Source: Clostridiales bacterium DTU032
Lineage (GTDB): Bacteria > Bacillota > Clostridia > Saccharofermentanales > DTU023
Length of the DNA stretch: 64,000 nt
Direction of reading: 5' to 3'
Assembly (NCBI GenBank): GCA_001512745.1
Contig: LFSM01000075.1
Coordinates: 3,727 to 67,726 of the forward strand
Numbering within the stretch: the stretch's first letter is position 1; every line of letters begins with the position of its first letter. The position numbers were made by a program, and so were the translations under genes. The notes beneath the pieces were generated by a model. It did no database searches, was not told the DNA's origin, and saw only the letters and a program-made list of their open reading frames with translations. Below, in pieces: positions 1-64,000 of this stretch.

Positions 1-1544
1 TCAGCTTCTTTCGTGGCAATCTGTCCGGCATAAACAGTTCCTGTGGAACCATTCAGGGAAATCCAGTCTCCGGCGCTAAAGGTTCTGCCATCAGTTTTCA
101 TGGTGCCTTTGGCGTAATCAATGCTGATATCGGAGCTTCCGGCAACACAGCACTTACCCATGCCACGCGCGACTACAGCAGCGTGACTGGTCATGCCGCC
201 ACGGGCGGTCAGAATGCCTTCAGCGGCACTCATGCCGTGAATATCCTCAGCGGATGTCTCATCACGCACGAGAATTACCTTTTCACCTTCTTTAGCTAAT
301 TCAAATGCCTGGTCGGCAGAAAAAACGATTTTGCCGCTGGCTGCTCCAGGTGATGCCGGCAGACCCTTAGCAATTTGAACGGCAGCTGCCAGTGCCTTGT
401 CTTCAAACATCGGATGCATCAGAGCATCGAGCTGGCTGGGATCAATATGCAGAATCGCTTCTTCGCGTGAGAGAATACCTTCGGCAACCATATCTACTGC
501 AACTTTCAGAGCAGCAGAGGCTGTGCGCTTGCCGCTTCTGGTCTGCAGGATAAATAGTTTGCCATTTTCGATGGTGAACTCAAGGTCCTGCATGTCGCCA
601 TAATGGACTTCCAGCTCATCACCGTATTTTTTGAATTCATCAAAGATTTCAGGGAACTGTTCCTCAAGATGAGCAATGGGGAAAGGTGTACGAACGCCTG
701 CAACAACGTCTTCGCCCTGGGCATTCATCAGATACTCACCGTAGAGTATATTCTCACCGGTAGCAGGGTCACGGGTAAAGGCCACGCCTGTACCTGAAGT
801 TTCACCCATATTGCCGTAAACCATTTCCTGAACATTAACAGCTGTACCCCAGGCAGAAGGAATGTTATTCATTTGACGATAGAAAAGTGCACGGGGATTA
901 TTCCAGGAACGGAATACTGCCTCAATTGCTTCCATGAGCTGAATCATAGGATCCTGTGGAAAGGCTTCGCCCTTTTCACGTTCATAAATAGCTTTGAAGT
1001 TTGTCGCGACCGTCTTCATGTCTTCAGCTGAGAGGTCAAGATCATCCACGACACCCTTTTCAGCTTTAATGCGGTCTAGCTCTTCTTCAAACAAATCTTT
1101 GTGGACTTCCATAACAACATCGCCAAACATCATGATGAATCTGCGATAACTGTCATAAGCAAAACGCTCATTATCTGTAAGTTTGGCCAGACCTTGTACT
1201 ACTTCGTCATTAAGACCAAGATTCAGGACCGTGTCCATCATTCCCGGCATGGAGGCCCGGGAACCTGAGCGAACTGAAACCAGCAATGGTTTTTCCGGAT
1301 CACCGAAAACTTTGCCTGTACGTTCTTCCTCTTCTCTCAGAGCATCAACAATTTCTTGTTTGATCTCTTCAGAAATTTTTCCGCCCTCATCGTAATAGCG
1401 ATTGCAGGCTTCGGTAGTGATGGTAAACCCCTGAGGGACGGGCAGACCCATTCCGGTCATTTCTGCCAGGTTGGCACCCTTGCCACCGAGCAATTCACGC
1501 ATGTTAGCGTTGCCCTCTGAAAACATGTAGACGTATTTTGTCAT
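1..1544 (-). CDS. ppdK: Pyruvate, phosphate dikinase (N-terminal ~514 codons; the 3' end runs off the left window edge)
   Basis: Own translation of the minus strand from ATG 1544-1542 gives MTKYVYMFSEGNANMRELLGGKGANLAEMT... It contains the phospho-His region GGMTSHAAVVARGMGK. AGGAGG lies 5 nt upstream. The ORF is absent from the track because the frame is open at the window edge. Confidence 0.9.
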   Translation of the reverse strand, partial: MTKYVYMFSEGNANMRELLGGKGANLAEMTGMGLPVPQGFTITTEACNRYYDEGGKISEEIKQEIVDALREEEERTGKVFGDPEKPLLVSVRSGSRASMPGMMDTVLNLGLNDEVVQGLAKLTDNERFAYDSYRRFIMMFGDVVMEVHKDLFEEELDRIKAEKGVVDDLDLSAEDMKTVATNFKAIYEREKGEAFPQDPMIQLMEAIEAVFRSWNNPRALFYRQMNNIPSAWGTAVNVQEMVYGNMGETSGTGVAFTRDPATGENILYGEYLMNAQGEDVVAGVRTPFPIAHLEEQFPEIFDEFKKYGDELEVHYGDMQDLEFTIENGKLFILQTRSGKRTASAALKVAVDMVAEGILSREEAILHIDPSQLDALMHPMFEDKALAAAVQIAKGLPASPGAASGKIVFSADQAFELAKEGEKVILVRDETSAEDIHGMSAAEGILTARGGMTSHAAVVARGMGKCCVAGSSDISIDYAKGTMKTDGRTFSAGDWISLNGSTGTVYAGQIATKEA

Positions 1545-1566
1545 TTATTCCTCCTAAATATTTTTC

Positions 1567-2961
1567 TTACGGTAGATCAAACTTGCCGGCAAAATAGTCA
1601 ACAAGTTCATTTATGGGTAAACGCAGCTGATCCATCGAGTCACGTTCACGTATTGTTACTTGATTGTCTTCGAGCGAATCAAAGTCAAAAGTTACACAGT
1701 AAGGAGTTCCGATCTCATCTTGTCGGCGATAGCGCTTGCCTATGCTCTGGCGCTCGTCAAACTCACAGCGGAAGTGTGGCAGCAGCATCTGATAGACCTT
1801 TTCAGCTTCTTCCTGCAATTTATTTGATAAGGGCAAAACCGCTACATTAACGGGAGCCAATGCCGGTTCAAAGCGTAGCACTGTACGCTCTTCGCCATTT
1901 TCCAGCCTTTCGACGTCATAAGCGTCACATAAGATAGCCAGAAAAAGACGATCTACCCCCAGCGAAGGTTCTATTACATAGGGAATATATTTTTCATTGG
2001 TGTAAGGATCGAAGTAGCGCAGATCTTCTTTGGCAAATTCCATATGTCGCGACAGATCGTAATCTGTACGGTTGGCCACACCCCAGAGCTCTCCCCAGCC
2101 GAAAGGATAGATATATTCCACATCACTGGTCGCCTTGGAGTAAAAGGACAATTCTTCAGCACTGTGATCACGCCAACGCAAATTTTCCTTGGTCAGGCCC
2201 AGATCAAGCAACCATTGGAAAGAAAAATCCCGCCAATAATCGAACCAGTTGTCATCGGTTCCCGGCTCACAGAAAAACTCCAGTTCCATCTGTTCAAATT
2301 CACGCGTACGGAAAATAAAGTTTCCGGGTGTGATCTCGTTGCGGAAAGCTTTACCTATCTGACCAATACCAAAAGGAAGCTTGCGCCGCGACGTGCGCTG
2401 AACATTCTTAAAATTCACAAAAATACCCTGGGCCGTTTCCGGACGCAGGTAAATATCAGACTGACTGTCCTCGGTGACACCTTGTTGAGTTTTAAACATC
2501 AGGTTGAAATGGCGAATGTCGGTGAAGTCCTGAGCTCCGCATACCGGGCAAGTAATGCCCTTTTCAGTAATATAATTTTGCAGTTCCTCGTTGCTCCAGC
2601 CTTCAACTGAGCCCTCGACCTCATTGGCTTCATTCCAGTCATCAATAATCTGATCAGCCCGGTGACGCGAGTGGCAGGCACGGCAATCTATCAAGGGGTC
2701 AGAAAATCCTTCTACGTGGCCTGATGCAATCCAGACTTGCGGATTCATCAGAATGGCTGCGTCCAGCCCGACATTATGGGGTGAAGTTTCGATAAAACGT
2801 CTCCACCAGGCGGCCTTCACATTACGTTTTAATACTACTCCATAGGGACCATAATCCCATGAGTTGGCAAGCCCCCCATATAATTCGGAACCCGGATAAA
2901 TAAAACCACGATTAGATGCCAAAGCGACGATTGTCGCCATAGATTTATCAGTAGGCAGCAT
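1567..2961 (-). CDS. glyQS: Glycine--tRNA ligase (homodimeric GlyQS type)
   Basis: ORF 1567..3012 reads ...[31 protein letters not shown]..., typical of GlyRS. The start is moved to ATG 2961 ([12 protein letters not shown]), which has GAGGA upstream and lies 1 nt after the rpoZ stop. The longer track ORF would overlap rpoZ. Confidence 0.9.
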
Positions 2962-2962
2962 A

Positions 2963-3490
2963 TTAATCCTCGTCCTCTTCTTTCCCTTCGTAATCCGCTC
3001 TGTCTTGCGCACTCAAGCTCTCGGTAAAAGAAGTAAAATCTATTTGAGAAGATGTCTGACCCTCCACCTGAGATTCCTGTTCAGTCACAAACTGTACCAA
3101 CTGCTCTGCAATCAATGAAGCTTCCTGGGCACTGATTCCCTCTTTTTCAAAAGTAGACGCTTCTCTTGCCTGACGTCTGGCTGATGGACGACGCTGTTCT
3201 TCCAGCATGTCCTCTGCACGCTTAGCTTCTGCCTCACGGCGGCTCGCTTCACGCTGTGCAATGATTTCGGGACGTTCCGGAATTGTAACTTCGTGTTTGC
3301 CCTGACGGTAAACTACTGCTCCGCTGCCGATTTCTTCACATGCCAGAGAAACCTGGTTTGGGGTTTTGGATTCAACCAAAGGTCTGGCACCATCTGTCAG
3401 CTGACGCGCTCTGCGGGCCGCAAACATGGCCAGGACGTATCTGTTCTCGGCTCTTGGAAGTAGTTGCTCCAGAGGAGGTTTTGTTAGCAT
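2963..3490 (-). CDS. rpoZ: DNA-directed RNA polymerase omega subunit with a long charged C-terminal extension
   Basis: The N-terminus [25 protein letters not shown] is the omega signature. AAGGAG SD is present. The gene sits in the conserved gmk-rpoZ position. Confidence 0.85.
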
Positions 3491-3571
3491 TTTTTGCTCC
3501 TTGTCATCTTAAAATCTATATAAATAAACAACGTTTTTAAATTTTTACATACCTTTAGGATTATATCTTTT

Positions 3572-4189
3572 TCACTGCATTCCGTCAATGAAGAGCCTTG
3601 ACGCACGGTGCTTTTCGGCCCAATAGATAGCTTCAATGTCTCGTACTGCCTGTAGCAGGTCATCATTCACAACCAGATAATCAAATTCAAAAGCTGAATT
3701 CATTTCCTCCCAGGATTCAGTCAGACGGGTCTGGATGATCTCCTGGCTTTCAGTAGCCCGATTTAAGAGTCGTTCTCTGAGCGCTGCTTCGGACGGAGGA
3801 ATGAGAAACACGAGAACCGCATCAGGATAACTTTCTTTTAGGGAAAGAGCACCTTTGACGGTCAGATCCAAGAGGACATTAATGCCCTCTCGGCGCATAC
3901 GCTCCAGAGGTGACCTGGGGGTACCATAATACTCATTGCAGTAGATGTCATGCTCCAGAATCTCACCTTCCGCAATCATTGCCTCAAACTCTGCCTTGGC
4001 CCGGAAATAATAGTGCACACCGTCTATTTCAGATTCTCTCGGAGCTCTGGTTGTTACTGATACGGAATGGCGGATGTCATTATAACGTTCACGCAAGGCA
4101 TTAATGACAGAATCCTTGCCCACACCAGACGGTCCCGATACAACGAGAGCAATACCTTCTTTTTGAACAATAGTCATGCGATCAGTCAT
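3572..4189 (-). CDS. gmk: Guanylate kinase
   Basis: P-loop [10 protein letters not shown] and the YYGTP motif are present. The start is set at ATG 4189, with GGAG 7 nt upstream and an ATGACTGA overlap with the remA stop. Confidence 0.9.
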
Positions 4190-4469
4190 TTTGCAGCTCC
4201 TCTTCTTGATAAGTCTCATCGGGTACCTGAGAATCAGCCCGCAGCACCTGTAAAGATGCCGGGGACAATGAAGAAAGTACTATGTGGTCGCTATCCATGA
4301 TCAATACTGATTGTGTCTTACGTCCGGCTGTTGCATCGATTAAGCTTCTGCGATCGCGGGCATCCTGAATCAGCCGCTTGATCGGAGCTGAATCCGGAGA
4401 GACAATGGCTATCAGTCTGGCTTCTGAAACAAGGTGGCCATGCCCTATGGGCAACATTCTATATTCCAA
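4182..4469 (-). CDS. remA: RemA/YlzA (DUF370) family regulator
   Basis: [47 protein letters not shown] closely matches the RemA family as I recall it. It uses a TTG start with GAGGAGGAG 5 nt upstream and occupies the conserved yicC-remA-gmk position. Confidence 0.85.
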
Positions 4470-4515
4470 ATCCGACTCCTCCTCTATATCTCAAATGAAA
4501 AAACAAGCTATCAAC

Positions 4516-5403
4516 TTATTCTAAATTCTGAACTTGTTCACGAATTTGTTCCAAAACGCTCTTCATCGTCACAACAGACTGTGAAATCTCAAAATCATTG
4601 GCTTTCGAACCTATGGTATTTATCTCACGATTCAGTTCCTGAATCAGGAAATCCAGTTGACGGCCACTTGGTCCTTCACCCTGCAAAATTTCCCGCAAAG
4701 AAAGCAGATGGCTTTTCAAACGTGTCATCTCCTCATCGATGGCTGCCTTATCAGCAAAAATCGCTGTTTCCGCAAAGAGCCGCTGATTATCGTACCATTC
4801 CTGTCGTTCTTCAGCTAAAAGTTCCTCTGCACGCGCTAGAAGCCGCTCACGATACTGGTCAACAACACGGGGAGAAAGCTCTTCAAGCTTTTTCCTTTCG
4901 TCTTCAAGAATTTCCGTCTTTTCTAAAAGATTGCTGGTTAACCGGCTGCCTTCCACCTGCCGCGCTTCTTCCAATTCAGTCAATGCAGCAGCCATGGCCT
5001 TGCTTAAAATATCGCTGATACTTTCTTCATCCAGGGGATCGTCAACGTCGATGAAAAGATCATTGAATCTGCTCATAATGCTAACCGGTTCAAAAGTTTC
5101 AGAGTTAGTCAGTACAGCCAGTTCTGATAGTGCTTCATAGTATGACTTAGCCAGACCACGATCAAGTTTGACTTTCCGGCCGCTGGATTCAAGCTGTTCC
5201 AGACTGACAAAAACATCGATTTTTCCTCGTTTGATCCGTTCCTGCACCTGTACACGCAAAGAGTTTTCAAAACGCAGGAAACTGCGCGGCATGCGCACGG
5301 AAACATCCAGAAAACGATGATTAACAGATTTGACTTCAATTGTTACGGAGAGATTATTATTTTCGGCTGAACCGGATCCATAACCGGTCATACTTTTTAG
5401 CAT
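4516..5403 (-). CDS. yicC: YicC/YloC family stress-induced protein
   Basis: The N-terminus MLKSMTGYGSG and the C-terminal EQIREQVQNLE are typical of YicC. It has a TAATG overlap with the upstream gene. Confidence 0.85.
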   Translation of the reverse strand: MLKSMTGYGSGSAENNNLSVTIEVKSVNHRFLDVSVRMPRSFLRFENSLRVQVQERIKRGKIDVFVSLEQLESSGRKVKLDRGLAKSYYEALSELAVLTNSETFEPVSIMSRFNDLFIDVDDPLDEESISDILSKAMAAALTELEEARQVEGSRLTSNLLEKTEILEDERKKLEELSPRVVDQYRERLLARAEELLAEERQEWYDNQRLFAETAIFADKAAIDEEMTRLKSHLLSLREILQGEGPSGRQLDFLIQELNREINTIGSKANDFEISQSVVTMKSVLEQIREQVQNLE

Positions 5404-6185
5404 TATATGTCCTTCCCTGCTTCTGATTTACCAGCAGTTAAATTATCAAAATCGCGGAGTTTTCCATTTTCTCCTAATAATACAGGAATAAAGCTTAGCT
5501 GATCTGCAGAAGTTAAAACGTAACGCACTTCAGCCAGCAGCGGTGAACTTAAATAAAAAGGCAGTTCATGATGTATGTGTCCAAAAATGCAGAGCGGTAT
5601 TTTTGCTTCAGACAGCAGTTCCGACATTTTGCTGCTGGCGCCATTAGCAGAAACAGGAGGATAATGCATTGCAAATACCTGCGTCAGTCCGCCGTCTCTT
5701 TTTTTATTTTCTTTTTTCATATCATCAAGAGAAAGCTGCATACGGATCAACTCTCTTTCAAATATTTTCTGATCCTGTGCAGTAAACTCATCGTCATCAG
5801 GCAGTAACCAGCCTCGTGTCCCTCCGATAAGAAAAGAGCCGAAGCGCAAGGCGTTGTTGCGCAAAAAGTGAAGAGTCTTCAAATTCTCCTGTTCACAGAG
5901 CTGATTCATCTTGCTCAGACTGGTCCACCAATAATCGTGATTGCCACGCAGCATAATTTTTTGCCCCGGTAATTCGTCGACAAAACGCAAATCAGCCAAG
6001 GCCTCATCCAGACTCTTGCCCCAGGAAATATCTCCGCCCAGAATCACAACATCTTCGTCAGTCACAGTTTTTTGCCATGATTGTCTTATCAATTGTGTGT
6101 GGTTTTTCCACTTATCTCCAAAAATCGTCATGGGTTTATCCACAGTATGGGCTAAGTGAAGGTCAGATAAGGCAAATAATTTCAC
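5403..6185 (-). CDS. Calcineurin-like metallophosphoesterase
   Basis: The motifs DLHL, GGDISWG, GNHDYWW and GHIH are all present. The start is probably GTG 6185, with GAGGAA 7 nt upstream and 1 nt after the uvrC stop, rather than the track start at 6200. Confidence 0.75.
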   Translation of the reverse strand: MKLFALSDLHLAHTVDKPMTIFGDKWKNHTQLIRQSWQKTVTDEDVVILGGDISWGKSLDEALADLRFVDELPGQKIMLRGNHDYWWTSLSKMNQLCEQENLKTLHFLRNNALRFGSFLIGGTRGWLLPDDDEFTAQDQKIFERELIRMQLSLDDMKKENKKRDGGLTQVFAMHYPPVSANGASSKMSELLSEAKIPLCIFGHIHHELPFYLSSPLLAEVRYVLTSADQLSFIPVLLGENGKLRDFDNLTAGKSEAGKDI

Positions 6186-6186
6186 T

Positions 6187-8076
6187 TCAGATTTCCTCAC
6201 GATGATAATGCAAATAAACTGCTTCTGCCACTTCTTCCGGTAAGCCCTTAACGGCTTTAAGCTCTTCCAGACCTGCTTCAGACAAATTTTTGATGGAACC
6301 GAATTCCTTTAGCAAAAGCTTGCGGCGGGCCGGACCGACTCCGGGAATGCTTTCAATCTGGTACTGCATCCGGCGCTTCTTTTCCTGTTGATTGCGCAAA
6401 CGGTTGGCGAAACGGTGTGCTTCATCCTGCAAGGCTGTAAGCAGACGCAAAACCCCCAGACGTATGGCTCTTTCATCAGCATCTTCCTCGCCGGCAGGCT
6501 GAGATAGCTCAAGAGTATCGCCATTACTGAGAACCAGACCACGTGTCCGGTGCCTATTGTCTTTCACTATTCCCGCAACAGCAATACCGGCATCATCCAG
6601 CAAGTCTTTAACCGCATTCACATGTCCCAGACCGCCATCAACAAATATTATATCAGGTCTGCTGTCAACATTCTCATCCTGAAGATGACGCAGCCTGCGT
6701 TCTGTCAGCTCCCGCATGGCCCGGTAGTCATCAATACCGGCAAAGCTTTTTATGGTGAAATGCCGATATGACTTGTGTTCAGGCCTGCCATCACGAAAAA
6801 CTACCATGGCACCGGTTCTTTCCTCAGAACCGGAAGAAGAGATATCGTAAGCTTCAATCCGTTGAGGGTAACCTTGACAGCCGGTATATTCTGCTAAAGT
6901 CCTGAGTGTATACTCCAGATCCTTTGCAGATTTACCTCCCATCAGGGTATGTCGCATCAAGGACCAGGCAGCGTTCTTGCTTGCCAGATCAACAGTTGCT
7001 TTCTTTGCTCCTCTTTGTGGGACATGCAAGCTGACTTTAGTGCCACGCAGTTCAGAAAGATATTCAGCTACCAGCTCCTGATTACTGATTGCTGTGCTGA
7101 GCAAAATCAGAGGAGGAATGCTGTCACTCTGGTCATAAAGTGACCGCAGAAATACTTCCAGATAAATTCCGTCAGCTTCACCGGTATCCTCGGCAAAACG
7201 ATAGACGCGGCCAGTCACACGACCTTCGCGAACTTCCAGTTTCTGCAGAGAAATGTCACTGCCATTGCGTTCCATAGCCAGAGCATCATAGTCGCCGCCC
7301 TGCGGGTCTACTATGTGCTGTTTCTCTTCCAGCCGGCGCAAGGCCTTCCACTTTTCACGAATAACTGCAGCACGTTCGAAATCAAGCGCATCACTGGCAG
7401 CTTCCATTTCTGCTTTGAGACTTTTGGTCAGTTCACTGTAGCGGCCTTCGAGAAAGCGGATAACGTCAGTAAGCATGGCTCTATATTCTTCCTCTGACAG
7501 CTCGCCGGTACAGGGTCCCAAACATCTGCCGATATAATAATTGAGACAGGGACGTTTTTTCCCGATATCGCGAGGCAAGTCGCGCTTGCAGGTGCGCAGC
7601 GGATATATGCTTTGGAGCGCATCGAGGGCACGACTGATATCGCCGCTTAACCAGGGGCCAAAATACCGTGCACCTTCCTTGACATCATCTTCAACATGGA
7701 AAGATTTTTCAACTTTAGGAAAAGCTTCCTGCAGGCTGACGCGGATATAGGGATATTCCTTGTCATCTCGCAAGAGGATGTTATAACGTGGCTTATGCTC
7801 CTTAATCAGATTCGCTTCAAGAATCAGAGCCTCAAGTTCAGTAGAACAGACAATGATCTCAAAGTCAGCTATGCGTTTAATCATAGCCTGAACTTTAGCA
7901 TTGCCATCAGGTTTCGCGGTGAAATAGGAGCTGAGGCGACTGCGCAAGGAAAGTGCTTTTCCGACATAAATAACAGAACCCGTATTGTCTTTCATTAAAT
8001 AGACACCGGGTTCTTCAGGGACTAAATTCAGTCTGAATGCAAATGAAGGCTGCTGCTCTGAGCTGTGCTGCACCAC
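6187..8076 (-). CDS. uvrC: Excinuclease ABC subunit C
   Basis: It has a GIY-YIG N-terminus (PGVYLMKD...VIYVGKA), a UVR domain and a C-terminal (HhH)2 (IPGVGPARRKLLLKEFGS). It uses a GTG start after AGAGGAG. Confidence 0.92.
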   Translation of the reverse strand: MVQHSSEQQPSFAFRLNLVPEEPGVYLMKDNTGSVIYVGKALSLRSRLSSYFTAKPDGNAKVQAMIKRIADFEIIVCSTELEALILEANLIKEHKPRYNILLRDDKEYPYIRVSLQEAFPKVEKSFHVEDDVKEGARYFGPWLSGDISRALDALQSIYPLRTCKRDLPRDIGKKRPCLNYYIGRCLGPCTGELSEEEYRAMLTDVIRFLEGRYSELTKSLKAEMEAASDALDFERAAVIREKWKALRRLEEKQHIVDPQGGDYDALAMERNGSDISLQKLEVREGRVTGRVYRFAEDTGEADGIYLEVFLRSLYDQSDSIPPLILLSTAISNQELVAEYLSELRGTKVSLHVPQRGAKKATVDLASKNAAWSLMRHTLMGGKSAKDLEYTLRTLAEYTGCQGYPQRIEAYDISSSGSEERTGAMVVFRDGRPEHKSYRHFTIKSFAGIDDYRAMRELTERRLRHLQDENVDSRPDIIFVDGGLGHVNAVKDLLDDAGIAVAGIVKDNRHRTRGLVLSNGDTLELSQPAGEEDADERAIRLGVLRLLTALQDEAHRFANRLRNQQEKKRRMQYQIESIPGVGPARRKLLLKEFGSIKNLSEAGLEELKAVKGLPEEVAEAVYLHYHREEI

Positions 8077-8112
8077 TTGACTCCTCTATACATATGAATC
8101 GGCCGGTAATAA

Positions 8113-8139
8113 GAGGACTGCAGTAATGATGCAGTCCTC
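8113..8139 (-). terminator. Hairpin downstream of the HPr gene (10-bp stem GAGGACTGCA/TGCAGTCCTC, 7-nt loop)
   Basis: A perfect inverted repeat is visible in the sequence. On the minus-strand RNA it is followed by a moderately U-rich tail (UUAUUACC). Confidence 0.45.
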
Positions 8140-8216
8140 AATAGTACGGAAAAATGTTCTTTTCAAAATTACTTGCTATGAATCAGGCAGAAACAAGATT
8201 CATATTCGCACGTCAT

Positions 8217-8483
8217 TTACAGCTCTTTATTGGTATCTGCCATGTAATCAACAATAAGTTCGACTGCTTCTTCTTCATCTTCACCTTCAGCAACGACCAT
8301 TAGGCGGTCACCACTATCAATGCCAAGCGACATCACCCCGAGTAAGCTTTTTGCGTTAGCACGACGATCATCTTTCTCGATGTAGATACTCGAATCAAAG
8401 TTCGAGGCTTTTTGTATCAACAATGCGATAGATTTCATGTGCGTATCTTCGTCGCACGCAAAACAGACTTCCTTTGAAATCAT
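8217..8483 (-). CDS. ptsH: HPr-family phosphocarrier protein (variant active-site loop)
   Basis: The 88-aa product aligns by eye to B. subtilis HPr. His15 (DTHMKS) and Ser46 (NAKSLLGVMSLG) are retained. Confidence 0.75.
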   Translation of the reverse strand: MISKEVCFACDEDTHMKSIALLIQKASNFDSSIYIEKDDRRANAKSLLGVMSLGIDSGDRLMVVAEGEDEEEAVELIVDYMADTNKEL

Positions 8484-8557
8484 AAATTTTCCTCCGTCAG
8501 CCTCATGCGCTGAAACTCAACATTTTCTTTCTGGCAACAGATTACTAACCTCACATA

Positions 8558-8587
8558 AGTATAGTCAGCAAGTGGAATAGCTGTCAA
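8558..8587 (-). promoter_or_regulatory. Sigma-A-type promoter for the HPr gene (TTGACA-18-TATACT)
   Basis: On the minus strand, TTGACA lies at 8587-8582 and TATACT at 8563-8558. Confidence 0.5.
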
Positions 8588-8640
8588 TGAATACATTTCA
8601 CATGCTTATGCCGGTATTTTACGTTTTTATCGCTAAATTA

Positions 8641-9093
8641 CTAAAAGGGAGAGATTTTTCCGGTCATAAGCAGGGCATTTTCACCATTATCGTTATAATA
8701 TCCCTTGCGTATGCCTACAATCTCCAGACCATTTGCAAGATAAATCGCTAAGGCCGGAGCATTGCTTTCTCTGACCTCCAGGCGCACAGACGGAATACCG
8801 GACTTTGATGCCTCCTGCAAAGCGTGTTGAAAAAGTCTGCTTCCTATACCCTGCCCCTGCGAAGATGGTGCTACTGCAAAATTGAGAATCTCCAGGAAGT
8901 CATCTCCGCTAATAGCAATAAGAAAGGCAAGCGGTCTTGAATCATCGCCAGCCACAACGAGAAAACAGGCATCTTCATCCTTCTGAATATCAGCGAAGAC
9001 TGATTCAAGCCAGGGACTTTTCTGTACAGCTGTCTCTATAGCGAAAATATCCTTCAGGTCAGTCTCACGCGCACGTCTTATCTCCTGGGTCAT
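8641..9093 (-). CDS. rimI: Ribosomal-protein-alanine N-acetyltransferase (GNAT)
   Basis: It has the GNAT motif QGQGIGSRLF and sits in the tsaE-tsaB-rimI context. The start is moved to ATG 9093 (MTQEIRRARETD), 1 nt after the tsaB stop. Confidence 0.8.
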   Translation of the reverse strand: MTQEIRRARETDLKDIFAIETAVQKSPWLESVFADIQKDEDACFLVVAGDDSRPLAFLIAISGDDFLEILNFAVAPSSQGQGIGSRLFQHALQEASKSGIPSVRLEVRESNAPALAIYLANGLEIVGIRKGYYNDNGENALLMTGKISPF

Positions 9094-9094
9094 A

Positions 9095-9823
9095 TTACTG
9101 GCCACCCTTACTTTCCAGATTGCGTTTGGCAGCAGATTCAATACCGTAAGTGGCTTTGACTTCATGCGCGGCTAAGAACTCTTCTCCGCTCTCGAAAGCA
9201 GCATGAGCCAGAAGGGCAACCCGGCCAGCACTGATGTCATTTTTTTCTGCGGGGGCGAAGGCAGCTTTCTCTTTAAATGAGACCAGAGAATCGTCCGGTC
9301 CGAGTGCAGACAAATAGTCAGCGATCAAAAGGCTGCCATCACCTACAAATATTATTTCTTCAGTCGTTAAGTATTCTTCAGCCAGACCTTCCAGAAATCC
9401 TGCAATATCCCGTGGTTTTTCTACTGTCAGACTGATTCCCTGCCGATAAATTCCGGAATAAACTCTGCCTCCGCGGGCATCCAGAACCGGTGCTATGACT
9501 TTGTCTTTTGACGAAATAGCTGCTGCCAGGGCTGCCAGTGAAGATACACTGTAGACTTTTTTTCCTGTACCGTAAGCCAGCCCCATAACAGCGCTGAGAC
9601 CTATGCGGATACCAGTGAACGAGCCTGGACCGGTTGTTGTTGCAAAGAGATCTATATCTTGCAGGCTGAGCTTGTTGCGGTCCAGTAAACTATTGATGGC
9701 AGGCAAGAGACTGCTGGCATGCTGCATCTTAGTTTTTTCTAAAATTTCATCCCGGATTATGCCGGATTCAGCCAGGGCGACTGAAATAGATTTGCCGGAT
9801 GTATCAGATGCAAGAATAATCAT
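9095..9823 (-). CDS. tsaB: tRNA t6A biosynthesis protein TsaB
   Basis: ILASDTSGKSISVAL and GPGSFTGIRIG are YeaZ/TsaB signatures. It has a TAATG overlap with tsaE. Confidence 0.88.
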   Translation of the reverse strand: MIILASDTSGKSISVALAESGIIRDEILEKTKMQHASSLLPAINSLLDRNKLSLQDIDLFATTTGPGSFTGIRIGLSAVMGLAYGTGKKVYSVSSLAALAAAISSKDKVIAPVLDARGGRVYSGIYRQGISLTVEKPRDIAGFLEGLAEEYLTTEEIIFVGDGSLLIADYLSALGPDDSLVSFKEKAAFAPAEKNDISAGRVALLAHAAFESGEEFLAAHEVKATYGIESAAKRNLESKGGQ

Positions 9824-10293
9824 TAGTCAGCCTCATTTACTTTTTCATCAGCTTCTCTTGTGCCGGGATAGTGCAAATCAATCTGTCTTGCCTTACCTTG
9901 CTCAATAAAGGTGAGATGGATCTCGATCACATTATGCGGAAGGGCCGGCAGAACATTCTCCGGCCACTCAATTACGGAAACAGCATCTGTATACATAAGC
10001 TCGTCAAAACCTTCAGCATACCAATCATCCTCATTACGCAAGCGGTATGCATCGAAGTGATTGAGAGCCAGGCCGGAGGGCCCGGCGGCATATTGCTGCA
10101 TTATGGTGAAGGTCGGGCTTGAGACATCGTCAATAACCCCAAGGCCTTTTGCGATGCCGCGCGTCAATGTAGTCTTCCCGGCAGCTAAATCTCCAAACAA
10201 TAAGAGGATATCCCCGGGCAAAAGTTGTTTTGCCAGGGATATCCCCAGATTCTCAGTTTCTTCACTTGATCGACTAATATAGCGTTCCGGCAT
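9823..10293 (-). CDS. tsaE: tRNA t6A biosynthesis ATPase TsaE
   Basis: The Walker A region GDLAAGKTTLTRGIAKGLG is typical of YjeE/TsaE. Confidence 0.88.
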   Translation of the reverse strand: MPERYISRSSEETENLGISLAKQLLPGDILLLFGDLAAGKTTLTRGIAKGLGVIDDVSSPTFTIMQQYAAGPSGLALNHFDAYRLRNEDDWYAEGFDELMYTDAVSVIEWPENVLPALPHNVIEIHLTFIEQGKARQIDLHYPGTREADEKVNEAD

Positions 10294-10338
10294 TTTTGCT
10301 CCCTGTCTGAAAAGCAGAAGCGTAGTGCAAGAGTCTCC

Positions 10339-10737
10339 TTAACGTTTGGAGAATTGGGACGCTTTTCTTGCCTTTTTGAGGCCATACTTTTTTCTTTCCT
10401 TGGCACGTGAGTCACGTGTCAGGAAACCGGCCTTTTTCAAAGCAGCTTTGTACTGATCTGAGTCAGCATCAACTAATGCGCGGGCAATACCGTGCCTGAC
10501 AGAACCGGACTGTCCTGAAATTCCACCGCCTTTGACATTCACTTTAATGTCATACAGATCTGCGCAATTACATAGATTGAGTGGCTGCTTTACGATATAA
10601 CGCAAAGTTTCCATGGGGAAATAATCCTCAAAGTTTTTGCCGTTTACTTCAATATTGCCCTTACCATGATACAGACGGACTCTGGCCACTGCCTTTTTCC
10701 TTCTGCCTGTTCCGTAAAAGAAATTCTTCTCTGCCAT
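10339..10737 (-). CDS. rpsI: 30S ribosomal protein S9
   Basis: [13 protein letters not shown] near the N-terminus and the C-terminal ...RKASQFSKR are S9 signatures. Confidence 0.95.
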
Positions 10738-10751
10738 CTTTCATTTTCCCC

Positions 10752-11180
10752 TTAAACTTCTATCTGCACAGGCTCTTGCGCTGCGTGTGGATGATCAGGA
10801 CCGGAATATACCTTGAGCTTGCGGTACATCTGTCTGCCCAGACTGTTCTTAGGAAGCATACCACGAACCGCACTCTCTAAAATACGTTCGGGATGCTTTG
10901 CCTTCATATCCTGATAAGAAACTTCCTTCATGCCACCGGGATAGCCGGAGTGACGGCGATAAACTTTCTGTGCTTCCTTATTACCGGTCACAACAATTTT
11001 ATCTGCGTTGACGACAATAACATAATCGCCTGTATCAACATGAGGTGTGTATTCAGCTTTATGCTTGCCGCGCAAAATGCTGGCAATCTGTGTAGCCAAG
11101 CGACCAAGTGTCTGACCCTCGGCATCGATTAGAAGCCAGCGACGATCAGCAGTTTCCGCTTTTGCCATAAATGTCTTCAT
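10752..11180 (-). CDS. rplM: 50S ribosomal protein L13
   Basis: [27 protein letters not shown] is the L13 signature. Confidence 0.95.
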
Positions 11181-11249
11181 TTCAATAACCCCCTAAATTT
11201 GTGTGTCTGCCAGTACTAAATAAGGCCCAGGACTGAGGACACAGCGCCT

Positions 11250-11278
11250 ATCATAACAAGTGGAACTTAGCTTGTCAA
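11250..11278 (-). promoter_or_regulatory. Sigma-A-type promoter of rplM-rpsI (TTGACA-17-TATGAT)
   Basis: On the minus strand, TTGACA lies at 11278-11273 and TATGAT at 11255-11250. It is followed by a ~65-nt leader that can fold (GUGUC...GACAC) and may be an L13-type leader. Confidence 0.6.
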
Positions 11279-11336
11279 CTGTTTTCCAAAATAGCTCATC
11301 AGAGCTTTACTTTTGTCCCATTTGCTCATTATTTCA

Positions 11337-12719
11337 TCATTTTTCGTCAGGGTCTTTTCTGCCTTTACGGTTGCTGATGATGTTCACGATTAAAATGCCT
11401 ATAACACAAACAACTATCAGTGCGCTTAGAGCTATAACCATCCATTCACGTCTTGTTATACCGCTAGTCGCTGCCGGCCCCTCACTGCCCTGCGGGTTTT
11501 CAGTCTTTGTTTGCTGATTACTCATAGGGTTAGCAGTGCTGGTAGGCTCTGAAGTTTGATCCGGAATATTTTCGGTCGAAATATCACTCTCGGCAGGCAG
11601 GGTTTCCGTCGGCTCAGTCAGATCCGGATTAGGTATCGGCGGAAATACAGGCAGAGCTGCCTCTTGATATGGCTTGCTGTCTGATCCCGAAATATAGGCG
11701 CCGTATTCCAGTAATGTCCGCACCGGAAGCGCCAGGTTAACGTAAGAGTTATCCTCTGAACGATAAACAGAACCGTCCAAGATAACAGCTATGATCTGTT
11801 GGCCGTGATGCGTAATGCCAGCCCCGATCAAACAATTGCCCGCCAGGGGAGTCGTGCCTGTCTTAACACCATTATAGCGGGCTATATATTGAGACTGGAA
11901 GAAGTTCGTGCCATATACGACCAGGCTGTTCGTATTGCTTGTCATGGACCATGCTCCGTAGGGGTGCATATTGGTAGGCTCCGGCATATAGTGAGCCATA
12001 ACAGCAAAGTCCGCCAAGACATCGTTTTCCAGAAGAGCCTTGGACATCATGGTCAGGTCATAGGCTGTAGTGTGATGATTCTCACCGTCCCAGCCACAGG
12101 GATTATCAAAATTAGTATTCTTAGTTCCAAGGCTTTTTGCAACACGATTCATCTCAGCAACAAAGGCCTGACGTGAATTAACAGCCGCATCGGCAGAAAA
12201 ATTCCCCCACTGGTCCGGAGACAAATCAGATGTGTAGCCATAAAGCCCACCATAATTCTCCGCCAGAACATAGGCACAATCATTGGCTGACATGACCATC
12301 AGTCCGCCCAGAACATCACGGGTAGAAATCAACTCACCTGCTTTGAGATTAAGTTTTGCAGATGCCGGATCGCCGAAATATGTAGCTGCTTCTGAAACCA
12401 GCAATTTTGCATCCAGATCAAACTTTTCGTGCCGGACAGCTGTTAAAGCTGTCAGAACTTTTGTCGTGCTCGCATTCCACAAAGGCTGATGCACATTATG
12501 TTCCAGTATAAATTCATCTGTTGTCGCATTGTAGACCGAATAAGCTGAGGCTCTGATATCTTCTATTGCAGGCCAGCCGGGAACATCTTCGAAATTATCT
12601 GCAAAAACCGCAGCCGCTGAGATTATTTGCAGCAAGAAAAAAACAGTCAGCAGCAGGATCAGATATTTACTTAGATTTCTAATAATTATGCTCATTGAAT
12701 CAAAATTCCTCTTTGACAT
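11337..12719 (-). CDS. D-alanyl-D-alanine carboxypeptidase (S11/PBP5-like) with a C-terminal membrane anchor
   Basis: All three active-site motifs are present: STTK, SAN (MSANDCAYVLAE) and KTG (GVKTGTT). The C-terminal TM helix is VIALSALIVVCVIGILIV. The start is uncertain, with an alternative ATG at 12695. Confidence 0.85.
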   Translation of the reverse strand: MSKRNFDSMSIIIRNLSKYLILLLTVFFLLQIISAAAVFADNFEDVPGWPAIEDIRASAYSVYNATTDEFILEHNVHQPLWNASTTKVLTALTAVRHEKFDLDAKLLVSEAATYFGDPASAKLNLKAGELISTRDVLGGLMVMSANDCAYVLAENYGGLYGYTSDLSPDQWGNFSADAAVNSRQAFVAEMNRVAKSLGTKNTNFDNPCGWDGENHHTTAYDLTMMSKALLENDVLADFAVMAHYMPEPTNMHPYGAWSMTSNTNSLVVYGTNFFQSQYIARYNGVKTGTTPLAGNCLIGAGITHHGQQIIAVILDGSVYRSEDNSYVNLALPVRTLLEYGAYISGSDSKPYQEAALPVFPPIPNPDLTEPTETLPAESDISTENIPDQTSEPTSTANPMSNQQTKTENPQGSEGPAATSGITRREWMVIALSALIVVCVIGILIVNIISNRKGRKDPDEK

Positions 12720-12760
12720 GATACAACAAAAACTGCCGGTTTAACTTACCGGTTTTCCCT

Positions 12761-14599
12761 TCAGTTCAAGTCCGTAAAATTTTCTTTATACCAGAGCATA
12801 AAGGCCAGAACAATATATAGCTCCATGTGACGGGCCCTCTTTTGCTTAAGGTGCTCGTCCAGATAGCGGTCGATAGTTTCACGCCTGAAAAATCGCTCAG
12901 TAAGGGGATCACTCAAAATATCGTATAAGGGTTGGGCAATTGTCTTATCTTGCAGGTAATAGCGAAAGGGCACGGGAAATCCCAGTTTTCTGTGGTGAAT
13001 CCAATTCTGGTCGAGAACCTCAGCTGCTGCCTGTCTGAAGGGAATTTTGCTTTCTCTTTCAGACACACGCATATGCGAAGGAACTGTGCTCGCAGTCTCA
13101 AATACTGATTTATTTAACAGTGGGGTTCTCAGCTGCAAGTTGTGAGCGTTAGCCATCCTTTCCTGCTTTACACACATGTCTCCGGGCAAGATATAATTTA
13201 TATCCAGAAGCATCTTTTGTGTCAGTTCATCCTCTGCAGCATGTTCATTGTAAAAGGATGCAAAGAATTCTTCCAGACTTTTTTCCGGCATGAATTCATC
13301 AATTAGCAAGTGATTAACTATGGCTGGATTAACAATCTGATTAGTTCCAAAAAAGTACTGAGATGCCTTCATCCCACAATGTTTAATTGAGGAAGCCCGG
13401 GAGTAGTAAGGAATATCTGATTTAATACGTGAGGAAATAAAGGAACGTAAACTTTCCGGCATTATCTTTTTATAAAGCTGCTTTTTTCCGGATAATCCCA
13501 AATAAGAGTCATAACCACCAAAGAATTCATCCGCGCCATCGCCAGTTAAGATAACAGAGACTCTTTGATCAACCAGCTTACCTAGCAGGCAGAGAGCAAC
13601 TGTAGATAAATTTCCATTAGGTTCATTAAGTTTTTGCTGAGTGTGCAAAAGTGCGTCCAGATAGTCTCTGCCACTGACGCTGGCACTATGAAAATTCATT
13701 CCATGTCTGTCAGCCAGACTCTGTGCTTGCTCAGCTTCGTTAAATATGCCAGTATATCCTTCGTATCCGATCGAAAATATATCTTCCGGCTGAGCCAGAA
13801 TAGTAACAAAGGCTGAATCCACCCCTCCGGACAGATAGGCACCCGCTTTGTCATCCTTCATATAAGACTCGACTGACTTTCTCACGGTTTGGCGGATCTC
13901 TTCTGCATGCTCGGCTAAAGAACGCTCATCAGGAGTGAAGGCTGCCTTGAAGTAAGCTTCTTCCCTCAGCCCATCTTCACTGATCAATGCCCAGTGGCCA
14001 GGCCGCAGGCTATACACCTTGCGCCAGAAACTCTCTCGCATGGGATTGTACTCAAGGCTAAGATAATAGGCCAGAGCTCGGGGATTAAATTCTTTTTCAA
14101 AATCAGGGTGTTCCGCCATAGCCGGAATATTACTGCCAAAAAAGCGCACTCCCCTACGCATTGGCTCCGAATAATATAGTGGACAGCTGCCAAAATGATC
14201 TTTAGCCAGATAAACACTGCCGTTGACACTGTCAGCTATGATGAGAGAGAAATTGCCTCGCAGGTAGTCAACAAAGTCCGGTGTAGAGACCTTATAAGCC
14301 TGCAAGATTAAAGCCATCAGATCCTTTTCCGGTTTAACTCCTGATTTGCGCAGTTCTGCTTCCAGCAAATCAAACGAAGCTATATAACCATACAGAATGA
14401 CTGTGTAGCGGTTAAGAGGATCTGAGTAAAAAGTGATTAAATCCTGTTTGCCGTGATTAACAGCGCATAAATAAATGCTTTTGCTCTGATGAAGCTGAAT
14501 TGCCGGTTCGCCTGAACCCAGAGTTTTTGCGACTATTTTGCTCAGTTCTCTTTCACCTGTCTGAGAATAACTCCCGACAAGTCCAATAAAATCTGACAT
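12761..14599 (-). CDS. Asparagine synthetase B-like ATP-pyrophosphatase with a degenerate glutaminase domain
   Basis: The PP-loop YLSGGVDSAF is intact. The N-terminus reads MSDFIGLVG (Ser where AsnB has the Cys2 nucleophile), and the NGEIYN box reads YGYIAS. The start is set at ATG 14599, 4 nt after the upstream stop. Confidence 0.75.
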   Translation of the reverse strand: MSDFIGLVGSYSQTGERELSKIVAKTLGSGEPAIQLHQSKSIYLCAVNHGKQDLITFYSDPLNRYTVILYGYIASFDLLEAELRKSGVKPEKDLMALILQAYKVSTPDFVDYLRGNFSLIIADSVNGSVYLAKDHFGSCPLYYSEPMRRGVRFFGSNIPAMAEHPDFEKEFNPRALAYYLSLEYNPMRESFWRKVYSLRPGHWALISEDGLREEAYFKAAFTPDERSLAEHAEEIRQTVRKSVESYMKDDKAGAYLSGGVDSAFVTILAQPEDIFSIGYEGYTGIFNEAEQAQSLADRHGMNFHSASVSGRDYLDALLHTQQKLNEPNGNLSTVALCLLGKLVDQRVSVILTGDGADEFFGGYDSYLGLSGKKQLYKKIMPESLRSFISSRIKSDIPYYSRASSIKHCGMKASQYFFGTNQIVNPAIVNHLLIDEFMPEKSLEEFFASFYNEHAAEDELTQKMLLDINYILPGDMCVKQERMANAHNLQLRTPLLNKSVFETASTVPSHMRVSERESKIPFRQAAAEVLDQNWIHHRKLGFPVPFRYYLQDKTIAQPLYDILSDPLTERFFRRETIDRYLDEHLKQKRARHMELYIVLAFMLWYKENFTDLN

Positions 14600-14603
14600 A
14601 TAC

Positions 14604-15410
14604 TCACTCGGAAAAGGTCCTTTGGTAATCGTCAAGTATTACTTGGAAGGCTTGGTCTGTTTCCGCTCCCTCTATTAGTTTTTCTTCCAGCCACTTCAGA
14701 CGGCTGTTACGGTCATTGGCCCTTGTTATTGCCGGAGCAATAAGAAAATAGATCAAAAAAAACAAAAGTGCGGCAATAATGATAACAGCGCTGATTATCT
14801 GTACCGTCTTGTTGCGGGAACCATAAGGCGAAGAAGCTACCGAACCTTTGTTGCTTTGGCTGATTTGTCGCATAAGATCATCACGCTCTTTGGCACTAGC
14901 CATACGCACTTCATCGCCGTTAGGGGAAGCTGCCGCCCGCTCCAGAATACCAGCTTGTGCCAAACTCGCTCTTACCGGCAGAAGTTTTTTCTCATTCCTG
15001 CGACGTGAACGTTCCTCTTCTTCGGCCCTGTCTTTGCAAAAACAGGCCTGTGCCTGCAAATGTGTCAGAACTTCTACGTCTGCAGGATCAGGATCAGCCA
15101 GCAAGGCTTTCTTAAACTGGAGTTCTGCCTCTTTATATTTGCGATCAGCTCCAAGACATAAACCATAGAGCACAGCTGCATCCGTAAAGAGAGGATAAGT
15201 TGCAACAAGTTTTTCCAAAGCAATTCTGGCTATGTCCTCATTGTCGGAATGAATATGTTCTAAAGCACGATTATATATGGATAAAGCACGTTCAGCTTCT
15301 CTTTGTGATGTGAATACTCCCGTCGGAGCTTCTTCGATTTTCTCTATCTTTGACAGTACAGCCTGCCATTTAAAATTGGAATTCAGCTTTTTTTCCTGTG
15401 GCTGTGCCAT
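14604..15410 (-). CDS. Hypothetical single-pass membrane protein with an N-terminal TPR-like helical region
   Basis: It has GGAGGT SD, the TM helix IISAVIIIAALLFFLIYFLIAP and helical-repeat-like sequence (ALEKLVATYPLFTDAAVLYGLCL...KEAELQFKKAL). I recognised no family. Confidence 0.6.
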   Translation of the reverse strand: MAQPQEKKLNSNFKWQAVLSKIEKIEEAPTGVFTSQREAERALSIYNRALEHIHSDNEDIARIALEKLVATYPLFTDAAVLYGLCLGADRKYKEAELQFKKALLADPDPADVEVLTHLQAQACFCKDRAEEEERSRRRNEKKLLPVRASLAQAGILERAAASPNGDEVRMASAKERDDLMRQISQSNKGSVASSPYGSRNKTVQIISAVIIIAALLFFLIYFLIAPAITRANDRNSRLKWLEEKLIEGAETDQAFQVILDDYQRTFSE

Positions 15411-15468
15411 TTTTACCTCCGGGAATACTTAATCGCCGATAATCATATATCCAGCCCTGTATCTTAAG

Positions 15469-16848
15469 CTATTTTTGTAGCTCACGCATGCGTTTCCGGA
15501 TTGCTCCTGCCAAATACAAGGAACCAAAAATACAAAGAAGTGCTCCTTTTTCTTCTGCCAGGGCCAGAGCTTTATCTAAAGCTTCACTATAGTCACCTAC
15601 TGAGCACATTTGAATCTGAGCTGCCGTTTCCGGATCCAGCACTTCTTTTGCTGTTGCCAGCATTTCTTCTGCTGAAGCTGTACGTTCATCAGGTGCAGCT
15701 GTGAAAACAATTGCTGCACTTTCGTACTGTTTGCTGTTCAGTACAATACTGAGCATTTCCCTGTAATTCTTATCCTGCATTATAGCGCAAAGAAAAACCA
15801 AAGGAGTATTCTCATTTAATTGGGCCAAAGACTCAACCAAAGCATGGCAACCTTGAATATTATGCGCTCCGTCTAAAAGCACAAAGGGCGAATGAGAGAG
15901 TATTTCCAAACGAGCCGGCCAAACCGTTGCAGCGATTCCCTGCCTGATATCTTCAGCACTGACACAGTTTGCAAGTGCTGAAGCTGCCAGCAAGGCATTG
16001 ATAGGCTGAAATACTCCCAGAAGCTTTGTTGTATAAATTTCTTCTGTATCCAATTTTCGGAAACTCTGACCTTGGCGGCTATAGGACAGCATTTCAAATT
16101 GATCCCGCCCGATCCAGTGCAAAGGAACATCAAGTTCCAGACAACGCTCTTCCAGTGTCTTTCTTGCAATAACTGCATCTTCTTCAGAAATCATGGCGTC
16201 AAAAGGATCGTAGGCAAATACCGGCGTTCCCGGCTTAATGATGCCGGCTTTTTCATACATGATATTTCTCATGCTATTTCCCAGCCGGTCCATATGGTCG
16301 TAGCCGGGAGCAGCAATGATGCTGGCAAGCGGGTTTTCAATTACATTTGTTGAATCCAGTCTGCCGCCAAGTCCACTTTCCAGAACCACATAGTCACAGT
16401 TTTTTTCTTTGAAATAGATGAAAGCCATCATCGTGATTAAATCAAACTCAGAAGGCAGATCCATGATCCCATCCTCCTGCATTGAATCTGCTGCTCGTGA
16501 CACCCGGGCCATAATACGGTCGATAGATTCATTATCGATTTCACCCGCTTCATTATCATGATCATATTGTTCCAGGCCTTCAGCTGCTTGAATAACCCGA
16601 ATTCGTTCATTAAAGCGTTCCAGATAAGGAGATGTATACCAACCGACTCTGTGTCCTGCTGAAGAGAGAATATGTGTCAGATAACTGCTAATTGACCCCT
16701 TGCCGTTAGTCCCGGCTATATGAAATATGTTTAGTCCCCGCCACGGATCACCCAGCCTGCGGCTCAATTCGCGGACACGACCTAAGCTTCTATCTGAACT
16801 GAATTTTCCAGCCTCGCTTATATATTGCAGTGTTGCATTGTGATTCAT
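15469..16848 (-). CDS. folC: Folylpolyglutamate synthase / dihydrofolate synthase
   Basis: The Mur-ligase P-loop AGTNGKGS is followed by TSPYLERFNERI, which is FolC-type. Confidence 0.88.
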   Translation of the reverse strand: MNHNATLQYISEAGKFSSDRSLGRVRELSRRLGDPWRGLNIFHIAGTNGKGSISSYLTHILSSAGHRVGWYTSPYLERFNERIRVIQAAEGLEQYDHDNEAGEIDNESIDRIMARVSRAADSMQEDGIMDLPSEFDLITMMAFIYFKEKNCDYVVLESGLGGRLDSTNVIENPLASIIAAPGYDHMDRLGNSMRNIMYEKAGIIKPGTPVFAYDPFDAMISEEDAVIARKTLEERCLELDVPLHWIGRDQFEMLSYSRQGQSFRKLDTEEIYTTKLLGVFQPINALLAASALANCVSAEDIRQGIAATVWPARLEILSHSPFVLLDGAHNIQGCHALVESLAQLNENTPLVFLCAIMQDKNYREMLSIVLNSKQYESAAIVFTAAPDERTASAEEMLATAKEVLDPETAAQIQMCSVGDYSEALDKALALAEEKGALLCIFGSLYLAGAIRKRMRELQK

Positions 16849-16880
16849 TAATTGTTTGGATCCTCTCCAAAATTTTCTGT

Positions 16881-17360
16881 TTATTCATCGTCTTCACCGC
16901 CTCTTGTCTCTGCATCCTTGCTCCAAGATTCAGTAAAAACAAAATACTTGCCCAGAAGATAATTGCCGACAATCACAAACAAAAGAGAGATCGCTTTTGC
17001 CCAGGGCAGATTGGAAATTATCTCAGTTTTAAATCCTATCACGTCATAAATCAAATAAAAACCTGCGTATTGAAAAACCAGCGAAACCACTAAACGTCCG
17101 GCAGAAAATCGAAATATTTCGCTCAATACGGGCTGTTTGGATTTGAAGACCCAGACACGATTGATTACATATGCAGTTAATATTGATAAAACAATGGACG
17201 GCAGCAGTGAAAAATACCACTTGTCAAGACCAAGCAAATTACTCAGCAAATAAAAAACACCCATATCTACCAGAGTGACTATCACGCCTGAGATGGTATA
17301 ACGCAGGAACTGCATATTAAAAAAGAGCTCTCGCAAGCGAGCCCAGATTTTTTTGACCAC
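16881..17360 (-). CDS. GtrA-family membrane protein
   Basis: The ~159-aa product has 4 TM helices. FLRYTISGVIVTLVDMGVFYLL and YVINRVWVFK are GtrA-like. It uses a GTG start 5 nt after the upstream stop. Confidence 0.75.
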   Translation of the reverse strand: MVKKIWARLRELFFNMQFLRYTISGVIVTLVDMGVFYLLSNLLGLDKWYFSLLPSIVLSILTAYVINRVWVFKSKQPVLSEIFRFSAGRLVVSLVFQYAGFYLIYDVIGFKTEIISNLPWAKAISLLFVIVGNYLLGKYFVFTESWSKDAETRGGEDDE

Positions 17361-17365
17361 TAAAA

Positions 17366-19099
17366 CTAAATCTCCTCCTGATCTTCCAGATCAGATCTTT
17401 CTGAATAAGTACTGAAAATCCCTTTGCCTTTATTTTTTGTCTGATATTCTGTGTTGAAGCTCTGTCCTGCTGTGGCGCTGATATCAGAAACATCTCTGAC
17501 CTCAGGCAAGTCATCCAGATAATTGTAGGAGACCGGCGGGGTGGTCTCAACATCTAAGTCATCACTTGCTTCAAAACTATCTTCTTCAGACCTATACATA
17601 CTATCATCAGAAAGGAAGTCATCTGCAAAGGGATACTCCGCTCTTTTCCTGTCAGAATTCAATTTGACGATAATAATAATCAGGATAACCAATATAAGCA
17701 AAACACCGGCGCTGGCAGCTATAATATGCCAGAGTTTAAAGTCATTGCCAAAAAGACTGATAGTTCTGTTACGCAGACCTTGCCTTCCTTCATTCAGATC
17801 ACTGTCGGCAGTTTCTGCAGGCAAAGTGTCAGCTTCAGTCTGCTGTTCAGCTTCCTTGAGATCTTCTTTTGCCAGATCTTCGAAGTTTTCATCCAGAAAA
17901 GTACCAAAAGCTGGTACCAACAGGAAATCATAATGCATGAGCTGATCCAGACTCTGACTATAAACAAATCTTTCGATTTCCTTATTGCTGCCTTCCAGGG
18001 CCAGCAAGTAGGTTCCGGCATTCTCCCGGCCGGCTCCAATATTCATGGTCGAAAGATTGCTGCCAGCAGTACTGACAGTTTGTGCGGATGATGTACTCGC
18101 AGCTTCTGATTTTGACAGCTGTGCCTGATATTGCTCCATATATTCATCAAAAGAAACATAATCACCGAAATTAAATTCAATAACCGGAAGGTTGATATTC
18201 CTGATTTTTGCATCTGTGCGTGTAGTACCGTAGGGTATCAGTTCATCTGGCATAATGGTCACATGATAAAACTCTTCACCCAGTTTAAAACGCAAATACG
18301 GTATGAAGCTTTTGCTTGAGCTGTCATAGAAATATAATTGCGGCTCTTGACCGGGCAGACTCATAAACGACAAATACAAGTCTTCATTTTCAGAATAATA
18401 AGCTGCCAGTTCATAACCGTCGATCACATTCTCAGCTGCTTCAAAGCCACTGGGAATGTCTGCTTCTTCCAAATCAATTTCCGCTATGGAAAGTCTGCGG
18501 CCCTTATGGTCTACTCCTTTAAATGCTTTGGCCGGCTGGCTCTTTGTTTCCTCTGTTTCACTAGGGCCAGCCGTGGAGGGCGTAATTGTTTCCACAGTTG
18601 TCAGTGGTGTTTGGGGTGGTGCTGTGTTTGCTACAGTGTTTGTGGGAGTGACTGCAGGTGCATTTTGAATATTTACTGAAGCACTACCGCCACTAAATGT
18701 GTAATCGCCATTGTAAGTATGAGAACCTGACCCATCAGAGGCTGTGAAATCAGCATTTCCGCTTCCCTTTATTTTAAAAGAAAGTGTGGCTACATGACCT
18801 GCTGTAAAGGAGCTACCTAAGTTTCTAGCAATATAAATCGTTCCTGATTTATCGTTGATAGCTGCCCCAATACTTGATGTACCTGATACAAATTCAACTA
18901 TATTAGCTCTATAAGATATCGTGCAATCAAAAATCTCCATCTCAGTAGCAGGGCTGACACCGACATTAACAGTAATTATTTGTCCGGAAATAGATGCGGA
19001 TACAGTAACTGACCCATGTGCAGCAGTGGCCTTCTGTGGGAAGAAAAGAGTAGCAAAAAATATAAGAAGCAAAGAATATAATGCAAACTGCCTTTTCAT
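17366..19099 (-). CDS. Secreted, C-terminally membrane-anchored surface protein with an N-terminal cohesin-like beta-sandwich module
   Basis: The domain order is signal peptide (…FFPQKATA/AHG), a ~117-aa beta-rich module, a Pro/Thr linker, a ~250-aa unknown domain, a TM helix (LWHIIAASAGVLLILVILIIIIV + KLNSDRKR) and an acidic ~100-aa cytoplasmic tail. Confidence 0.7.
   Translation of the reverse strand: MKRQFALYSLLLIFFATLFFPQKATAAHGSVTVSASISGQIITVNVGVSPATEMEIFDCTISYRANIVEFVSGTSSIGAAINDKSGTIYIARNLGSSFTAGHVATLSFKIKGSGNADFTASDGSGSHTYNGDYTFSGGSASVNIQNAPAVTPTNTVANTAPPQTPLTTVETITPSTAGPSETEETKSQPAKAFKGVDHKGRRLSIAEIDLEEADIPSGFEAAENVIDGYELAAYYSENEDLYLSFMSLPGQEPQLYFYDSSSKSFIPYLRFKLGEEFYHVTIMPDELIPYGTTRTDAKIRNINLPVIEFNFGDYVSFDEYMEQYQAQLSKSEAASTSSAQTVSTAGSNLSTMNIGAGRENAGTYLLALEGSNKEIERFVYSQSLDQLMHYDFLLVPAFGTFLDENFEDLAKEDLKEAEQQTEADTLPAETADSDLNEGRQGLRNRTISLFGNDFKLWHIIAASAGVLLILVILIIIIVKLNSDRKRAEYPFADDFLSDDSMYRSEEDSFEASDDLDVETTPPVSYNYLDDLPEVRDVSDISATAGQSFNTEYQTKNKGKGIFSTYSERSDLEDQEEI
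18665..19015 (-). other. Cohesin-like module (tentative)
   Basis: The pattern ...ITVNVGVSP..EIFDCTISYRANIVEFVSGT...GTIYIARNLG...GHVATLSFKIKGSGNADF resembles the cohesin consensus (f.i.YD.n.l.fv...G.i.f......G.la.i.Fkvk). It is shorter than a canonical cohesin. Confidence 0.4.
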
Positions 19100-19122
19100 T
19101 TGAATACCTTTCTAAAGTCAAC

Positions 19123-21123
19123 TTATTGACTTTGGTCAACCAATTTAACACCTAATATATTTCGGTAAATTGCCATTGTGTCATGTGAGTTTACTTTGCC
19201 ATCTCCAGTTACATCCATCGCGAGCTTCTCTAGTGATGAAGGGTTTGTTATGCCAAGTATGTATCTGTAAACAGCCATAGTATCATGTGAATTTATCAGA
19301 CCATCACCGCTGGCATCGCCATATATCAGCAGATAATAATCTAAAGTGGATTCTTTCTCGTCCTTATAAAACAGTGATAGTTTCGCCCCGGTACCGACAA
19401 CACCAGAAGTTACAGTCTTGCCATCTACTGAGATTTGCAGTCTGTATCCCTCCGGCACTTGCAGCTTATCTGTTAAATACTCAACAGTATTTTTTCCCTG
19501 CTGAGGATCTGCATTACTCACATAGGGCGACTTTACCTTGAGTGTGCTGCTGCTCAGGCTTGCCTCAGGCTTGTCCGCAGAATCTCCTGGCTCTCCTGAC
19601 CTGGTAACGGTCAGATAATAATCTCTCACATCACCACGTTCTGATACAGCCTGTACTTTGATGGTGTTCTTGCCGTGCTCCAACTTGTATACACCGCGGC
19701 CATTTATACTGCAGGAAGAGAGGTAGGCGCTGGCATTTACGGTGAAGCTCTCTACACCTTCAGCAACCGTAACGGTATAACTGTTGACTTCAGGATTAAA
19801 GGCAGGCTTCAAAATCCCTGAAGATACCGTGATACTTTGCAGCCAATTGTTGCGACTGCGATTATCTGTAGGAAAGGAAACTTTTTCAGCAGGCATCTCT
19901 GCCAGCACAGGAATGATAAATTCGTGAGCTTTATTTAACTGGCCGAGTTTCTGATATGCATCATAGACATTCCCGCCCTCGACAGCAGGTGCAATAACAT
20001 TGCCCATATATTGATGCCACCAGGGTCCATAAGTATGATTATAATCTATGTTCCATTTTTGATAATATTGGGTATTTTGCCCGGCGTTAATGTATCCTTC
20101 GCTGATCCAGCGGGCCCCGCCTACTATCGCCAAATAAGGATTTGTCCAGGGTAAGAGATACAGGCTCTTTTCTGCAGATGTTAGACTGCCGTTTACGCCT
20201 GCTGACCCATATTTTGCGTATTGCAGACCATTAAGGATAGGTGTTGTACCTGAGTAGGCAGCAATATTGTAAAAGTTGTAAATGTTTTCATAGCCTGAAA
20301 CTGTACCACTAACAGAGGCTGAACCTTGGGGCCCGACTTCCTGAATTATTCTCTTGGCCAGAAATACGGGATTAGCATTACTCCATTCCGCCGCCTTAAC
20401 AAAAATATCAGGATATTTCATATTGGAGGACTTTCCGTACTGATCTACAATCGAAATGGTCGGACCGTCAGCCATAAATGTTCCGCTCAGGCTTTGAGCA
20501 ATTTCTGCACGGGTATGGATCTGAGGATTATAAGATAAATTTTCAAATTGAAAGATATCTCTTTCACTAAGGAAATTCCGCGGGTCTAGATAGTAGGCGA
20601 TAATTTCCGGGCTGGCATAGTAAAACCCGGCATCAGAAGCATACCAACTGTTTGTTTTGTAGTTATAGGCACCCTTGTCAAAAGATCGCTGGGCTATGGA
20701 ATATGAGTTTGGAACAGAGTTCTTCCGCTCCAGACTGCTTTCATATGCCATAACTGTACTCCAGGTCATAGCTGTACCATTAGCATTTACCGGATGGGAT
20801 GCTGTAAATTTCCAGTCAGGATATTTTTCATGCAGTATTCTTAAAGCGGGGCGATATGATTCGGGAAAAGCTTGCTCATCAAGATATGTTTCAAAATCAT
20901 CATTATAAGCAGCCGCCTCATTTTTGCCGGAAAGGGCATCTGCTAAAAAGAAGGCAGCAAAGGCCAAGAGCAATAGAATCAAGCAAAGCGGCAGGATATA
21001 AATGCGTGCAAAAAAAGGAAAGACCGGACGTTTCTGATCACGAAACTTCATCACACTATCAACTTTGTGATATTTCAAAGTCCGTCTCCTTCCCAATGCA
21101 ACTTTCACCCGATTCGCAAGCAA
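19123..21123 (-). CDS. Membrane-anchored GH73 (glucosaminidase-type) peptidoglycan hydrolase with a cadherin-like beta-sandwich domain and a C-terminal dockerin
   Basis: The N-terminal anchor is IYILPLCLILLLLAFAAFFL. The GH73-like core includes FLAKRIIQEVGPQGSASVSG...YNFYNIAAY...QYYQKWNI. WLQSITVSSGILKPAFNPEVNSYTVTV is cadherin-like. The start is uncertain: TTG 21123, TTG 21078 after GGAGA, or ATG 21051. Confidence 0.75.
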   Translation of the reverse strand: MLANRVKVALGRRRTLKYHKVDSVMKFRDQKRPVFPFFARIYILPLCLILLLLAFAAFFLADALSGKNEAAAYNDDFETYLDEQAFPESYRPALRILHEKYPDWKFTASHPVNANGTAMTWSTVMAYESSLERKNSVPNSYSIAQRSFDKGAYNYKTNSWYASDAGFYYASPEIIAYYLDPRNFLSERDIFQFENLSYNPQIHTRAEIAQSLSGTFMADGPTISIVDQYGKSSNMKYPDIFVKAAEWSNANPVFLAKRIIQEVGPQGSASVSGTVSGYENIYNFYNIAAYSGTTPILNGLQYAKYGSAGVNGSLTSAEKSLYLLPWTNPYLAIVGGARWISEGYINAGQNTQYYQKWNIDYNHTYGPWWHQYMGNVIAPAVEGGNVYDAYQKLGQLNKAHEFIIPVLAEMPAEKVSFPTDNRSRNNWLQSITVSSGILKPAFNPEVNSYTVTVAEGVESFTVNASAYLSSCSINGRGVYKLEHGKNTIKVQAVSERGDVRDYYLTVTRSGEPGDSADKPEASLSSSTLKVKSPYVSNADPQQGKNTVEYLTDKLQVPEGYRLQISVDGKTVTSGVVGTGAKLSLFYKDEKESTLDYYLLIYGDASGDGLINSHDTMAVYRYILGITNPSSLEKLAMDVTGDGKVNSHDTMAIYRNILGVKLVDQSQ
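19150..19320 (-). other. Type-I dockerin module (two Ca-binding repeats)
   Basis: GDASGDGLINSHDTMAVYRYILG ...12 aa... DVTGDGKVNSHDTMAIYRNILG. Both segments fit D-x-[NDS]-x-D-G-x-[IV]-N-x-x-D plus a helix, which is the canonical duplicated dockerin repeat. Confidence 0.8.
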
Positions 21124-21291
21124 AAATCATCGGGTCAATAATTCATGCATGCATAAACATTGGCATTTTGACACGAAATATTAGTGATACTAATTTTAGC
21201 ATAATGCGGTTAAACCGTTGCAATGCAGCGGTTTGAAAGACTTATTGTCAACTCGATTTAAGCTCTATGTCATATACAAGTAATAAATAAA

Positions 21292-21894
21292 TCATAAAGC
21301 GCTTAATTCATCCAAAGAAGCAGAATATGCCTGGAGCGCATGGTCGGTAAACCAACGCACTTCAGGCAGGTCAAGGCTCATCAGGCGCAGCTTTATATCC
21401 TCATAAGCACTAATAAATTCCTTATTCCCGACCTTAAGCTCATCCAGGCATTTAATACAGGCAGAAAAGCGATCCGCCGCTTTAACAAGTTTTAAGGCCT
21501 CGCGCGTAACTTCGTCATCAGCAGGAATAAGGTACTTTTCGTAAAGAGCCTGCAACTCATCCGGCAACATGCGCAAAAGTTTTTTAGATGCCTCTTCCTC
21601 TATCGCTTTGTATGTGTTTTGCATCGGGTCATTGTGATACTTGATCGGTGAAGGCATATCTCCGGTCAGTATCTCCGAAGCATCATGATAAAGAGCCAGG
21701 ACAGCAACATAATCAGGATCAGGACAGATTCTTCCCTCAGAAAACTTGTTTTTACGCAAAATGGCCAAGGCATGTGCAATAATAGCAACTTCGTGTGAGT
21801 GCTCCTGCACATTTTCACTTTCCGTATTGCGCATAAGCCCCCAACGTTGGATAAATTTGAGTCGGTGCATCATAGCAAAGAAAGATGTAGTCAT
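21292..21894 (-). CDS. YfbR-like HD-domain 5'-deoxynucleotidase
   Basis: RLKFIQRWGLMRNTESENVQEHSHEVAIIAHALA and ALYHDASEILTGDMPSPIK are present. The start is moved to ATG 21894 (AAGGAGA SD). Confidence 0.8.
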   Translation of the reverse strand: MTTSFFAMMHRLKFIQRWGLMRNTESENVQEHSHEVAIIAHALAILRKNKFSEGRICPDPDYVAVLALYHDASEILTGDMPSPIKYHNDPMQNTYKAIEEEASKKLLRMLPDELQALYEKYLIPADDEVTREALKLVKAADRFSACIKCLDELKVGNKEFISAYEDIKLRLMSLDLPEVRWFTDHALQAYSASLDELSAL

Positions 21895-21907
21895 GACGGT
21901 TTTCTCC

Positions 21908-23074
21908 TTATACCTGATAAATAGCCGAAAAAACCCGGCGCGCATATGAATCTGTCATTCCGGCGATATAATCCACAATCTTGCGCACAGGCGAAGCAGT
22001 GAATTCCGGATGCTGGCTGTAAAACTCAAAGAATTTCTGGCTGTTTTCATCGTACCTGTCCTGAGGCATTGTGCGTGACAGCTTGAGAAAATGTTCAAAG
22101 AGTCCTTCAATAATATTTCGTGCTTCACGTTCAAAGCGACGGACTTTAGTCGCATTGTAAATCCGAGTTGCATTAATTTCTGTAAGTTCTTTGAGCGCAG
22201 CCCCGATCTCCGGCGACAAGCAAATTGCATCCTGGCCCCAACTGCTGCTTATCACATCCTGAACTAATGTGTTAACTATGGCACTGTTGTTATCACCCAA
22301 AGTAACACGCAGGTTGGCAGGCAGCTCGGCAAAGGACATTAAATTTGATCGCGCCGCATCTTCAATATCACGCCCGACATAAGAGATACGGTCACAAAGT
22401 CTGACTACACAAGCTTCCAGAGTAGCAGGCATGGTCTGCCCTGCTTTTGTATTCAGAAGATCTATTTCTGTTTTATTGCGGTCAGGACGCAACAAATACT
22501 CAGAATACATTTCACCGCAATGTGATGCGATACCATCGCGAACCTCAAAACTTAGGTTAAGACCGTGCTTTCCATTATTATCAGTTAATAAATCAACCAC
22601 ACGAAGACTATGTAACTCATGTTGAAAACTAAACTCAGCGCCATGCTGCCCTATCAATTCATTGAGGACAGTTTCACCTGAGTGCCCAAAGGGAGCATGC
22701 CCGAGATCGTGCCCCATAGCTATAGCGCGGATCAGATGAGTGTTTAAGTTAAGAGCGCTGCCAATCACTTCCGCCAGATAGCTGACGTAAAGTACATGCT
22801 CCATGCGTGTACAGACATGGTCATTTTGTGGGCTGAAAAACACCTGCGTTTTGTGGCGCAAACGTCGGAATGGCAAGGAATAGAGGATACGACCGGTATC
22901 ACGTTCAAAAAGTGTGCGTACCTTACATTCTTCTTCCTGCTTCACACGGCCACGGCTCTGAGCTGAAAGCTGAGCAAAAGAAGAAAGGGTCTGCTCTTCA
23001 TTATGCTCTTTAATCTCTCGCGGTGTGATTGCTCTTTTTTCATTATCAAAAAATGACTTTTGTTTCTCACTCAT
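21908..23074 (-). CDS. dgt: dGTPase-like deoxynucleoside triphosphate triphosphohydrolase (HD domain)
   Basis: RLRHKTQVF..., TRMEHVLYVS and MGHDLGHAPFGHSGE are dGTPase-family motifs. The start is moved to ATG 23074 (AAAGGAA SD). Confidence 0.8.
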   Translation of the reverse strand: MSEKQKSFFDNEKRAITPREIKEHNEEQTLSSFAQLSAQSRGRVKQEEECKVRTLFERDTGRILYSLPFRRLRHKTQVFFSPQNDHVCTRMEHVLYVSYLAEVIGSALNLNTHLIRAIAMGHDLGHAPFGHSGETVLNELIGQHGAEFSFQHELHSLRVVDLLTDNNGKHGLNLSFEVRDGIASHCGEMYSEYLLRPDRNKTEIDLLNTKAGQTMPATLEACVVRLCDRISYVGRDIEDAARSNLMSFAELPANLRVTLGDNNSAIVNTLVQDVISSSWGQDAICLSPEIGAALKELTEINATRIYNATKVRRFEREARNIIEGLFEHFLKLSRTMPQDRYDENSQKFFEFYSQHPEFTASPVRKIVDYIAGMTDSYARRVFSAIYQV

Positions 23075-23122
23075 ATCAAAATTCCTTTTATGAATGCAAG
23101 CTTCAGAAAGCTGCACGCAAGC

Positions 23123-25501
23123 TTATTCCTTGGTAAGGAAAGATTGACTTGCCATGAATCTTTTTATTACGCCATCGAAATCTATAGTTAAAATTGCATC
23201 CCCTGCGACCAGGTTGATCTTTATGATTTCCCCTACTCCCAGGTTTGCATGCCGGACTTTATCGCCTTTTGCAAGGGCGTTGGGATCTAATCCACCGGTT
23301 TTCTTTGAGCTTTTCTCTATACGCTCAGTGAAAGCGGCACCGAGAGTAGTTGCAAATAAATTGCGGTCTGCCCTCACTCTGGCGGCAGAGGAGAAATCTC
23401 GTAGTTCTACAGCACTACCTCGTCTTTGCAGAAGATCTTCCGGAATAGATTCAATGAAGCGAGAAGGTGGATTATACTGGGTTGAACCGAACAGAAGACG
23501 ATTGCTTGCTGTTGTGATCAACAGCTCTTGCTTGGCCCGTGTGACTGCAACATAGGCAAGCCGGCGCTCTTCTTCCATCCCGTCGGGACTTTCGTAACTG
23601 CGTGAACTGGGGAAAATACCCTCTTCTGCTCCTACCAGATAAACAACATCGAACTCAAGTCCTTTTGCACTATGAATAGTCATCAGGCTGACCAGTGCTT
23701 CTTCATCTTCTGTATCCTGATCCGTGTATAATGCGGTGCGTTCGAGAAAACTCTGAAGGATTGTTAAAGGAGTAAGTTCCTGTTTTTCTTCCTCATAGAA
23801 AGGATCATCAAAAGCTCCTTCTTCATTTTCGCGCAGAAGATTAGCCTCAAATTCCAGAGCATCAGACAAAAGTTCCTGCAGGTTTTCCAAGCGTGAAGGA
23901 GCTTCAGCATTACCGCGTTCTGCTTCTTCTTCTAAAGCAGCAACCATACCGGAGCGATGTTCAACTAAACGTACGAAGTCAGCCAGAGTCATATTATCCT
24001 CTGCCTGCTCCAGCTTCGCTCTCAAACCATCGATCAGCTGTGCAAATCCGGCCACACGTCCGGCAACTCGCGATAAGTCCTCGTAGGCGCCGGCCTTGCG
24101 TGAAATGTCCAGCATGCTGACCATATTCTCACCAGCCAGGGCATTAATGCGCTCGATAGTAACTTCACCGATGCCACGTCGCGGCACCTGGACTGCACGG
24201 CGGAAAGCCACATCGTCATCTGGAGTCATGATCAATCTTAAATAGGCGGTCACATCTTTTATTTCACGTCTGTCATAGAAGCGGGTACCGCCGTAAATAT
24301 GGTAGTTAATATTGCTTTCACGCAAGGCATATTCAATATTTCTTGAGAGGGCATTCATCCTGTAAAGCACGGCAAAGGACAGATCGTCAGGCTTATTTTC
24401 AGCTTCCAGTCTTCTGGCGATATCGCGGGCGACAAAGCGGGCTTCATCAAAATGATCTTCAGCGCGATAAAGTAAAATCGCTTCGCCACCTTCAATGGCT
24501 GTCCAGAGCCTTTTGTGTTTGCGCGCAGTATTTTCCTGAATAATATTATTTGCTGCCGCCAGAATAACGGAAGTAGAACGATAGTTTTGCTCCAGCCGTA
24601 TAACCGTTGCATTGGGAAAATCCTTTTCAAAATCCAGGATATTTTGTACATCCGCGCCCCGGAAAGAGTAGATGGACTGGTCATCATCTCCGACGACACA
24701 GAGATTTTTGTGCTGGTCTGAAAGCTGCAGCACCAGGTCATACTGTACTCTGTTTGTATCCTGATACTCATCAACCAGAATATAGCGGAACTGATGCTGG
24801 TACTGAGCCAGAATCTGCGGCTGCTCGGAAAAGAGCCGCAATGTCTGCAGAAGAATATCATCAAAATCCATTGCGTTGCGCTCAAACAAAGCTTTCTGGT
24901 ATTTCTCGTAGATCTTAGCCAGTTCCTCAGTCATATATGAAGAGCGGCTTCTTCTAACTTCAGACGGCTTCATGCCTTTATTTTTGAAATTGCCCACTTT
25001 GTTCAGAGCTTCGCGCGGTGTTAGTGTCCGTTTAGATATATTCAGTTCTTCCAGCACATCCCGCATGACCCGCTCCTGATCACTGCTATCGAAAATAGCG
25101 AATTGAGAACGATAGCCGAGCATTTCAGCATGACGGCGCAAAATGCGCAGCATCATGGAGTGAAAGGTCCCGATCCAGGCTCCGCGCGCGGAAATACCGA
25201 TTAAATCGGAGATGCGCTCTTTCATCTCGTTGGCTGCCTTATTAGTAAAAGTAATTGCCAATATTTGCGCCGGATGCACATTCTTGTGCTGTACAAGCCA
25301 GGCAACCCGACTGGTTATCACTCGTGTTTTGCCTGAACCTGCTCCAGCCAAAACCAGAAGGGGACCTTCGGTTGTAAGAACAGCGCGCCGCTGTTCAGGA
25401 TTGAGATTAGCCAGTAAAGCCTTGTCACAAGTGTTAACTTCACTAGCGTCAGCGGGCGCTGTATTTTGATTTATTAAAGGGTTATTTTGCTGTGATTGCA
25501 C
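23123..25501 (-). CDS. pcrA: ATP-dependent DNA helicase PcrA/UvrD
   Basis: LNPEQRRAV, Walker A AGAGSGKTRVIT, VDEYQDTN and VTRAKQELL are present. It uses a GTG start directly after the hpf stop. Confidence 0.92.
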   Translation of the reverse strand: MQSQQNNPLINQNTAPADASEVNTCDKALLANLNPEQRRAVLTTEGPLLVLAGAGSGKTRVITSRVAWLVQHKNVHPAQILAITFTNKAANEMKERISDLIGISARGAWIGTFHSMMLRILRRHAEMLGYRSQFAIFDSSDQERVMRDVLEELNISKRTLTPREALNKVGNFKNKGMKPSEVRRSRSSYMTEELAKIYEKYQKALFERNAMDFDDILLQTLRLFSEQPQILAQYQHQFRYILVDEYQDTNRVQYDLVLQLSDQHKNLCVVGDDDQSIYSFRGADVQNILDFEKDFPNATVIRLEQNYRSTSVILAAANNIIQENTARKHKRLWTAIEGGEAILLYRAEDHFDEARFVARDIARRLEAENKPDDLSFAVLYRMNALSRNIEYALRESNINYHIYGGTRFYDRREIKDVTAYLRLIMTPDDDVAFRRAVQVPRRGIGEVTIERINALAGENMVSMLDISRKAGAYEDLSRVAGRVAGFAQLIDGLRAKLEQAEDNMTLADFVRLVEHRSGMVAALEEEAERGNAEAPSRLENLQELLSDALEFEANLLRENEEGAFDDPFYEEEKQELTPLTILQSFLERTALYTDQDTEDEEALVSLMTIHSAKGLEFDVVYLVGAEEGIFPSSRSYESPDGMEEERRLAYVAVTRAKQELLITTASNRLLFGSTQYNPPSRFIESIPEDLLQRRGSAVELRDFSSAARVRADRNLFATTLGAAFTERIEKSSKKTGGLDPNALAKGDKVRHANLGVGEIIKINLVAGDAILTIDFDGVIKRFMASQSFLTKE

Positions 25502-26044
25502 TTAATACTCCGGTTCAATAAGACCGTAGTTGCCATCGTTACGTTTGTAAATCAGGGCAACTTTATTATTCTCTTCACTAAGGAAAAGTAAGAAAGAGTG
25601 TCCCAGCATTTCCATCTGAATAATAGCCTCGTCCGGCGTCATTGGATCAATCTGGAAACTCTTGCGACGGATGATATCCATCTCCATCTCAGGTTCATCA
25701 TCGGGAACTGAGAATGTTTCATTGGCGAAAAAGTCTCTCATGTAAGCGTATTCTTTCTTCTGCTTTTTCATTCGAGATTTTTGTTTACGTATCTGGCGCT
25801 CCAGCTTGTTGATAGCCTGCTCTACAGCAGAAATTGAATCGGGGGCATCTGCTTCCGCACGATAATAGTGTCTGCGGATCTTGATGGTCATCTCTGCACG
25901 CACCTGATCACCCTCGGGTTGAATCATTACATCTGCACGCGCCTCATCGCCGAAATAGCGAGAGAACTTTTCCAACTTCCTTTCAATCTTTTCTTTTTGT
26001 TGTTCACTGACACGAATATCTTTGCCTAAAATCTCTATATGCAT
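25502..26044 (-). CDS. hpf: Ribosome hibernation promoting factor (long form)
   Basis: An S30AE domain is followed by the C-terminal dimerisation domain (...MEMLGHSFLLFLSEENNKVALIYKRNDGNYGLIEP). The ATG at 26044 has AAAGGAG 8 nt upstream, whereas the track start 26050 is GTG. Confidence 0.88.
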   Translation of the reverse strand: MHIEILGKDIRVSEQQKEKIERKLEKFSRYFGDEARADVMIQPEGDQVRAEMTIKIRRHYYRAEADAPDSISAVEQAINKLERQIRKQKSRMKKQKKEYAYMRDFFANETFSVPDDEPEMEMDIIRRKSFQIDPMTPDEAIIQMEMLGHSFLLFLSEENNKVALIYKRNDGNYGLIEPEY

Positions 26045-26259
26045 TTGCACTGCTCCTTTCGCTTTCCAAGTGAATGGATGCTCTTTACTTAGCTATATTA
26101 TAACAGTTTATCCCGGTCCGGATACCTATCATCTAACTATAATCAGCATAAACAAAAAAGAAAAATAATTTCTATTTTTAATAGTCAAAATGTGTCAATA
26201 CAATCAGTTTTTTAATGTTAATATCTATTCTTAGAGAGGTAAAGACTAAGGAGGCACTA

Positions 26260-27924
26260 ATGAAGAAGGAAAATCAATCAGCTTTATTTCCTAATTTCAC
26301 CGTCAGAGCACTGGTTTTGGCGATATTCGGCTCTATTCTCATGACTGCGTCATCTATGTATGTTGCCTTGCGAATGAGTGCCTTGCCTTGGCCCACTATA
26401 TTTGTTGCGGTATTGTCACTGACCTTGATGCGCCTGTTCAAGAGTAATAACTTGAAGGAAGTTAACGTCGCTTCCACCGGTATGTCTGCCGGTGCAATGG
26501 TGGCCGGAGGTCTGGCCTTTACCATTCCCGGTTTGTTTATGAGTGGTGTTTGGACAATTCCGGAAGAAGCAAGTGATAACTCCCTCCTGGGACGCTATGG
26601 CTGGACAATATTTATTGTCGCCCTGTCCGGGGTTGTACTTGGCACTTTACTCTGTGCACTTTACAGAAAACGCACCATTGATCAATTGAAGCTTCCTTAT
26701 CCGATCGGTCAGGCTTCGGCAGAAACCTTGAAAGCCGGTCACGAAGGCGGCAGCAGGGCCCGGGTTTTGTTCAGCGCTCTTATTATCGCTGGTCTCTTTG
26801 TCTTGCTGCGAGACCGTTTTCAGTTCATTCCTGGCCTGGCTGCCTTTTCTCTGGCAGGTGTAAGCATAGCCTTTCAGCTTTCACCCATGGCCATCGGAAT
26901 TGGCAGCCTGATTGGTTTCAAATCGACCGCTCTTTGGTTAGGCGGTGCAGCCATTGGAGCTATCGCTATCAACCGCATTGGAGTCAGCCTGAATTGGTTT
27001 GCCTCAGCTGCTGAAGCAGCATCCTTTATCCAGATAGCGTCCATCGGTCTAATGGTTGGCTCCGGCCTGGCTACTCTGCTGGTCTCTTTGATTGGCAGCT
27101 GGCGCAGCAGAAAGACTCAGGAAAGCGCAAGCGGGGACATAGTCGAAACTGAGCGTGGTATCAGCCGGATCCGCAAAAAGTCGTCCTTGCCGCTGGGACT
27201 GCTTGCTGTTGTAGTCGCCTTTGTTCTGTCAATATTGCTGGGACTATCTGTAGCCGTTTCTTTACTGCTTTTAGTGGGAGTTTTTCTGGCCAGCGCCATG
27301 TCAACTATCATTACAGGAGAAACCGGCCTCAATCCCATGGAGATTTTCGGCATCCTTGTCCTGCTGGCCATTCGCCTCTTCGTGCCCCTGACGCCTGAAC
27401 ATGCCTTCCTGATTGCCGCCATCGTAGCAGTAGCCTGTGGTTATGCCGGTGACATGATGAATGACTTCAAAACCGGATCTATGCTGGGGACAGCGCCATC
27501 TTCACAGCTGCTCATCGAGTTCATCGGCGGCTTCTTTGGCGCTATTACCGCAACCCTGGCTTTTGTGGCTTTAGCATCAGGCTATGGTGGTTTCGGCCCT
27601 GAATTTGGATTGCCGGCTGCGCAGGCCCAGAGTGTTACAGCAATGATCGCAGGCATAGGCAATCCGCTGGTTTTTATTATTGCGGCAGTAATTGGAATAA
27701 TCCTGGTATTGCTGAAGATTCCGGCAACCATCATCGGTATCGGCCTGTTGCTCACCGGTGCCGGTCTGGCAATCCCAATCTTCGCCGGTGGAGTGTTGGA
27801 ACTGATTATTCGTAAGAAAAAGAGCGATAAAGAGGGTCCCTTGCAGCTAATTGCAGCAGGTTTGCTTGGTGGCGAAGGTATAACCGGTACGATACTTGCT
27901 ATTGTGGCTATGTTTGCCAGATAA
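26260..27924 (+). CDS. OPT-family oligopeptide transporter
   Basis: The product is polytopic with more than 14 TM helices and is rich in G/A/L/I. The N-terminus FTVRALVLAIFGSILMTASSMYVALRMS is OPT-like. The start is at ATG 26260, directly after TAAGGAGG. Confidence 0.75.
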   Translation: MKKENQSALFPNFTVRALVLAIFGSILMTASSMYVALRMSALPWPTIFVAVLSLTLMRLFKSNNLKEVNVASTGMSAGAMVAGGLAFTIPGLFMSGVWTIPEEASDNSLLGRYGWTIFIVALSGVVLGTLLCALYRKRTIDQLKLPYPIGQASAETLKAGHEGGSRARVLFSALIIAGLFVLLRDRFQFIPGLAAFSLAGVSIAFQLSPMAIGIGSLIGFKSTALWLGGAAIGAIAINRIGVSLNWFASAAEAASFIQIASIGLMVGSGLATLLVSLIGSWRSRKTQESASGDIVETERGISRIRKKSSLPLGLLAVVVAFVLSILLGLSVAVSLLLLVGVFLASAMSTIITGETGLNPMEIFGILVLLAIRLFVPLTPEHAFLIAAIVAVACGYAGDMMNDFKTGSMLGTAPSSQLLIEFIGGFFGAITATLAFVALASGYGGFGPEFGLPAAQAQSVTAMIAGIGNPLVFIIAAVIGIILVLLKIPATIIGIGLLLTGAGLAIPIFAGGVLELIIRKKKSDKEGPLQLIAAGLLGGEGITGTILAIVAMFAR

Positions 27925-27950
27925 AAAATGTAAGATTACAGCTGATAGTT

Positions 27951-27984
27951 TAAAAGCCGCCTGTCCCGGGACAGGCGGCTTTTC
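27951..27984. terminator. Bidirectional rho-independent terminator
   Basis: AAAAGCCGCCTGTCCCGGGACAGGCGGCTTTT is a GC-rich perfect palindrome flanked by an A-run and a T-run. It lies between convergent genes. Confidence 0.85.
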
Positions 27985-28001
27985 TCCATAAAGGGTATCT
28001 C

Positions 28002-29015
28002 TTACTCAGCTACCTTTGAGTATTTAGTCCGGTAAATAAAGCGCATAAGCCTTGCTTCCCAACCAGCAATGGGCTTTTGTCTGCTAATCCCGGCCACATG
28101 TGCTGCACGAGCGTTTTTCTCTAAAACCGCACGCACATTACAGGCATCTGCTTCATCCCGGCCATAACAGCGAGCCAGCCCTTGTACGGGATCGAGGACA
28201 GCACTGTTATTTTTGCGCCTGTTTTTAATTTTGGGACCACAAATCTGAGCGAAATCATCCAGATAGGTTGAAAGTCCACTTTTTAAAAAATCTTGAATTA
28301 AAGGATCACGAGAATACACGCAGACTTCTTCTCTTCCCTGGGCATCCTTGTAGTGGTCTGCAGGCTCTTCGTCAGCAAAATTCAAATGAATATCGCTTCG
28401 CCTGTCAGGCTCTTTGCCTGTCAGCTCTGCAAATTTCTCCCGGGAAAATTTCTCCAGCAGTTCTGCCCGTGCGATTGCTTCTTCTATATTTGAAGCCAGG
28501 ATAAAAGCGCCATGCCGCTCCATCAAAATAACTTTGGCCCCACTTTCCTCCATAGTTGTCCTCATGTTTTTGTGCAGCATGGATGTACCGGGTAAATTGT
28601 AAGGGGAAAGTTCTAAGTTGTCCGAAGCAAAGCCGGCAGCATATTCTGCAGTAAGCGGGAAAGAGCGTCCGTAAAGGGATATTGCAGAAGCAAAAACCTG
28701 ATGAGTATGAATAATTACATTTACATCAGGATAGAGCTTATAGCTAAGTGCATGCATCGGCATTTCCGAAGACGGCTTGCCCGGACTGACAATTTCTGCA
28801 TTTTCACCGCTCAGATCTATCTTTACCAGATCATCAGGACACATTGTGTCATAGGCTTTGCCACTTGGGGTTATAAGAATACTTTGACTGTCCACGCGCC
28901 TGCTGAAGTTACCCCAGGTGCGGACAACCAGGCCTTTGGCAGTCAGGACATGGGCTAAGTCAATAATTTCTTCTCCCAGCTTCAGCTCATTCTGATTAAG
29001 TTTTTCCAGACTCAT
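28002..29015 (-). CDS. Class II aldolase/adducin-family protein with a ~130-aa C-terminal extension
   Basis: The metal and catalytic residues are conserved: PSSE, IIHTHQ and ERHGAF. The start is moved to ATG 29015 (GAGGGGTG SD), 16 nt after the upstream stop. Confidence 0.75.
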   Translation of the reverse strand: MSLEKLNQNELKLGEEIIDLAHVLTAKGLVVRTWGNFSRRVDSQSILITPSGKAYDTMCPDDLVKIDLSGENAEIVSPGKPSSEMPMHALSYKLYPDVNVIIHTHQVFASAISLYGRSFPLTAEYAAGFASDNLELSPYNLPGTSMLHKNMRTTMEESGAKVILMERHGAFILASNIEEAIARAELLEKFSREKFAELTGKEPDRRSDIHLNFADEEPADHYKDAQGREEVCVYSRDPLIQDFLKSGLSTYLDDFAQICGPKIKNRRKNNSAVLDPVQGLARCYGRDEADACNVRAVLEKNARAAHVAGISRQKPIAGWEARLMRFIYRTKYSKVAE

Positions 29016-29031
29016 GCAAGCACCCCTCTTG

Positions 29032-30498
29032 TTATTCTTCAAGGTTGACAACGTTCGCAAAAATACGGTCAAAGCGTCTCAGAGCTTCATCTATCATCTC
29101 GTCATTATATGCTGCACTAGTGTACAGACGGCTGCCGGCAAGAGTTACAATTCCTTCTGCCATATAAGCCGAGCCCATATGCTCCATCTCGTTCTTGCGT
29201 ACCGCAGTCTGATCCAGAACACCAGGTATCGTCCATGGTTTTCGCCAATTGACAGTAAAATGCATGGTACCCACTGTTTCCAGATGGCAAATCGAGCCCT
29301 GATTGAAAGCGACAAAAGGTAAACCGTGTTTCTCGATAAGTTGCTGTAAACCTGCCGTCAGCCGGTCACCGTTGGCATTGGCTTTTTCACAGGCGGATAT
29401 CTCTAACATTTCCTTTATGGTGTAATAACCGGCCAGTGCTGTTAAGGGGTTGGCGGCCAAAGTACCGCCGACCAAAGCTTTCTTGACTTTATCTCCGGTC
29501 TGAATACCCGCAGCCAGATATTTCATATATTCCTGTTTGCCGCCCAAACCACCGGCGCTCGGGTATCCGCCGCCGATGACTTTACCAAAGACAGTTAAGT
29601 CAGGCTCTACACCCATTATCCCCTGGGCACCGTCCATTGACAGCCGGAAGGCAGTTACAACTTCATCAAAAATCAGCATGCAGCCATATTTGCGGCACAG
29701 TTTCTCAATGCCCTGCACGAATTCTATCGATACAGGTCTGGTACCACTCTCCGGGCCAATAGCCTCCACCATTATTGCTGCGGTCCCGCCTCGCAGTTGA
29801 TTGCGGCGAAGTTTTCTTTCCAGGGCATCAAGGTCACCCGGGAAGAATTCATCAGTATATTTAAACATTTTAATTGGTACACCATGAGCCTGTGTGAATT
29901 TGCTTCCGGGAACGCGGATACCATAAGCCAGCTGGTCCGACCAGCCATGATAGGCTCCGCCCATCTTGAGTACCCGTTTTTTCTTTGTGGCCAGGCGCGC
30001 AACACGAATCGCTGCCATGCAGGCTTCGGTACCTGAGTTAAACATACGCAGCCAATTAACTGATGGCATAAGATCACTGACCAGTTTGGCCAGCTTGTAT
30101 TCATATTCATGGAAGAGGCCTGTAGAAGGTCCGCATGTATTTAGCAAGTCAATAACTTTTTCACGGACTTCAGGAGGGTTTGAGCCTATAACAACAGGTC
30201 CGCCGGCTTGCAGAAAGTCAAAATACTTGTTTCCGTCAATGTCAGTCAAATATGCGCCATTGGCTCCGGTAAAAACTAGAGGAAAGGGGTGATTGAAAGC
30301 CAGATTATGCTGTACTCCACCGGGTATATATTTCCGGGCCTCGTCAATCATCGCCTTACTCTTACTGCACTTGCCCAGATAGTATTCATTTTCATATCTT
30401 GACAAAGCCTCGGGTGAAATCGAATATATAGGTTTCTTGATCAATTCATCCAATTGGCTGGTAATCTTATCAACTGTTTTCTGACTCAGATCTATCAT
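29032..30498 (-). CDS. Class III PLP-dependent aminotransferase/aminomutase, long HemL (GSA-aminomutase)-like paralog
   Basis: NSGTEACMAAIRVAR, IFDEVVTAFR and the Schiff-base lysine context VFGKVIGGGYP are present. It carries a ~60-aa N-terminal extension relative to HemL. The ATG at 30498 follows GGGAGG. Confidence 0.75.
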   Translation of the reverse strand: MIDLSQKTVDKITSQLDELIKKPIYSISPEALSRYENEYYLGKCSKSKAMIDEARKYIPGGVQHNLAFNHPFPLVFTGANGAYLTDIDGNKYFDFLQAGGPVVIGSNPPEVREKVIDLLNTCGPSTGLFHEYEYKLAKLVSDLMPSVNWLRMFNSGTEACMAAIRVARLATKKKRVLKMGGAYHGWSDQLAYGIRVPGSKFTQAHGVPIKMFKYTDEFFPGDLDALERKLRRNQLRGGTAAIMVEAIGPESGTRPVSIEFVQGIEKLCRKYGCMLIFDEVVTAFRLSMDGAQGIMGVEPDLTVFGKVIGGGYPSAGGLGGKQEYMKYLAAGIQTGDKVKKALVGGTLAANPLTALAGYYTIKEMLEISACEKANANGDRLTAGLQQLIEKHGLPFVAFNQGSICHLETVGTMHFTVNWRKPWTIPGVLDQTAVRKNEMEHMGSAYMAEGIVTLAGSRLYTSAAYNDEMIDEALRRFDRIFANVVNLEE

Positions 30499-30540
30499 TT
30501 TAAAGCCTCCCTGCAAAACTCTTTCCGCTTAGATCAATAT

Positions 30541-30560
30541 AAGTGAGTGAGTGCTCACTT
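30541..30560. promoter_or_regulatory. Operator-like inverted repeat 1 (AAGTGAG-N6-CTCACTT)
   Basis: aagtgagtgagtgctcactt lies about 40 bp upstream of the aminotransferase start. It shares ATAAGTGAG...CTCACTT with the second site. Confidence 0.6.
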
Positions 30561-30651
30561 TTTTCAAACTAGCCCAACTTATATAAATAGTCAAGTATTT
30601 TGCATCATTATTTGCATTTTTAGTGATAACTGCTAGAATCTATCCATAGAT

Positions 30652-30671
30652 AAGTGAGCAATTGCTCACTT
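30652..30671. promoter_or_regulatory. Operator-like inverted repeat 2 (perfect 20-bp palindrome AAGTGAGCAATTGCTCACTT)
   Basis: It lies 12 bp downstream of a candidate -10 (TAGAAT, 30634-30639) and 25 bp upstream of the tetR start. Confidence 0.65.
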
Positions 30672-30695
30672 GCACTTTTGAAGAGGTAGCAATAA

Positions 30696-31358
30696 GTGAA
30701 ATATTCAAGTCCACGTTTTGATCGTCTTGATGAGGAAAAAAAACAAAGAATTATTCGTGCTGCCATTGATGAATTCGCTAACCTTGGTTTCGAAGCAGCA
30801 AATATTAATAAAATCGCCAGAAAAGCTCACATCTCGGTAGGTTCGCTCTACAAGTATTTTAAAAGCAAAAAAGATCTCTTTTTATATGTTATTCAGCTAA
30901 GTTCGGATTTGATTGAGGAAGAGTTAAGAGCTGTTAATGAAGCTCCTTTTATGAGTGTAGAAAGCAAGATTGAGAAAGTTCTGCGCATCATCCTGCGCAC
31001 TAATCGTCAGCAAGCCAATCTGATCCGCCTTTATCTTGAGCTGACCTCCAGCAGCAATAATGATATGACAAAGCTATTAAGCTTCAATCTGGAAACCTTT
31101 TCTTCACAATGCTACAGACAAATTCTGGCAAATGGCCAGGCAACAGGCGAAGTCCGGGCAGATATTGATCCTGCAATGGCGGCTTTTCATTTGGATAATA
31201 TTTTTTTGGCCCTGCAATACTCATATGTTGGCGGATATTTATACGAACGCTATCGTATCTATGTAAAAGAAGGAATTGACTCAATTGAAAATGATGAGTT
31301 TGTTATAGCAGAAACAATGAAATTTCTGCAGGGAGCTTTGCTGAACGCCAAAGATTAG
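30696..31358 (+). CDS. TetR/AcrR-family transcriptional regulator
   Basis: The N-terminal HTH RIIRAAIDEFANLGFEAANINKIARKAHISVGSLYKYFKSKKDLF is TetR-type. It uses a GTG start. Confidence 0.88.
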   Translation: MKYSSPRFDRLDEEKKQRIIRAAIDEFANLGFEAANINKIARKAHISVGSLYKYFKSKKDLFLYVIQLSSDLIEEELRAVNEAPFMSVESKIEKVLRIILRTNRQQANLIRLYLELTSSSNNDMTKLLSFNLETFSSQCYRQILANGQATGEVRADIDPAMAAFHLDNIFLALQYSYVGGYLYERYRIYVKEGIDSIENDEFVIAETMKFLQGALLNAKD

Positions 31359-31373
31359 TGTGAGGAAACAACT

Positions 31374-33002
31374 ATGTATATCTTGACCTTCGACATTGGA
31401 ACCACAGGTGTTAAAACCTGCCTCTTCAATTTACTTGGAGATAAGAATGATGACAAAAGCAGTCGTTCACTGCAGCTGGTCGATGCAGCTTTCGGAGACT
31501 ACGGTTTAGAAATCCTGCCCAATGGCGGGGCAGAACAGGATCCGGATGAATGGTGGGCAGCTATTGTCGATACCAGCAGATCAATCGCTGCTAAGAATCC
31601 TGACGCCGTCCGTGAACTGGCAGGCATCAGTTTCTGCTCGCAAATGCAGAGCGTCGTTTTGCTTGATAAAAATGGACACCACCTGCGCCCATCAATGAGC
31701 TATATGGATCAGCGCGCTGGAGATATAAAGGATAAATATGGTGGTCCCGGTCCCAAAATTGCCGATGTCGGCATCCCCTTCCTGCTCAAAAGTCTAATAC
31801 AAACAGGAGTAGTTTCTGCAAGTGACAAAGACCCTGTCTGGAAATATCTTTGGGTCAAGGAAAATGAAGCTGAACTTTTCCAAAAAGTCTATAAGTGGCT
31901 GGATGTCAAAGAAGCTATAATCGCACGTATGACCGGACGTTTCATTCGCAGCCATGACAGCGCCTTCACTATGCTGCTTCTGGACAAAGACGATAGCAAT
32001 CCTGCTTATTCTCTGCCACTGATACACGGTCTCGGTATCGAAGAATCTCATCTTCCGGAAATAGTTAAGTCAACTGACAATGTGGGCGGTTTGCTGCCGG
32101 AAGCAGCTCAGGAAATGGGTTTAAGGGCAGGAACTCCGGTTTTCGCCGGTGGCGGTGACTCCTCCCTTTCCTCTGTCGGTGCCGGATGCGTAGCTCCCGG
32201 AGATACACATGTCTATATGGGCACAAGTGGCTGGGTCTCCGCTGTAACTGACAGAAAGCTTACTGATACTCAGGCTATGGTGGCATCAGTAGTTGGTGTA
32301 CAGCCCGGACTCTACAACTATTTTGCCGAACTGGAAACTGCCGGCAAATGTCTGGAATGGGTGCGCGATCATCTGGCTCTGGATGAGATCAATATCTATC
32401 TGTCAAAAACCTCAGTCTCGGATGCTCCCGGGGCTGAGCACACCTCTCTCTATGACTATATGTCTGAAGTTATCAGTAAAAGTCCCAGTGGTTCCGGTGG
32501 AGTAATTTTCACCCCCTGGCTCCATGGCAATCGCTGTCCTTTCGAAGATTCAAATGCTCGCGGAATGTTCTTTAACATCAGTCTTGACACCGGAAAAACC
32601 GAACTTATCCGGGCAGTTGTAGAAGGTGTTTGCTATCATATGCGCTGGTTCGTGGAACTGATTGAAAAGAAAATGGAAATCAAATCACCCATCCGTTTTA
32701 TCGGCGGGGGTGCCCTGTCCTCAGTAACAGCCGGAATTCTGGCTGATATTTTGCAGCTTCCGGTTGAGACTGTAGATGATCCGCAAAATTTTGGAGCGGT
32801 GGGTGCTGCCTTGCTGGTCGCAGCAGGTCTCGGAGAACTGGAAGATTTAAGCGAGGCCCGTCGCATCGTCAAGGTCAACAGAAGCTTCACTCCAAATCCT
32901 GACGCGAAAGCAGTACACGATCGTAATTATGAAGTGTTCAAAACTATGTATAAAGCCAATAGGGATGCCTTTCAGCTATTGAATGCCACTAGTGAAAATT
33001 AA
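31374..33002 (+). CDS. FGGY-family carbohydrate kinase (substrate unknown)
   Basis: The N-terminal phosphate-1 motif FDIGTTGVKT, GTSGWV and the C-terminal FIGGGALSS are present. The product is 542 aa. Confidence 0.82.
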   Translation: MYILTFDIGTTGVKTCLFNLLGDKNDDKSSRSLQLVDAAFGDYGLEILPNGGAEQDPDEWWAAIVDTSRSIAAKNPDAVRELAGISFCSQMQSVVLLDKNGHHLRPSMSYMDQRAGDIKDKYGGPGPKIADVGIPFLLKSLIQTGVVSASDKDPVWKYLWVKENEAELFQKVYKWLDVKEAIIARMTGRFIRSHDSAFTMLLLDKDDSNPAYSLPLIHGLGIEESHLPEIVKSTDNVGGLLPEAAQEMGLRAGTPVFAGGGDSSLSSVGAGCVAPGDTHVYMGTSGWVSAVTDRKLTDTQAMVASVVGVQPGLYNYFAELETAGKCLEWVRDHLALDEINIYLSKTSVSDAPGAEHTSLYDYMSEVISKSPSGSGGVIFTPWLHGNRCPFEDSNARGMFFNISLDTGKTELIRAVVEGVCYHMRWFVELIEKKMEIKSPIRFIGGGALSSVTAGILADILQLPVETVDDPQNFGAVGAALLVAAGLGELEDLSEARRIVKVNRSFTPNPDAKAVHDRNYEVFKTMYKANRDAFQLLNATSEN

Positions 33003-33074
33003 GGAGATAATATGACTAATCAGGTACCTCTAAAGTCCGGAGATAATATGACTAATCAGGTACCTCTAAAGTCC
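33003..33074 (+). repeat. Perfect 36-bp tandem duplication covering the SD, ATG and first 9 codons of the GtrA-like gene
   Basis: GGAGATAATATGACTAATCAGGTACCTCTAAAGTCC occurs at 33003-33038 and again, identically, at 33039-33074. The duplication is in frame (12 codons). Confidence 0.95.
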
Positions 33075-33509
33075 AAAGAATCATTAATTCAGGCGGTGAA
33101 ATTCACCTTACTCTCTCTTTCAGCCGGTTTGATTGAAGTGGTATCCTTCATCCTGCTGGAACGACTGACAAGTCTTCCCTACGACTATAAACACATAATT
33201 TCTATTGTTTTGTCAGTACTCTGGAACTTTACTCTAAACCGCCGTTACACTTTCAAATCTGCCAATAACATTCCTATCGCCATGATCAAGGTAGCACTCT
33301 TCTACGTAGTTTTCATACCTCTGACTGCCTGGCTGGGACAGTTAGCTTCAAATAACAATATTAATGACTATCTGATAAAAATCCCGACTATGCTCCTGAA
33401 TTTCGTCGGAGAATTTATCTGGTGGAAATTTGTTGTTTTCCGCGGTAGTGAAAATACAAATAAACTGGCTCAGGAAAAAGCTGACCAATCGGAGCAGTCT
33501 GCTGATTAA
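33012..33509 (+). CDS. GtrA-family membrane protein (alternative in-frame start at 33048)
   Basis: VKFTLLSLSAGLIEVVSFILL and LNRRYTFK are GtrA-like, and there are 4 TM helices. The N-terminus MTNQVPLKS is repeated because of the duplication. Confidence 0.75.
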   Translation: MTNQVPLKSGDNMTNQVPLKSKESLIQAVKFTLLSLSAGLIEVVSFILLERLTSLPYDYKHIISIVLSVLWNFTLNRRYTFKSANNIPIAMIKVALFYVVFIPLTAWLGQLASNNNINDYLIKIPTMLLNFVGEFIWWKFVVFRGSENTNKLAQEKADQSEQSAD

Positions 33510-33541
33510 TAAATTCCTATCTAGCTCTTCTGTTCCCATAT

Positions 33542-33573
33542 AAAAGGCATAGCCGTTATTTCCGGCTATGCCT
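33542..33573 (-). terminator. Rho-independent terminator downstream of gap
   Basis: The 11-bp stem AGGCATAGCCG / CGGCTATGCCT has a 7-nt loop. A U-run follows on the minus-strand RNA. Confidence 0.75.
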
Positions 33574-33602
33574 CATTCAGAAAAGTATATTTTGCCTCTA
33601 AC

Positions 33603-34679
<1,077 letters not shown>

Positions 34680-34736
34680 TTAAGTCCTTTCTAGTTCGTG
34701 TGTTTTTTCTTTAATCTAATGTTCTGCCAATCAGGC

Positions 34737-34765
34737 ATTATAGCGTTTTAGCAGTTAAACTTCAA
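34737..34765 (-). promoter_or_regulatory. Sigma-A-type promoter of gap (TTGAAG-17-TATAAT)
   Basis: On the minus strand, TTGAAG lies at 34765-34760 and TATAAT at 34742-34737. Confidence 0.6.
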
Positions 34766-34817
34766 TTGCTAATAGACTTACACCTTGACAAAGGGCAGAT
34801 AGCACAAAAGACCATGT

Positions 34818-34844
34818 AAAAGGGGGCTGGTAAAGCCAGCCCCC
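34818..34844 (-). terminator. Rho-independent terminator of the glycine-cleavage operon
   Basis: The stem GGGGGCTGG / CCAGCCCCC has a 5-nt loop. UUUU follows on the minus-strand RNA. Confidence 0.8.
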
Positions 34845-34874
34845 TTCACAAGTTTACAAAATCTGATTAACTTA

Positions 34875-36335
34875 TTAATCCGTGCATGTCAGGATCTGAT
34901 CCTTGGCAGCTCTGGTTTCATCGGGTCGGGCTATGGGTGTACCATGCGGCGCACCTTTAACCAGCTCGGGATTGCTTTCACATTCTTTAGCGATGTCGAT
35001 AAGAGCCTGAGCCAAAGCATCCAGATCACGCCAGGTTTCCGTCTCAGTAGGTTCAATCATCATTGCCTCATGAACAATCAACGGGAAATAAACTGTCGGC
35101 GGATGGAAGCCATAGTCAATCAGCCTCTTGGCGATATCATTGGTGTCAATGCCGTATTTTTCTTTCTGCCAGGCACTGCTGATGACAAACTCATGCATAC
35201 AATCTTCGTCGTAAGCCAGGTGATAATAGTCTTTTACCCGTTCCATAATATAACGGGCATTGGCAACAGCACCTTCTGAAACTTCTTTAAGTCCTTCGAC
35301 ACCATTGCGCAGCATATAGGCATATGTACGGACAAGAACTCCAAAAGAGCCGATGAAGGAACGCATCATACCCAGACTGTGAGGTCTGTCGTAGTCAAGG
35401 GTGTAGCCATCATCTTCCTTAACAACTACAGGTCTTGGCAGATATTTCTCCAGGAAATCTTTACAGCCAACAGGGCCTGCTCCCGGACCGCCGCCACCGT
35501 GAGGTGTTGACAAGCTCTTGTGTACGTTCAAGTGGACACAGTCAAAGCCCATGTCTCCGGGGCGTGCCTGCATCATAATGGGGTTAAGATTCGCACCATC
35601 GTAATAGCAGAGACCGCCACAGTCATGAACCATTTGCGTAATCCGGTCAATATTGCAGTCAAAAAGACCAAGTGTGTTCGGATTGGTCAGCATGAGACCG
35701 GCCACGTCATCTCCCAGCACCTCAGCCAGAGCATCCAGATCAACTAAACCATGTTCATTGGACTTTACTTCTCTTACCTTATAGCCGGCCATAGCTGCAG
35801 TTGCAGGGTTAGTGCCGTGGGCTGCATCAGGAATAATGATAGTATCTCGTTTAGTGTGACCTTTATCCTCGTGGTAAGCCTTGATCAGAAGAATGCCTGT
35901 CAACTCACCATGTGCTCCGGCAGCCGGCTGGAAAGTGAAAGCATCCATGCCTGTCAGGTCGTTAAGCTGCAGTTCCAGATCATGGAGCAATTCCAGACTT
36001 CCCTGAACTGTTTCACAGGCCTGATACGGGTGAAGGTTGGCGAAGCCAGGCAAAGCTGCCATATCTTCGTTGACCTTAGGATTGTATTTCATTGTGCAGG
36101 AACCAAGTGGATAGGTGCCAACTTCAACACTGAAGTTTTTATTCGACAGATTTGTGTAATGCCGAATGGCGGTTATTTCATCCACGTTGGGCATGTCCGG
36201 TAATTCAGCTCTGTAGCTGTCACCATAATACGCTGCAAGATCCGGCATCTCAACATCGAGAGGACGGATGTAACTGCTTTTGAATGATTTTGATCCTTTT
36301 GTAAAAATCAATGGGGTATCTTTTAGCATAGTCAT
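34875..36335 (-). CDS. gcvPB: Glycine dehydrogenase (decarboxylating) subunit 2
   Basis: GSCTMKYNPK and the PLP-lysine context HLNVHKSLSTPHGGGGPG are present. Confidence 0.93.
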   Translation of the reverse strand: MTMLKDTPLIFTKGSKSFKSSYIRPLDVEMPDLAAYYGDSYRAELPDMPNVDEITAIRHYTNLSNKNFSVEVGTYPLGSCTMKYNPKVNEDMAALPGFANLHPYQACETVQGSLELLHDLELQLNDLTGMDAFTFQPAAGAHGELTGILLIKAYHEDKGHTKRDTIIIPDAAHGTNPATAAMAGYKVREVKSNEHGLVDLDALAEVLGDDVAGLMLTNPNTLGLFDCNIDRITQMVHDCGGLCYYDGANLNPIMMQARPGDMGFDCVHLNVHKSLSTPHGGGGPGAGPVGCKDFLEKYLPRPVVVKEDDGYTLDYDRPHSLGMMRSFIGSFGVLVRTYAYMLRNGVEGLKEVSEGAVANARYIMERVKDYYHLAYDEDCMHEFVISSAWQKEKYGIDTNDIAKRLIDYGFHPPTVYFPLIVHEAMMIEPTETETWRDLDALAQALIDIAKECESNPELVKGAPHGTPIARPDETRAAKDQILTCTD

Positions 36336-36350
36336 ATTATTCCTCCTCTC

Positions 36351-37688
36351 TTATTGTGCCTTGGCAAGACGTACAACTGTCTCGACAAATTTGTCCATGG
36401 CCTGCTTTGATTTCTTTTCAGTAACTGCGAGGAGCCAACGATTGTCATCAACTACCAGACCACCGAAAATCTTTTCCGCCAGAAGATCCTGGTTCAATTT
36501 ATTGAGATCAAGATCTCCTTTGGCTGTCAGAGCAAATTCACGGAAAACAGGTGAATCATATGTATTCTCAAACAAACCGGTAGCCAGCAGTTTTTCCTGC
36601 AGATAAAGTGCTTTAGCTGCTGACTGCTCCGCTACATCTCTGATACCGGAAGAACCCATCAGTGCCAGCCAGATAGTAGCTGATGTCGCCATCAGTGCCT
36701 GAGCTGTACAGATATTCGAGGTAGCACGCTCACGGCGAATATGCTGTTCACGTGCCTGTATTGTCAAAACGTAGCTGGTTTTGCCATCACGGTCGACAGT
36801 TTCCCCGGCAATACGTCCCGGCATTTTGCGCAGTAGTTTCTGCGTTACTGCCATATAACCCACACCGGGCCCGCCAAAAGACATGGGGATGCCCAGAGCC
36901 TGTGCTTCACCAGTGACAATATCAACACCAAGATCTCCCGGACGTTGTAATAAGGCGAGGCTGATCAAATCACAGGAAGCTGCCGCCAGGGCACCAGTAG
37001 CATGAGCTTTTTCAACTACGAGTGAGAGATCCTCAACAACACCATAGAAGTTCGGGCTTTGCACCATAAAAGCGGCATAGCCCTTCTCTGCCGGGAATTC
37101 GACTGTTTGACCGGCTTCATTTAAAGCTCCTACTTCAACTTCAACACCTGCTGCATGGCAATAGGTTTCAATTGTCTCAATATATTCAGGATGCATACCT
37201 GCTGACACAAAAACTTTGTAGAGGCGTTTTTCACGACAGGCCATTAAAGCAGCCTCGGCTGCTGCGGAAGCACCGTCGTACATGGAAGCGTTAGAAACAT
37301 CCATGCCGCTAAGGCGGCTAATATAGCTCTGCCACTCAAAGATTGCCTGCAAAGTTCCCTGGGAAATTTCAGCCTGGTAAGGTGTGTAGGCAGTAAGATA
37401 CTCAGTTCTGCTAATCAAATGCTTTACAGCGGCAGGCTGATAATGGTCATAAAAACCTGCTCCAAGATAAGAGTCATAGTCATCTGTGCGTTTATTCAAA
37501 TTCGCCAGAGCTGTTAGGCGCTCGACTACTTCAAACTCAGAAACACCTTCCTTTTGTAAGCCGCTGAAATCTGTATTTTTTAATCTCTGTGACTCCTGGA
37601 TCGAGTCGAAAAGGTGATCTAAATCAACACCAACCGATGCGAGCATTTCGCGACGTTCCTCCCGACCCATGGGAAGATAAGCGGTCAT
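36351..37688 (-). CDS. gcvPA: Glycine dehydrogenase (decarboxylating) subunit 1
   Basis: YTPYQAEISQGTLQAIFEWQ and MSFGGPGVGYM are present. The start overlaps the gcvH stop. Confidence 0.93.
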   Translation of the reverse strand: MTAYLPMGREERREMLASVGVDLDHLFDSIQESQRLKNTDFSGLQKEGVSEFEVVERLTALANLNKRTDDYDSYLGAGFYDHYQPAAVKHLISRTEYLTAYTPYQAEISQGTLQAIFEWQSYISRLSGMDVSNASMYDGASAAAEAALMACREKRLYKVFVSAGMHPEYIETIETYCHAAGVEVEVGALNEAGQTVEFPAEKGYAAFMVQSPNFYGVVEDLSLVVEKAHATGALAAASCDLISLALLQRPGDLGVDIVTGEAQALGIPMSFGGPGVGYMAVTQKLLRKMPGRIAGETVDRDGKTSYVLTIQAREQHIRRERATSNICTAQALMATSATIWLALMGSSGIRDVAEQSAAKALYLQEKLLATGLFENTYDSPVFREFALTAKGDLDLNKLNQDLLAEKIFGGLVVDDNRWLLAVTEKKSKQAMDKFVETVVRLAKAQ

Positions 37689-38074
37689 GCAGATTCCTCC
37701 TCACAGAACTTTTTGTAAGCTTCAGCGTCCATCAGGCCATCCAGCTGTGAAGGATCAGACATTTCAATTTTCACAAACCAGGTGCCAAAAGCATCCTCAT
37801 TGATTTGTTCCGGTGCGTCTTCGATAGACTCATTGGATTCAATAATTTTGCCGGCTACAGGAGAATAAAGGTCTGAAGCCATCTTTACAGACTCGACGCT
37901 GCCAACCAGATCATCAATCTCAACATCTATATCGACGGGCTCGGCTTCTGCATAAACCAGGTCACCCAATTGGTCCTGGGCGAAATCTGTGATGCCTATT
38001 GCGGCAACATTACCTTCAACCTCTACCCATTCATGGGTCTTTGCATAAAGACGATCTTCTTTTACTGTGGTCAT
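37685..38074 (-). CDS. gcvH: Glycine cleavage system H protein
   Basis: THEWVEVEGN is present, and the lipoyl-lysine context is VESVKMASDLYSPV. Confidence 0.92.
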   Translation of the reverse strand: MTTVKEDRLYAKTHEWVEVEGNVAAIGITDFAQDQLGDLVYAEAEPVDIDVEIDDLVGSVESVKMASDLYSPVAGKIIESNESIEDAPEQINEDAFGTWFVKIEMSDPSQLDGLMDAEAYKKFCEEESA

Positions 38075-38132
38075 ATTTTCTTTTACCTTTCTTTTTCTGA
38101 ATCTACTAACCGCCTATAAGCGGTATGACTTA

Positions 38133-39248
38133 CTATTTTTTAACGAAAGGAGCTACAACATGTTTGAAGGGCTCCATTTTCTTTCTTACTTTGACTTCGA
38201 CGATATCTGCATCATCCGGGAAGTCCAGATTAACCAGTGCAAAAGCGATGCCCTTACCCAGAGTTGGTGAGAAACTTCCGGATGAGATTACGCCGACCTC
38301 TTCGTCATTAAGGTAAACAGAGTATCCGTCACGAGGGATGGCGCGCCCTTCGCTGACTAAAGCGATTTTTTTGCGGGTTGATCTGGCTTTCATCTTTTCT
38401 CCGCCCTGAAACTCACGGCTAAAATCAATAAAGAAGCCCATATCGCCTTCCAGAGGTGTGATATCCTCTGCCATTTCGTGTCCATAGAGGGGCATTCCTG
38501 CTTCCAGACGCAGAGCGTCACGTGCTCCCAGGCCTGCAGGGTCAACTCCATAATCATAAAGGAGATCCCAGACCTCGCCGGTTAACTCAGCAGGCAGATA
38601 AATCTCATAGCCGTTTTCGCCTGTATAACCTGTGCGCGAAATAATCATTTTACGTTCAAAGCCGTCTTTGTCTACCTGTATCTGTCGATAGCGTTTCAGA
38701 CCCTGCAGTTGTTCTTTTTGCTCTGCATTAAGACCAAGCTTCTCCGCCAGATCCAACATTACTTTGAGGCTATCAGGTCCCTGCACAGCAATTTGTCCAT
38801 AATTAGCAGAATCATCAACAATCTTAATATCTTCTTGTCTGTCAGAAAACTTTTCACGGTAAGTTATCAAGCTATCATTGATATGCAAAACGTCTTTGTC
38901 CTTGTTGGCAGCATTCACAACCAGCATGTAGCAGTCTTCGTCCATCTCATAGACTAAGAGATCGTCTACTGTACCGCCATTTTCATAACAAAGAATCGCA
39001 TATGTAATCTGATCTTTTTGCTTGCCGGTAACGTCACGGCTGAGAAGCCAGTTCAGGAACTCTCCGCTGCCCCCTCCGCAGACTAATACTTCTCCCATGT
39101 GAGAGACGTCAAACATACCGACCTTCTCTCTTACGGCCATAACCTCTTCTGTAATGCCTTTATACTGTACAGGCATATCCCACCCTGCATAGTCAACCAT
39201 GCGGGCATTCAAGGCTAGATGTCTTTGATTTAGTGGTGTTTTTTTCAT
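38133..39248 (-). CDS. gcvT: Aminomethyltransferase (glycine cleavage T protein)
   Basis: TPLNQRHLALNARMVDYAGWDMPVQY and MFDVSHMGE are present. The ATG at 39248 lies 7 nt after AGGAGG, whereas the track start 39251 is GTG. Confidence 0.92.
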   Translation of the reverse strand: MKKTPLNQRHLALNARMVDYAGWDMPVQYKGITEEVMAVREKVGMFDVSHMGEVLVCGGGSGEFLNWLLSRDVTGKQKDQITYAILCYENGGTVDDLLVYEMDEDCYMLVVNAANKDKDVLHINDSLITYREKFSDRQEDIKIVDDSANYGQIAVQGPDSLKVMLDLAEKLGLNAEQKEQLQGLKRYRQIQVDKDGFERKMIISRTGYTGENGYEIYLPAELTGEVWDLLYDYGVDPAGLGARDALRLEAGMPLYGHEMAEDITPLEGDMGFFIDFSREFQGGEKMKARSTRKKIALVSEGRAIPRDGYSVYLNDEEVGVISSGSFSPTLGKGIAFALVNLDFPDDADIVEVKVRKKMEPFKHVVAPFVKK

Positions 39249-39334
39249 CACAATACCTCCTTTTTTCGGCTCAATTAAGTCTATCAGATCCTGCCGTTTT
39301 CTTCCATAATGGTATGGTTTATTCCTCGCTTTTG

Positions 39335-39952
39335 TTAAGCGTTTTCACTAGTCTCAGATTTAAAGGCATGGGTCAGTTCTTCTTCATAAGCTGAACGATC
39401 AAAACTGTATCTTGCTCTTTCGCCGCCAACCCGCGGCAAACGAGATTTCAAAGCGCTTAAATGGGCTTCTCCGATCTTTTTAGTTTTTATGCGTTGTGGG
39501 ACCTGCACGAATTTGACCTGCATGCCAATAAAAGTATCACCGATATCAAGACCTGCAACCGCAGATACTCCGGAGACCATAACCGCATCTGCTGCCTGAG
39601 CATATGCTGCAGCGGCGGCAGAGCCTCCGGCATTTACTACTGGCACTACACAAACTTCTTCGAAGCCATAGCTTTCGGCAACTGAGCGCTCGACTACAAG
39701 TGAGCGATTCAGGTGTTCGCAGGCTTGCACTGCCAGATCGATCCCCAGAGGGTCGAGCACTTCCCTGCTCGCCTTGATTACTGTGTGCCCCACAATCAGA
39801 CTGGAACCTTTACCAATACTTTCACCCAATATTTCGCTGCTGCTGCAGCCAAGGACAAGCAAGTCACCCGACTTAAGTCCGGCTTCAGCGATCAGCTCCT
39901 GCCAGGCAGTTTTTACTTCTTCTGCAATTTCATTTAAAAATCCAGTAGTCAT
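39335..39952 (-). CDS. YwlG/UPF0340 (TIGR01440, DUF436) family protein
   Basis: LLVLGCSSSEILGESIGKGSS and AVQACEHLNRSLVVER match my recollection of the YwlG family. Confidence 0.7.
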   Translation of the reverse strand: MTTGFLNEIAEEVKTAWQELIAEAGLKSGDLLVLGCSSSEILGESIGKGSSLIVGHTVIKASREVLDPLGIDLAVQACEHLNRSLVVERSVAESYGFEEVCVVPVVNAGGSAAAAAYAQAADAVMVSGVSAVAGLDIGDTFIGMQVKFVQVPQRIKTKKIGEAHLSALKSRLPRVGGERARYSFDRSAYEEELTHAFKSETSENA

Positions 39953-39970
39953 AGCAATATCCTTCTTTGT

Positions 39971-40849
39971 TCAATAGCCCTTTGGCGGATAGGGCAGGCT
40001 AAGTTTGAAATAGTAAATATCCTTACCTTCGTGCCGGCGGCGGTTTATGGCACAACGCAGGCTGCCATGTTTCTCACAGTTCAATACCCAGGACCAGCGC
40101 CTCTGCTTTTTGTTGCTGATAATAGACTCATTAGTAGTCAGAAGGCTCTGGCAGGCCGGGCAGGTGAACTCTTGCTCTCTGATAGTTGCTTCTGCATTTC
40201 TTCCGGCTGTAACCGCTGTCTGCCAGGATTTTTCGCGCTGCAAAAAAGGATCGTAAAGGTAGGGCCGGAGAGTTTCTTTGCCTTCTTCTGTGCCCTTCTT
40301 TAACAATAGTGCATTAAGAATACGACCTGCGTAACGTGCGTCGTTAAGAGCATCATGAAAACTTAGTTCAGTTTCAATATTTAGAAACTCTAACGCATAC
40401 TCGATTGATCTTTGTTGGGAATTTTGTCCCCCCTCAGCCATATTGGCAAAGAATACCTGCAGATTTAGCGCTTTATTAAAAAAGGATGTATCCAGACTAT
40501 AGAAATCCATATTCTGTTTTAGAACCTGAGGGTCAGACAAACCCCAGGAGGCAAGAATCACATCCTCGCCGCAAAAATCGACAAACTTAGATAAGGCCAA
40601 AGGGAAAGGGTCTCCCTGGCTCAGACTTTCCTGGCTGAGCTGGGTGACCCTTGCAATATATTTATTTAGTTTTTTATATACTTGTGGCCTGACCTTGGCT
40701 GTGAATGTTGCAAGAGGCTCAATTGCAGCTGATAATTTAACAGCACCTATTTCTATAATTTCGAAGGGCAGTTCCGGGAGGTTTTCACTTGTTCCCGCTT
40801 TCCCGGGCGCAGCGCTGTTCCACTCCAAGTCAAAGACGACAAAACTCAC
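39971..40849 (-). CDS. DEDDh-type 3'-5' exonuclease (KapD/ERI-1-like) with a C-terminal Cys-rich region
   Basis: ExoI is VVFDLEWN, ExoII is ASWGLSDPQVL and ExoIII is HDALNDARY. The C-terminus carries CPAC...CEKHG. The GTG start overlaps the dnaJ stop (TAGTG). Confidence 0.75.
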   Translation of the reverse strand: MSFVVFDLEWNSAAPGKAGTSENLPELPFEIIEIGAVKLSAAIEPLATFTAKVRPQVYKKLNKYIARVTQLSQESLSQGDPFPLALSKFVDFCGEDVILASWGLSDPQVLKQNMDFYSLDTSFFNKALNLQVFFANMAEGGQNSQQRSIEYALEFLNIETELSFHDALNDARYAGRILNALLLKKGTEEGKETLRPYLYDPFLQREKSWQTAVTAGRNAEATIREQEFTCPACQSLLTTNESIISNKKQRRWSWVLNCEKHGSLRCAINRRRHEGKDIYYFKLSLPYPPKGY

Positions 40850-42000
40850 TATTTACTCCCAAATACATTACGTATTTTCTCCAGAAATCCTTTGCGTCCC
40901 TCGTAATGCTTCTCCGTCATGCTTTCCTCAAACTTACTGAGCATTTCCTTTTGTTTGCTATCGAGATTGCGGGGAACCTCCAAAATAACGCGGAATTTAT
41001 GATCACCGCGGCCATGACGGTTCAGATAAGGGATTCCCTTGCCACGGATGGTGAAGGTGTCATTGGGTTGAGTTCCTTCTTTCAGTTTATATGAAACCGT
41101 TCCGTCAATTGTCGGCACTTCAATTTCAGACCCTAAGGCTGCCTCAGCGTAAGTGATCGGCACTTCACAAAAAGTCATATTACCTTCGCGCGTAAAAATA
41201 GGATGCGGCCGAATATATATCTGAATGTAGAGATCACCGTAAGGTCCGCCGTTACGGCCTGGTTCACCTTCGTTTCGCAGAGTAAGCATCTCCCCTTCAT
41301 TTATACCTGCCGGTACGGTCACAAGAAGTGTTTTATCTTTCACCGTAGTACCGACACCTTTGCAGGTTTCACAGGGGTTTTCAATGATTTGACCACTGCC
41401 CTGACAACGTTGACAGCTACGGCTGGTCAGCATCTGGCCAAAGATGGTTTGCTGCTGAAGCTGTTCCTGGCCACTGCCATTACAGTTGGGGCAGATTGTA
41501 GGTTCGGAACCGTCAGCGGTACCTTTGCCCTTACATGTCGGGCAGACGTCGTCTTTGCGAATCTTGATCTTACGTTCTACACCGAAGGCCGCCTCTAAAA
41601 AATCAAGGTTCATGCGGTAGCGCAGGTTCGCGCCACGGCTAGGGGCTGTCGGCCGGCGAGACTGAGAAAAACCGGAGGAAAAGCCGCCAAAGCCAAAACC
41701 GCCAAAGATACTGTTGAACAAATCTTCCAGATCAACGCCAAAACCGGCACCGGCGCCTTGAAAGCCACTGGTGTCAACACCGGCATGACCATACTGGTCA
41801 TAGCGCTGCCGTTTTTCTGTATCGGATAATACTTCATAAGCTTCGTTTGCTTCCTGAAATTTTTCACTGGCCTGAGGATCATCCTTATTTACATCGGGAT
41901 GATATTTCTTGGCCAGCTTCCAGAAAGCTTTCTTAATCTCAGCAGAATCAGCATCTTTGCTAATGCCTAAAACTTCGTAATAGTCTCTTTTTGCTGCCAC
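40849..42000 (-). CDS. dnaJ: Molecular chaperone DnaJ
   Basis: It has a J-domain (DYYEVLG...KYHPD), a G/F region and four CxxCxGxG zinc-finger repeats. It uses a GTG start after AGGAG. Confidence 0.95.
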
Positions 42001-42052
42001 TCTTTACTCCTATTTTGTCTCTGTTCAGCAAAGACAAGTTAACATACCCGAA

Positions 42053-42078
42053 GAGCGATCAGCTTTCACTGGTCGCTC
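42053..42078 (-). terminator. Intra-operon hairpin between dnaK and dnaJ (possible attenuator or partial terminator)
   Basis: The stem GAGCGACCAG / CUGAUCGCUC pairs at 9 of 10 positions with a 6-nt loop. The downstream tail is only moderately U-rich. Confidence 0.35.
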
Positions 42079-42117
42079 TCGATACTATCATATTATGTAT
42101 TTTCAGTTTACTGCAAT

Positions 42118-43956
42118 TTAATCCTCGTCAGTGCCAACATCTTTAAAATCAGCATCATATGTGCCTGGCTCATTGTCGGGAGCAGGTCCGTCAGGCTGTT
42201 GGGCCTGCTGTTGTTGCGCTGCTTGCTGGCTCATTTTTTCTGCAACCTTGTACAGCTCCTGATCCAAAGCGTCACTGTCTGTCTTCATTGCCTCAAAGTC
42301 ATCACTGGCATGACTTGCCTTCAATTTTTCCAAGGCAGCCTCTACTGCTTCGCGATCTTCACCCTCGTATAGTTTTGAAGTTTCTTCATCTTCCAGGAGG
42401 CGCTCAGTTGCACGAATCTTTGACTCTGCCTCATTTTTCACATGAACCTTTTCGGCACGCTCCTTATCCGCTTCAGCAAATTCTTCTGCTTCCTTTATAG
42501 CGCGTTCTATATCTGCATCACTCATATTACTTGAAGCAGTAATCGTTATGTTTTGTTTGCGTTTGGTTGTCATATCAATCGCTGTAACGTTAACAATACC
42601 ATTAGCATCAATATCAAAGCTTACTTCAATCTGAGGTGTGCCTGCACGTGCCGGAGGAATACCGTCGAGGAAGAACCTGCCCAGAGTTCTGTTGTCAGAA
42701 GCCATGGGGCGTTCACCCTGCAGGATGTGGACTTCAACCTGAGTCTGGTTGTCAGCAGCAGTACTGAACACCTGCTTTTTGCTAGTCGGGATCGTGGTAT
42801 TGCGTTCAATCATACGTGTCATTACACCGCCGAGAGTCTCGAGACCCAGGGACAAAGGTGTGACGTCAAGCAGTACCATCTCATCGACATCACCGGAAAG
42901 AATACCACCCTGGATAGCTGCACCCAGCGCAACACACTCATCGGGGTTAATGCCTTTGAAGGGCTCCTGGTTAAAGAAAGTCTTAACTGCTTCCTGAACA
43001 GCGGGTATACGTGTTGAGCCGCCAACCAGCAAAATCTTATTAATCTGGCCGGGCTCTAATCCGGCATCCTTCATTGCTGTACGGACTGGAGCCATGGTCG
43101 CTTCAACCAGGTCCCCGGTCATATCGTTAAATTTTGCCCGGGTCAGGTTTAAGTCCAGATGTTTGGGACCATCCTGGCCTGAAGAAATGTAAGGCAGGCT
43201 GATATTGCTGGTCAGGACACTGGAAAGTTCAATCTTTGCTTTTTCTGCAGCATCACGCAAACGCTGCACGGCAAACTTGTCTTTTGAAAGATCGACAGCT
43301 TCCTCATTTTTCATTTCCTGAATCATCCAGTCAACGATGCGGTTATCAAAATCGTCACCACCCAGTTTGGTGTTACCTGAGGTAGATTTGACATCAAAAA
43401 CACCATCGCCCAGTTCCAGAATTGATACGTCAAAGGTTCCGCCGCCCAGGTCATAAATCAGTATTGTCTGGTTATCCTCTTTTTCCAGACCATAGGCCAA
43501 TGAGGCTGCTGTCGGTTCGTTAATAATACGGTCCACCTTCAGTCCCGCAATACGACCGGCATCTTTGGTTGCCTGGCGCTGTGAATCTGAGAAATATGCA
43601 GGCACCGTAATTACTGCCTGGCTCACTGGCTCACCCAGATAAGCCTCAGCGTCAGCCTTCAATTTCTGCAGTATCATTGCTGATACTTCCGGTGGCGTAT
43701 AAGCTTTGCCATCGATAACATGTTTATTATTAGAACCCATTTCACGCTTGATTGATGTTATTGTGCGATCCGGGTTTCTTTGTGCCTGGTTCTTAGCTAC
43801 CTGACCAACCAGACGTTCTCCTTCTTTAGTAAAAGCAACAACAGATGGTGTCGTCCGTTGCCCTTCCGCGTTAGGAATAATAACCGGCTCGCCGCCTTCC
43901 ATAACGGAAACAACCGAGTTGGTTGTGCCTAAGTCTATTCCGATAATCTTTGCCAT
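42118..43956 (-). CDS. dnaK: Molecular chaperone DnaK
   Basis: [26 protein letters not shown] and LVGGSTRIP are present. Confidence 0.97.
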
Positions 43957-44008
43957 ATAAATGTCCTCTTTCTTCTCTTTTATTTATTTTTATGGACCAC
44001 AGAACTAA

Positions 44009-44596
44009 TCAATTTGCTACTTTTACCATACTGTGACGTATGACGCGGTCCCCGTTTCTGTAACCCTTTTGAAATACTTCTACTACTTCGTTTTCACCGG
44101 CGTTTTCATCTTCCACGCTCATCACGGCCTGATGTAAGGTCGGATCAAACTCTTCTCCCAGTGCTTTTATTTCCTCCACACCTATTTTTTTCAGTGCGGT
44201 AACCAACTGCTTGTGTATCAAACTGATACCGGTAGAATCAGACTCTTTCAGATCACTGCCAGCTTCATCTTCCATGTTAAGGGCACTTTCAAAACTGTCC
44301 AGGACAGGCAGCAACTCATAAACAACTGCACAGGTCACATCCTGAAACAGATATTCAAGCTCACTTTTAGTGCGACGGCGGTAATTATCGTATTCCGCAG
44401 CAACTCGCAAATAGCGGTCTTCCCAGTCGGTTGCCTTGTCTTCTTCTGACTCCGGCAAATCCGCTTCTATTGTTTCATTCAGTTTCGGGCTGTCACTTGC
44501 TTTTTTATCCGCCTCAGCAGTCTTTTTCTCCAGATTTTCCATCTCCTGTTCTGAGTTAACATCAGAACTGTCTTTTCTCTTATTAGCCTTGCTCAT
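44009..44596 (-). CDS. grpE: Nucleotide exchange factor GrpE
   Basis: RVAAEYDNYRRRT and the C-terminal GYRNGDRVIRHSMVKV are present. Confidence 0.93.
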   Translation of the reverse strand: MSKANKRKDSSDVNSEQEMENLEKKTAEADKKASDSPKLNETIEADLPESEEDKATDWEDRYLRVAAEYDNYRRRTKSELEYLFQDVTCAVVYELLPVLDSFESALNMEDEAGSDLKESDSTGISLIHKQLVTALKKIGVEEIKALGEEFDPTLHQAVMSVEDENAGENEVVEVFQKGYRNGDRVIRHSMVKVAN

Positions 44597-44629
44597 GCAC
44601 TACTCCTTTTCTTTCCCGCTCCACTAATA

Positions 44630-45760
44630 TTAACGATCTCTTTCCAGTTCCTCAGAAGCCTCTGATAAAGTTCTGTTAATGAACTGTATTTGAGAAATTA
44701 TTTCTCCATAAGGCATACGTTTTGGCCCGATCACTGCCAGCTGACCGGAGATCTTGTCAGAGAAACGATAGACTGTCGAGATGAATGCCATATCTTCCAG
44801 CCCCTGCAAAGCTATTTCCTGACCAATCCGCAGCATATAGTCAGCTTTCTTTTGGCTAATAGCTTCATTTCCCTGTCCTTCTCCGTGGAAAGCAGGGTCT
44901 GATTCGTCTGCTTGCCTAAGTTCCGTTTGCTTGTTTTCTTCTTCTTTCTGCATATCACTCATATAGCCAGCCATGATTTTCGGCTTATTGATTGCATGAA
45001 AAAAACGCTGCGCCCTATCGATATCCTGAAATTCCGGCTGTCCCAGCAATCGATGCAAGCCATCCATATAAACATTAAGGTTATCCATTTGCTTTATACT
45101 GGTATAGGTTTCATATACCACCTGCCGCAGCAAAGCTTCCGGTATATCGGTGTCTTCTGCTGCTGCCGTTACCGTCACAAGCGTAATATCATTGAGTGCT
45201 TTTCCTTTGACAGCGTTTTCTATTGCATTGCCAATCCGATTTAGCTGGTCTGCATCCAGAGCTTCCGGAACACGAATCAAACGATCATGAACAATACCCG
45301 CAAGAAATACCACTACCACCAAGGCTGAACCCGGTTCAATCATTAACAGCTTAAGCTGTTGGATACTGGCAGAACCATAATCCGGTGATAATGCTATAGC
45401 AACAAAGGCCGTCTGCTCGGAAAGAAAGTCTGCAGCCCTGATAATGAGCTCTGAGGCCTCATCTATCCTCTGGTCTAAATAATCACGAAATTCTGCCTGT
45501 TTCTTCAAAGAAACCTGGGGCAGAAAAGATAAGTTGTTGACGTATGCACGATAACCTTTATCCGAAGGCACTCTGCCTGCGGAAGTATGAGGTTTTTCCA
45601 AATAACCTTCTTCCTCCAGCCAGGACATAACATTACGTACTGTCGCGGAGGAAAGGTTAAGTTTATATTTATCTACCAGATACTTGGAACCGATCGGCTC
45701 GCAAATCTCTACATAACTGTTAACAATAGCCTGTAGAATCATTTTTGCACGGTCATCCAT
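44630..45760 (-). CDS. hrcA: Heat-inducible transcription repressor HrcA
   Basis: ILQAIVNSYVEICEPIGSKYL is the winged-helix N-terminus. The gene is first in the hrcA-grpE-dnaK-dnaJ order and lies behind CIRCE. Confidence 0.92.
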   Translation of the reverse strand: MDDRAKMILQAIVNSYVEICEPIGSKYLVDKYKLNLSSATVRNVMSWLEEEGYLEKPHTSAGRVPSDKGYRAYVNNLSFLPQVSLKKQAEFRDYLDQRIDEASELIIRAADFLSEQTAFVAIALSPDYGSASIQQLKLLMIEPGSALVVVVFLAGIVHDRLIRVPEALDADQLNRIGNAIENAVKGKALNDITLVTVTAAAEDTDIPEALLRQVVYETYTSIKQMDNLNVYMDGLHRLLGQPEFQDIDRAQRFFHAINKPKIMAGYMSDMQKEEENKQTELRQADESDPAFHGEGQGNEAISQKKADYMLRIGQEIALQGLEDMAFISTVYRFSDKISGQLAVIGPKRMPYGEIISQIQFINRTLSEASEELERDR

Positions 45761-45784
45761 GAATCTTTCCTCCTTTTCAAAAAT

Positions 45785-45811
45785 TTAGCACTCTATGTCT
45801 TCGAGTGCTAA
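45785..45811 (-). promoter_or_regulatory. CIRCE operator (HrcA binding site)
   Basis: TTAGCACTC-N9-GAGTGCTAA is a perfect match to the consensus. It lies between the -10 and the hrcA SD. Confidence 0.95.
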
Positions 45812-45815
45812 ACAT

Positions 45816-45844
45816 AATTTAACATTCACATTACTGGGTGTCAA
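45816..45844 (-). promoter_or_regulatory. Sigma-A-type promoter of the hrcA operon (TTGACA-17-TAAATT)
   Basis: On the minus strand, TTGACA lies at 45844-45839 and TAAATT at 45821-45816, immediately upstream of CIRCE. Confidence 0.7.
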
Positions 45845-45912
45845 CGCTTTAAATAAAACAAAAATGGCGCATTATGAATCAAATTTGAAGTCTTCTTCGC
45901 ATTAGTACAGGA

Positions 45913-47106
45913 TCAGACAAATTCACGAAAAACTATATTGCAGAAGTCCTCTCCCTCGTGCGTCAAACGCAGAGTATCACCATCAAAATTCAGTAATCCT
46001 GCCTGGCTTAATTTTTTAATCTGACCAGCAAACAGCTGACGGTAATCTCTGGAATGACGCTGCTGAAAGTCTTTGGCCTTCACTCCCGATAACAGCCGCA
46101 GGCCCAGCAAGATACTTTCACGAGCGGCCTCTTCTTCAGAAATAATTTCAGTGACTGTATCTGCTGAAAAGGGGCCATCCTCCAGCACAGTCTTCTTCCA
46201 TTCCATGAGAGAGGCAGGATTGCTGCGTCGGATACCGGCCAGATAACTGCTGGCAGAAGGGCCGGCCGCCAGATATGGCTCTGCCCGCCAGTAAACAGTG
46301 TTATGACGTGACTGGAAAGAGTCTAAAGCAAAATTGCTGATTTCATAGTGATTAAACCCTCTGTCGATAAGCACTTCCCGGATATGATGAAACATTTCTC
46401 TTTCAAGGCGATCATCCGGAAAGCGGCTGCAATCTGCCGCCAGCATTTTGGCAAAATAGCTGTCGTGAGGCACGTCCAGTGCATAACAGGAAAGATGAGT
46501 CAGAGGCAAATTATCAATAAAGGCCAGAGTTTCTTCAATATCCGACATTTGAGCGTCAGGCAAACCGCTGATTATGTCTGCAGAAATATTGCAAAATCCG
46601 GCTTCGTGAGCGAAGCAAACTGCCCGCAAGGCATCTTCTTTGTTGTGTCTGCGCCCCATTATACGTAACAAATGATCCGAAGCACTCTGCAAACCAATAC
46701 TCAAACGATTAAAACCTATTGTCAGCCATTCTGCTGCTGTCTCTTCTGTCTTGATCTGCTCAGGATTAGCCTCCAGGGTGATCTCTGCAGTCTCTGCTAT
46801 GCCAAAAAGTTCCCGGCATAGTTCGAGTTCCTCAGCGAGGAACTCGAATGGCAGCAATGACGGCGTACCACCGCCATAATAGATTGTTTCTAATGGGAGT
46901 ATACTGACGCCATTGCTTTCAGCCTCCCGGCTCAGACGCTGTAATTCCACTTTGATGGTTTCATGCCATACTTGCACCAGCTGGCTGTCTGCCCCGGCAA
47001 GACTGTAAAAATCACAGTAATGGCACTTGCTCTGGCAAAAAGGCACATGTATGTAGAGTGAGCTTACTGTTCCTGTCAGTAAATTCGGTATTTCCTGCTG
47101 TGACAT
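45913..47106 (-). CDS. hemW: Radical SAM heme chaperone HemW (HemN-like)
   Basis: It has the CxxxCxxC motif (CQSKCHYCDF), YYGGGTPS and a HemN_C-like C-terminus. Confidence 0.88.
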   Translation of the reverse strand: MSQQEIPNLLTGTVSSLYIHVPFCQSKCHYCDFYSLAGADSQLVQVWHETIKVELQRLSREAESNGVSILPLETIYYGGGTPSLLPFEFLAEELELCRELFGIAETAEITLEANPEQIKTEETAAEWLTIGFNRLSIGLQSASDHLLRIMGRRHNKEDALRAVCFAHEAGFCNISADIISGLPDAQMSDIEETLAFIDNLPLTHLSCYALDVPHDSYFAKMLAADCSRFPDDRLEREMFHHIREVLIDRGFNHYEISNFALDSFQSRHNTVYWRAEPYLAAGPSASSYLAGIRRSNPASLMEWKKTVLEDGPFSADTVTEIISEEEAARESILLGLRLLSGVKAKDFQQRHSRDYRQLFAGQIKKLSQAGLLNFDGDTLRLTHEGEDFCNIVFREFV

Positions 47107-47144
47107 TATCTAATACATACCTGCTGACAGTTTACACTGTGTCT

Positions 47145-48107
47145 CTATTTGGCTTCTTTATTGTCGCCGGTATCAACATCAGCGAGCATTTCTTTCACAG
47201 AAACGGCTAAACCCGCTAAACTTTGAATCTCCGAAGGAATTATGATCTTGGTAGCACGTCCGTCAGCTACTTTTATGAATGTTTCCAGGCTCTTAAGTGC
47301 GATCAAAGAATCATCTGCCTGCACATCTTTAATCATCTGGAGTCCTTTGGCAGTGGCCGCCTGCAAATTCAGAATAGCCTGAGCTTCACCGTCAGACTCA
47401 CGAATTGCAGTTTCCTTTCTGGCATCAGCACGCAGGATGGCTGCCTCTTTATCACCTTCTGCTACACGGATCGCAGCTTCTTTCTGGCCTTCGGCAATTA
47501 AAATACTCTCGCGTTTCTCACGCTCAGCTTTCATCTGACGTTCCATTGCTGTCTGAATATCCTGAGGAGGCAAAATGTTCTTCAGTTCAACACGATTCAC
47601 CTTAATTCCCCAGGGGTCGGTGGCTTCGTCTAAGGTGACACGCATACGTGTATTAATAACATCACGGGAAGTAAGGGTCTCGTCCAGTTCCAGATCACCG
47701 ATAATATTACGTAATGTAGTAGCAGTGAGGTTTTCTATTGCCACAATCGGGTTTTCAATACCATAGCTATATAGGACGGGGTCAACGATTTGGAAAAAGA
47801 TAACCGTATCAATTTGCATGGTAACGTTATCTTTAGTAATAACCGGCTGAGGCGGGAAATCAGCCACTCGTTCTTTCAGTGAGATCCGGCGGGCAATACG
47901 GTCAAAGAATGGCAGCTTCATATGAATTCCTGATTGCCAGGTGGTCTTATAAGTACCCAGACGTTCAATTACATAAACGTTAGCTTGTGGCACTACGCGG
48001 ACATTTTTGATCAAAAGCAGGAAAATAAAAATAATAGCTGCCATAAGCACGATCATTTCCCAGATACCTGCTGCTCCACTCTGGAGGGTTGTGTAAATTA
48101 AGCTCAT
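47145..48107 (-). CDS. SPFH/Band-7 (stomatin-like) membrane protein
   Basis: It has an N-terminal TM helix, then the SPFH core (VVPQANVYVIERLG...ITKDNV...RNIIGDLELDETLTSRD) and a coiled-coil EAAIRVAEG region. Confidence 0.88.
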   Translation of the reverse strand: MSLIYTTLQSGAAGIWEMIVLMAAIIFIFLLLIKNVRVVPQANVYVIERLGTYKTTWQSGIHMKLPFFDRIARRISLKERVADFPPQPVITKDNVTMQIDTVIFFQIVDPVLYSYGIENPIVAIENLTATTLRNIIGDLELDETLTSRDVINTRMRVTLDEATDPWGIKVNRVELKNILPPQDIQTAMERQMKAEREKRESILIAEGQKEAAIRVAEGDKEAAILRADARKETAIRESDGEAQAILNLQAATAKGLQMIKDVQADDSLIALKSLETFIKVADGRATKIIIPSEIQSLAGLAVSVKEMLADVDTGDNKEAK

Positions 48108-48224
48108 AGTTTACTCCTTAATTTCTATTGGTGATACCTAGTTTGAAAGATATCCCCATGTGAACTTTTAAATAGTCTTTAGTCGTAGTTTAGATGCAGT
48201 TTCATTTTTTTGACAATACCTGTA

Positions 48225-48788
48225 TTACGGAATCTCTGTTGTGTCTTCTCCCGTAACAGCATCCGGGCCAGACTCTTCTTTCCAGCCTTCTTCCTGTAGC
48301 TGGCTTCTTCTCTGATGACGTTTTACTACTGCCTTAACCCCCCTGATCGTCAAAACAAGCACTTCTGCACCAGGTTCGATAACATCTTCCTCATCTTCAG
48401 AGCGGGCACTCCAGATTTGATTGTCTACACGAATCAGTCCACGACCGATTTCAGTATCAATAGTTTCCGTCACAACACCAACTTTGCCGATGATCCGATC
48501 AGCATTGGTCGCTACTGTTCTGCCACCATTTTTCATATATCTCGGTCTGATCACAAAAATAAATATAAGCAAACCAATCACAGACGCCGAAAAGAAAACC
48601 ACTAACTGCAAAGCCAGGGATGCTCCTAACAAGCTGACAACTACTGTAATTATTGCTGCAACAATAAACCAGATTGATACGAGATTGAGGGTGCTGATTT
48701 CTATAACACTAGCCAGCACAGCAATCAAAAGCCAAAAAATCCAGTCGCTGATGCCAAGTAGCGTCACATTTAGTAAATAAGTTAGCAT
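48225..48788 (-). CDS. NfeD-family membrane protein
   Basis: Multi-TM N-terminal half is followed by a C-terminal OB-fold (GKVGVVTETIDTEIGRGLIRVDNQIWSARS). It occupies the canonical position upstream of an SPFH gene. Confidence 0.85.
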   Translation of the reverse strand: MLTYLLNVTLLGISDWIFWLLIAVLASVIEISTLNLVSIWFIVAAIITVVVSLLGASLALQLVVFFSASVIGLLIFIFVIRPRYMKNGGRTVATNADRIIGKVGVVTETIDTEIGRGLIRVDNQIWSARSEDEEDVIEPGAEVLVLTIRGVKAVVKRHQRRSQLQEEGWKEESGPDAVTGEDTTEIP

Positions 48789-48824
48789 ATTTAGTTCTCC
48801 TCGTTAATCTTAGCGGGCCAATAT

Positions 48825-50156
48825 TTAATTATCAAAAACATAATCGATCGGTCCGCGTCTGGTCAGTTGAACCAGTATAAAAGCAGTATTATTGATCCGT
48901 TTGGTCAGCCGGTCTTCATCTGTTTTTTCTTCAACTTCCTGAGTTCCGCTTCCGGTAGTTTCAGTTTTGTTGCTATCCTGCTCTTCCCTTGCGGCCAGGT
49001 CTATATCGGAGTCTTTTTCAACTGTGCGGAAGAATTCCTCCAGATAGTCACTCTCATCGAACAAGGTTCCCGAGATCATTCCCTTGCTGGGTGCAAAACG
49101 GGGGCTGGTGTTTTCCTTGCCCAGGTCACTCTTATCTACATTGTAGTCACCTGACTCCATAAACACAATCGGTATGCCTGCCCGGTCAAAAGGTGTGTGG
49201 TCGGACTCAATTACTGTCCATTCCCGATAAAGCCCTGCTTGTTCAACACTAGCTCCGCTTGGAGTATAGGGCATGTAATAGTCCGTCTGATTGGTAAAAA
49301 CAGCGTAATTATTCTGAGTGTTAAGTACATAGTCAAAGAAAATGTCTGTGACCTGATACAATTTCCGGCGCATTTCATAACTCTTTTCAGAGCCGGTCCT
49401 TACGGAATTCTGCCCTGCATGGGCGTAAATTTTATCGCCTGCATAGATCGGGCCAATATTGACCATGGCATCAATCCGCTCCAGCTCATTGTCTGAAAGA
49501 GAGTCCAAAAAAGCCTGTGCTCCTTCCTGTTGATTGCTTCCTGCGCCAAAAAATACAAACTGGATATTATAACCGGGTTTTTCCTGCAGCATTTGCTTTG
49601 CTGCTGTCATAACTGCAGCAACACCTGAGGCATTGTTATGAATACCATCAGCTGTATTGCGAGGTATCTTGCCATCCTCGTCTGCTTCAAGAGTAAAATC
49701 AGGCGTGTCATAATGGGCTCCGATTATTAAAACTCTGTCATCAACTTTGTCAGGAGCTTCCTCCGATCGGTCTTGTTCAAACTGAGGTGAGTAGCTAAAA
49801 CCTGATCCGCTCACTCTGGCAATGACATTTTGCGACTTCTGCGATCTGCTGCCTTTAAAAAATGTGAAAGTTTGTATCTCCGGTGAATATCCCAGCAGAG
49901 TAAGCTGATCAAAGATATATTGAGCTGCTTCTGCTTCCTGATCTGATCCCGGTATACGCCGGGGATAGTCATCTGCCAGTGTCTCCGCCAACTCTTTCCC
50001 GTAACTTCCATAATCAGCATCTCTCCTGGTGGTCGATGGCTCTCCGGAATCACAGGCAAGCAGTGGTAAGAGCATAAAGATAAGTGCTAAAACTATACTT
50101 GAAAAGCGAATAACAGATCTGCTTTTATTTGATAATGATAATTTATTGAATGACAC
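48825..50156 (-). CDS. M28-family aminopeptidase, predicted lipoprotein
   Basis: The lipobox is LLPLLAC|DSG. LIIGAHYDT and HNNASGVAAVM are M28 metal-ligand motifs. It uses a GTG start. Confidence 0.8.
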   Translation of the reverse strand: MSFNKLSLSNKSRSVIRFSSIVLALIFMLLPLLACDSGEPSTTRRDADYGSYGKELAETLADDYPRRIPGSDQEAEAAQYIFDQLTLLGYSPEIQTFTFFKGSRSQKSQNVIARVSGSGFSYSPQFEQDRSEEAPDKVDDRVLIIGAHYDTPDFTLEADEDGKIPRNTADGIHNNASGVAAVMTAAKQMLQEKPGYNIQFVFFGAGSNQQEGAQAFLDSLSDNELERIDAMVNIGPIYAGDKIYAHAGQNSVRTGSEKSYEMRRKLYQVTDIFFDYVLNTQNNYAVFTNQTDYYMPYTPSGASVEQAGLYREWTVIESDHTPFDRAGIPIVFMESGDYNVDKSDLGKENTSPRFAPSKGMISGTLFDESDYLEEFFRTVEKDSDIDLAAREEQDSNKTETTGSGTQEVEEKTDEDRLTKRINNTAFILVQLTRRGPIDYVFDN

Positions 50157-50274
50157 CAGGTCTTTTTAACTCCTTTAAATCCAAGATTTCGCTCTAATTT
50201 TAGCATATAATCATTATTGCTTCTTAAATGAAAAGACCCTATCATTATCATATATATGGTGAAAGGATGCTGTA

Positions 50275-51816
50275 ATGGCGGGCACAAGTCACTTTCTAAA
50301 GCATAAGAAAATATCATGCTGTCTTAAAGCTGCTCTGCTCTTTCTTGTTTTCACAAGCATCTTTAGTATGCTTACAGGCCTCCTCTTGCTAAGGGTCCAA
50401 ACAGTTGCTGCCGCAGAAAGCGATAGTGAAAGTATGGCAGCTGCTTTTGTCCCTTCCTTTAATCTGCCTGCCGGCCTGGTCTTCAACGCACCCGAGCGCC
50501 CTCTCCTGTACAGCCATAATGCGGATGTTCCCTTGGAAATTCCGGCAGCTTCACGCTTAATGGCTCTGCTGGTCAGTGCAGACAAGGTCGGTCCTGATGA
50601 GCTGATCAGTATTTCCGCTCAGGTGGCGGCTCTCGCATCAGTCGAGGTTAATTCCAACCTCGATCTGGAAAGCGGTATGACTTTACCTTTTCGCTACCTT
50701 GCCCTGAGAATGATCTTGCAAAACTCTGATGCCGCTGCTCTGGCTATAGCTGAACACCTTACTGCCGGCGAAGAGGGTTTTCTGAAGATGATGCAACAAA
50801 GAGCATCTGAGCTGGGTATGACAAATACAGAATTTTACACCTTGCTGCTTTCTCAGACAGAGCGCAAAAATCCTGCACCTGATATTTTCTCAGACCCGGA
50901 AATAGACTGGGGACAACTTGTCTTTGAAAAAGATGAAAATCAGGAATTCCAGGCGATAATTGATGGCCAGTCTGTAGCTGATATCATGCCTGAATACGGG
51001 CATGAGCAAAAGTTAACCGCAACAAGCAGCCTGAATGATCTTTCCCGCTTAGCCCAGGCCTTACACTCCAGCAGGTCAGCGATCGAATATCTGCGCGTTA
51101 CTGAACAGCTGCTTTCCCTTCGTGTAGAAAACAGCGACCGGGTAATACCGGTACGTTCCAGCATTTCTCGCCTGTTTACACTTTCAGAAGGTAATATTGA
51201 TGCCGCCTATAATCATCGCTCTGATCGCTTCTCCCTGACTTTAAGTTACGGTGAGACGGTTGACGGAATACCTGTTACAACTCTGCTTCTCTCTGCCGGC
51301 CAAAGTCTAATGATCGATGAAACTCTGAAACTCTATGAAAAAATCAATCAGCATTATCAGCGTACAGCTTTAACAGAAGCAGGGGTCCTTGTTCCGGGCC
51401 ACAGCGAAAAAACTGAAAGCGGCGAGACTTTTGGTCTGCAGTATTTGGATACGGTTTATTATGTTCATCCAAAAGATAACTTCTATCTGAAAGATGATGT
51501 TATTTATGTCGGTAACGCTCCCTACCTCTTACCAATTCAAAAGGGCAGTATGACCGGTCAGATAATTTTTGAGATGCTTGACGGTACCAGAATCCCTGTG
51601 CGTATCGGACCTGACCGCGATATTATCTCTTCTAATACAATTCTGGCCAGACTGGTCAGCCAACTTTACAACAATGAGAATCTGGGACAGATTATTATCG
51701 GACTGGCAGCATTAATCTGCCTTATCCTTGCAATTCTCTTAATCAGGGAAATCGTCAAACTGTTTTACTGGCGCCGTATGAGGCGGCTGGAACGGGCTGG
51801 AAATCCAAAACACTGA
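50275..51816 (+). CDS. PBP5/S11-like domain protein lacking the catalytic motifs, with a C-terminal membrane anchor
   Basis: It aligns by eye to the PBP5 fold (IPAASRLMALLVS...; LQNSDAAALAIAEHL; FLKMMQQRASELGMTNTEF). SxxK reads SRLM and SxN reads QNS. A signal/TM helix is present at both the N- and C-terminus. Confidence 0.65.
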   Translation: MAGTSHFLKHKKISCCLKAALLFLVFTSIFSMLTGLLLLRVQTVAAAESDSESMAAAFVPSFNLPAGLVFNAPERPLLYSHNADVPLEIPAASRLMALLVSADKVGPDELISISAQVAALASVEVNSNLDLESGMTLPFRYLALRMILQNSDAAALAIAEHLTAGEEGFLKMMQQRASELGMTNTEFYTLLLSQTERKNPAPDIFSDPEIDWGQLVFEKDENQEFQAIIDGQSVADIMPEYGHEQKLTATSSLNDLSRLAQALHSSRSAIEYLRVTEQLLSLRVENSDRVIPVRSSISRLFTLSEGNIDAAYNHRSDRFSLTLSYGETVDGIPVTTLLLSAGQSLMIDETLKLYEKINQHYQRTALTEAGVLVPGHSEKTESGETFGLQYLDTVYYVHPKDNFYLKDDVIYVGNAPYLLPIQKGSMTGQIIFEMLDGTRIPVRIGPDRDIISSNTILARLVSQLYNNENLGQIIIGLAALICLILAILLIREIVKLFYWRRMRRLERAGNPKH

Positions 51817-52365
51817 TTACTTTCTTCTCCGTAGCCAGGGATGTATTCTTTCGAAAAATAATAGCTCATAGTTTAAAAGAACTTGCCGATAGATAAACAG
51901 CATAAGCTGGAAGATGGCAAAAATTATGAGCCAGATCAGCCAGTTTGCCAGATTAAATCGATTCATGATCAGGATATCCAACCTGCTGATTTTTACTGCT
52001 GCTATTAGCAAGGGGCTCATGATTATGTGTGACAGCAGATATTGCAGGAACTTAGCAAGCCCGCGATGATAGAAATAAAGAATCAAAAGTGATAATGGTG
52101 CTGCAAAAACGGCAAAGACTGCAGCCTGAATCAATCCCGGATAAGTCAGACTCAGAATAAAAATACCCAGAGTTACCAAAACAGCTCCGGATATATTCAA
52201 TTCAAAAGATGCTGTTGCAACCACCAGTGAAGCCAGGAGGAACAAAAAAAGGCGTCCCGTTGGCAGGACGCCTGAGAGAATAACAAAAATCCAGCCCAAT
52301 GCTATTAGTATTCCACTTATGGCAATTGTATATGCAGATCTCGAAGTTTTTTTATCGGAGTGCAT
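51817..52365 (-). CDS. Polytopic membrane protein of unknown function (5-6 TM helices)
   Basis: The 182-aa product has a hydrophobic profile and lies 33 nt downstream of the J-domain gene on the same strand. Confidence 0.6.
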   Translation of the reverse strand: MHSDKKTSRSAYTIAISGILIALGWIFVILSGVLPTGRLFLFLLASLVVATASFELNISGAVLVTLGIFILSLTYPGLIQAAVFAVFAAPLSLLILYFYHRGLAKFLQYLLSHIIMSPLLIAAVKISRLDILIMNRFNLANWLIWLIIFAIFQLMLFIYRQVLLNYELLFFERIHPWLRRRK

Positions 52366-52397
52366 AGTTTCCTACCAAAATAAGATCCCGCATCTGC

Positions 52398-52799
52398 TTA
52401 GCAGCAAAGGCAGAGGTCTCCGCCCATCTGTTCGCAGCAGGCATCTGCACAGCAAAGGCAGGTCATTTGCGAACAACAATTGTCAGCTGAAGAACGGTAA
52501 TAGGGAGACTGGTTCTGTTGTTGCTGCTGTTGACCATAGGGGCTGCCATAACTGCCATAGTTACCATAAGGACTTTGATACGGTGGTCTCTGATATGGTC
52601 CTTGCTGCTGCCCCCCTTTTGTTAGCTGGTCATAGGCATTGTTAACTTCCTTCATTTTTTCTTCAGCCAGCTCTTTCATCGTGGGATCTTGATATTTATC
52701 CGGATGGTATTTCTTCGTTTGCTCAAGATAAGCATCACGGATCTCTTTCTCCGTAGCCCCGCGTCTTACACCTAGAACATCATAAGGGTCTTTTGCCAT
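52398..52799 (-). CDS. J-domain protein with a Q/P/Y-rich linker and a C-terminal cysteine string
   Basis: The J-domain is DPYDVLGV...KKYHPDK...AYDQL, with an intact HPD. The linker is GQQQGPYQRPPYQSPYGNYGSYGSPYGQQQQQQNQSPYY. The tail has 10 Cys in 26 aa. GGGAGA SD is present. Confidence 0.85.
   Translation of the reverse strand: MAKDPYDVLGVRRGATEKEIRDAYLEQTKKYHPDKYQDPTMKELAEEKMKEVNNAYDQLTKGGQQQGPYQRPPYQSPYGNYGSYGSPYGQQQQQQNQSPYYRSSADNCCSQMTCLCCADACCEQMGGDLCLCC
52401..52478 (-). other. Cysteine-string tail (CCSQMTCLCCADACCEQMGGDLCLCC)
   Basis: This is read directly from the translation. There are four CC doublets plus two single Cys in the last 26 residues. Confidence 0.9.
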
Positions 52800-52832
52800 T
52801 TTTTAATTCTCCCAACCTGAACTTGAGTAATT

Positions 52833-53684
52833 TTATATCCGGGGCAGCTCAATTCCTGCCAAAACGCGTTCCCGGGTCCGCACTAAACCAATGGTGGCGA
52901 TATTTCCAATAATTGCGCCATCTCTCTGGTAAGGCAAGAGGGCCAGTAAACGGTCAATTTCTTCTTCACATTCTTTGAGGGTCTCCTCAACAAAAATCCT
53001 GCTGTCAGGCTCGGAAAATTTGAGTAGCGGATTCCACTGCTTATTATGAAGATCGTCTTCACGATCGTCAAATGCATCCATCAGGTAGATCCATTTGCCC
53101 AAAGCAAAACCAACGTCAGGCAAGACTCTGATCAGGAGTTGGCGGTCAGGATGCTCCAGAATCTTTGCACCTTCAGCAAAAACTTCTGCCAGAAGCCGGC
53201 CGAAGATATCAGCTGCAGCCGGATCATAATCACCTTTTTCAATTTCACTGAGCTCATGCAGGAAAGCTTCAATTTTCGCAGTCATTTCCAGATAGAGGCG
53301 TCCGGCTTTTTTGCCCGATCTTCTCAGCAAAAGACTTTGAAAACGTCCTTTAATGGGATTTTCGTCCTCAGCATTATCAAGTGCGGAAAAGTAAGCCAGA
53401 ATAATGCTGCCATCAGCAGCAAAATCCAGGGCCGGATGCTTCTTGCTGATCACTTTCTTATTGATCGGATTTAAAACACAGCCTTCCCTCACCATCTCAC
53501 TGTCCTCTGAGGACAGCGAGAGTAAAAGTGCTGCCAAAAAAGTCATATCGTAAGTAACTGTAAGGCGTGGCAGATTGCCATATCGCTCTTTGATAGTTTT
53601 GCACAAACCACAGTAAATGGAGCGATAGCGGGTAAAATCACGCATCAACAATAATTCTTTTTCAGGTCGAACATAGCCAAACAT
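52833..53684 (-). CDS. DUF5685-like protein (unknown function)
   Basis: The N-terminus MFGYVRPEKELLLMRDFTRYRSIYCGLCKTIKERYG matches my recollection of the DUF5685 signature. The rest is predicted helical, with an acidic cluster WIYLMDAFDDREDDLHNKQWNPL. Confidence 0.6.
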   Translation of the reverse strand: MFGYVRPEKELLLMRDFTRYRSIYCGLCKTIKERYGNLPRLTVTYDMTFLAALLLSLSSEDSEMVREGCVLNPINKKVISKKHPALDFAADGSIILAYFSALDNAEDENPIKGRFQSLLLRRSGKKAGRLYLEMTAKIEAFLHELSEIEKGDYDPAAADIFGRLLAEVFAEGAKILEHPDRQLLIRVLPDVGFALGKWIYLMDAFDDREDDLHNKQWNPLLKFSEPDSRIFVEETLKECEEEIDRLLALLPYQRDGAIIGNIATIGLVRTRERVLAGIELPRI

Positions 53685-53793
53685 AAATGATCTCGTATAA
53701 GACTTAAGCTAGTATTAGTCTGCTTGTTCATTGCATGGTATCATGAACAAGCTCAAATAACTAACATTGATTTAGACAAGGAAGTGAACTTAT

Positions 53794-55533
53794 ATGACAA
53801 AAAAAGACGAGAAATGGACCTTATTTGCTTCCGAGGATCGCATCACACCTGCAGATGAGGTCAAGACCAAGAATGAGCTGTCTCATTTTATCATCGACGC
53901 AATTGATGAAGATATGGCAGAAGGCGGCCGCACAGAAGGTTTTACTTTGCATACCCGTTTCCCTCCTGAACCAAATGGCTTGCTCCATATCGGGCATGCT
54001 AAAGCCCTTGTGATTAACTTTGGCCTGGCTGACCAGTACAAGGGTTTATGCAACCTTAGAATGGATGACACCAATCCGGCTAAAGAGGACGAAGCTTATG
54101 TCAAAGCCATCAAGAATGATATCCATTGGTTGGGTTATGACTGGGAAGACCGTTTTTTTCACGCTTCCGACTACTTTGAACAAATGTATCTCTACGCAGA
54201 AGAGCTGATCGAGAAGGATTTGGCCTTTGTCTGCGAACAAACTGCCGAAGAAATGCGCAAAGCACGCGGCACACTGACTGAAGCAGGTCAGGAGAGTCCC
54301 TGGCGCAATCGTCCCAAGGAAGAGAGTTTAGAGCTTTTCCGCCGCATGAGAGCTGGAGAGTTTCCGGACGGTGCAATGACTTTGCGTGCGAAAATTGACA
54401 TGAGTTCCGGCAACATGAATATGCGTGACCCTGTTATTTATCGCATCAGCCATATGGAGCATCACCGCACCGGAAACGAGTGGTGCATCTACCCCATGTA
54501 CGATTTTGCCCATCCGCTCAGTGATGCCCTTGAAAATATCACTCATTCCCTCTGTTCTCTTGAATTTGAAGACCACCGTCCGCTTTATGACTGGTTTATT
54601 AATAACACTTCCGTTCCCTCTAAGCCCAGGCAGATTGAGTTCGCCCGTTTAAACCTGACCAACACGGTCATGAGCAAACGCAAACTACGTCACTTAATTG
54701 AAAATGATGCTGTTGATGACTGGGACGACCCCAGATTGCCCACACTCATCGGCCTGCGCCGCCGTGGGTATACACCGCGGGCTATCAGAGATTTTTGTGA
54801 GCGTATCGGTGTTTCAAAAGTTGACAGTACTGTTGATATGGCTTTCCTCGAACATTGCCTGCGGGAGGATTTAAACGAAAGAGCTCCACGCGCTATGGCT
54901 GTCCTGGACCCGATACCACTGACAATCACTAATTATCCTGAAGGGAAATCAGAAACTCTGCTGATGGATAATCTGCCGCGGAACCCCGATGCCGGGCAGC
55001 ATGAGATCAGCTTCTCCCGCCAACTTTGGATCGAGCGTGACGATTTTATGGAAGATCCGCCGAAAAAGTACTTCCGTCTCTTCCCGGGCAACCATGTAAG
55101 GCTGGCCAATGCATACATTGTTGAATGTACCGGTTTTAAAAAAGATGAGAAGGGCGAAATCATTGAAGTTCTGGCCGAATACAATCCTGACACCAAAGGT
55201 GGAACAGCTCCTGAAGGTCAGAAGGTGCGCGGGACCATCCACTGGTTGGATCAGGCTACAGCAGTTGACGCAGAGATCCGCCTTTATAGCAATCTCTTCA
55301 CAGTAGAAGAACCGGAAAAAGAATCAGAAAATTATATTGAATTGGTCAACCCGGATTCACTGAAAATTCAACAGGCCAAGGTCGAACCTTCACTGGCAAA
55401 GGAAATCTCTCCCATAGGTTATCAGTTCATGCGCAGCGGCTACTTTATACATGACTCACATGACTCAACACCTGAGAATCTGGTTTTTAACCGTTCCGTA
55501 GCCTTAAAAGATTCCTACAGGCCTCCACAGTAA
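53794..55533 (+). CDS. glnS: Glutamine--tRNA ligase
   Basis: The HIGH motif is PEPNGLLHIGHAKAL and the KMSKS motif is VMSKRKL. IYPMYDFAHPLSDALE is also present. Confidence 0.93.
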   Translation: MTKKDEKWTLFASEDRITPADEVKTKNELSHFIIDAIDEDMAEGGRTEGFTLHTRFPPEPNGLLHIGHAKALVINFGLADQYKGLCNLRMDDTNPAKEDEAYVKAIKNDIHWLGYDWEDRFFHASDYFEQMYLYAEELIEKDLAFVCEQTAEEMRKARGTLTEAGQESPWRNRPKEESLELFRRMRAGEFPDGAMTLRAKIDMSSGNMNMRDPVIYRISHMEHHRTGNEWCIYPMYDFAHPLSDALENITHSLCSLEFEDHRPLYDWFINNTSVPSKPRQIEFARLNLTNTVMSKRKLRHLIENDAVDDWDDPRLPTLIGLRRRGYTPRAIRDFCERIGVSKVDSTVDMAFLEHCLREDLNERAPRAMAVLDPIPLTITNYPEGKSETLLMDNLPRNPDAGQHEISFSRQLWIERDDFMEDPPKKYFRLFPGNHVRLANAYIVECTGFKKDEKGEIIEVLAEYNPDTKGGTAPEGQKVRGTIHWLDQATAVDAEIRLYSNLFTVEEPEKESENYIELVNPDSLKIQQAKVEPSLAKEISPIGYQFMRSGYFIHDSHDSTPENLVFNRSVALKDSYRPPQ

Positions 55534-55557
55534 GCCGTAAAGAACTTTGACACAATG

Positions 55558-55591
55558 AAACCGGCATGACGGGCCCGTCATGCCGGTTTTT
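55558..55591 (+). terminator. Rho-independent terminator after glnS (may also serve the convergent acyl-CoA ligase gene)
   Basis: AAACCGGCATGACGGGCCCGTCATGCCGGTTTTT is a GC-rich palindrome followed by a T-run. Confidence 0.85.
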
Positions 55592-55640
55592 CTTTGGCTA
55601 TATTGTGGATTATTCTGTCCCCTAAGCTTCCACTCAAGCA

Positions 55641-57440
55641 TTAATAACGTTTGATCTTACGTGAAGTATTCTTGGGGAACTCCGTGTCGCGCAGAACAAC
55701 TTCACGCACATGCTTGTAAGGGATCAGCTTGCTGTTGACTTCGTCTTTGATCCACTTGAAAATTATCTCTCTCAGCTTATCATCCGTAAGCGCTAAGTCT
55801 GCCAGCTCAGGATCTGCAGCCAATGCTTCCTCATTAAGGAAGATTTGAGCCGTAACGATCTCTTCTCCCTGATCATTCTTAACACCGATGACAACTGACT
55901 CCTTCACCAGATCACTCTGATTGATCAAATACTCAATTTCCTCCGGGAAGATGTTCTTGCCATTTTTAGTCACAATCAAGTTAGACTTTCGACCGGTAAT
56001 GATTACAAACTTATCCTCCGTGAGATAACCCAGGTCACCTGTATGATAATAACCTGCCTGATCAATCGCCTCAGCGTTAAGCTCAGGAGCTTGATAATAG
56101 CCGATCATGACATTATCACCCTTGCCGATAATCTCGCCAATACCATCCTCATCCGGGTTGATGATTTTTATGTCAACACCCGGCAGCGGCAGTCCGGCAG
56201 ATTTATTGTTGTAATACACATCGCGGTTCAGGGCCAGGATCGGCGCGCATTCAGTTAAGCCGTAGCCCTGGATTGTGTGGAAACCGAGTTCCTGCATAGA
56301 AGCAATTAAATCAGGGCTGATTGCAGCTCCGCCGGCGATAATCAACCTGAGCTTGCCGCCAAAACCTTCGTGGATCTGTTTGAAAAGTTTTTTTCGCACA
56401 TCTATTTTCAGCTTAAGCAGGAAATTTGAAATTTTCTTGCCTGTTTCCAGTTTTTTTACAGTTTCGGGATCAGCATTTACTTTTTTGTAAATACCGCGGT
56501 GGAAAGCTTCTACCATGAGGGGCACAACCAGAATTATTGTGGTGGCTGACTCCTTCATATTGTTCACGATATGACGCAGGCCATCGCTAACAGCAACTGT
56601 ACTGCCGCGATATAACTGGCAAAGGTAACCACAGGTACACTCATAGGTATGATGCAGGGGCAGCACTGACAGGAAGGTGTCATCTTTGTCGATATACACC
56701 ATACTGCACATACCCATAAGGTTGGCACAGATATTGGAATGGCTGAGCATAACTGCTTTTGATCTGGCTGAGGTACCTGAAGTGAAGAGCAAAACACTCA
56801 TAGCTTCCGGATCAATCGGCAAGTCATCATAGGCGCGGTCACCTGCTTCGCGCAGTTCCTGACCTTCAGCCAGAAGATCCCAGAAATATGATGTTTCAGT
56901 ATCATCATCTGCCGGTAAATCGAATTGAACGAAACGCTCTACACCAGTCATTTCGGCCTTTACTTCCTCAACTAAAGCTTTTTTGAAATTTGAATATAGA
57001 AGTGTATCCGCCTGAGAACGCTGTACAAGGCTTAATAGTTCTGCTGCCGGCTGTTCTCTGTCAAGCGGGACCACTACTGCTAAACCATTAACTACTGCCA
57101 GATATGATACATACCACTCATAGCGGGTTTCAGCATAAATAGCTACACGGCAGCCGGGTTTGACACCTATCTTCATCAGTCCTGTGGCAAAGGCACGCAC
57201 ATCGGCTGCAAACTGTCTAAAGCTGATATGGCCGTAAGGACGGGTCGGATCCGCTTTTAGTTTTTTTGCCTCTTCTGAACGAGGCTCTATTTGGCGCAAA
57301 GCGATGGGGTCTTTAACCATATAGGCTGTTTCTTCCCCGTAGAGTTCCTCGCTCTGCCTGATCATGTCACGCAAGTCTTTAATTTCCCGAACCGGATACA
57401 GAGGGCTTTTGTATAGCTCCAGATTGTCTTCAATCGTCAT
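55641..57440 (-). CDS. AMP-dependent long-chain acyl-CoA synthetase
   Basis: The AMP-binding motif is LFTSGTSARSKAVMLSH. GYGLTEC, YHTGDLGY and the C-terminal TSRKIKR are also present. Confidence 0.85.
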   Translation of the reverse strand: MTIEDNLELYKSPLYPVREIKDLRDMIRQSEELYGEETAYMVKDPIALRQIEPRSEEAKKLKADPTRPYGHISFRQFAADVRAFATGLMKIGVKPGCRVAIYAETRYEWYVSYLAVVNGLAVVVPLDREQPAAELLSLVQRSQADTLLYSNFKKALVEEVKAEMTGVERFVQFDLPADDDTETSYFWDLLAEGQELREAGDRAYDDLPIDPEAMSVLLFTSGTSARSKAVMLSHSNICANLMGMCSMVYIDKDDTFLSVLPLHHTYECTCGYLCQLYRGSTVAVSDGLRHIVNNMKESATTIILVVPLMVEAFHRGIYKKVNADPETVKKLETGKKISNFLLKLKIDVRKKLFKQIHEGFGGKLRLIIAGGAAISPDLIASMQELGFHTIQGYGLTECAPILALNRDVYYNNKSAGLPLPGVDIKIINPDEDGIGEIIGKGDNVMIGYYQAPELNAEAIDQAGYYHTGDLGYLTEDKFVIITGRKSNLIVTKNGKNIFPEEIEYLINQSDLVKESVVIGVKNDQGEEIVTAQIFLNEEALAADPELADLALTDDKLREIIFKWIKDEVNSKLIPYKHVREVVLRDTEFPKNTSRKIKRY

Positions 57441-57505
57441 CCTTATATTTTCCTCTCAATACAAATTCTTGCTTCCATAAAGATATTTATTTAAATATTA
57501 TATGC

Positions 57506-57534
57506 ATTTTACTATCAGCTGTCCATGTTTGCAA
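57506..57534 (-). promoter_or_regulatory. Sigma-A-type promoter of the acyl-CoA synthetase gene (TTGCAA-17-TAAAAT)
   Basis: On the minus strand, TTGCAA lies at 57534-57529 and TAAAAT at 57511-57506. Confidence 0.5.
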
Positions 57535-57575
57535 TATATGACAGAAAATACCTCAATTTAGCATAGAAAACAGCC

Positions 57576-57608
57576 TGCATAGAAAGGTGCCAGGCACCTT
57601 TCTATGCA
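57576..57608. repeat. Perfect 16+16-bp inverted repeat (TGCATAGAAAGGTGCC a GGCACCTTTCTATGCA)
   Basis: It is visible directly in the sequence, in the largest non-coding gap of the window. The motif AATTTAGCAYAGAA flanks it on both sides. Confidence 0.9.
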
Positions 57609-57687
57609 CTAGATTCAAATTTAGCACAGAATAGGAGCTGTTGCTTTTCGCCTCCAACTTTGGAACGCTATCCGTGGCTCTAAGTGC

Positions 57688-57717
57688 TTGACAAATTATT
57701 ATGTTCTGTCCTAAACT
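57688..57717 (+). promoter_or_regulatory. Sigma-A-type promoter of tRNA-Ala (TTGACA-18-TAAACT)
   Basis: TTGACA lies at 57688-57693 and TAAACT at 57712-57717, about 44 nt upstream of the mature tRNA 5' end. Confidence 0.6.
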
Positions 57718-57760
57718 GTAATTCGCTTGCTCAGAATTTTAGCTGGCAACAGAAAGCCGT

Positions 57761-57836
<76 letters not shown>

Positions 57837-57838
57837 CA

Positions 57839-57875
57839 AGCCCTGATCAACTCATTTGAGTGGCAGGGCTTTTTT
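57839..57875 (+). terminator. Rho-independent terminator after tRNA-Ala
   Basis: The stem AGCCCTG...CAGGGCT has an inner ACTCA/TGAGT pairing and is followed by TTTTT. Confidence 0.75.
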
Positions 57876-57903
57876 GTTCAAGGATTTGTTACAAGGAAGC
57901 TTT

Positions 57904-59118
57904 ATGGATCTGCAGGAATTAAAAATAGCGGCACAGGATGGTCAGGAAGCAAGGGAACGAAAATCTCAGGGGATCAAAGCTGCCGTCCTGGGGATCAGCC
58001 TCAATATTTTCTTGGCCCTAAGCAAAATTCTAGCCGGGTATTTATCAGGCAGTGTCGCTATAAGTGCAGATGGCTGGAATAATGTGTCGGACGCTTTTTC
58101 TTCCTTAGTTACTATGCTTTCCTTTGTTTACTCCAGCAAGCCGGCTGATAAAGAACACCCCTTCGGACATGCCAGGTCAGAATATATAGCTTCTTCTATC
58201 ATTGCCCTGGGTATGTTAGTCGTCGGTTTAGCTTTGGGACGTCAATCTATTCTACGAATCATCACACCTCAGGATTTGGATTTTGGTCTTTTATCTTTTT
58301 TTTCTCTCGGAATATCCATAACTGTCAAAGCTTTCTTGTATTTTTACTATAGTGTGCGGTCCAGGCGCCTATGCTCACCGGCCATGCGTGCCAGTGCCAA
58401 AGATAGTATGGCAGATGTTGTAACCACACTGGCAGTACTGTTTTCAACAATACTCTTTGCAGTCTGGGGTATAAATCTCGATGGTCTTACCGGTTTGCTT
58501 GTCAGTTTATTCATATTATGGTCTGCCATAGACATTATGCGCAACATGGTTAACCGTTTGATGGGTTCTCCTCCCTCAAACGAATTGGAACAACACATAA
58601 TTGATGAAATAATGGGAGCAGATTCCAGAATACTAGGCATACACGACCTTTTACTGCACGATTATGGGCCGGGCAATATGCATGCCTCTGCCCACGTCGA
58701 AGTTGACAGTAAGTTAAGTTTTGTGTCAGCACATCTATTACTTGATCGCATTGAGAGAAGGTTTTTCGAAGACTATGGCCTGGATATCGTCCTGCATGCC
58801 GATCCCACGACTATAAAAGATCCATTTAGCAATCAGTTGTCTGAACTACTTCAGAAGACTGCCCGCGATATTGATCCGAATCTGAATGTACACGATCTGC
58901 AGCAGTTTGAGACTGCAGATGAATATATTCTTGCTTTTGATGTTTCTCTGCCGGACAATCTTACACAAAGTGATGACGAAATTCGCGATAAGTTCCGTCT
59001 GGCTGTAAAAGCAGAGTATCCTGAACTCACTCTCTATATTGCTGTCGAACGGGCCTATCAGACTAGCAGCAAAGAACAAATTCCCGCTGATATCGATCCA
59101 GTGTTCAAGGAAGAGTAA
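57904..59118 (+). CDS. Cation diffusion facilitator (CDF) family transporter
   Basis: It has six TM helices, with LAGYLSGSVAISADGWNNVSD (the TM2 metal site) and the HADP cytoplasmic domain. The start is moved to ATG 57904 (AAGGAAG SD) because the track start 57856 lies inside the tRNA terminator. Confidence 0.82.
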   Translation: MDLQELKIAAQDGQEARERKSQGIKAAVLGISLNIFLALSKILAGYLSGSVAISADGWNNVSDAFSSLVTMLSFVYSSKPADKEHPFGHARSEYIASSIIALGMLVVGLALGRQSILRIITPQDLDFGLLSFFSLGISITVKAFLYFYYSVRSRRLCSPAMRASAKDSMADVVTTLAVLFSTILFAVWGINLDGLTGLLVSLFILWSAIDIMRNMVNRLMGSPPSNELEQHIIDEIMGADSRILGIHDLLLHDYGPGNMHASAHVEVDSKLSFVSAHLLLDRIERRFFEDYGLDIVLHADPTTIKDPFSNQLSELLQKTARDIDPNLNVHDLQQFETADEYILAFDVSLPDNLTQSDDEIRDKFRLAVKAEYPELTLYIAVERAYQTSSKEQIPADIDPVFKEE

Positions 59119-59269
59119 TCAGCAGTTACCGGCAAGTTTTCTTAGCCTTCCTGCCAGGACCTCTTCGCCCAAATTGACTGTCTTTGCTAATTGAATCCAC
59201 CCAGCTCTTTTGATAAGCTAATGCAGAGGGTGTCTTCTATATTTTTTTCTTGAAAAGCGAGGTGTTTGT

Positions 59270-61012
59270 GTGAAACAACTAATGTCCGGGAACGAAGCAG
59301 TGGCCCGTGGTCTTTACGAGGCCGGAGTGAAAATTGCCAGTGCTTATCCGGGAACTCCGAGTACAGAAATTATTGAAAATCTAAGGCAATATCAAGGAGT
59401 TTATTCTGAATGGGCGCCTAATGAAAAAGTCGCTACTGAAGTTGCTTATGGTGCTTCCATTGCCGGAGTGCGTTCCGTTTCTATAATGAAGCATGTTGGC
59501 ATAAACGTTGCAGCTGATCCTATGTTCAATGCCGTCTATGATGGAGTCGAAGGCGGTTTTGTAATCATTTCTGCAGATGATCCCAGTATGCATTCATCGC
59601 AGAACGAACAGGATAACCGTCATTACGCACGTGCTGCCAAAATGCCGATGTTTGAGCCCTCCGACAGTCAGGAATGTCTCGACATGATCCGGGAGGCTTA
59701 TCAGGTCTCTGAGCGCTTCGATACACCTGTGCTTTTCCGCATGACCACCAGAGTCTGCCATTCCAAAAGTCTCGTCGAGTTTGGTCAGCCTTTGCAAGTT
59801 GAGTCAATCCCCTATAAAAAGAATCCTGCGAAATATATCAGTTCTCCGGCTAATGCCATGGTACACAGGCAGCTACTGGAAGAAAGGCTGCAGGCCATGG
59901 CTGAATACAGTGACAAAGCTGAATTCAACAGAATGGAGATCAACGACAGAAAGTTCGGTGTCATCGCTTCCGGCATATCTGTGCAGATCGCACGTGAGGT
60001 CTTCCCTGCTGACTATTCCTTCCTCAGTCTGGGTTTTACCTATCCTCTGCCAGAAAAGCTGATCCGCAGCTTTGCCGAGCAAGTGGAAGAGATCTATGTG
60101 CTGGAAGAACTTGATCCTTTCCTCGAAGAGCAGATCAAAGCTCTGGGCATAAAGGTCACAGGCAAGGATATTTTCCCCAATATGTTTGAACTTAATCCAG
60201 CAATCGTGCGGGAAAGCTATTGGGGAGAAAAACAGGAATCTGTTGATCTGGATGTAGATATGGTTGCCAGACCACCCTCACTTTGTCCGGGTTGTCCGCA
60301 TCGTGGCTTCTTTTATACGATACGAAAAAAGAAAAATGCTGTTATCGCCGGTGATATTGGCTGCTATACCTTAGGAGGTTCACCACCCCTCGCTGCCATC
60401 GATTCTGTCATTTGCATGGGGGCCGGTTTCTCTGCTGCCATGGGCATGGCCAAAGCCTTCGAAGTCAGCGGTGTGGATAAAGTCGTCTTTGGTGTGGTTG
60501 GTGACTCCACCTTTTTCCACAGCGGAATTACCGGAGCTATTGAAATCCTTTACAATAAGGGCCGTGTTATTCCGGTGGTGCTGGACAACAGCACCACCAG
60601 CATGACAGGGCAACAGGATAATCCGGGAACAGGCCTGACACTTTCCGGAGAAATTGCTGAAAAGGTCTCGATCGAAGCACTTTTCAAGGCGATCGGCTTC
60701 GCAAAAGTGATCACTGTGGATCCGCAGGATCTGACAGCCATGGAAGCCGCTATTGATGAGGCAATTGCTGCTGAGCAAGCCTGTGCTATGATCGTCAAAC
60801 GCCCCTGTGTCCTCATAAAAAACATTGAACATGATTTCAAACTCTGCGTAGTCGACCGCGACCTTTGCACCAGTTGCAGACGCTGTCTCCGGGTTGGCTG
60901 TTCAGCTATTTATTATGTTGACGGCAAAGCCTACATTGATCCCGCTCTATGTACAGGCTGCACTGTCTGCATGCAGGTTTGCAATTTCGATGCCATCAGT
61001 GTAGTTGACTGA
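59270..61012 (+). CDS. iorA: Indolepyruvate:ferredoxin oxidoreductase alpha subunit
   Basis: LMSGNEAVARGLYEAGVKIASAYPGTPSTEI, the TPP-binding GDSTFFHSG and two C-terminal 4Fe-4S motifs (CTSCRRC, CTGCTVCMQVC) are present. It uses a GTG start after GAGGTG. Confidence 0.88.
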   Translation: MKQLMSGNEAVARGLYEAGVKIASAYPGTPSTEIIENLRQYQGVYSEWAPNEKVATEVAYGASIAGVRSVSIMKHVGINVAADPMFNAVYDGVEGGFVIISADDPSMHSSQNEQDNRHYARAAKMPMFEPSDSQECLDMIREAYQVSERFDTPVLFRMTTRVCHSKSLVEFGQPLQVESIPYKKNPAKYISSPANAMVHRQLLEERLQAMAEYSDKAEFNRMEINDRKFGVIASGISVQIAREVFPADYSFLSLGFTYPLPEKLIRSFAEQVEEIYVLEELDPFLEEQIKALGIKVTGKDIFPNMFELNPAIVRESYWGEKQESVDLDVDMVARPPSLCPGCPHRGFFYTIRKKKNAVIAGDIGCYTLGGSPPLAAIDSVICMGAGFSAAMGMAKAFEVSGVDKVVFGVVGDSTFFHSGITGAIEILYNKGRVIPVVLDNSTTSMTGQQDNPGTGLTLSGEIAEKVSIEALFKAIGFAKVITVDPQDLTAMEAAIDEAIAAEQACAMIVKRPCVLIKNIEHDFKLCVVDRDLCTSCRRCLRVGCSAIYYVDGKAYIDPALCTGCTVCMQVCNFDAISVVD

Positions 61013-61051
61013 GTCTTTTTAGGGCAGGAAAAAGAGAAAGAAGGATATTTG

Positions 61052-61657
61052 ATGAGTGAAACAGTCAAAAGTATCGTATTAATCGGCGTCGGCGGACAAG
61101 GAACAATTTTAGTCAGCAAGGTCCTCACTACAGCATTGGTCACAGCCGGCTTCGATGTGAAAATGAGCGAAATCCACGGCATGGCCCAACGTGGCGGCAG
61201 TGTTTCCACACAAATCCGCTATGGCAAAAAAGTCTACTCGCCTCTGATCGGTGTCGGTGAGGCTGATATCCTGCTGGCTTTCGAGCGTATGGAAGCTGTC
61301 CGCGGGGCTGCTCTTTTGAAAAAAGATGCTCTGATAATTGTAAATGATTACACTATCATACCGCCTCCGGTGGCCTCAGGTACTGCAGTCTATCCCGACA
61401 ACTGTATCGACGCCCTGAGAGAAAAGTTCAAACTTATCGCCTTCAATGCAGCCCAGGTTGCCGAAGAACTAGGCAACCCGCGTGTAATGAACGTCGTTTT
61501 GCTGGGGGCTATGGCTGAAGTCTTGCAGCTGGACAAGCTGGATTGGGAGACCGCTCTCAAGGTGAATGTTCCGGAACGCTTTATTGAGATAAATCAAGAA
61601 GCTTTTAAACGCGGACGCGAACTGGCCCGCAGCGAGGAGGAAGCTTATGCTCCCTGA
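61052..61657 (+). CDS. iorB: Indolepyruvate:ferredoxin oxidoreductase beta subunit
   Basis: IVLIGVGGQGTILVSKVL and SEIHGMAQRGGSV are present. It lies directly downstream of iorA. Confidence 0.88.
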   Translation: MSETVKSIVLIGVGGQGTILVSKVLTTALVTAGFDVKMSEIHGMAQRGGSVSTQIRYGKKVYSPLIGVGEADILLAFERMEAVRGAALLKKDALIIVNDYTIIPPPVASGTAVYPDNCIDALREKFKLIAFNAAQVAEELGNPRVMNVVLLGAMAEVLQLDKLDWETALKVNVPERFIEINQEAFKRGRELARSEEEAYAP

Positions 61658-62864
61658 TCTGCCTTTTATTCTAAATCAAGAAGCTCTGCATAATGGTCAG
61701 CAGCGCTCTGTCATCCGAGAATTGTTTGATTACGGTCAAAGCAAGGGCAGGGAGATCGGGGCCGAAAATATCTTTGACTTCAGTATCGGCAATCCCAGCA
61801 TTCCTCCGCCGGCGGAAGTCCAGCAAGCATTTCTCAAACTTCTGCAGGAAAGAGACCCAAAGGCATTGCACGGCTACACCAACAGTGCCGGCGATATAGG
61901 AGTCCGCCAGACAATTGCAGCTTCCTTCAACAAGCGTTATGGCAGTAATTATTCAGGCAACAATATTTTCATGACCTGTGGGGCTGCTGCTGCTCTTTCA
62001 GGCTCCTTTCGTGCCTTATCGGAAGAAGGCCGAAACAATGAATTTATAGTACTGGCTCCATATTTCCCTGAGTATAAACCTTACATTGAAGGTCAGAAGG
62101 GTAAACTTGTAGTCATTCCGGCCTGCCCTCCGGATTTCGGCATTGATCTGGAAGAAATTGAAAAGAGAATTAACCCTGACACCCGGGCTATTGTGATTAA
62201 TTCTCCAAATAATCCCAGCGGCAAACTATATAGTGAACAGGAACTTGCAGACCTGGCTAAGCTCCTGAGACACAAATCTCAGGAGTATAATCGTCCGATC
62301 TTTATTGTTTCGGATGAACCTTATCGTGAACTGGTCTACGATGGTAAAGTCGCGCCTCATATTCCTGCCATCTATGAATACACGATTATGACCTACTCTT
62401 ACAGCAAATCTCTTTCTATTCCCGGAGACCGCATCGGCTATGCCCTGGTAGCTCCTAATTTTAAAGGGCATGAACTGCTTTTCGCAGCTATTGGCGGTGC
62501 CTTGCGTGGCATGGGCTATGTTTGCGCTCCTAGTCTCCTCCAGCATATGGTCGGACTTACTGTTGATATTAAAACTGATACCAACACCTATGATCTGAAC
62601 AGACAGCTTCTTTACAAGGGTTTGCGTGAAATTGGCTACGAAGTCCTGCTGCCGGAAGGAGCATTTTACCTTTTTATGAAAGTTCCCGGAGGTGATGCTC
62701 CCGCTTTCTCTGATTATCTGCGCGACACATATAACGTCCTTGCTGTTCCTTCTGACAGTTTCGGCTGTGAAGGCTACATGCGTGTTTCTTATTGTGTAGA
62801 TACACAGACAATCAAAGACGGATTAAAGAGATTTGAAGCCGCCTATGAAAAATGGGCGAAATAA
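61647..62864 (+). CDS. Class I/II PLP-dependent aminotransferase (aspartate/aromatic type)
   Basis: GYTNSAGD and NSPNNPSG are present, and the PLP-lysine context is YSYSKSLSIPGDRIGY. It overlaps iorB by 11 nt. Confidence 0.85.
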   Translation: MLPDLPFILNQEALHNGQQRSVIRELFDYGQSKGREIGAENIFDFSIGNPSIPPPAEVQQAFLKLLQERDPKALHGYTNSAGDIGVRQTIAASFNKRYGSNYSGNNIFMTCGAAAALSGSFRALSEEGRNNEFIVLAPYFPEYKPYIEGQKGKLVVIPACPPDFGIDLEEIEKRINPDTRAIVINSPNNPSGKLYSEQELADLAKLLRHKSQEYNRPIFIVSDEPYRELVYDGKVAPHIPAIYEYTIMTYSYSKSLSIPGDRIGYALVAPNFKGHELLFAAIGGALRGMGYVCAPSLLQHMVGLTVDIKTDTNTYDLNRQLLYKGLREIGYEVLLPEGAFYLFMKVPGGDAPAFSDYLRDTYNVLAVPSDSFGCEGYMRVSYCVDTQTIKDGLKRFEAAYEKWAK

Positions 62865-62865
62865 T

Positions 62866-62910
62866 ACAGGAAGCCTAAACTCGCTGCTCCAGCTTCCTGT
62901 TCTTTTTTTT
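62866..62910 (+). terminator. Rho-independent terminator of the ior-aminotransferase operon, embedded in the 3' end of the convergent gene
   Basis: The stem ACAGGAAGC / GCTTCCTGT has a 17-nt loop and is followed by TCTTTTTTTT. The T-run is the complement of the KKK codons of the minus-strand gene. Confidence 0.6.
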
Positions 62911-64000
62911 CCAATATCGTCTGAAATACGGCCTGCCTTTGTAATCATACTCGAGAGGATTTTCATGCACTTCTTCTATGACCTTATTGTGCAGCTCTGT
63001 TTCTGCCTCTAAGGCCCTGGCCTGTATCTCAGCCAGCATCCTGTCAGGAGTGTTTGGAGCCAGTGCACTGACTTCATTAAGCAAAGCGTCTTCAATCTGA
63101 TCCCGCTCTGACTGATATTCTTTCCAATCAATTAACTGTTTCAGAACTGACCGGTAAACCTTCTCCTGCCGCTCCCAGTAAGCTACAGCCTCTTCTGTCT
63201 CATCTTCTGAAAAGCTAAGATAATCAGGCTCGATCATCCACCAGGGTTTGAACAAACTCAGACAAGGAGCAGAACTGCCCGTGATCCAGTAAGTATCACG
63301 CCTTACTCCATGGTTAGTTCCTCCTCCTTCCGGGAAAGCAAGTTCTGCAATAAAACTGCCTGTAGTCTGATCACCAATTAAACTGCCGGCATGCATACAA
63401 ATACTGGAAACCGATGCTGTCTGATAAGGTTTTTTTTCGAACTTGGCAGTATGACTGCGCAATATATCCATCATGCCCTCGACAGTTATACTGCCTTTGC
63501 TCTCTTCAAGTGTCGTGCGTGAACAGTGTTCCCGTCTTGCTGCACCGCTAAAACCCGTCACTAGTTGATTGGTATAGCAGCGCGCGAAATCAAAGTCTTC
63601 CTCACTCCGGCACCAGCCTTTATCAATTGCATGATGAACAAGATCCGGATGCGCGCGGTCGTAATCCCTGCCGATAGTGAGCCGGTTAGAGATGGCATAT
63701 ACATCTTGAACTCTTTTAGCTGCCCAGTACTGCCCTGCAGTTTCCAGTACCCAGGCAGACGAGCGGTCAGCGATCAGGTATGAGTTGTCATAGCGAAAGT
63801 TTTTGTCATAGCCACAGTTGCCCCCCTGACCATGACTGGCAAGCAAGCTGATTACACAGTTAAGAGCTTCCTCGGCATTCCGGCTGCGCTCCAGTGCCAA
63901 ACGCAGCAGATCCATGCCGATCAAGGCGTTTTCTCCGGCTTTTTCCTTGGTGAAGACCGCTTCATTACCAATCACAAGGCCGTACTCATTGCAGCCCATC
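62875..64000 (-). CDS. C69-family (secernin-like) peptidase, N-terminus beyond the right window edge
   Basis: NEYGLVIGNEAVFTKE...LIGMDLLRLALERSRNAEEAL..LLASHGQGGNCG...SYLIADRSSAWVLETAGQYWAAKR resembles the secernin/C69 core. The frame is still open at 64000, so the Met at 63999 is probably internal. Confidence 0.65.
   Translation of the reverse strand, partial: MGCNEYGLVIGNEAVFTKEKAGENALIGMDLLRLALERSRNAEEALNCVISLLASHGQGGNCGYDKNFRYDNSYLIADRSSAWVLETAGQYWAAKRVQDVYAISNRLTIGRDYDRAHPDLVHHAIDKGWCRSEEDFDFARCYTNQLVTGFSGAARREHCSRTTLEESKGSITVEGMMDILRSHTAKFEKKPYQTASVSSICMHAGSLIGDQTTGSFIAELAFPEGGGTNHGVRRDTYWITGSSAPCLSLFKPWWMIEPDYLSFSEDETEEAVAYWERQEKVYRSVLKQLIDWKEYQSERDQIEDALLNEVSALAPNTPDRMLAEIQARALEAETELHNKVIEEVHENPLEYDYKGRPYFRRYWKKKNRKLEQRV

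What the first reader, a model, noticed from the sequence alone, without database searches (positions are those of the whole stretch)
17366..21123. Adjacent cohesin-like anchor and dockerin-bearing GH73 muramidase: a non-cellulosomal cohesin-dockerin pair on the cell surface
The 666-aa protein ends in an unmistakable duplicated dockerin (GDASGDGLINSHDTMAVYRYILG / DVTGDGKVNSHDTMAIYRNILG). Its catalytic part looks like a GH73 N-acetylglucosaminidase, not a glycan-degrading cellulosomal enzyme. The next gene, 23 nt downstream, encodes a signal-peptide protein. Its first module resembles a cohesin beta-sandwich, followed by a PT linker, an unknown domain, a TM helix and an acidic cytoplasmic tail. 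Both partners are membrane-anchored and apparently co-transcribed. The arrangement suggests a dedicated 1:1 tether that positions or regulates a cell-wall hydrolase. The near-identical recognition helices of the two dockerin repeats would allow dual binding modes.
Basis: partly seen in the sequence, partly recalled or inferred. Interest (0 to 1): 0.65.

Follow-up and report, generated by a model that had tools for sequence, protein, structure and literature searches.

The report
Membrane cohesin anchor docking a wall hydrolase
Two adjacent genes encode a peptidoglycan-cutting enzyme ending in a dockerin and a membrane protein starting with the matching cohesin; the pair is conserved across hundreds of Clostridia species, and its two binding modules are exchanged together as one DNA cassette.

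Summary
Gene 1 (19123-21078, minus strand) encodes an N-terminal hydrophobic segment, a GH73-type peptidoglycan glucosaminidase, a cadherin-like domain, a beta domain and a type I dockerin. Gene 2 starts 23 nt downstream (17366-19099). It encodes a signal peptide, a cohesin, a Pro/Thr linker, a conserved unnamed ectodomain, one transmembrane helix and an acidic ~100-aa cytoplasmic tail.

The cohesin passes Pfam's threshold, and its model matches solved cohesins. The enzyme model matches SagB, Atl and AtlE, although Pfam's glucosaminidase model gives no hit.

The pair is not a local oddity. At least 587 species genomes encode the hydrolase. In 79 of 82 loci the next ORF carries the cohesin; in the other three a different ORF of the locus does.

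The modules co-vary. Two strains with 100% identical flanking DNA differ only in a ~760-bp block holding the dockerin, intergenic spacer, signal peptide and cohesin. A second such swap occurs in Lachnospira.

Best reading: a dedicated 1:1 tether that holds an autolysin on its own cell. Binding itself is untested. Whether the hydrolase is membrane-anchored is unresolved.

The pairing was mentioned once in the literature, for Ruminococcus bicirculans; I found no functional study.

The parts
19123..21078 (-). Hydrolase gene, 651 aa from TTG 21078. The longest ORF runs to 21123 (666 aa), and residue numbers in this report use the 666-aa numbering.
   Evidence: ORF. AAGGAG lies 8 nt upstream of TTG 21078. 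Relatives are called at 650-651 aa.
20932..21006 (-). N-terminal hydrophobic segment (residues 40-64). It is either a signal peptide or a signal anchor; this is unresolved.
   Evidence: Hydropathy scan. It is followed by ADA/LS and AAA/YN motifs. It is modelled as a helix, 37-64.
19849..20901 (-). GH73-type peptidoglycan N-acetylglucosaminidase domain (about residues 75-425). Contains the invariant Glu262 (IIQEVG) and HQYM at 370-373.
19600..19839 (-). Cadherin-like beta-sandwich domain (residues 429-508).
   Evidence: Pfam PF12733, E=1e-8.
19330..19551 (-). Further beta-rich domain (about residues 525-598) with no family assignment.
   Evidence: Confident strands in the model. Only sub-threshold Pfam hits.
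19153..19323 (-). Type I dockerin (residues 601-657) with two Ca-loop plus helix repeats. Recognition positions 10/11/17/18 read S-H-Y-R in both repeats.
   Evidence: Pfam E=9.7e-13. PDB dockerins. Foldseek 4uyp_B TM 0.81. Loops and symmetry.
19100..19122 (-). 23-nt intergenic spacer carrying the anchor's ribosome-binding site (GAAAGG).
17366..19099 (-). Anchor gene, 577 aa.
   Evidence: 21 full-length homologues.
19019..19099 (-). Signal peptide of the anchor (residues 1-27, ...KATAA/HG).
   Evidence: Read from the sequence. Helix 2-19 in the model.
18662..19018 (-). Cohesin module (residues 28-146).
   Evidence: Pfam 28.4 bits, above cutoff. pLDDT about 90. Foldseek top 14 hits are all cohesins. 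Family profile against PDB cohesins, E=8e-12.
18524..18661 (-). Pro/Thr-rich linker (residues 147-192).
   Evidence: Sequence. Disordered in the model.
17870..18523 (-). Conserved ectodomain of unknown fold (about residues 193-410). It is the most conserved part of the anchor.
   Evidence: Alignment A1. A family HMM finds it in 71 of 76 complete downstream proteins; its only other hits are the three cohesin-bearing ORFs of L020 and L025. No Pfam or PDB sequence match. Model confidence is low.
17666..17734 (-). Single transmembrane helix (residues 456-478), followed by KLNSDRKR.
   Evidence: Hydropathy. Helix 456-486 in the model.
17369..17665 (-). Acidic cytoplasmic tail (residues 479-577), with conserved RKRAEYPFADDF and PEVRD motifs and an invariant C-terminal ED(Q/E)EEI.
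   Evidence: Alignment A1. Tail statistics.
18550..19335 (-). Approximate window equivalent of the exchangeable cassette: dockerin, spacer, signal peptide and cohesin. Boundaries are approximate.
   Evidence: Mapped from the L001/L003 breakpoints, 7796-8563 in locus coordinates.

Best explanation
This is a two-gene module for holding a peptidoglycan hydrolase on the cell that makes it.

Gene 1 is exported and carries a GH73-type N-acetylglucosaminidase domain, two beta domains and a C-terminal type I dockerin. Gene 2 is a type I membrane protein. Its N-terminal cohesin sits at the far end of an extracellular stalk made of a Pro/Thr linker and a conserved ectodomain. One transmembrane helix and an acidic cytoplasmic tail follow.

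The proposed mechanism is that the dockerin binds the cohesin with calcium, one to one. The enzyme is then kept at a set distance from the membrane of its own cell, where it remodels the wall (daughter-cell separation or turnover) instead of diffusing away.

The two binding modules lie next to each other in the DNA, at the 3' end of gene 1 and the 5' end of gene 2. They are inherited and exchanged as one matched cassette.

Shown here: module identities, conserved adjacency, co-variation and cassette exchange. Inferred: binding, calcium dependence, topology, co-transcription and the physiological role.
For: Module identities:
- Dockerin: Pfam E=9.7e-13, and fold match to 4uyp_B with TM 0.81.
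- Cohesin: above Pfam's cutoff; all top 14 Foldseek hits are cohesins; the profile of 75 downstream proteins hits solved cohesins at E=8e-12.
- GH73: sequence hits to SagB, Atl and AtlE; these are the top eight fold hits; Glu262 is invariant in 95 relatives.

Conserved pairing:
- Synteny holds down to 41% anchor identity.
- Hydrolase relatives at 34-42% identity in different neighbourhoods still have a cohesin gene next.
- At least 587 species genomes encode the hydrolase.
- A family HMM finds the cohesin in 79 of 82 downstream ORFs. In the other three loci it finds it in another ORF of the same locus. There are no hits beyond those.
- All 71 complete anchors have exactly one C-terminal TM helix. 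Their tails have a median length of 98 aa and a median net charge of -19.
- The middle ectodomain is present in 71 of 76.

Co-variation:
- Partial Mantel r(dockerin, cohesin | GH73)=0.38, with 0 of 2000 permutations reaching it. Among close relatives r=0.85.
- L001 and L003 are 100% identical in DNA on both sides but 42-64% identical across dockerin to cohesin.
- At protein level the rest of the hydrolase is 100% identical, the dockerin 60%, the cohesin 32% and the rest of the anchor 95%.
- Each allele was assembled independently at least twice.
- A second swap is seen in Lachnospira.

Exclusivity:
- The window has only one cohesin and one dockerin.
- Among 1.84 billion representative proteins, the only dockerins more than 50% identical sit in P0041 (the L005 hydrolase) and two short fragments, one of them 94% identical.
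Against:
- Pfam's own GH73 model does not hit.
- The rest of the genome is unseen, so other dockerins or cohesins may exist.
- A few relatives have no cohesin ORF found downstream (L067, L080, L086, and the short loci L087 and L089).
- The role in the cell's own wall is inferred only from what GH73 enzymes do in other Firmicutes.
- The stalk geometry could equally present the enzyme outward.
Confidence: 0.7

Rival explanations
1. The anchor is not only a passive tether. It is a transmembrane regulator: its conserved ectodomain and acidic cytoplasmic tail couple the docked hydrolase to a cytoplasmic partner such as the division or elongation machinery. Activity or position would then be controlled from inside the cell. 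This would resemble FtsEX-type control of hydrolases or the SagB-SpdC complex.
For: - The ectodomain and tail are better conserved than the cohesin. They carry invariant short motifs, including the C-terminal ED(Q/E)EEI.
- Across the wider family the tail is usually long and strongly acidic, and it often ends in an acidic-hydrophobic motif such as EDLEFIDL or EVLDLNDL.
- The ectodomain is present in 71 of 76 anchors.
- The closest solved relatives of the enzyme include SagB, which works in complex with a membrane protein (6u0o).
Against: - Several family members have tails of only 6-23 residues (L008, L024, L026, L030 and others), so a long tail is not essential to the module.
- No partner is identified.
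- The ectodomain model is of low confidence.
- The neighbouring genes differ between lineages.
Confidence: 0.2
2. The enzyme is displayed outward on a long stalk to attack the walls of other bacteria or to harvest peptidoglycan fragments. On this reading it serves competition or feeding rather than the cell's own wall growth.
For: - The cohesin sits at the distal end of about 420 extracellular residues that include a Pro/Thr linker.
- Rapid exchange of the binding interface is the kind of pattern seen in conflict systems.
- Many relatives add SH3_3 wall-binding domains.
Against: - The module sits among housekeeping and envelope genes in stable synteny.
- It is present in hundreds of species of different lifestyles.
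- No immunity gene or toxin-like partner is seen nearby.
- By published knowledge, the nearest solved relatives (SagB, Atl, AtlE) are housekeeping autolysins.
Confidence: 0.12
3. The anchor is a general cell-surface scaffoldin that takes several dockerin-bearing proteins encoded elsewhere in the genome. The hydrolase would be only one client that happens to be encoded next door.
For: - Dockerins are often promiscuous within a species, by published knowledge of cellulosomes and of the R. bromii amylosome (PMC4611034).
- Only 64 kb of this genome is visible.
Against: - There is one cohesin per anchor, one dockerin in the window, and no other in 64 kb.
- The matched cassette exchange would break every other client at once.
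- No non-hydrolase protein with a dockerin more than 50% identical was found in 1.84 billion representatives.
- R. bicirculans is reported to have just one of each.
Confidence: 0.1

Closest known systems
Single cohesin plus single dockerin 'associated with a GH73 enzyme' in Ruminococcus bicirculans (Wegmann et al. 2014, as cited in Ze et al. 2015, PMC4611034)
   Same: It is a non-cellulolytic member of the Clostridia with one dockerin and one cohesin tied to a GH73 enzyme. It is probably the same module.
   Different: I saw only a one-sentence mention and the primary paper was not held. I found no description of the anchor's architecture, of its distribution or of cassette exchange. Orthology with the window's genes was not checked, because I had no sequence.
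ClcC-ClcD minimal pair of Cellulosilyticum lentocellum (Allan et al. 2026, PMC13487519)
   Same: Two adjacent, probably co-transcribed genes carry the genome's only cohesin and only dockerin. They were shown experimentally to form a heterodimer.
   Different: There the enzyme is a GH5 cellulase, and the cohesin protein is a free CBM3 scaffold that targets cellulose. Here the enzyme is a peptidoglycan hydrolase, and the cohesin protein is membrane-anchored with no carbohydrate-binding module.
Non-cellulosomal cohesins of Clostridium perfringens glycoside hydrolases (GH84C NagJ: 2w1n, 2jh2, 2o4e; GH33: 2vo8)
   Same: They are among the best structural matches of the anchor's cohesin (ranks 1-4, 6 and 16) and strong profile matches. 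Their cohesin-dockerin use lies outside plant-fibre degradation.
   Different: By published knowledge, they link secreted host-glycan-degrading enzymes to one another. They have no membrane anchor, no wall hydrolase and no adjacent-gene pairing.
SagB-SpdC peptidoglycan release complex of Staphylococcus aureus (PDB 6u0o)
   Same: SagB is among the closest solved relatives of the enzyme. It is a GH73 glucosaminidase that works bound to a membrane protein.
   Different: By published knowledge, the partner there is a polytopic CAAX-type membrane protein that contacts SagB through membrane helices. Here the contact would be an extracellular cohesin-dockerin pair on a single-pass protein. The resemblance is one of logic, not of family membership.
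Cellulosomes and amylosomes (Acetivibrio thermocellus, R. flavefaciens, R. bromii)
   Same: They use the same two interaction modules, and in many dockerins the same symmetric two-repeat design.
   Different: They have many cohesins and many dockerins, plant-polysaccharide or starch enzymes, carbohydrate-binding modules, and anchoring by SLH domains or sortase. None of these features is present here.

Membership tests
Type I dockerin (Pfam PF00404) | Profile match above the curated threshold | tested here: met
   48.6 bits against a cutoff of 22.9, E=9.7e-13, covering profile positions 1-57 of 57.
Type I dockerin (Pfam PF00404) | Two repeats, each a 12-residue Ca-binding loop (Asp/Asn/Ser/Thr at positions 1, 3, 5, 9, 12) followed by a helix | tested here: met
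   DASGDGLINSHD at 603 and DVTGDGKVNSHD at 637. Helices 612-622 and 646-656 in the model. Foldseek 4uyp_B TM 0.81, rmsd 1.6.
Type I dockerin (Pfam PF00404) | Calcium-dependent binding to a cohesin | not testable with these tools
   Needs ITC or pull-down with and without EDTA.
Cohesin (Pfam PF00963) | Profile match above the curated threshold | tested here: met
   28.4 bits against a cutoff of 24.1, E=2.2e-6. 39 of 75 downstream proteins in relatives match at E<=0.01. The family profile against solved cohesins reaches E=8e-12.
Cohesin (Pfam PF00963) | Cohesin fold (beta-sandwich) | tested here: met
   Residues 27-146 are all-beta with pLDDT about 90. The top 14 Foldseek PDB hits are all cohesins, most with TM 0.6-0.71 on the target.
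Cohesin (Pfam PF00963) | Binds a cognate dockerin | tested here: inconclusive
   Only indirect evidence: conserved adjacency, co-variation and joint cassette exchange. There is no binding data.
Glycoside hydrolase family 73 (peptidoglycan N-acetylglucosaminidases) | Match to Pfam Glucosaminidase PF01832 | tested here: not met
   No hit at E<=1. The family is a divergent branch that this model does not cover.
Glycoside hydrolase family 73 (peptidoglycan N-acetylglucosaminidases) | Sequence and fold homology to solved GH73 catalytic domains | tested here: met
   phmmer: SagB E=1.3e-7, Atl E=4.6e-7, AtlE E=2.2e-6. NCBIfam SagB E=2.5e-8, far below its full-length cutoff. Foldseek top eight are all these enzymes, E 6e-9 to 8e-7.
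Glycoside hydrolase family 73 (peptidoglycan N-acetylglucosaminidases) | Conserved catalytic glutamate | tested here: met
   Glu262 (IIQEVG) aligns with the Glu of SagB's LLETG and is invariant in 95 relatives. That this is the catalytic residue rests on published GH73 work.
Glycoside hydrolase family 73 (peptidoglycan N-acetylglucosaminidases) | Cleaves GlcNAc-beta-1,4-MurNAc in peptidoglycan | not testable with these tools
   Needs a zymogram and muropeptide analysis.
Cellulosome / amylosome | Scaffoldin with several cohesins, several dockerin-bearing polysaccharide-degrading enzymes, and a substrate-binding module | tested here: not met
   There is one cohesin, one dockerin and no CBM in the two proteins or in the 64-kb window. 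The enzyme is a wall hydrolase.
SagB-SpdC-type complex | Partner is a polytopic CAAX-protease-like membrane protein | tested here: not met
   The partner has a single TM helix and no CAAX-type Pfam hit.

The most novel reading that the evidence does not exclude
This may be a widespread, uncharacterised autolysin-control system of Clostridia. It is found in gut genera such as Lachnospira, Roseburia, Agathobacter, Coprococcus and Blautia.

On this reading a single-pass cohesin protein links a docked GH73 hydrolase to the cell interior through its conserved ectodomain and acidic tail. The cohesin-dockerin interface is kept polymorphic within species and is exchanged as a matched cassette.

The polymorphism would act as a lock-and-key identity. 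It would stop a neighbour's autolysin from docking on one's own surface, or it would evade phages or inhibitors that use the exposed cohesin.
Probability: 0.25. Interest if true: 0.8.

Novelty: new variant of a known kind. Interest (0 to 1): 0.6.

Why it matters
How Gram-positive bacteria keep their own wall-cutting enzymes in the right place is known for a few model species. Those use choline-binding, LysM or SH3 wall-binding domains, FtsEX, or SagB-SpdC. It is largely unknown for the anaerobic Clostridia that dominate gut and digester communities.

This module would add a new solution: the cellulosome's protein plug and socket, reused to hang an autolysin on a membrane protein. It appears in at least 587 species genomes.

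It also offers natural sets of orthogonal cohesin-dockerin pairs, such as type A and type B, sitting in otherwise identical proteins. These are useful for studying how binding specificity evolves and for protein-assembly engineering.

The sharp cassette boundaries make specificity directly testable by swapping about 760 bp.

Tried and rejected
- Complex prediction. No interface model exists.
- Word-index protein search with the 71-aa dockerin returned nothing. This is a limit of the index with short queries, not a biological result.
- The exhaustive dockerin search was dominated by multi-dockerin proteins at about 30-38% identity. It is only weak evidence for exclusivity.
- The anchor's middle domain got no Pfam, NCBIfam or PDB sequence match. 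Its model had low confidence with 16 sequences, so its fold stays unknown.
- C. lentocellum ClcC/ClcD looked at first like the same system. It is a GH5 cellulase with a CBM3 scaffold, so it is an analogue only.
- R. champanellensis ScaK was recalled as a possible lysozyme-linked cohesin. The literature held describes it as a GH25-fused scaffoldin within a full cellulosome, so it is not the same arrangement.
- A phage or defence origin found no support. The neighbours are housekeeping genes in stable synteny. The phage and defence libraries were not searched.
- The primary R. bicirculans paper could not be read.
I therefore could not count cohesins and dockerins across a whole related genome.

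Full report
**What is at the locus.** Two ORFs lie head to tail on the minus strand: 19123-21123 (666 aa as the longest ORF) and 17366-19099 (577 aa). They are 23 nt apart. The first most likely starts at TTG 21078, which has AAGGAG 8 nt upstream and gives 651 aa, the length called in relatives. A further 5 nt downstream comes a GtrA-family membrane protein. It is followed by a FolC-like Mur-ligase-family protein, a 268-aa protein with weak TPR hits, an asparagine synthase and an S11 D-Ala-D-Ala carboxypeptidase. Upstream lie a YfbR-like HD nucleotidase, another HD protein, a UvrD-type helicase and a ribosome hibernation factor. This is a housekeeping and envelope neighbourhood with no mobile-element signs.

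**The hydrolase.**
- Pfam finds a complete type I dockerin at residues 601-657 (E=9.7e-13) and a cadherin-like domain at 429-508.
- Both Ca-binding loops are intact. The residues at the canonical recognition positions 10, 11, 17 and 18 are S-H-Y-R in both repeats.
- Pfam's GH73 model (PF01832) does not hit. Residues 233-399 are nevertheless homologous to the solved staphylococcal GH73 glucosaminidases SagB, Atl and AtlE (E about 1e-7) and to NCBIfam's SagB model.
- A model built on 95 relatives is confident (mean pLDDT 90.7). Its eight best PDB matches are exactly those enzymes, over about 300 columns.
- Glu262 aligns with the Glu of SagB's LLETG motif and is invariant in the 95 relatives, as is the HQYM motif.

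The catalytic part is therefore a divergent GH73-type N-acetylglucosaminidase. 'Muramidase' in the finding's title is a slip.

**The hydrolase N-terminus.** It has a basic stretch and about 21 hydrophobic residues, followed by ADA/LS and AAA/YN. In most relatives the equivalent segment ends in a plain Ala-x-Ala site such as VQA/QT, VYA/YT or AKA/DD. I could not run a signal-peptide predictor. A cleaved signal peptide is at least as likely as a membrane anchor.

**The anchor.**
- The N-terminus is a typical signal peptide.
- Residues 28-146 pass Pfam's cohesin threshold (28.4 against 24.1 bits). They are modelled with pLDDT about 90 as an all-beta module. The top 14 Foldseek PDB matches are all cohesins, led by the non-cellulosomal cohesins of Clostridium perfringens.
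- A profile of 75 equivalent proteins from other species hits solved cohesins at E=8e-12.
- After the cohesin come a Pro/Thr linker, a conserved domain of about 220 residues with no known relatives, one hydrophobic helix followed by basic residues, and a 99-residue tail with 26 acidic and 10 basic residues.
- Within the close family, the ectodomain and several tail motifs, including the C-terminal ED(Q/E)EEI, are far better conserved than the cohesin.

**Is the pairing more than chance?** The anchor has only 21 detectable full-length relatives, all in uncultured Clostridia.
- The closest named genome is Mageeibacillus sp. UBA5439 (83% identity), so the window probably comes from the Saccharofermentanales/Fastidiosipila group.
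- More distant carriers include Lachnospira eligens, [Lactobacillus] rogosae, Pseudoflavonifractor, Herbinix, and MAGs of Roseburia, Agathobacter, Coprococcus and Blautia.
- In four distant relatives examined by gene calls, the next gene carried a cohesin even where the surrounding genes were entirely different.
- Across all fetched loci, an HMM seeded only with the window-type cohesin and iterated found the module in 79 of 82 downstream ORFs. In the remaining three loci it found it in another ORF of the same locus. It had no other hits among the ORFs of those loci.
- Pfam's own model recognises 39 of 75 of these downstream proteins.
- All 71 complete anchors have exactly one C-terminal transmembrane helix, and 71 of 76 share the middle ectodomain.

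This is one coherent two-gene module.

**Do the two modules belong together?** Pairwise divergence of dockerins tracks that of the neighbouring cohesins after controlling for divergence of the catalytic domain. The partial Mantel r is 0.38, and none of 2000 permutations reaches it. Among close relatives r is 0.85.

The clearest case is L001 against L003, two contigs of one species.
- Their DNA is 100% identical for more than 2 kb.
- Identity then falls to 42-64% from about position 7796 to 8563. This block holds the dockerin, the intergenic spacer, the signal peptide and the cohesin, up to the Pro/Thr linker.
- Identity then returns to 100%.
- At the protein level the rest of the hydrolase is 100% identical, the dockerin 60%, the cohesin 32% and the rest of the anchor 95%.
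- The L003 cassette ('type B') is closest to that of L005, whose flanking domains are only about 50% identical.
- The dockerin differences fall on the recognition positions: S-H/Y-R against S-L/T-R and S-V/I-R.
- Each allele was assembled independently at least twice. Type A is L001 and L002; type B is L003, L004 and L011. An assembly artefact is therefore unlikely.
- The protein alignment shows the same switch in a second sub-lineage: P0006 against P0009, P0010 and P0012.
- An independent cassette replacement appears in Lachnospira, L064 against L045 and L048.

The window carries type A. Because the two modules abut in the DNA, one recombination tract moves a matched pair. That is what one expects if they must fit each other.

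**Exclusivity.** The 64-kb window has no other dockerin or cohesin, by motif scan and by family HMMs. In an exhaustive search of 1.84 billion representative proteins, the only dockerins more than 50% identical to this one sit in P0041 (the L005 hydrolase) and two short fragments, one of them 94% identical. This test is weak, and I could not census a whole related genome.

**How it most likely works.**
- Shown: the module identities, the adjacency, the co-variation and the architecture.
- Inferred: the exported hydrolase docks through its dockerin on the cohesin, with calcium, one to one. It is thereby held on the producing cell at the end of a stalk of about 420 residues, and it acts on that cell's own peptidoglycan. 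By published knowledge, GH73 enzymes of other Firmicutes do this in cell separation and glycan trimming.
- Co-transcription is inferred from the 23-nt spacing and its own ribosome-binding site. The pattern scan gave no clear promoter.
- The symmetric dockerin repeats would allow binding in either orientation. Of 50 dockerins I could register, 29 are identical at all four recognition positions and 40 at three or more. This is inference.

**Open questions.** The conserved ectodomain and acidic tail may add regulation from inside the cell, but some relatives have tails of only 6-23 residues. The reason for the cassette polymorphism is also open. Avoiding cross-docking of neighbours' autolysins, or escaping something that targets the exposed cohesin, are speculations.

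[quoted passage not shown] The primary paper was not available. Searches combining dockerin and cohesin with GH73, peptidoglycan hydrolase, autolysin or N-acetylglucosaminidase found no functional study.
- The nearest experimentally studied analogue of a 1:1 adjacent pair is ClcC-ClcD of Cellulosilyticum lentocellum. That pair joins a GH5 cellulase to a free CBM3 scaffold.
- Transmembrane-anchored single cohesins have been predicted in ruminococci as parts of cellulosome-like systems (PMC13463774).
- SagB-SpdC is a functional analogue only.

**Verdict.** The finding is real, and its interpretation is largely right. The pairing is not new as a bare fact. I did not find its breadth, the anchor's conserved architecture or the matched-cassette exchange described anywhere.

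Noticed in passing
window 17369-17665 (anchor tail); loci L006-L088: In the window's clade the anchor's cytoplasmic tail ends in an invariant ED(Q/E)EEI. In many Lachnospiraceae relatives it ends in acidic-hydrophobic motifs such as EDLEFIDL, EVLDLNDL, EIIDFNDL or NEFEIFDL. This looks like a short docking peptide for an unknown cytoplasmic partner.
   Followed up: partly
window 17325-17344, minus strand: A terminator-like hairpin with a T-run sits 20 nt after the anchor's stop codon, inside the first 36 nt of the annotated GtrA ORF (16881-17360). GtrA may start at the internal ATG near 17315, or the hairpin may attenuate read-through.
   Followed up: no
window 14604-15410, minus strand: A 268-aa protein has weak TPR hits and a C-terminal hydrophobic helix. 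It keeps its place in the synteny of all close relatives but has no Pfam family. Its 3' end overlaps the start of the asparagine synthase ORF by 32 nt.
   Followed up: no
L063, L071, L078, L032: Contigs filed under Desulfovibrio piger, Muribaculaceae, Alistipes and Thermoflexaceae carry this Clostridia module. L063 is about 97% identical in the GH73 domain to Lachnospira eligens L058. These are probably mis-binned contigs in the public assemblies.
   Followed up: partly
L020 1484-2749 and 2788-4746; L084 2142-3176: Some loci depart from the simple pair. L020 has two consecutive cohesin-bearing genes after the hydrolase. In L084 the cohesin gene lies upstream.
   Followed up: no
L007 10003-11913: In one relative the GtrA-like protein and the FolC-like Mur-ligase-family protein are called as one 636-aa fusion. 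This hints at a functional link between these two neighbours of the pair.
   Followed up: no
L005 5686-7977; L006-L009 and most Lachnospiraceae loci: Most relatives of the hydrolase carry an N-terminal SH3_3 wall-binding domain that the window's protein lacks. Most anchors carry a cadherin-like domain between the cohesin and the ectodomain (57 of 75), where the window's anchor has only a Pro/Thr linker.
   Followed up: partly

Follow-up and report, generated by a model that had tools for sequence, protein, structure and literature searches.

Gene content of the locus

The window analyzed here is a stretch of 64,000 nucleotides from Clostridiales bacterium DTU032 (contig LFSM01000075.1). Positions 28002 to 33509 hold a set of five genes, probably under repressor control, whose products are a transaminase, a zinc aldolase, a kinase of the sugar type, a small membrane protein, and the repressor. 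All five open reading frames listed in an earlier sequence-only reading were found at their positions and matched their assigned families in Pfam, with some start sites corrected. The coding features are as follows.

28002 to 28400, minus strand: C-terminal extension of the aldolase (residues ~206 to 337), a degenerate, metal-free half-repeat
28401 to 29015, minus strand: catalytic N-domain of the aldolase, FucA/DrdA-like class II fold (PF00596, 146 bits)
29032 to 30498, minus strand: HemL-like class III PLP aminotransferase, 488 aa (PF00202), with PLP Lys306, Asp278, and the motif P59-GGVQHNLAFN
30696 to 31358, plus strand: TetR-family repressor, 220 aa, GTG start (TetR_N, 51 bits)
31374 to 33002, plus strand: FGGY-family kinase, 542 aa, nearest the xylulokinase/gluconokinase branch (FGGY_N, FGGY_C)
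33003 to 33074, plus strand: perfect 36-bp tandem duplication over the gtrA ribosome-binding site and start (TRF)
33012 to 33509, plus strand: GtrA-family four-helix membrane protein, 165 aa (PF04138)

The aldolase most likely starts at ATG 29015 (337 aa, with an AGAGGAG ribosome-binding site) rather than at TTG 29072, which removes the apparent overlap with the aminotransferase gene; the latter most likely starts at ATG 30498, with a GGGAGG ribosome-binding site. Pfam scores were 166.6 bits for the aminotransferase against Aminotran_3 (gathering cut-off 30.5), 123 and 98 bits for the kinase against FGGY_N and FGGY_C, and 40.8 bits for the membrane protein against GtrA_DPMS_TM (PF04138; gathering cut-off 26.1). 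The duplication (period 36, 2.0 copies, 100% match) gives gtrA two in-frame starts, at 33012 (165 aa) and 33048 (153 aa). The motifs reported earlier, namely PSSE, HTH, and RHG in the aldolase and the lysine of FGKVIGGG in the aminotransferase, were all confirmed. No isomerase is present among the Pfam families of the block genes, and we found no description of the encoded pathway in the literature searched.

Operators, promoters, and terminators

The intergenic and flanking features are as follows.

27952 to 27983, both strands: bidirectional intrinsic terminator between an OPT transporter gene (plus) and the aldolase gene (minus), 14-bp G+C-rich stem
30541 to 30560: predicted operator 1, AAGTGAGTGAGTGCTCACTT, palindrome AAGTGAG-N6-CTCACTT
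30611 to 30639, plus strand: candidate sigma-70 promoter (TTTGCA-17-TAGAAT, extended by TG) for the tetR-kinase-gtrA arm, a consensus match at 9 of 12 positions
30652 to 30671: predicted operator 2, AAGTGAGCAATTGCTCACTT, perfect 20-bp palindrome
33545 to 33574, minus strand: hairpin terminator of the convergent gap gene

AAGTGAG-N6-CTCACTT has only two matches in the window, where 0.02 are expected by chance. Operator 1 lies directly downstream of a candidate minus-strand promoter (TTGACT, 30586 to 30581) of the aminotransferase-aldolase arm, and the −10 box of the tetR arm is found 13 nt upstream of operator 2. The core GTGAG-N6-CTCAC has 13 unique matches in 1.33 Mb of relatives' loci, 11 of them within ~250 bp upstream of the aminotransferase gene; these include four genomes with TetR and the kinase at a separate locus, and the core also precedes the aminotransferase gene in other phyla. 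The proposed TetR control is thus supported by predicted operators conserved across phyla, which suggests that the cassette genes form one regulon. The cassette's own TetR, for which no NCBIfam equivalog reached its cut-off, would repress both divergent promoters through the twin operators.

Strong hairpins do lie on both sides of the block, as had been claimed, but the downstream one mainly belongs to gap. The upstream hairpin (−24.8 and −25.9 kcal/mol on the two strands; z about −5.9 and −5.3) is flanked by A/U tracts on both sides, giving U-tracts on both strands, and is therefore read as bidirectional. Since the downstream hairpin (−19.7 and −22.3 kcal/mol) has a U-tract on the minus strand only, it chiefly terminates gap and would stop gtrA transcription weakly at best.

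Distribution of the cassette

Hundreds of anaerobic and host-associated bacteria across four phyla carry the cassette, whose distribution is patchy and mobile. The aminotransferase gene adjoins the aldolase gene in 68 of 80 species-level loci, drawn from Bacillota, Actinomycetota, Chloroflexota, and Spirochaetota. Orthologs of the kinase (45–87% identity) are present in 32 of these loci and orthologs of GtrA (40–89%) in 21, usually directly after the kinase; TetR orthologs (30–85%) occur in 16 of the 80 genome loci and in 41 of 80 kinase-seeded metagenome loci. Among the genomes lacking an adjacent kinase, 11 of 12 encode a 53–59% identical ortholog elsewhere, and the same partner genes were recovered when the kinase served as the seed (80 metagenome loci). 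The three enzymes, which the sequence-only reading had treated as a unit, therefore co-occur widely outside this genome. No isomerase was recurrent among the neighbors of the 80 loci. In a few relatives an MFS_2 permease replaces GtrA, a substitution that lends some support to the suggestion that GtrA is a membrane or transport component.

An aldolase with a degenerate second half-domain

The N-domain matches FucA in Foldseek (target-normalized TM 0.82–0.84), with AraD structures also among the fold matches, and its nearest solved sequences are the 5-deoxyribulose-1-phosphate aldolase DrdA 6btd (5.7e-21) and FucA. By alignment, the metal and acid residues H103/H105, H168, and E84 correspond to H92/H94, H155, and E73 of FucA, and the phosphate-site residues N36, S51-G52, and S82-S83 to N29, T43-G44, and S71-S72. 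These FucA-type residues are invariant across the aldolase family. The claim of intact metal and acid residues can thus be extended to the phosphate site, which makes the FucA-type set complete, and a predicted FucA-type ketose-1-phosphate site is kept. The genome has no other Aldolase_II gene.

No NCBIfam equivalog cut-off was reached by the aldolase, and its top match is PRK06557, "L-ribulose-5-phosphate 4-epimerase." This match, together with the AraD structures among the fold matches and the kinase's proximity to xylulokinase (266 bits against the XylB model TIGR01312, below the equivalog cut-off of 380.25; 106 bits for FucK and 26 for RhaB), would fit a route in which an amino-pentitol or amino sugar is turned into a ketopentose, the XylB-like kinase forms the 5-phosphate, and an AraD-type 4-epimerase produces xylulose-5-phosphate, with no aldehyde released. 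However, the PRK06557 score of 113.7 bits is far under the cut-off of 251, and the metal-site acid is Glu84, as in FucA, where AraD-type epimerases have an Asp. An aldehyde dehydrogenase also recurs as a neighbor, and we regard the epimerase route as improbable.

The ~130-aa extension noted earlier is present but is no longer uncharacterized. Its profile aligned with that of the N-domain in hhalign (probability 96.7%, E = 3.6e-10, 101 columns), with Y234, R236, G, and D215 at the His/His/His/Glu ligand positions. In an AF2 model (pLDDT 92.6, pTM 0.91) its strands and helices are ordered as in the second half of the N-domain, and relatives ~400 aa long have two Aldolase_II stretches each in Pfam. 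The extension is what is left of a second class II aldolase domain, namely its second half in degenerate and metal-free form, and includes the invariant motif Y251-L-D253-D254-F-A-Q257. In FucA, the active site is completed by Tyr113′ from the neighboring identical subunit, a position that maps to the invariant D254 via two chained alignments, the profile step having 10% identity. The extension may therefore be a dummy half-subunit that gives in cis the helix given in FucA by a neighboring subunit, with the invariant Asp-Asp pair placed, on that 10%-identity profile alignment, where FucA has His112-Tyr113. FucA-type aldolases, in contrast, rely on the neighboring subunit alone.

A predicted class III transaminase

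The top-scoring models for the aminotransferase are HemL (279 and 257 bits), and its orthologs carry public names that are generic or wrongly HemL, so it might be a plain second hemL (glutamate-1-semialdehyde aminomutase) clustered here incidentally. Against the hemL equivalog TIGR00713, however, it scored 256.8 bits and the second copy in the genome 281.4 bits, both below the cut-off of 527.3. In an alignment with Bacillus subtilis GSAM, QHNL replaces NSPVR and the Arg position is deleted; with four solved GSAMs, GGVQHNL-AF leaves a gap at the substrate-carboxylate arginine of GGVNSPVRAF, Arg32 in Synechococcus numbering. GGVQHNL is invariant in 59 relatives. The QFE segment of GSAM (Glu406) is also absent, its deletion adjoining the invariant R457, whereas K306 (FGKVIGGG) and D278 (IFDEV) line up with the Schiff-base lysine and the pyridine-N aspartate. 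We did not find hemA (glutamyl-tRNA reductase) in the genome, which is 88% complete as assembled (best match 22.7 bits; cut-off 209.55). The low scores, the replaced Arg32 segment, the deleted Glu406 segment, and the lack of hemA indicate that the PLP enzyme is a predicted transaminase and not HemL; with its linkage to the aldolase strict across four phyla, a second hemL has next to no probability.

The class III fold and the placement of the PLP lysine and aspartate are shared with HemL and its transaminase relatives (D-phenylglycine aminotransferase, β-transaminases, GntE, and FumI), whereas the N-terminal extension and the lack of a heme context add to the differences from HemL. The extension reported earlier is present, but its length over HemL is ~45 aa and not ~60, with position 1 of the HemL model aligning with residue 52 of the open reading frame. 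No close ortholog with a characterized, unrelated function was found, and here too the earlier reading survives.

The cassette aminotransferases show 62–92% identity, and in an alignment of 59 loci 164 of 494 columns reach at least 98% identity, which is unusual conservation for a catabolic enzyme. This would suit a biosynthetic cassette in which the aldolase joins DHAP to an aldehyde, the transaminase aminates C2, and GtrA passes the amino-polyol phosphate to membrane or envelope machinery, the product being a sphingoid-like base, an iminosugar precursor, or an envelope substituent. GtrA-family proteins (PF04138) occur in known systems of envelope glycosylation, the kinase or aldolase gene of some gut lineages adjoins mreBCD-pbp2, and biosynthesis is known to use the transamination of DHAP to serinol phosphate (PMC3222319). 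A kinase would be superfluous if DHAP provided the phosphate, yet 11 of 12 genomes have one. Moreover, a glycosyltransferase partner was found neither in the cassette nor recurrently among the neighbors of the 80 loci, no ligase or acyltransferase was recurrent among the cassette neighbors, and TetR control, a patchy mobile distribution, and an aldehyde dehydrogenase partner are features more often seen in catabolism or detoxification. A biosynthetic role thus seems to us quite unlikely.

A paralogous cassette in the same genome

A second cassette in the genome has a paralogous TetR, a kinase 45% identical to that of the window, and an aminotransferase 52% identical with the same GGVQHNLAFN motif, but carries a RuBisCO-like protein and an MtnX-like HAD phosphatase instead of the aldolase and GtrA. 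It is one of the FGGY kinase/aminotransferase/RuBisCO-like cassettes related to the MtnW-MtnX methionine salvage of Bacillus. In methylthioribulose-1-phosphate metabolism, Ald2/DrdA aldolases and RuBisCO-like proteins process the same 2-keto-3-hydroxy-1-phosphate motif alternatively. The swap between aldolase and RuBisCO-like protein therefore suggests that the shared kinase and transaminase most simply make this motif, in which case the substrate would need a C1 hydroxyl and a C2 amine.

The paralogous cassette lies beside MtnP-like and MtnA-like genes, and DrdA is the nearest solved homolog of the genome's single class II aldolase. Both observations would fit a variant of the DHAP shunt for 5′-deoxyadenosine and methylthioadenosine (MtnP or MtnN/K, MtnA/DrdI, Ald2/DrdA), in which the aldolase cuts 5-deoxyribulose-1-phosphate or methylthioribulose-1-phosphate and the transaminase disposes of the aldehyde. 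The chemistry proposed below, from a ketose-1-phosphate to DHAP and a small aldehyde, is that of the shunt. There, however, the ketose-1-phosphate comes from a phosphorylase and an isomerase, which leave no role for an FGGY kinase, whereas here it would come from the kinase and the transaminase. An MtnA ortholog is present in just 4 of 18 cassette-bearing genomes and absent from all tested Actinomycetaceae and Acutalibacteraceae, and in the nearest relative MtnP and MtnA do not adjoin the paralogous cassette. We consider a shunt for these SAM by-products very unlikely.

The paralogous cassette and a few relatives combine a kinase with a phosphatase, which suits relocation of a phosphate better than plain catabolism. 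In an amine-assimilation reading, the transaminase would convert ethanolamine or 1-amino-2-propanol to glycolaldehyde or lactaldehyde for aldol addition to DHAP; the pentulose- or 6-deoxyhexulose-1-phosphate would then be dephosphorylated, and the XylB-like kinase would give the 5-phosphate for the pentose phosphate pathway. Class III enzymes typically use terminal amines and aldehydes, transaminase and aldolase are the invariant adjacent core, the catalytic domain is nearest FucA and DrdA, enzymes that work with lactaldehyde, glycolaldehyde, and acetaldehyde, the XylB-like kinase is a C5 kinase, and HAD phosphatases adjoin some kinases in the kinase-seeded loci. Nevertheless, the window cassette and most relatives lack a phosphatase, the aldolase would face competition from an aldehyde dehydrogenase of its own operon, the paralogous cassette has no aldolase to consume the aldehyde, and no eut-type or other small-amine permease is recurrent among the cassette neighbors. 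Amine assimilation is accordingly an unlikely reading, if less so than the epimerase and biosynthetic routes.

A tentative pathway for amino-polyol breakdown

The TetR control proposed in the sequence-only reading is supported, the three enzymes co-occur, and the aminotransferase is no second hemL; from the enzyme families and gene context we infer the chemistry, the catabolism of an amino sugar or amino-polyol, and the order of steps. For the substrate class, the step order, the direction in which the aldolase works, and what GtrA does, our proposal is as follows. Starting from the head group CH2OH-CH(NH2)-CHOH-CHOH-R (a 2-amino-1,3,4-triol), the XylB-like FGGY kinase would phosphorylate the primary C1 hydroxyl. 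The HemL-like enzyme, acting with a keto-acid co-substrate as a true transaminase and not an aminomutase, would then turn the C2 amine into a ketone, giving a ketose-1-phosphate-like compound that the class II aldolase would cut between C3 and C4 to DHAP and an aldehyde. In some relatives, a class-3 aldehyde dehydrogenase would oxidize the released aldehyde. GtrA would be a membrane component for uptake or handling.

The catabolism of L-fucose, D-arabinose, and L-rhamnose likewise combines an FGGY kinase (FucK/RhaB) with a FucA-fold zinc aldolase (FucA/RhaD), all of whose DHAP-site residues are kept here, and is likewise inducible and repressor-controlled; the aldehyde enzyme is FucO/AldA there and the aldehyde dehydrogenase in some relatives here. 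Unlike those pathways, the cassette has a class III PLP transaminase in place of the isomerase, and its kinase belongs to the XylB/GntK branch and not to FucK/RhaB.

Several points count against the proposed pathway. To our knowledge, FGGY kinases act only on hydroxylated sugars and polyols and on no amino-alcohol, and we know of no lipid substrate for FGGY or FucA-type enzymes. Free 2-amino-2-deoxy-alditols seldom occur naturally. Just 32 of the 80 loci have the kinase adjacent, the aldolase's top NCBIfam subfamily is the 4-epimerase, if well below its cut-off, and kinases are paired with phosphatases in the paralogous cassette and a few relatives. In its favor are the predicted FucA-type site kept in the aldolase and the class-3 aldehyde dehydrogenase that follows the cassette in six loci, which argues for an aldehyde product. 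A precedent is RtxA, whose N-terminal domain interconverts DHAP and serinol phosphate by transamination (PMC3222319); the likeness, between transaminations of a ketose phosphate and a 2-amino-alcohol phosphate, is one of reaction, and RtxA works in the biosynthetic direction in an unrelated gene cluster.

Taken jointly, and as a tentative preference that could well prove wrong, we read the block as a self-contained, horizontally mobile catabolic cassette that would break down amino-polyols of the 2-amino-1,3,4-triol type via phosphorylation, transamination, and aldol cleavage to DHAP and an aldehyde. A small amino-alditol and a sphingoid base are both conceivable substrates.

Gene content and boundaries of the cassette

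All five genes that the sequence-only reading had called between 28002 and 33509 were confirmed by ORF listing and Pfam searches. The features of the block are as follows:

27952-27983, U-tract on each strand: upstream hairpin, -24.8 kcal/mol
28002-29015, minus strand: class II aldolase, 337 aa from its ATG
29032-30498, minus strand: class III aminotransferase, 488 aa from its ATG
30696-31358, plus strand: TetR regulator
31374-33002, plus strand: FGGY kinase
33012-33509, plus strand: GtrA-family membrane protein
33545-33574, U-tract on the minus strand only: downstream hairpin

The longest ORFs overstate both minus-strand genes. The ATG starts follow AGAGGAG (aldolase) and GGGAGG (aminotransferase), and with them the apparent overlap of the two genes disappears. 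Of the two terminators thought to bound the block, the upstream hairpin stood, with its U-tracts on both strands, while the downstream hairpin, with its minus-strand U-tract, is the terminator of gap. Pfam placed an OPT-family transporter in the flanks considered (23123-27924 and 33603-38074), where the other genes, judged by reading their translations, presumably encode a UvrD/PcrA-type helicase and a long hibernation-promoting factor and include gap, gcvPB, gcvPA, and gcvH. These housekeeping flanks are compatible with a mobile cassette inserted amid unrelated genes. At 33003-33074, a perfect 36-bp tandem duplication spans the gtrA ribosome-binding site and first eight codons, giving two in-frame starts and 12 extra residues; the GtrA proteins of relatives have 149-154 aa.

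The aminotransferase is distinct from HemL

The possibility that the aminotransferase is simply a second hemL was rejected, as its 256.8 bits on the hemL equivalog model fall far short of the cut-off (527.3), the arginine position of the aminomutases is gapped, and no glutamyl-tRNA reductase was found in the genome (88% complete; best score 22.7 bits against a cut-off of 209.6). The second copy in this genome, on another contig, likewise fell under the hemL cut-off, with 281.4 bits. In the structure of the Synechococcus aminomutase, Arg32 contacts the substrate carboxylate and Glu406 keeps alpha-carboxylates away; an arginine at the place of Glu406 is a hallmark of ordinary class III transaminases. 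In our alignment, the GGVNSPVRAF of solved aminomutases becomes GGVQHNL-AF, and where the aminomutases have the C-terminal PSQFE segment, a shorter GS-R is found, with Arg457. The family is highly uniform: across 59 loci, identity reaches 98% or more in 164 of the 494 columns, with GGVQHNLAFN invariant. Clustering at 90% identity divides it into more than 7,600 clusters (E below 1e-100), which carry generic names or "HemL" in public sources. The sole "HemL-like" enzyme found in the literature searched was the 3-aminobutyryl-CoA transaminase of lysine fermentation, whose gene context is different.

The aldolase extension is a half-repeat of the aldolase domain

The window aldolase is the sole class II aldolase of its genome. 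Its N-domain retains all metal, acid, and phosphate residues of FucA by alignment, and its structural match to FucA and DrdA has a TM-score of about 0.83. The C-terminal extension, previously described as uncharacterized, is present and can now be identified: a profile of its 133 residues matched the N-domain profile (residues 83-203) with a probability of 96.7% (E = 3.6e-10). This significance comes from the profile comparison only, a direct BLASTP of extension against N-domain giving E = 1.5. The metal ligands are substituted in the extension, which has invariant residues of its own (Y251, D253, D254, F255, Q257, K300, Y328, and Y332). Most relatives have about 400 aa and two Aldolase_II stretches by Pfam, and the window protein represents a shorter form of 330-350 aa. 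The structure prediction proposed for the extension was run with AF2 (pLDDT 92.6), and N-domain and extension folded together as a single body. A fold search with the full model found matches through the N-domain only and no solved tandem form.

By two chained alignments, D253-D254 of the extension would correspond to His112-Tyr113 of FucA, on the helix lent to the active site by a neighboring subunit. We therefore infer that the extension may be an internalized dummy half-subunit by which the active site is still completed.

Clustered at 50% identity, the two-part family (E <= 1e-30) numbers about 1,400 representatives. No aldolase-aminotransferase fusion was present among the best 150 of these, the longest having 583 aa. 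A fusion-like match (P0074) was dismissed as part of a decayed cassette in an Oscillospiraceae MAG (L025, 4888-8591); there, the aminotransferase lies in two frames, the kinase is fragmentary, and the aldolase match begins only at residue 140. The glutamate of PSSE was also considered as a discriminator between MtnB dehydratases and aldolases and failed, since a typical aldolase beside a RuBisCO-like protein at locus L098 has KPSSE.

Putative operators link the three enzymes to one repressor

The block had been read as TetR-controlled, and its 197-bp divergent region indeed holds two candidate operators, palindromes of the form AAGTGAG-N6-CTCACTT, each directly downstream of a candidate promoter. 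They are the sole matches in the 64 kb, where 0.02 were expected. The fetched DNA, 1.33 Mb in all, held 13 unique matches to the core GTGAG-N6-CTCAC, against about one expected by base composition; of the 13, 11 lie upstream of the aminotransferase gene, mostly within 100 bp. The twin layout of the window has a counterpart in Varibaculum (Actinomycetota). The core was also found in four Acutalibacteraceae genomes that carry the TetR-kinase pair at a separate locus. Together, these matches tie aminotransferase, aldolase, and kinase to one repressor as a putative TetR regulon across phyla. In the paralogous cassette of the same genome, a single core, GTGAGTACTCCCTCAC, was seen close to the kinase gene's 5' end (L083, 8269-8284); the TetR of that cassette shares only 25% identity with the window TetR despite this core.

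Co-occurrence and distribution of the cassette

A species-level genome scan returned more than 587 loci. Of the best 80, 68 have the aldolase adjoining the aminotransferase, 32 have the kinase, 21 have GtrA, and 16 have TetR. Twelve genomes having the pair without an adjacent kinase were searched whole, and 11 encode a 53-59% identical kinase elsewhere, preceded in four by a TetR ortholog. The expected co-occurrence of the enzymes beyond this genome was thus borne out. Conservation across loci is very uneven, with identities of 62-92% for the aminotransferase, 45-87% for the kinase, 40-89% for GtrA, and 28-86% for the aldolase. In a kinase-seeded metagenome scan, whose matches are close orthologs only, the 80 loci included TetR in 41, a cassette-type aminotransferase in 34 (27 nearest the window copy and seven nearest the paralog), the aldolase in 30, and GtrA in 16.

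Carriers come from skin, mucosa, gut, rumen, and digesters. In the aminotransferase tree, the window copy groups with those of two other Bacillota, inside a clade with a support of 99 that counts four Bacillota and three Chloroflexota. Eight Actinomycetota join them in a wider clade, also supported at 99, which carries the short aldolase, the kinase, and GtrA in one and the same order.

The flanks of the 80 loci contain 290 genes in 192 clusters, of which 148 representatives were analyzed with Pfam. The only recurrent flanking genes were those of lineage synteny and a class-3 aldehyde dehydrogenase (six loci), and no sugar ABC, PTS, or glycosidase gene recurred. The aldehyde dehydrogenase is closest to enzymes for fatty and aromatic aldehydes.

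Several local arrangements were also seen. In Acutalibacteraceae (L052, 2137-6128, and 13 other loci), a conserved operon divergent from the aminotransferase-aldolase pair encodes a 255-aa protein (SCP2, 15.9 bits, sub-threshold), a second class III aminotransferase of 422 aa, and a transketolase split into N and C subunits, with a further 272-aa SCP2-like protein nearby. An SMR-family pump directly follows the aldolase in Trueperella (L013, 9293-9817), and MFS_2 (GPH-type) permeases lie inside an aldolase-type cassette (L038, 10595-12004) and a RuBisCO-like-type cassette (L096, 6213-7742). In human-gut lineages (L127-L137, L143, and L147), the kinase is immediately 5' of a lipoprotein-mreB-mreC-mreD-pbp2-minD block; at three loci of Acutalibacteraceae (L039, L057, and L060), an aldolase without aminotransferase is immediately 3' of pbp2. 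The TetR-kinase pair is followed at L161, L163, and L191 by an endonuclease/exonuclease/phosphatase-family gene (349-431 aa), for which no solved relative was found by sequence. At L032, L046, and L061, a 224-aa nucleosidase-like protein of the PNP_UDP_1 superfamily is encoded by the gene preceding and divergent from the pair.

A paralogous cassette with a RuBisCO-like protein

Another contig of the genome (L083, 5492-13185) carries a divergent TetR, an FGGY kinase, a HemL-like aminotransferase, a RuBisCO-like protein, and an MtnX-like HAD phosphatase. Kinase and aminotransferase are 45% and 52% identical to those of the window, and both aminotransferases have GGVQHNLAFN. This cassette lies directly 3' of genes for an MtnP-like phosphorylase and an MtnA-like IF-2B isomerase, and its RuBisCO-like protein scored 342 bits on the MtnW model (cut-off 409). 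A role for the window-type cassette in methylthioadenosine salvage was ruled out, because only four of 18 carriers of it have an MtnA ortholog. In a review of methionine salvage, no variant with an aminotransferase, an aminomutase, or a xylulokinase appears (PMC6302742). The kinase-aminotransferase-RuBisCO-like core also occurs in three more genomes of the class, without MtnP or MtnA.

Proposed chemistry

Class II aldolases (Ald2 and DrdA) and RuBisCO-like proteins share a substrate motif, 2-keto-3-hydroxy-1-phosphate, in methylthioribulose-1-phosphate metabolism. As two paralogous front ends feed either an aldolase or a RuBisCO-like protein, the simplest reading is that kinase and transaminase would make this common motif from CH2OH-CH(NH2)-CHOH-R. 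The kinase would phosphorylate C1, the transaminase would act at C2, and the aldolase, requiring a 4-hydroxyl, would release DHAP and an aldehyde. This order fits the XylB-like kinase, the strict aminotransferase-aldolase adjacency, and the gene order of the paralog. Transamination between DHAP and serinol phosphate offers a precedent for the second step (RtxA, PMC3222319).

A more specific, unlikely reading is that the cassette serves an oxygen-independent, sphingosine-1-phosphate-lyase-independent breakdown or detoxification of phytosphingosine-type long-chain bases in Gram-positive commensals and other anaerobes. Small amino-alditols are scarce in nature, and phytosphingosine-type bases are, to our knowledge, the most common natural 2-amino-1,3,4-triols. 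Such a base would be phosphorylated at C1, transaminated at C2, and split by the aldolase into DHAP and a fatty aldehyde; bases without a 4-hydroxyl would go to the RuBisCO-like cassette, and the membrane handling of the amphiphilic amine would fall to GtrA, or to MFS_2 or SMR proteins in relatives. Weak signals, none of them decisive, hint at an amphiphilic substrate: the class-3 aldehyde dehydrogenase, GtrA and its MFS_2/SMR alternatives, the sub-threshold SCP2-like neighbors, and the lack of a recurrent sugar uptake system. The lack of recurrent glycosidase genes and the skin, mucosal, gut, rumen, and digester habitats of the carriers are further weak pointers to sphingoid bases. Counting against sphingoid bases, we know of no lipid substrates for FGGY and FucA-type enzymes.

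Implications

Our literature searches on these enzyme families, and on RuBisCO-like proteins, methionine salvage, sphingoid bases, and serinol phosphate, found no paper describing the cassette. New here are the operator evidence for regulation in trans, the search of whole genomes for the kinase, the profile evidence for a half-repeat extension, the residue-level exclusion of HemL, the finding that a single genome holds cassettes of both types, and the exclusion of a link to MtnA. A pathway assignment would mend a large block of wrong annotation, in which these proteins bear generic names or are misnamed HemL, and would add a glycolysis entry route for an amine-bearing nutrient or toxin in gut, rumen, vaginal, and digester communities. 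For enzymology, the kinase-transaminase-aldolase order would put a transaminase in the place that an isomerase occupies in sugar pathways, and the aldolase would be a case of a partner subunit internalized as a catalytically dead half-domain. Solving the substrate of one cassette would probably also give a function to a so far unassigned RuBisCO-like clade, through the parallel cassette.

Follow-up and report, generated by a model that had tools for sequence, protein, structure and literature searches.

Three adjacent minus-strand genes of Clostridiales bacterium DTU032, encoding a DUF5685 protein, a J-domain protein with a cysteine-rich tail and a polytopic membrane protein, make up an obligate unit, one operon-encoded module that is inherited together throughout the class Clostridia. 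From its structural model, the DUF5685 protein is predicted with high confidence to adopt a class I isoprenoid-synthase fold, an assignment that is new here. The genes were examined within a window of 64,000 nucleotides (contig LFSM01000075.1, forward-strand positions 3,727 to 67,726), to which all coordinates below refer. A previous sequence-only reading of the same DNA had put the three genes forward as an uncharacterised system and had named three outcomes that would refute it: lack of synteny in related genomes, lack of tail conservation in orthologs, and a confident match of the first gene to a characterised family. Our analysis supports a conserved system of this kind, and the proposal survives all three tests.

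A three-gene unit inherited together in Clostridia

Gene 1 (52833..53684, minus strand) encodes the 283-aa DUF5685 protein, gene 2 (52398..52799, minus strand) the 133-aa J-domain protein with its C-terminal Cys motif, and gene 3 (51817..52365, minus strand) a 182-aa membrane protein of an unnamed family defined by iterative HMM searching. The three open reading frames and their spacers, 33 nt between genes 1 and 2 and 32 nt between genes 2 and 3, were confirmed as originally described, and a Shine-Dalgarno-like GGGAGA or AGGA precedes each of the two downstream genes. The operon and the divergent GlnRS gene have in common a 109-nt intergenic region (53685..53793), the presumed promoter, in which an inverted repeat of 10 nt, without mismatch, occupies 53722-53752; the sigma-70 search called no consensus site in this region. 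The dnaK gene, which had been placed about 9 kb away, lies at 42118-43956 in an hrcA-grpE-dnaK-dnaJ cluster 8-10 kb from the operon, and the genuine dnaJ of the window occupies 40849-42000. Heat-shock regulation of the operon via CIRCE was rejected, since no CIRCE element is found upstream of the operon and the only one in the window is at hrcA.

In a forward survey of 80 species-level genomes collected through DUF5685, only the three families of the operon were conserved at the locus (78, 72 and 71 loci). The gene for the tailed J protein lies directly downstream of DUF5685 in 77 of the 80 genomes, often overlapping it by 4-8 nt, and iterative HMM searching unites 70 of 72 downstream ORFs with the gene 3 protein of the window. 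The reverse survey, an independent degenerate DNA scan of metagenomes for the Cys-tail motif, found DUF5685 upstream in 67 of 68 loci and the membrane gene downstream in 84 of 89. Adjacency of the three families recurs in about 70-78 of the 80 genomes, all of different species, and again in the reverse scan, and it persists despite changed gene order in variant loci; the arrangement is far beyond chance, and the synteny set as a refuting test holds across Clostridia. That the three genes are functionally unrelated and adjoin only fortuitously is already effectively refuted: nothing speaks for it beyond the missing direct functional data, whereas the three families are the only conserved neighbors across the 80 genomes, both search directions agree, start and stop codons often overlap, and the unit survives changes of gene order.

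At least 593 species-level Clostridia genomes carry the module, among them gut Lachnospiraceae, Oscillospiraceae, Clostridium sporogenes, C. tetanomorphum and C. butyricum. The flanks seen in the neighbor survey are housekeeping genes, e.g., GlnRS, a pgsA-like gene, aldolase, MutS2 and DnaE. Other than the three families, the most frequent flanks are CYTH (14 loci) and the pgsA-like gene (10 loci), and no further neighbor is conserved in the 80 genomes, so the surroundings give no functional hint. An anti-phage defence island or phage origin was rejected given the housekeeping flanks and the lack of any PADLOC match. For the three operon proteins, PHROGs returned generic J-domain matches only, and nothing specific to any of them was found in NCBIfam, PADLOC or PHROGs. 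Annotation of the three products goes no further than "hypothetical" or "J domain-containing." In the literature searched, DUF5685/PF18937 occurs in one domain list, for C. difficile R20291, and nothing further; a published J-protein census has no class matching gene 2; and we found no paper on the three-gene combination, in agreement with the earlier statement that no function had been described for it.

Predicted fold and Asp-rich motifs of DUF5685

The gene 1 product matches PF18937 (DUF5685) over profile positions 1-269 of 272 (E=1.4e-71; 241.6 bits, with the cut-off at 26.7). The family is likewise matched by all 33 aligned relatives, and its earlier naming from the N-terminal sequence was correct. 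By sequence, 52833-53684 matches this DUF only and no characterised family. No polyprenyl (PF00348), terpene or SQS match was obtained from Pfam for the 33 members, even at E<=10, and DUF5685 is not recognisable in this set as phytoene or squalene synthase. A DUF5685 profile searched against PDB sequences gave sub-threshold matches only (best E=0.67), and hhalign against E. coli IspB returned a 30-residue local match at the second motif described below (E=0.063, prob 0.9%), which serves for register only and is no proof of homology. Taken alone, none of these sequence-level links between DUF5685 and prenyl synthases reaches significance.

The fold assignment rests on the AF2 model (pLDDT 95.6, pTM 0.92), which is soluble and all-alpha. 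The top 50 PDB matches of this model in Foldseek are all prenyl-diphosphate enzymes, mostly trans-polyprenyl synthases, with the best at prob 1.00 and TM 0.5-0.64; a few cyclases (5nx4, 2ps6, 9e2l) are among them. The best structural neighbors, with TM up to 0.64, are the trans-polyprenyl diphosphate synthases E. coli IspA and IspB, Sulfolobus HexPPS (2azk) and 4jxy/4jyx. Like these enzymes, DUF5685 has two Asp-rich motifs at equivalent helix ends, the second in an altered form, which line up in register including DDxxDxxxD in alignments that are not themselves significant, and aromatics before the first motif. It differs from them in that identity is only ~12-15%, PF00348 does not match, the motifs for IPP are missing, and a beta hairpin and an invariant Cys triad are present as extra elements. 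The isoprenoid-synthase fold had gone unnoticed in the sequence-only reading.

The first Asp-rich motif, D103-N-A-E-D107 (53364..53378, minus strand; consensus DDxxD), lies at the C-terminal end of helix 84-106. All 80 DUF5685 sequences share D103 and D107, while D104, and hence the canonical DDxxD, is present in 43/80; the window protein has DNAED. HMMER sets this motif on the FARM DDVVD of 4jxy in an alignment that is non-significant alone (E=0.67). Aromatic residues occupy the two positions before the motif in 78/80 and 69/80 sequences, a feature that is also typical of short-chain prenyl synthases. The second motif, D203-A-F-D-D207-R-E-D-D211 (53052..53078, minus strand), lies at the C-terminal end of helix 181-206 and turns out to be the acidic cluster DAFDDREDD that had been pointed out earlier. 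D203, A204 and D207 are invariant and D211 is found in 71/80 sequences, such that the pattern is D203-A204-x-x-D207-x-x-x-D211, with an invariant Ala in place of the second Asp of DDxxD; D203, D207 and D211 line up with the first Asp, the last Asp and the one after it in the DDxxDxxxD of 4jxy, IspA and IspB. N218 is invariant in the 80 sequences. In the AF2 model each motif sits where a long helix ends on its C-terminal side, which is also the location of FARM and SARM.

In class I terpene cyclases and synthases, DDxxD is joined by (N/D)Dxx(S/T)xxxE, the NSE/DTE triad, which a later helix carries. The 1-5-9 spacing of D203, D207 and D211 is the same as that of this triad, with no match to a cyclase sequence family. 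In this fold an allylic prenyl diphosphate is held, through Mg2+ and its diphosphate, by two Asp-rich motifs, and DUF5685 keeps both, the second with the Ala substitution noted above. The IPP-site motifs GGKRxRP, RRG, KT and GK..K[ST] are absent from the DUF5685 alignment when compared with IspA and IspB and, together with the lack of a PF00348 match, this indicates that DUF5685 is not a chain-elongating synthase.

The extra Cys triad, C25, C28 and C69 (53478..53612, minus strand), was identified from invariant alignment columns and the secondary structure of the model; nearby position 72 is His in 63/80 sequences and Asn in the window protein. The triad is probably a Zn clip joining helix 1 and the beta hairpin, with metal binding being inferred. 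Judged on helix topology in the model, this Cys3(His) site probably has a structural role and lies away from the Asp motifs. Activation of a thiolate by Zn at this triad was considered and is not relied on, given its probable distance from those motifs.

It is conceivable, if unlikely, that DUF5685 has no isoprenoid role at all, and that it retains the fold and the acidic motifs while binding some other diphosphate or metal ligand or serving as a non-catalytic scaffold. The system would then work in metal or thiol homeostasis or in redox sensing at the membrane, with DnaK as effector. The sub-significant sequence similarity to prenyl enzymes, the invariant Cys triad of DUF5685 and the thiol-rich tail of gene 2 are compatible with this. 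However, the Asp positions that are invariant are precisely the ones which coordinate Mg2+-diphosphate in this fold, and it is difficult to see why this should be so if no ligand of that kind is bound. Both the aromatics before the first motif, as in short-chain prenyl synthases, and the use of prenyl diphosphates by all 50 top structural neighbors argue against it as well.

The Cys-tailed J protein and the membrane protein

Residues 4-61 of the gene 2 product (52617..52790, minus strand) form a J domain (PF00226, 58.8 bits vs. a cut-off of 27.8, E=5.8e-16). The canonical J domain and intact HPD that had been read from the translation are both present, the latter at 52698-52706 (H32, P33, D34) and invariant in 22 orthologs, and the domain appears functional-looking by sequence; there are no data on stimulation of DnaK ATPase. 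Pfam detects the J domain alone, with the G/F region, CxxCxGxG zinc finger and C-terminal domains of type I DnaJ absent, and NCBIfam DnaJ models score at most 57 bits against cut-offs of 338-619 and cover residues 1-81 only. The Fe-S co-chaperone HscB was rejected as an identity (TIGR00714, 16.5 bits vs. a cut-off of 46.75, J region only).

The J domain is followed by a low-complexity Q/P/Y/G linker (52479..52616, minus strand), which is variable in length and composition among orthologs. The linker is present as had been noted, but it is a lineage-specific replacement: most other lineages have a TPR-like segment at this position, with a TPR_2 match in the C. sporogenes ortholog. The C-terminal end is a 26-aa tail with 10 Cys, CCSQMTCLCCADACCEQMGGDLCLCC (52401..52478, minus strand), exactly as counted before. 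Across the family this tail follows the motif C-x2-C-x2-L-[WCY]-C-x-D-x2-C-E-C-x-G-G-D-L-I-x-C-C, always at the exact C-terminus, gap-free in 55 of 77 genome loci and in a shorter variant elsewhere. Six near-invariant Cys at fixed spacing are accompanied by invariant D-15, E-11 and G-G-D; the tail usually ends in CC, and its aromatic position is Trp in 34/55, Cys in 9 (including the window protein) and Tyr in 7. Typically 7-11 Cys are found in the last 60 residues across 194 orthologs, and the fixed spacing holds to ~40% identity and beyond, which meets the test of tail conservation. A phmmer search with the 36-residue tail against 1.8 billion representatives gave 2 matches, presumably due to composition filtering, and is uninformative on tail proteins without a J domain, which were instead detected by the degenerate DNA scan of metagenomes.

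The window lineage has lost the TPR segment and keeps the Cys tail, while four loci without a J domain keep the TPR and an expanded poly-Cys tail, with runs of 5-6 consecutive Cys, between or beside the DUF5685 and TM genes. TPR or J domain was lost in different lineages and the tail was kept in each; of all the features of gene 2, only the Cys tail is universal.

The gene 3 product has about 6 hydrophobic helices, in line with the 5-6 TM helices counted earlier, and the window protein has no match in Pfam or NCBIfam. Family-wide searches gave no match for 9 canonical members in Pfam (E<=1), for 66 members in NCBIfam (a single member reached MPN527 ECF at E=0.15) or for a 66-sequence profile against PDB sequences, and no motif of any known post-prenylation enzyme was found. 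The window lineage has lost most of the conserved polar residues of the family (FFGxYGxIKxxxE, KxxxFN, YDY). For the AF2 model (pLDDT 72, pTM 0.61), the best PDB match in Foldseek is the ECF S component RibU (5kc4_E, E=0.35, prob 0.96, TM 0.51-0.56), which is weak; 3p5n and 4huq_S are further ECF S-component matches, and soluble helical bundles with no relation to them make up the rest.

Solitary S-component genes of Firmicutes are often found beside genes that use their substrate. Gene 3 might by analogy encode such a solitary S component of the ECF type, taking up a small molecule that DUF5685 would prenylate in the cytoplasm, with the tail protein as an accessory. RibU and FolT are the only membrane-protein PDB neighbors of the model (TM ~0.5), and the size (~170-180 aa in S components) and six-helix topology fit. 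We nonetheless consider this quite improbable, as the structural match is weak and rests on a model of limited confidence, gene 3 belongs to no S-component family by sequence, and the window lineage keeps the operon despite having lost the conserved polar residues. It also gives no role to the tail, the one universal feature of gene 2.

Possible roles of the Cys tail and the meaning of the module

Cysteine-string protein is an Hsp70 co-chaperone whose C-terminal cysteines carry membrane-targeting information. Ydj1, DNAJA and plant J2/J3 are also Hsp70 co-chaperones with C-terminal Cys that carry such information, and farnesylated HSP40 offers a precedent for a lipidated J protein (PMC5769771, PMC10939075). 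The parallel to DnaJC5 drawn in the sequence-only reading stands as architecture, since gene 2 has the same order of J domain, linker and Cys-rich end, but it is an analogy only: no search detected homology beyond the J domain. The gene 2 tail differs from its eukaryotic counterparts in being a rigid motif with conserved Asp, Glu and Gly instead of a loose string or CaaX box, and the eukaryotic modifying enzymes (DHHC, CaaX farnesyltransferase) have folds different from that of DUF5685.

A precedent for the enzyme is given by the IPPS-fold peptide prenyltransferases ComQ, StheQ and PalQ (PMC5331326, bioRxiv 10.64898/2026.08.29.745113, PMC10853753, PMC13290415). The ComQ/ComX, StheQ/StheX and PalQ systems have, as DUF5685 does, the all-alpha trans-isoprenyl-diphosphate-synthase fold and the first Asp-rich motif without an IPP elongation site (PMC5331326; bioRxiv 10.64898/2026.08.29.745113; PMC10853753). 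In both cases the enzyme gene is directly upstream of the partner gene, often overlapping it, and the key feature of the partner lies at or near the C-terminus. The likeness has limits: no relationship between ComQ relatives and DUF5685 is evident at the sequence level, the second Asp motif is invariant in DUF5685 and a metal-free "pseudo" motif in StheQ, and no ComP/ComA-type signalling partner is present at the DUF5685 operon. ComQ-type enzymes prenylate Trp of short secreted pheromone or RiPP precursors (PMC13290415), unlike the DUF5685 partner, a cytoplasmic J/TPR protein of 130-230 aa with a Cys motif and no conserved Trp.

Given the genetic logic of ComQ/ComX, in which an IPPS-fold enzyme attaches a prenyl group close to the C-terminus of the protein that an adjacent, overlapping gene encodes, we infer that the gene 2 protein may be the acceptor for DUF5685; there are no prenyl-transfer data. 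DUF5685 would ionise a short prenyl diphosphate and pass the prenyl group to an acceptor other than IPP, the most economical one being the Cys tail of the neighbor-encoded protein. Through its S-prenylated tail the TPR/J-domain protein would be tethered at the cytoplasmic side of the membrane, next to the gene 3 protein, where the J domain would recruit DnaK; the tethered protein would be a bacterial counterpart of farnesylated DNAJA/Ydj1 and of palmitoylated cysteine-string protein. We tentatively favor such ComQ-like tethering of a co-chaperone by prenyl transfer onto the tail, as an inference that stands about level with a metal-binding tail, discussed below. In its favor stand the predicted fold with its Asp-rich motifs and without an IPP site, the constant pairing of genes 1 and 2, and the universality of a tail that is always found at the exact C-terminus. 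Slightly more doubtful is the full proposal that DUF5685 is a bacterial protein-cysteine S-prenyltransferase that multiply prenylates the C-terminal Cys motif of its neighbor, yielding a lipid-anchored DnaK recruiter, or a TPR adaptor in the J-less lineages, with a dedicated membrane protein as its docking site. Prenyl transfer onto the tail has against it that all trans-IDS-like peptide prenyltransferases characterised so far act on Trp and not on Cys (PMC13290415), with Trp at the aromatic tail position in only 34/55 sequences, that the sequence links to prenyl synthases are below significance, that the Cys3(His) site of the enzyme is probably remote from its Asp motifs, and that gene 3 has no post-prenylation motif. 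Moreover, the rigid six-Cys spacing with invariant D, E and GGD resembles a knot for metal binding more than a loose string for lipidation, and Cys serving as mere lipid anchors are disfavored, as their number and position should then drift.

The tail may accordingly be read, just as tentatively, as a metal-binding module (Zn, e.g., a binuclear Zn-thiolate knot, or Fe-S) and not as a substrate; the preference for metal or Fe-S binding in the sequence-only reading is thus plausible, as an inference. The tail would act as a regulatory subunit, or one that carries a cofactor, in non-covalent contact with DUF5685, the membrane protein or both. A small isoprenoid lipid would then be made or processed by DUF5685 and bound or inserted by the membrane protein, and the J domain, where present, would add DnaK-dependent assembly or holdase control, as ORANGE does for phytoene synthase. 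Besides the fixed Cys spacing and the invariant D-15, E-11 and G-G-D, this is supported by the C-E-C-x-G-G turn of the tail, which we take to be reminiscent of the zinc knuckles (CxxCxGxG) in DnaJ. As a rule, characterised class I enzymes yield small molecules, and gene 3 weakly resembles the ECF S components, which bind small molecules. Plant ORANGE (DnaJE1) provides a precedent at the membrane, being a Cys-rich DnaJ-type chaperone coupled physically and functionally to phytoene synthase, a class I isoprenoid-fold enzyme that it controls (PMC5025653, PMC12063368). ORANGE has a DnaJ zinc-finger domain and its own transmembrane helices without a J domain, whereas the clostridial operon combines a J domain with a Cys motif of unrelated type and encodes the membrane protein separately. 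Against a metal-binding tail, the J-less lineages show that the module can do without the chaperone function but not without the tail, and a defined metal site would not usually contain 5-6 Cys in a row, as their tails do. A class I enzyme also has no obvious need of a redox step, and no other biosynthetic gene is conserved nearby.

Whether by prenyl transfer or by metal binding, the pairing of DUF5685 with a Cys-tailed Hsp70 co-chaperone points to something undescribed in bacteria. The predicted fold and its Asp-rich metal-binding motifs turn DUF5685 into a testable enzyme hypothesis, and the operon becomes a concrete candidate for protein lipidation or for a metal-dependent partnership at the bacterial membrane. 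The possible outcomes are endogenous protein S-prenylation or a new metal-thiolate partner for a terpenoid-type enzyme. If prenyl transfer onto the tail is true, it would be the first endogenous Cys-prenylation system in bacteria, with an S-prenyltransferase built on an isoprenoid-synthase fold and not on the alpha-alpha-barrel of the eukaryotic CaaX type, convergent with farnesylated DNAJA/Ydj1 and palmitoylated cysteine-string protein. Either outcome would describe a specialised branch of the bacterial DnaK network and of isoprenoid biochemistry in anaerobes.

The three-gene operon in the window

Three minus-strand genes make up an operon in which the spacers are 33 and 32 nt long and both downstream genes are preceded by a Shine-Dalgarno-like sequence. 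Gene 1 (52833-53684) encodes a 283-aa protein that matches Pfam DUF5685 along its full length (E=1.4e-71). Gene 2 (52398-52799) encodes a 133-aa protein with a Pfam J domain (E=5.8e-16, HPD present), a linker rich in Q/P/Y/G and a tail of 26 residues, 10 of them Cys, and gene 3 (51817-52365) encodes a 182-aa membrane protein with about six hydrophobic helices and no match in Pfam or NCBIfam. In public annotations the three are, in order, a "hypothetical protein", a "J domain-containing protein" and a "hypothetical protein". A sequence-only reading of this DNA had given the coordinates, strand, lengths and spacers of these genes exactly, and its description of the gene-2 architecture and of a polytopic gene-3 product agrees with the results above. 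Its assignment to DUF5685 was correct, as the end-to-end Pfam match demonstrates, and the dnaK gene that it placed 9 kb away belongs to an hrcA-grpE-dnaK-dnaJ cluster 8-10 kb from the operon.

A perfect CIRCE element (45785-45811; TTAGCACTC-N9-GAGTGCTAA) lies upstream of the hrcA-grpE-dnaK-dnaJ cluster. Since no CIRCE was found near the three-gene operon in the window, the gene-2 J protein is probably outside the HrcA regulon, as far as sequence can indicate. Between the operon and a divergent GlnRS gene, a 109-nt region holds a perfect 10-nt inverted repeat (53722-53752; GCTTGTTCAT-N11-ATGAACAAGC), which is partly kept in the closest relative, locus L001, with two changes, one giving a G-U pair and one a mismatch. 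A strong terminator-like hairpin on the minus strand (52250-52273; 10-bp stem with 7 G-C pairs, followed by TTTTTTT) sits about 90 nt inside the gene-3 ORF, across conserved LPTGRLF codons; it could act as an internal attenuator downstream of the J gene, or be there by chance. Convergent with the operon is a plus-strand gene (50275-51816) for a 513-aa S11 D-Ala-D-Ala carboxypeptidase-domain protein that has a hydrophobic helix at its C-terminus; the stop codons of this gene and gene 3 are contiguous, with 0 nt between, leaving no space for terminators, and the same neighbour is present in 8 related loci. An SPFH/Band 7 (flotillin-like) gene (47145-48107, minus) lies 4 kb from the operon, and other loci showed no conserved linkage of such a gene to the module. 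In Bacillus, flotillin microdomains need isoprenoid-derived lipids.

Conservation of the module

GTDB was scanned with a DUF5685 profile, one genome per species, which yielded at least 593 relatives; the best 80 loci were kept. All of these best 80 are titled Clostridia or unclassified Bacillota MAGs, and they include Clostridium, Anaerovorax, Ruminiclostridium, Lutispora, Lachnospiraceae and Oscillospiraceae. Within this best-80 set, a J-domain gene lies directly downstream of DUF5685 in 77 loci, and clustering of flanking ORFs recovered DUF5685 in 78 loci, the J protein in 72 and a membrane protein of ~170 aa in 71. Only these three families are conserved, the next commonest neighbour being found in 14 of the 80, and an iterative HMM placed the window's membrane protein in one family with 70 of 72 downstream ORFs. 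The loci that depart from the arrangement are L022, where the contig ends; L045, whose DUF5685 is a truncated remnant; L008, with an inserted gene; and L033, where the order is permuted. The insertion, in one Clostridia MAG (L008:5017-5649), separates the DUF5685 and J genes, and its 210-aa product has a signal sequence like that of lipoproteins.

The association was also approached from the tail. A degenerate DNA pattern of the tail motif plus stop codon, run against metagenome contigs, returned 120 loci. Counting only loci with enough flank, a J domain was present within the tail ORF in 99/104, DUF5685 lay upstream on the same strand in 67/68, and the membrane family lay downstream in 84/89. 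Look-ups starting from two J proteins agree with the three-gene picture, with gene overlaps of 4-8 nt. The co-occurrence that the sequence-only reading had proposed for counting is therefore borne out in both directions, and the three genes form an obligate unit.

Searches of the module against PADLOC and phage families gave no specific match and its flanks are housekeeping genes; an island origin was thus rejected and the module is taken to be core chromosomal. The only recurrent flanks are two genes that directly precede DUF5685 in the same orientation, a CYTH-domain gene (14 loci) and a pgsA-like CDP-alcohol phosphatidyltransferase gene (10 loci), as at L012:438-998, L043:3374-3925 and similar loci. 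The pgsA-like flank hints faintly at a link to membrane lipids.

Fold and motifs of the DUF5685 protein

Structure prediction of 52833-53684, likewise suggested in the sequence-only reading, was carried out with AlphaFold2 on a 33-sequence alignment and gave an all-alpha model with one beta hairpin (pLDDT 95.6, pTM 0.92). In Foldseek searches against the PDB, all 50 of the 50 best matches were prenyl-diphosphate-using enzymes, mostly trans-polyprenyl diphosphate synthases (4jxn, E=7e-4; 2azk_A, TM 0.62; 4jyx, TM 0.64), the remainder being a few terpene cyclases, MoeN5 and one UbiA-type enzyme. Invariant residues among 80 sequences include D103, D107, D203, A204, D207 and N218; 71/80 have D211, and 43/80 have a canonical DDxxD at positions 103-107. 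The model puts the first Asp motif at the C-terminal end of helix 84-106 and the second at that of helix 181-206, both of them long helices, like the FARM and SARM of prenyl synthases. In HMMER searches of the PDB and in an hhalign comparison with E. coli IspB, D203-A-x-x-D207-x-x-x-D211 falls over the DDxxDxxxD of the synthases, and HMMER also aligns D103xxxD107 with their DDxxD; these alignments were used only to fix the register because they are not significant alone (HMMER E=0.67, hhalign probability 0.9%).

DUF5685 lacks the motifs that form the IPP site in elongating synthases (GGKRxRP, RRG, KT, GK…K[ST]), and Pfam isoprenoid families gave no match to it, not even a weak one. We read DUF5685 as a divergent protein with the class I isoprenoid-synthase fold that is probably catalytic and does not elongate chains, its activity being inferred. 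An invariant Cys triad (C25, C28, C69), accompanied at residue 72 by His in 63/80 sequences and by Asn in the window protein, is probably a Zn clip, for which there are no binding data.

The cysteine tail, the membrane protein and a possible mechanism

The gene-2 J domain is canonical. At the exact C-terminus, 55 of 77 genome loci carry the gap-free tail D-x-C-x2-C-x2-L-[W/C/Y]-C-x-D-x2-C-E-C-x-G-G-D-L-I-x-C-C, and Anaerovoracaceae-like genomes have a shorter variant (…C-A-D-x2-C-D-C-I). Most orthologs have a TPR-like segment between J domain and tail, which in the window's lineage is replaced by a low-complexity linker. Four loci (L033, L105, L120, L191) encode J-less variants that keep the TPR segment and whose tails have grown to 15-20 Cys, including stretches of 5-6 Cys in a row. 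Three of these variants remain next to DUF5685 and the membrane gene, the order at L033 (tail ORF 3182-3586) being tail protein, DUF5685, membrane protein; at L120 no DUF5685 was seen and the contig stops directly after the tail. Gene 2 therefore has a single universal feature, the Cys tail, and it is most likely through this tail that it is functionally linked to DUF5685. In a stop-to-stop frame at L147:199-901, a hydrophobic, transporter-like start replaces the J domain ahead of the TPR half and Cys tail; the contig is only 1.4 kb long, and either a genuine fusion or an assembly chimera may explain the frame.

The gene-3 products form an unnamed family of membrane proteins, ~170 aa long with six helices, in which the motifs FFGxYGxIKxxxE, KxxxFN and YDY are conserved. 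Most of the conserved polar residues are gone in the window's lineage (51817-52365 compared with related loci L001, L002, L004 and L007), where FFGxYGxIKxxxE has become FAAPLSLLILYFY and YDY has become YRQ. Together with the loss of the gene-2 TPR segment, this may mean that the system is reduced in this lineage or has shifted in function. Sequence-profile searches of the family found nothing. The AlphaFold2 model is moderate (pLDDT 72), and no membrane proteins other than ECF S components (RibU, E=0.35, TM ~0.5) appear among its PDB neighbors, a predicted likeness that serves as a lead and not an assignment.

The analysis establishes how the operon is built, that its genes obligately occur together, the fold, the conserved motifs, the HPD, and that the tail is both universal and C-terminal; the following steps are inferred. 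DUF5685 would bind Mg2+ and an allylic prenyl diphosphate and pass the prenyl group to a non-IPP acceptor. Aromatic residues occur at two positions ahead of its first motif. In FPP synthases, aromatics preceding the first Asp motif go with a short chain, and by this analogy they hint at a short prenyl chain here. The acceptor that we favor, if only tentatively, is the Cys tail encoded next door. It rests on a likeness to ComQ/ComX, StheQ/StheX and PalQ, in which IPPS-fold enzymes prenylate a near-C-terminal residue of the adjacent gene's product (PMC5331326; bioRxiv 10.64898/2026.08.29.745113; PMC10853753). The lipidated gene-2 protein would sit at the membrane beside the gene-3 product and recruit DnaK, in parallel to farnesylated HSP40 (PMC5769771, PMC10939075).

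Two points count against prenylation of the tail: the characterized trans-IDS-like peptide prenyltransferases all target Trp (PMC13290415), and the rigid Cys/Asp/Glu/Gly pattern looks like a metal-binding knot. We consider it about equally likely that the tail binds Zn or Fe-S and is a non-covalent partner of an isoprenoid-lipid enzyme, with the J domain providing chaperone control of that enzyme as OR does for phytoene synthase (PMC5025653, PMC12063368). Any model with chaperoning at its core is weakened by the J-less lineages.

The literature searched mentions DUF5685 in one paper only, as a list entry, and does not contain PF18937, and a large J-protein census describes no Cys-tail class, consistent with the sequence-only reading that no function had been described. 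The components come from known superfamilies; their combination and function are undescribed, and confirmation of cysteine prenylation would bring substantial upside.
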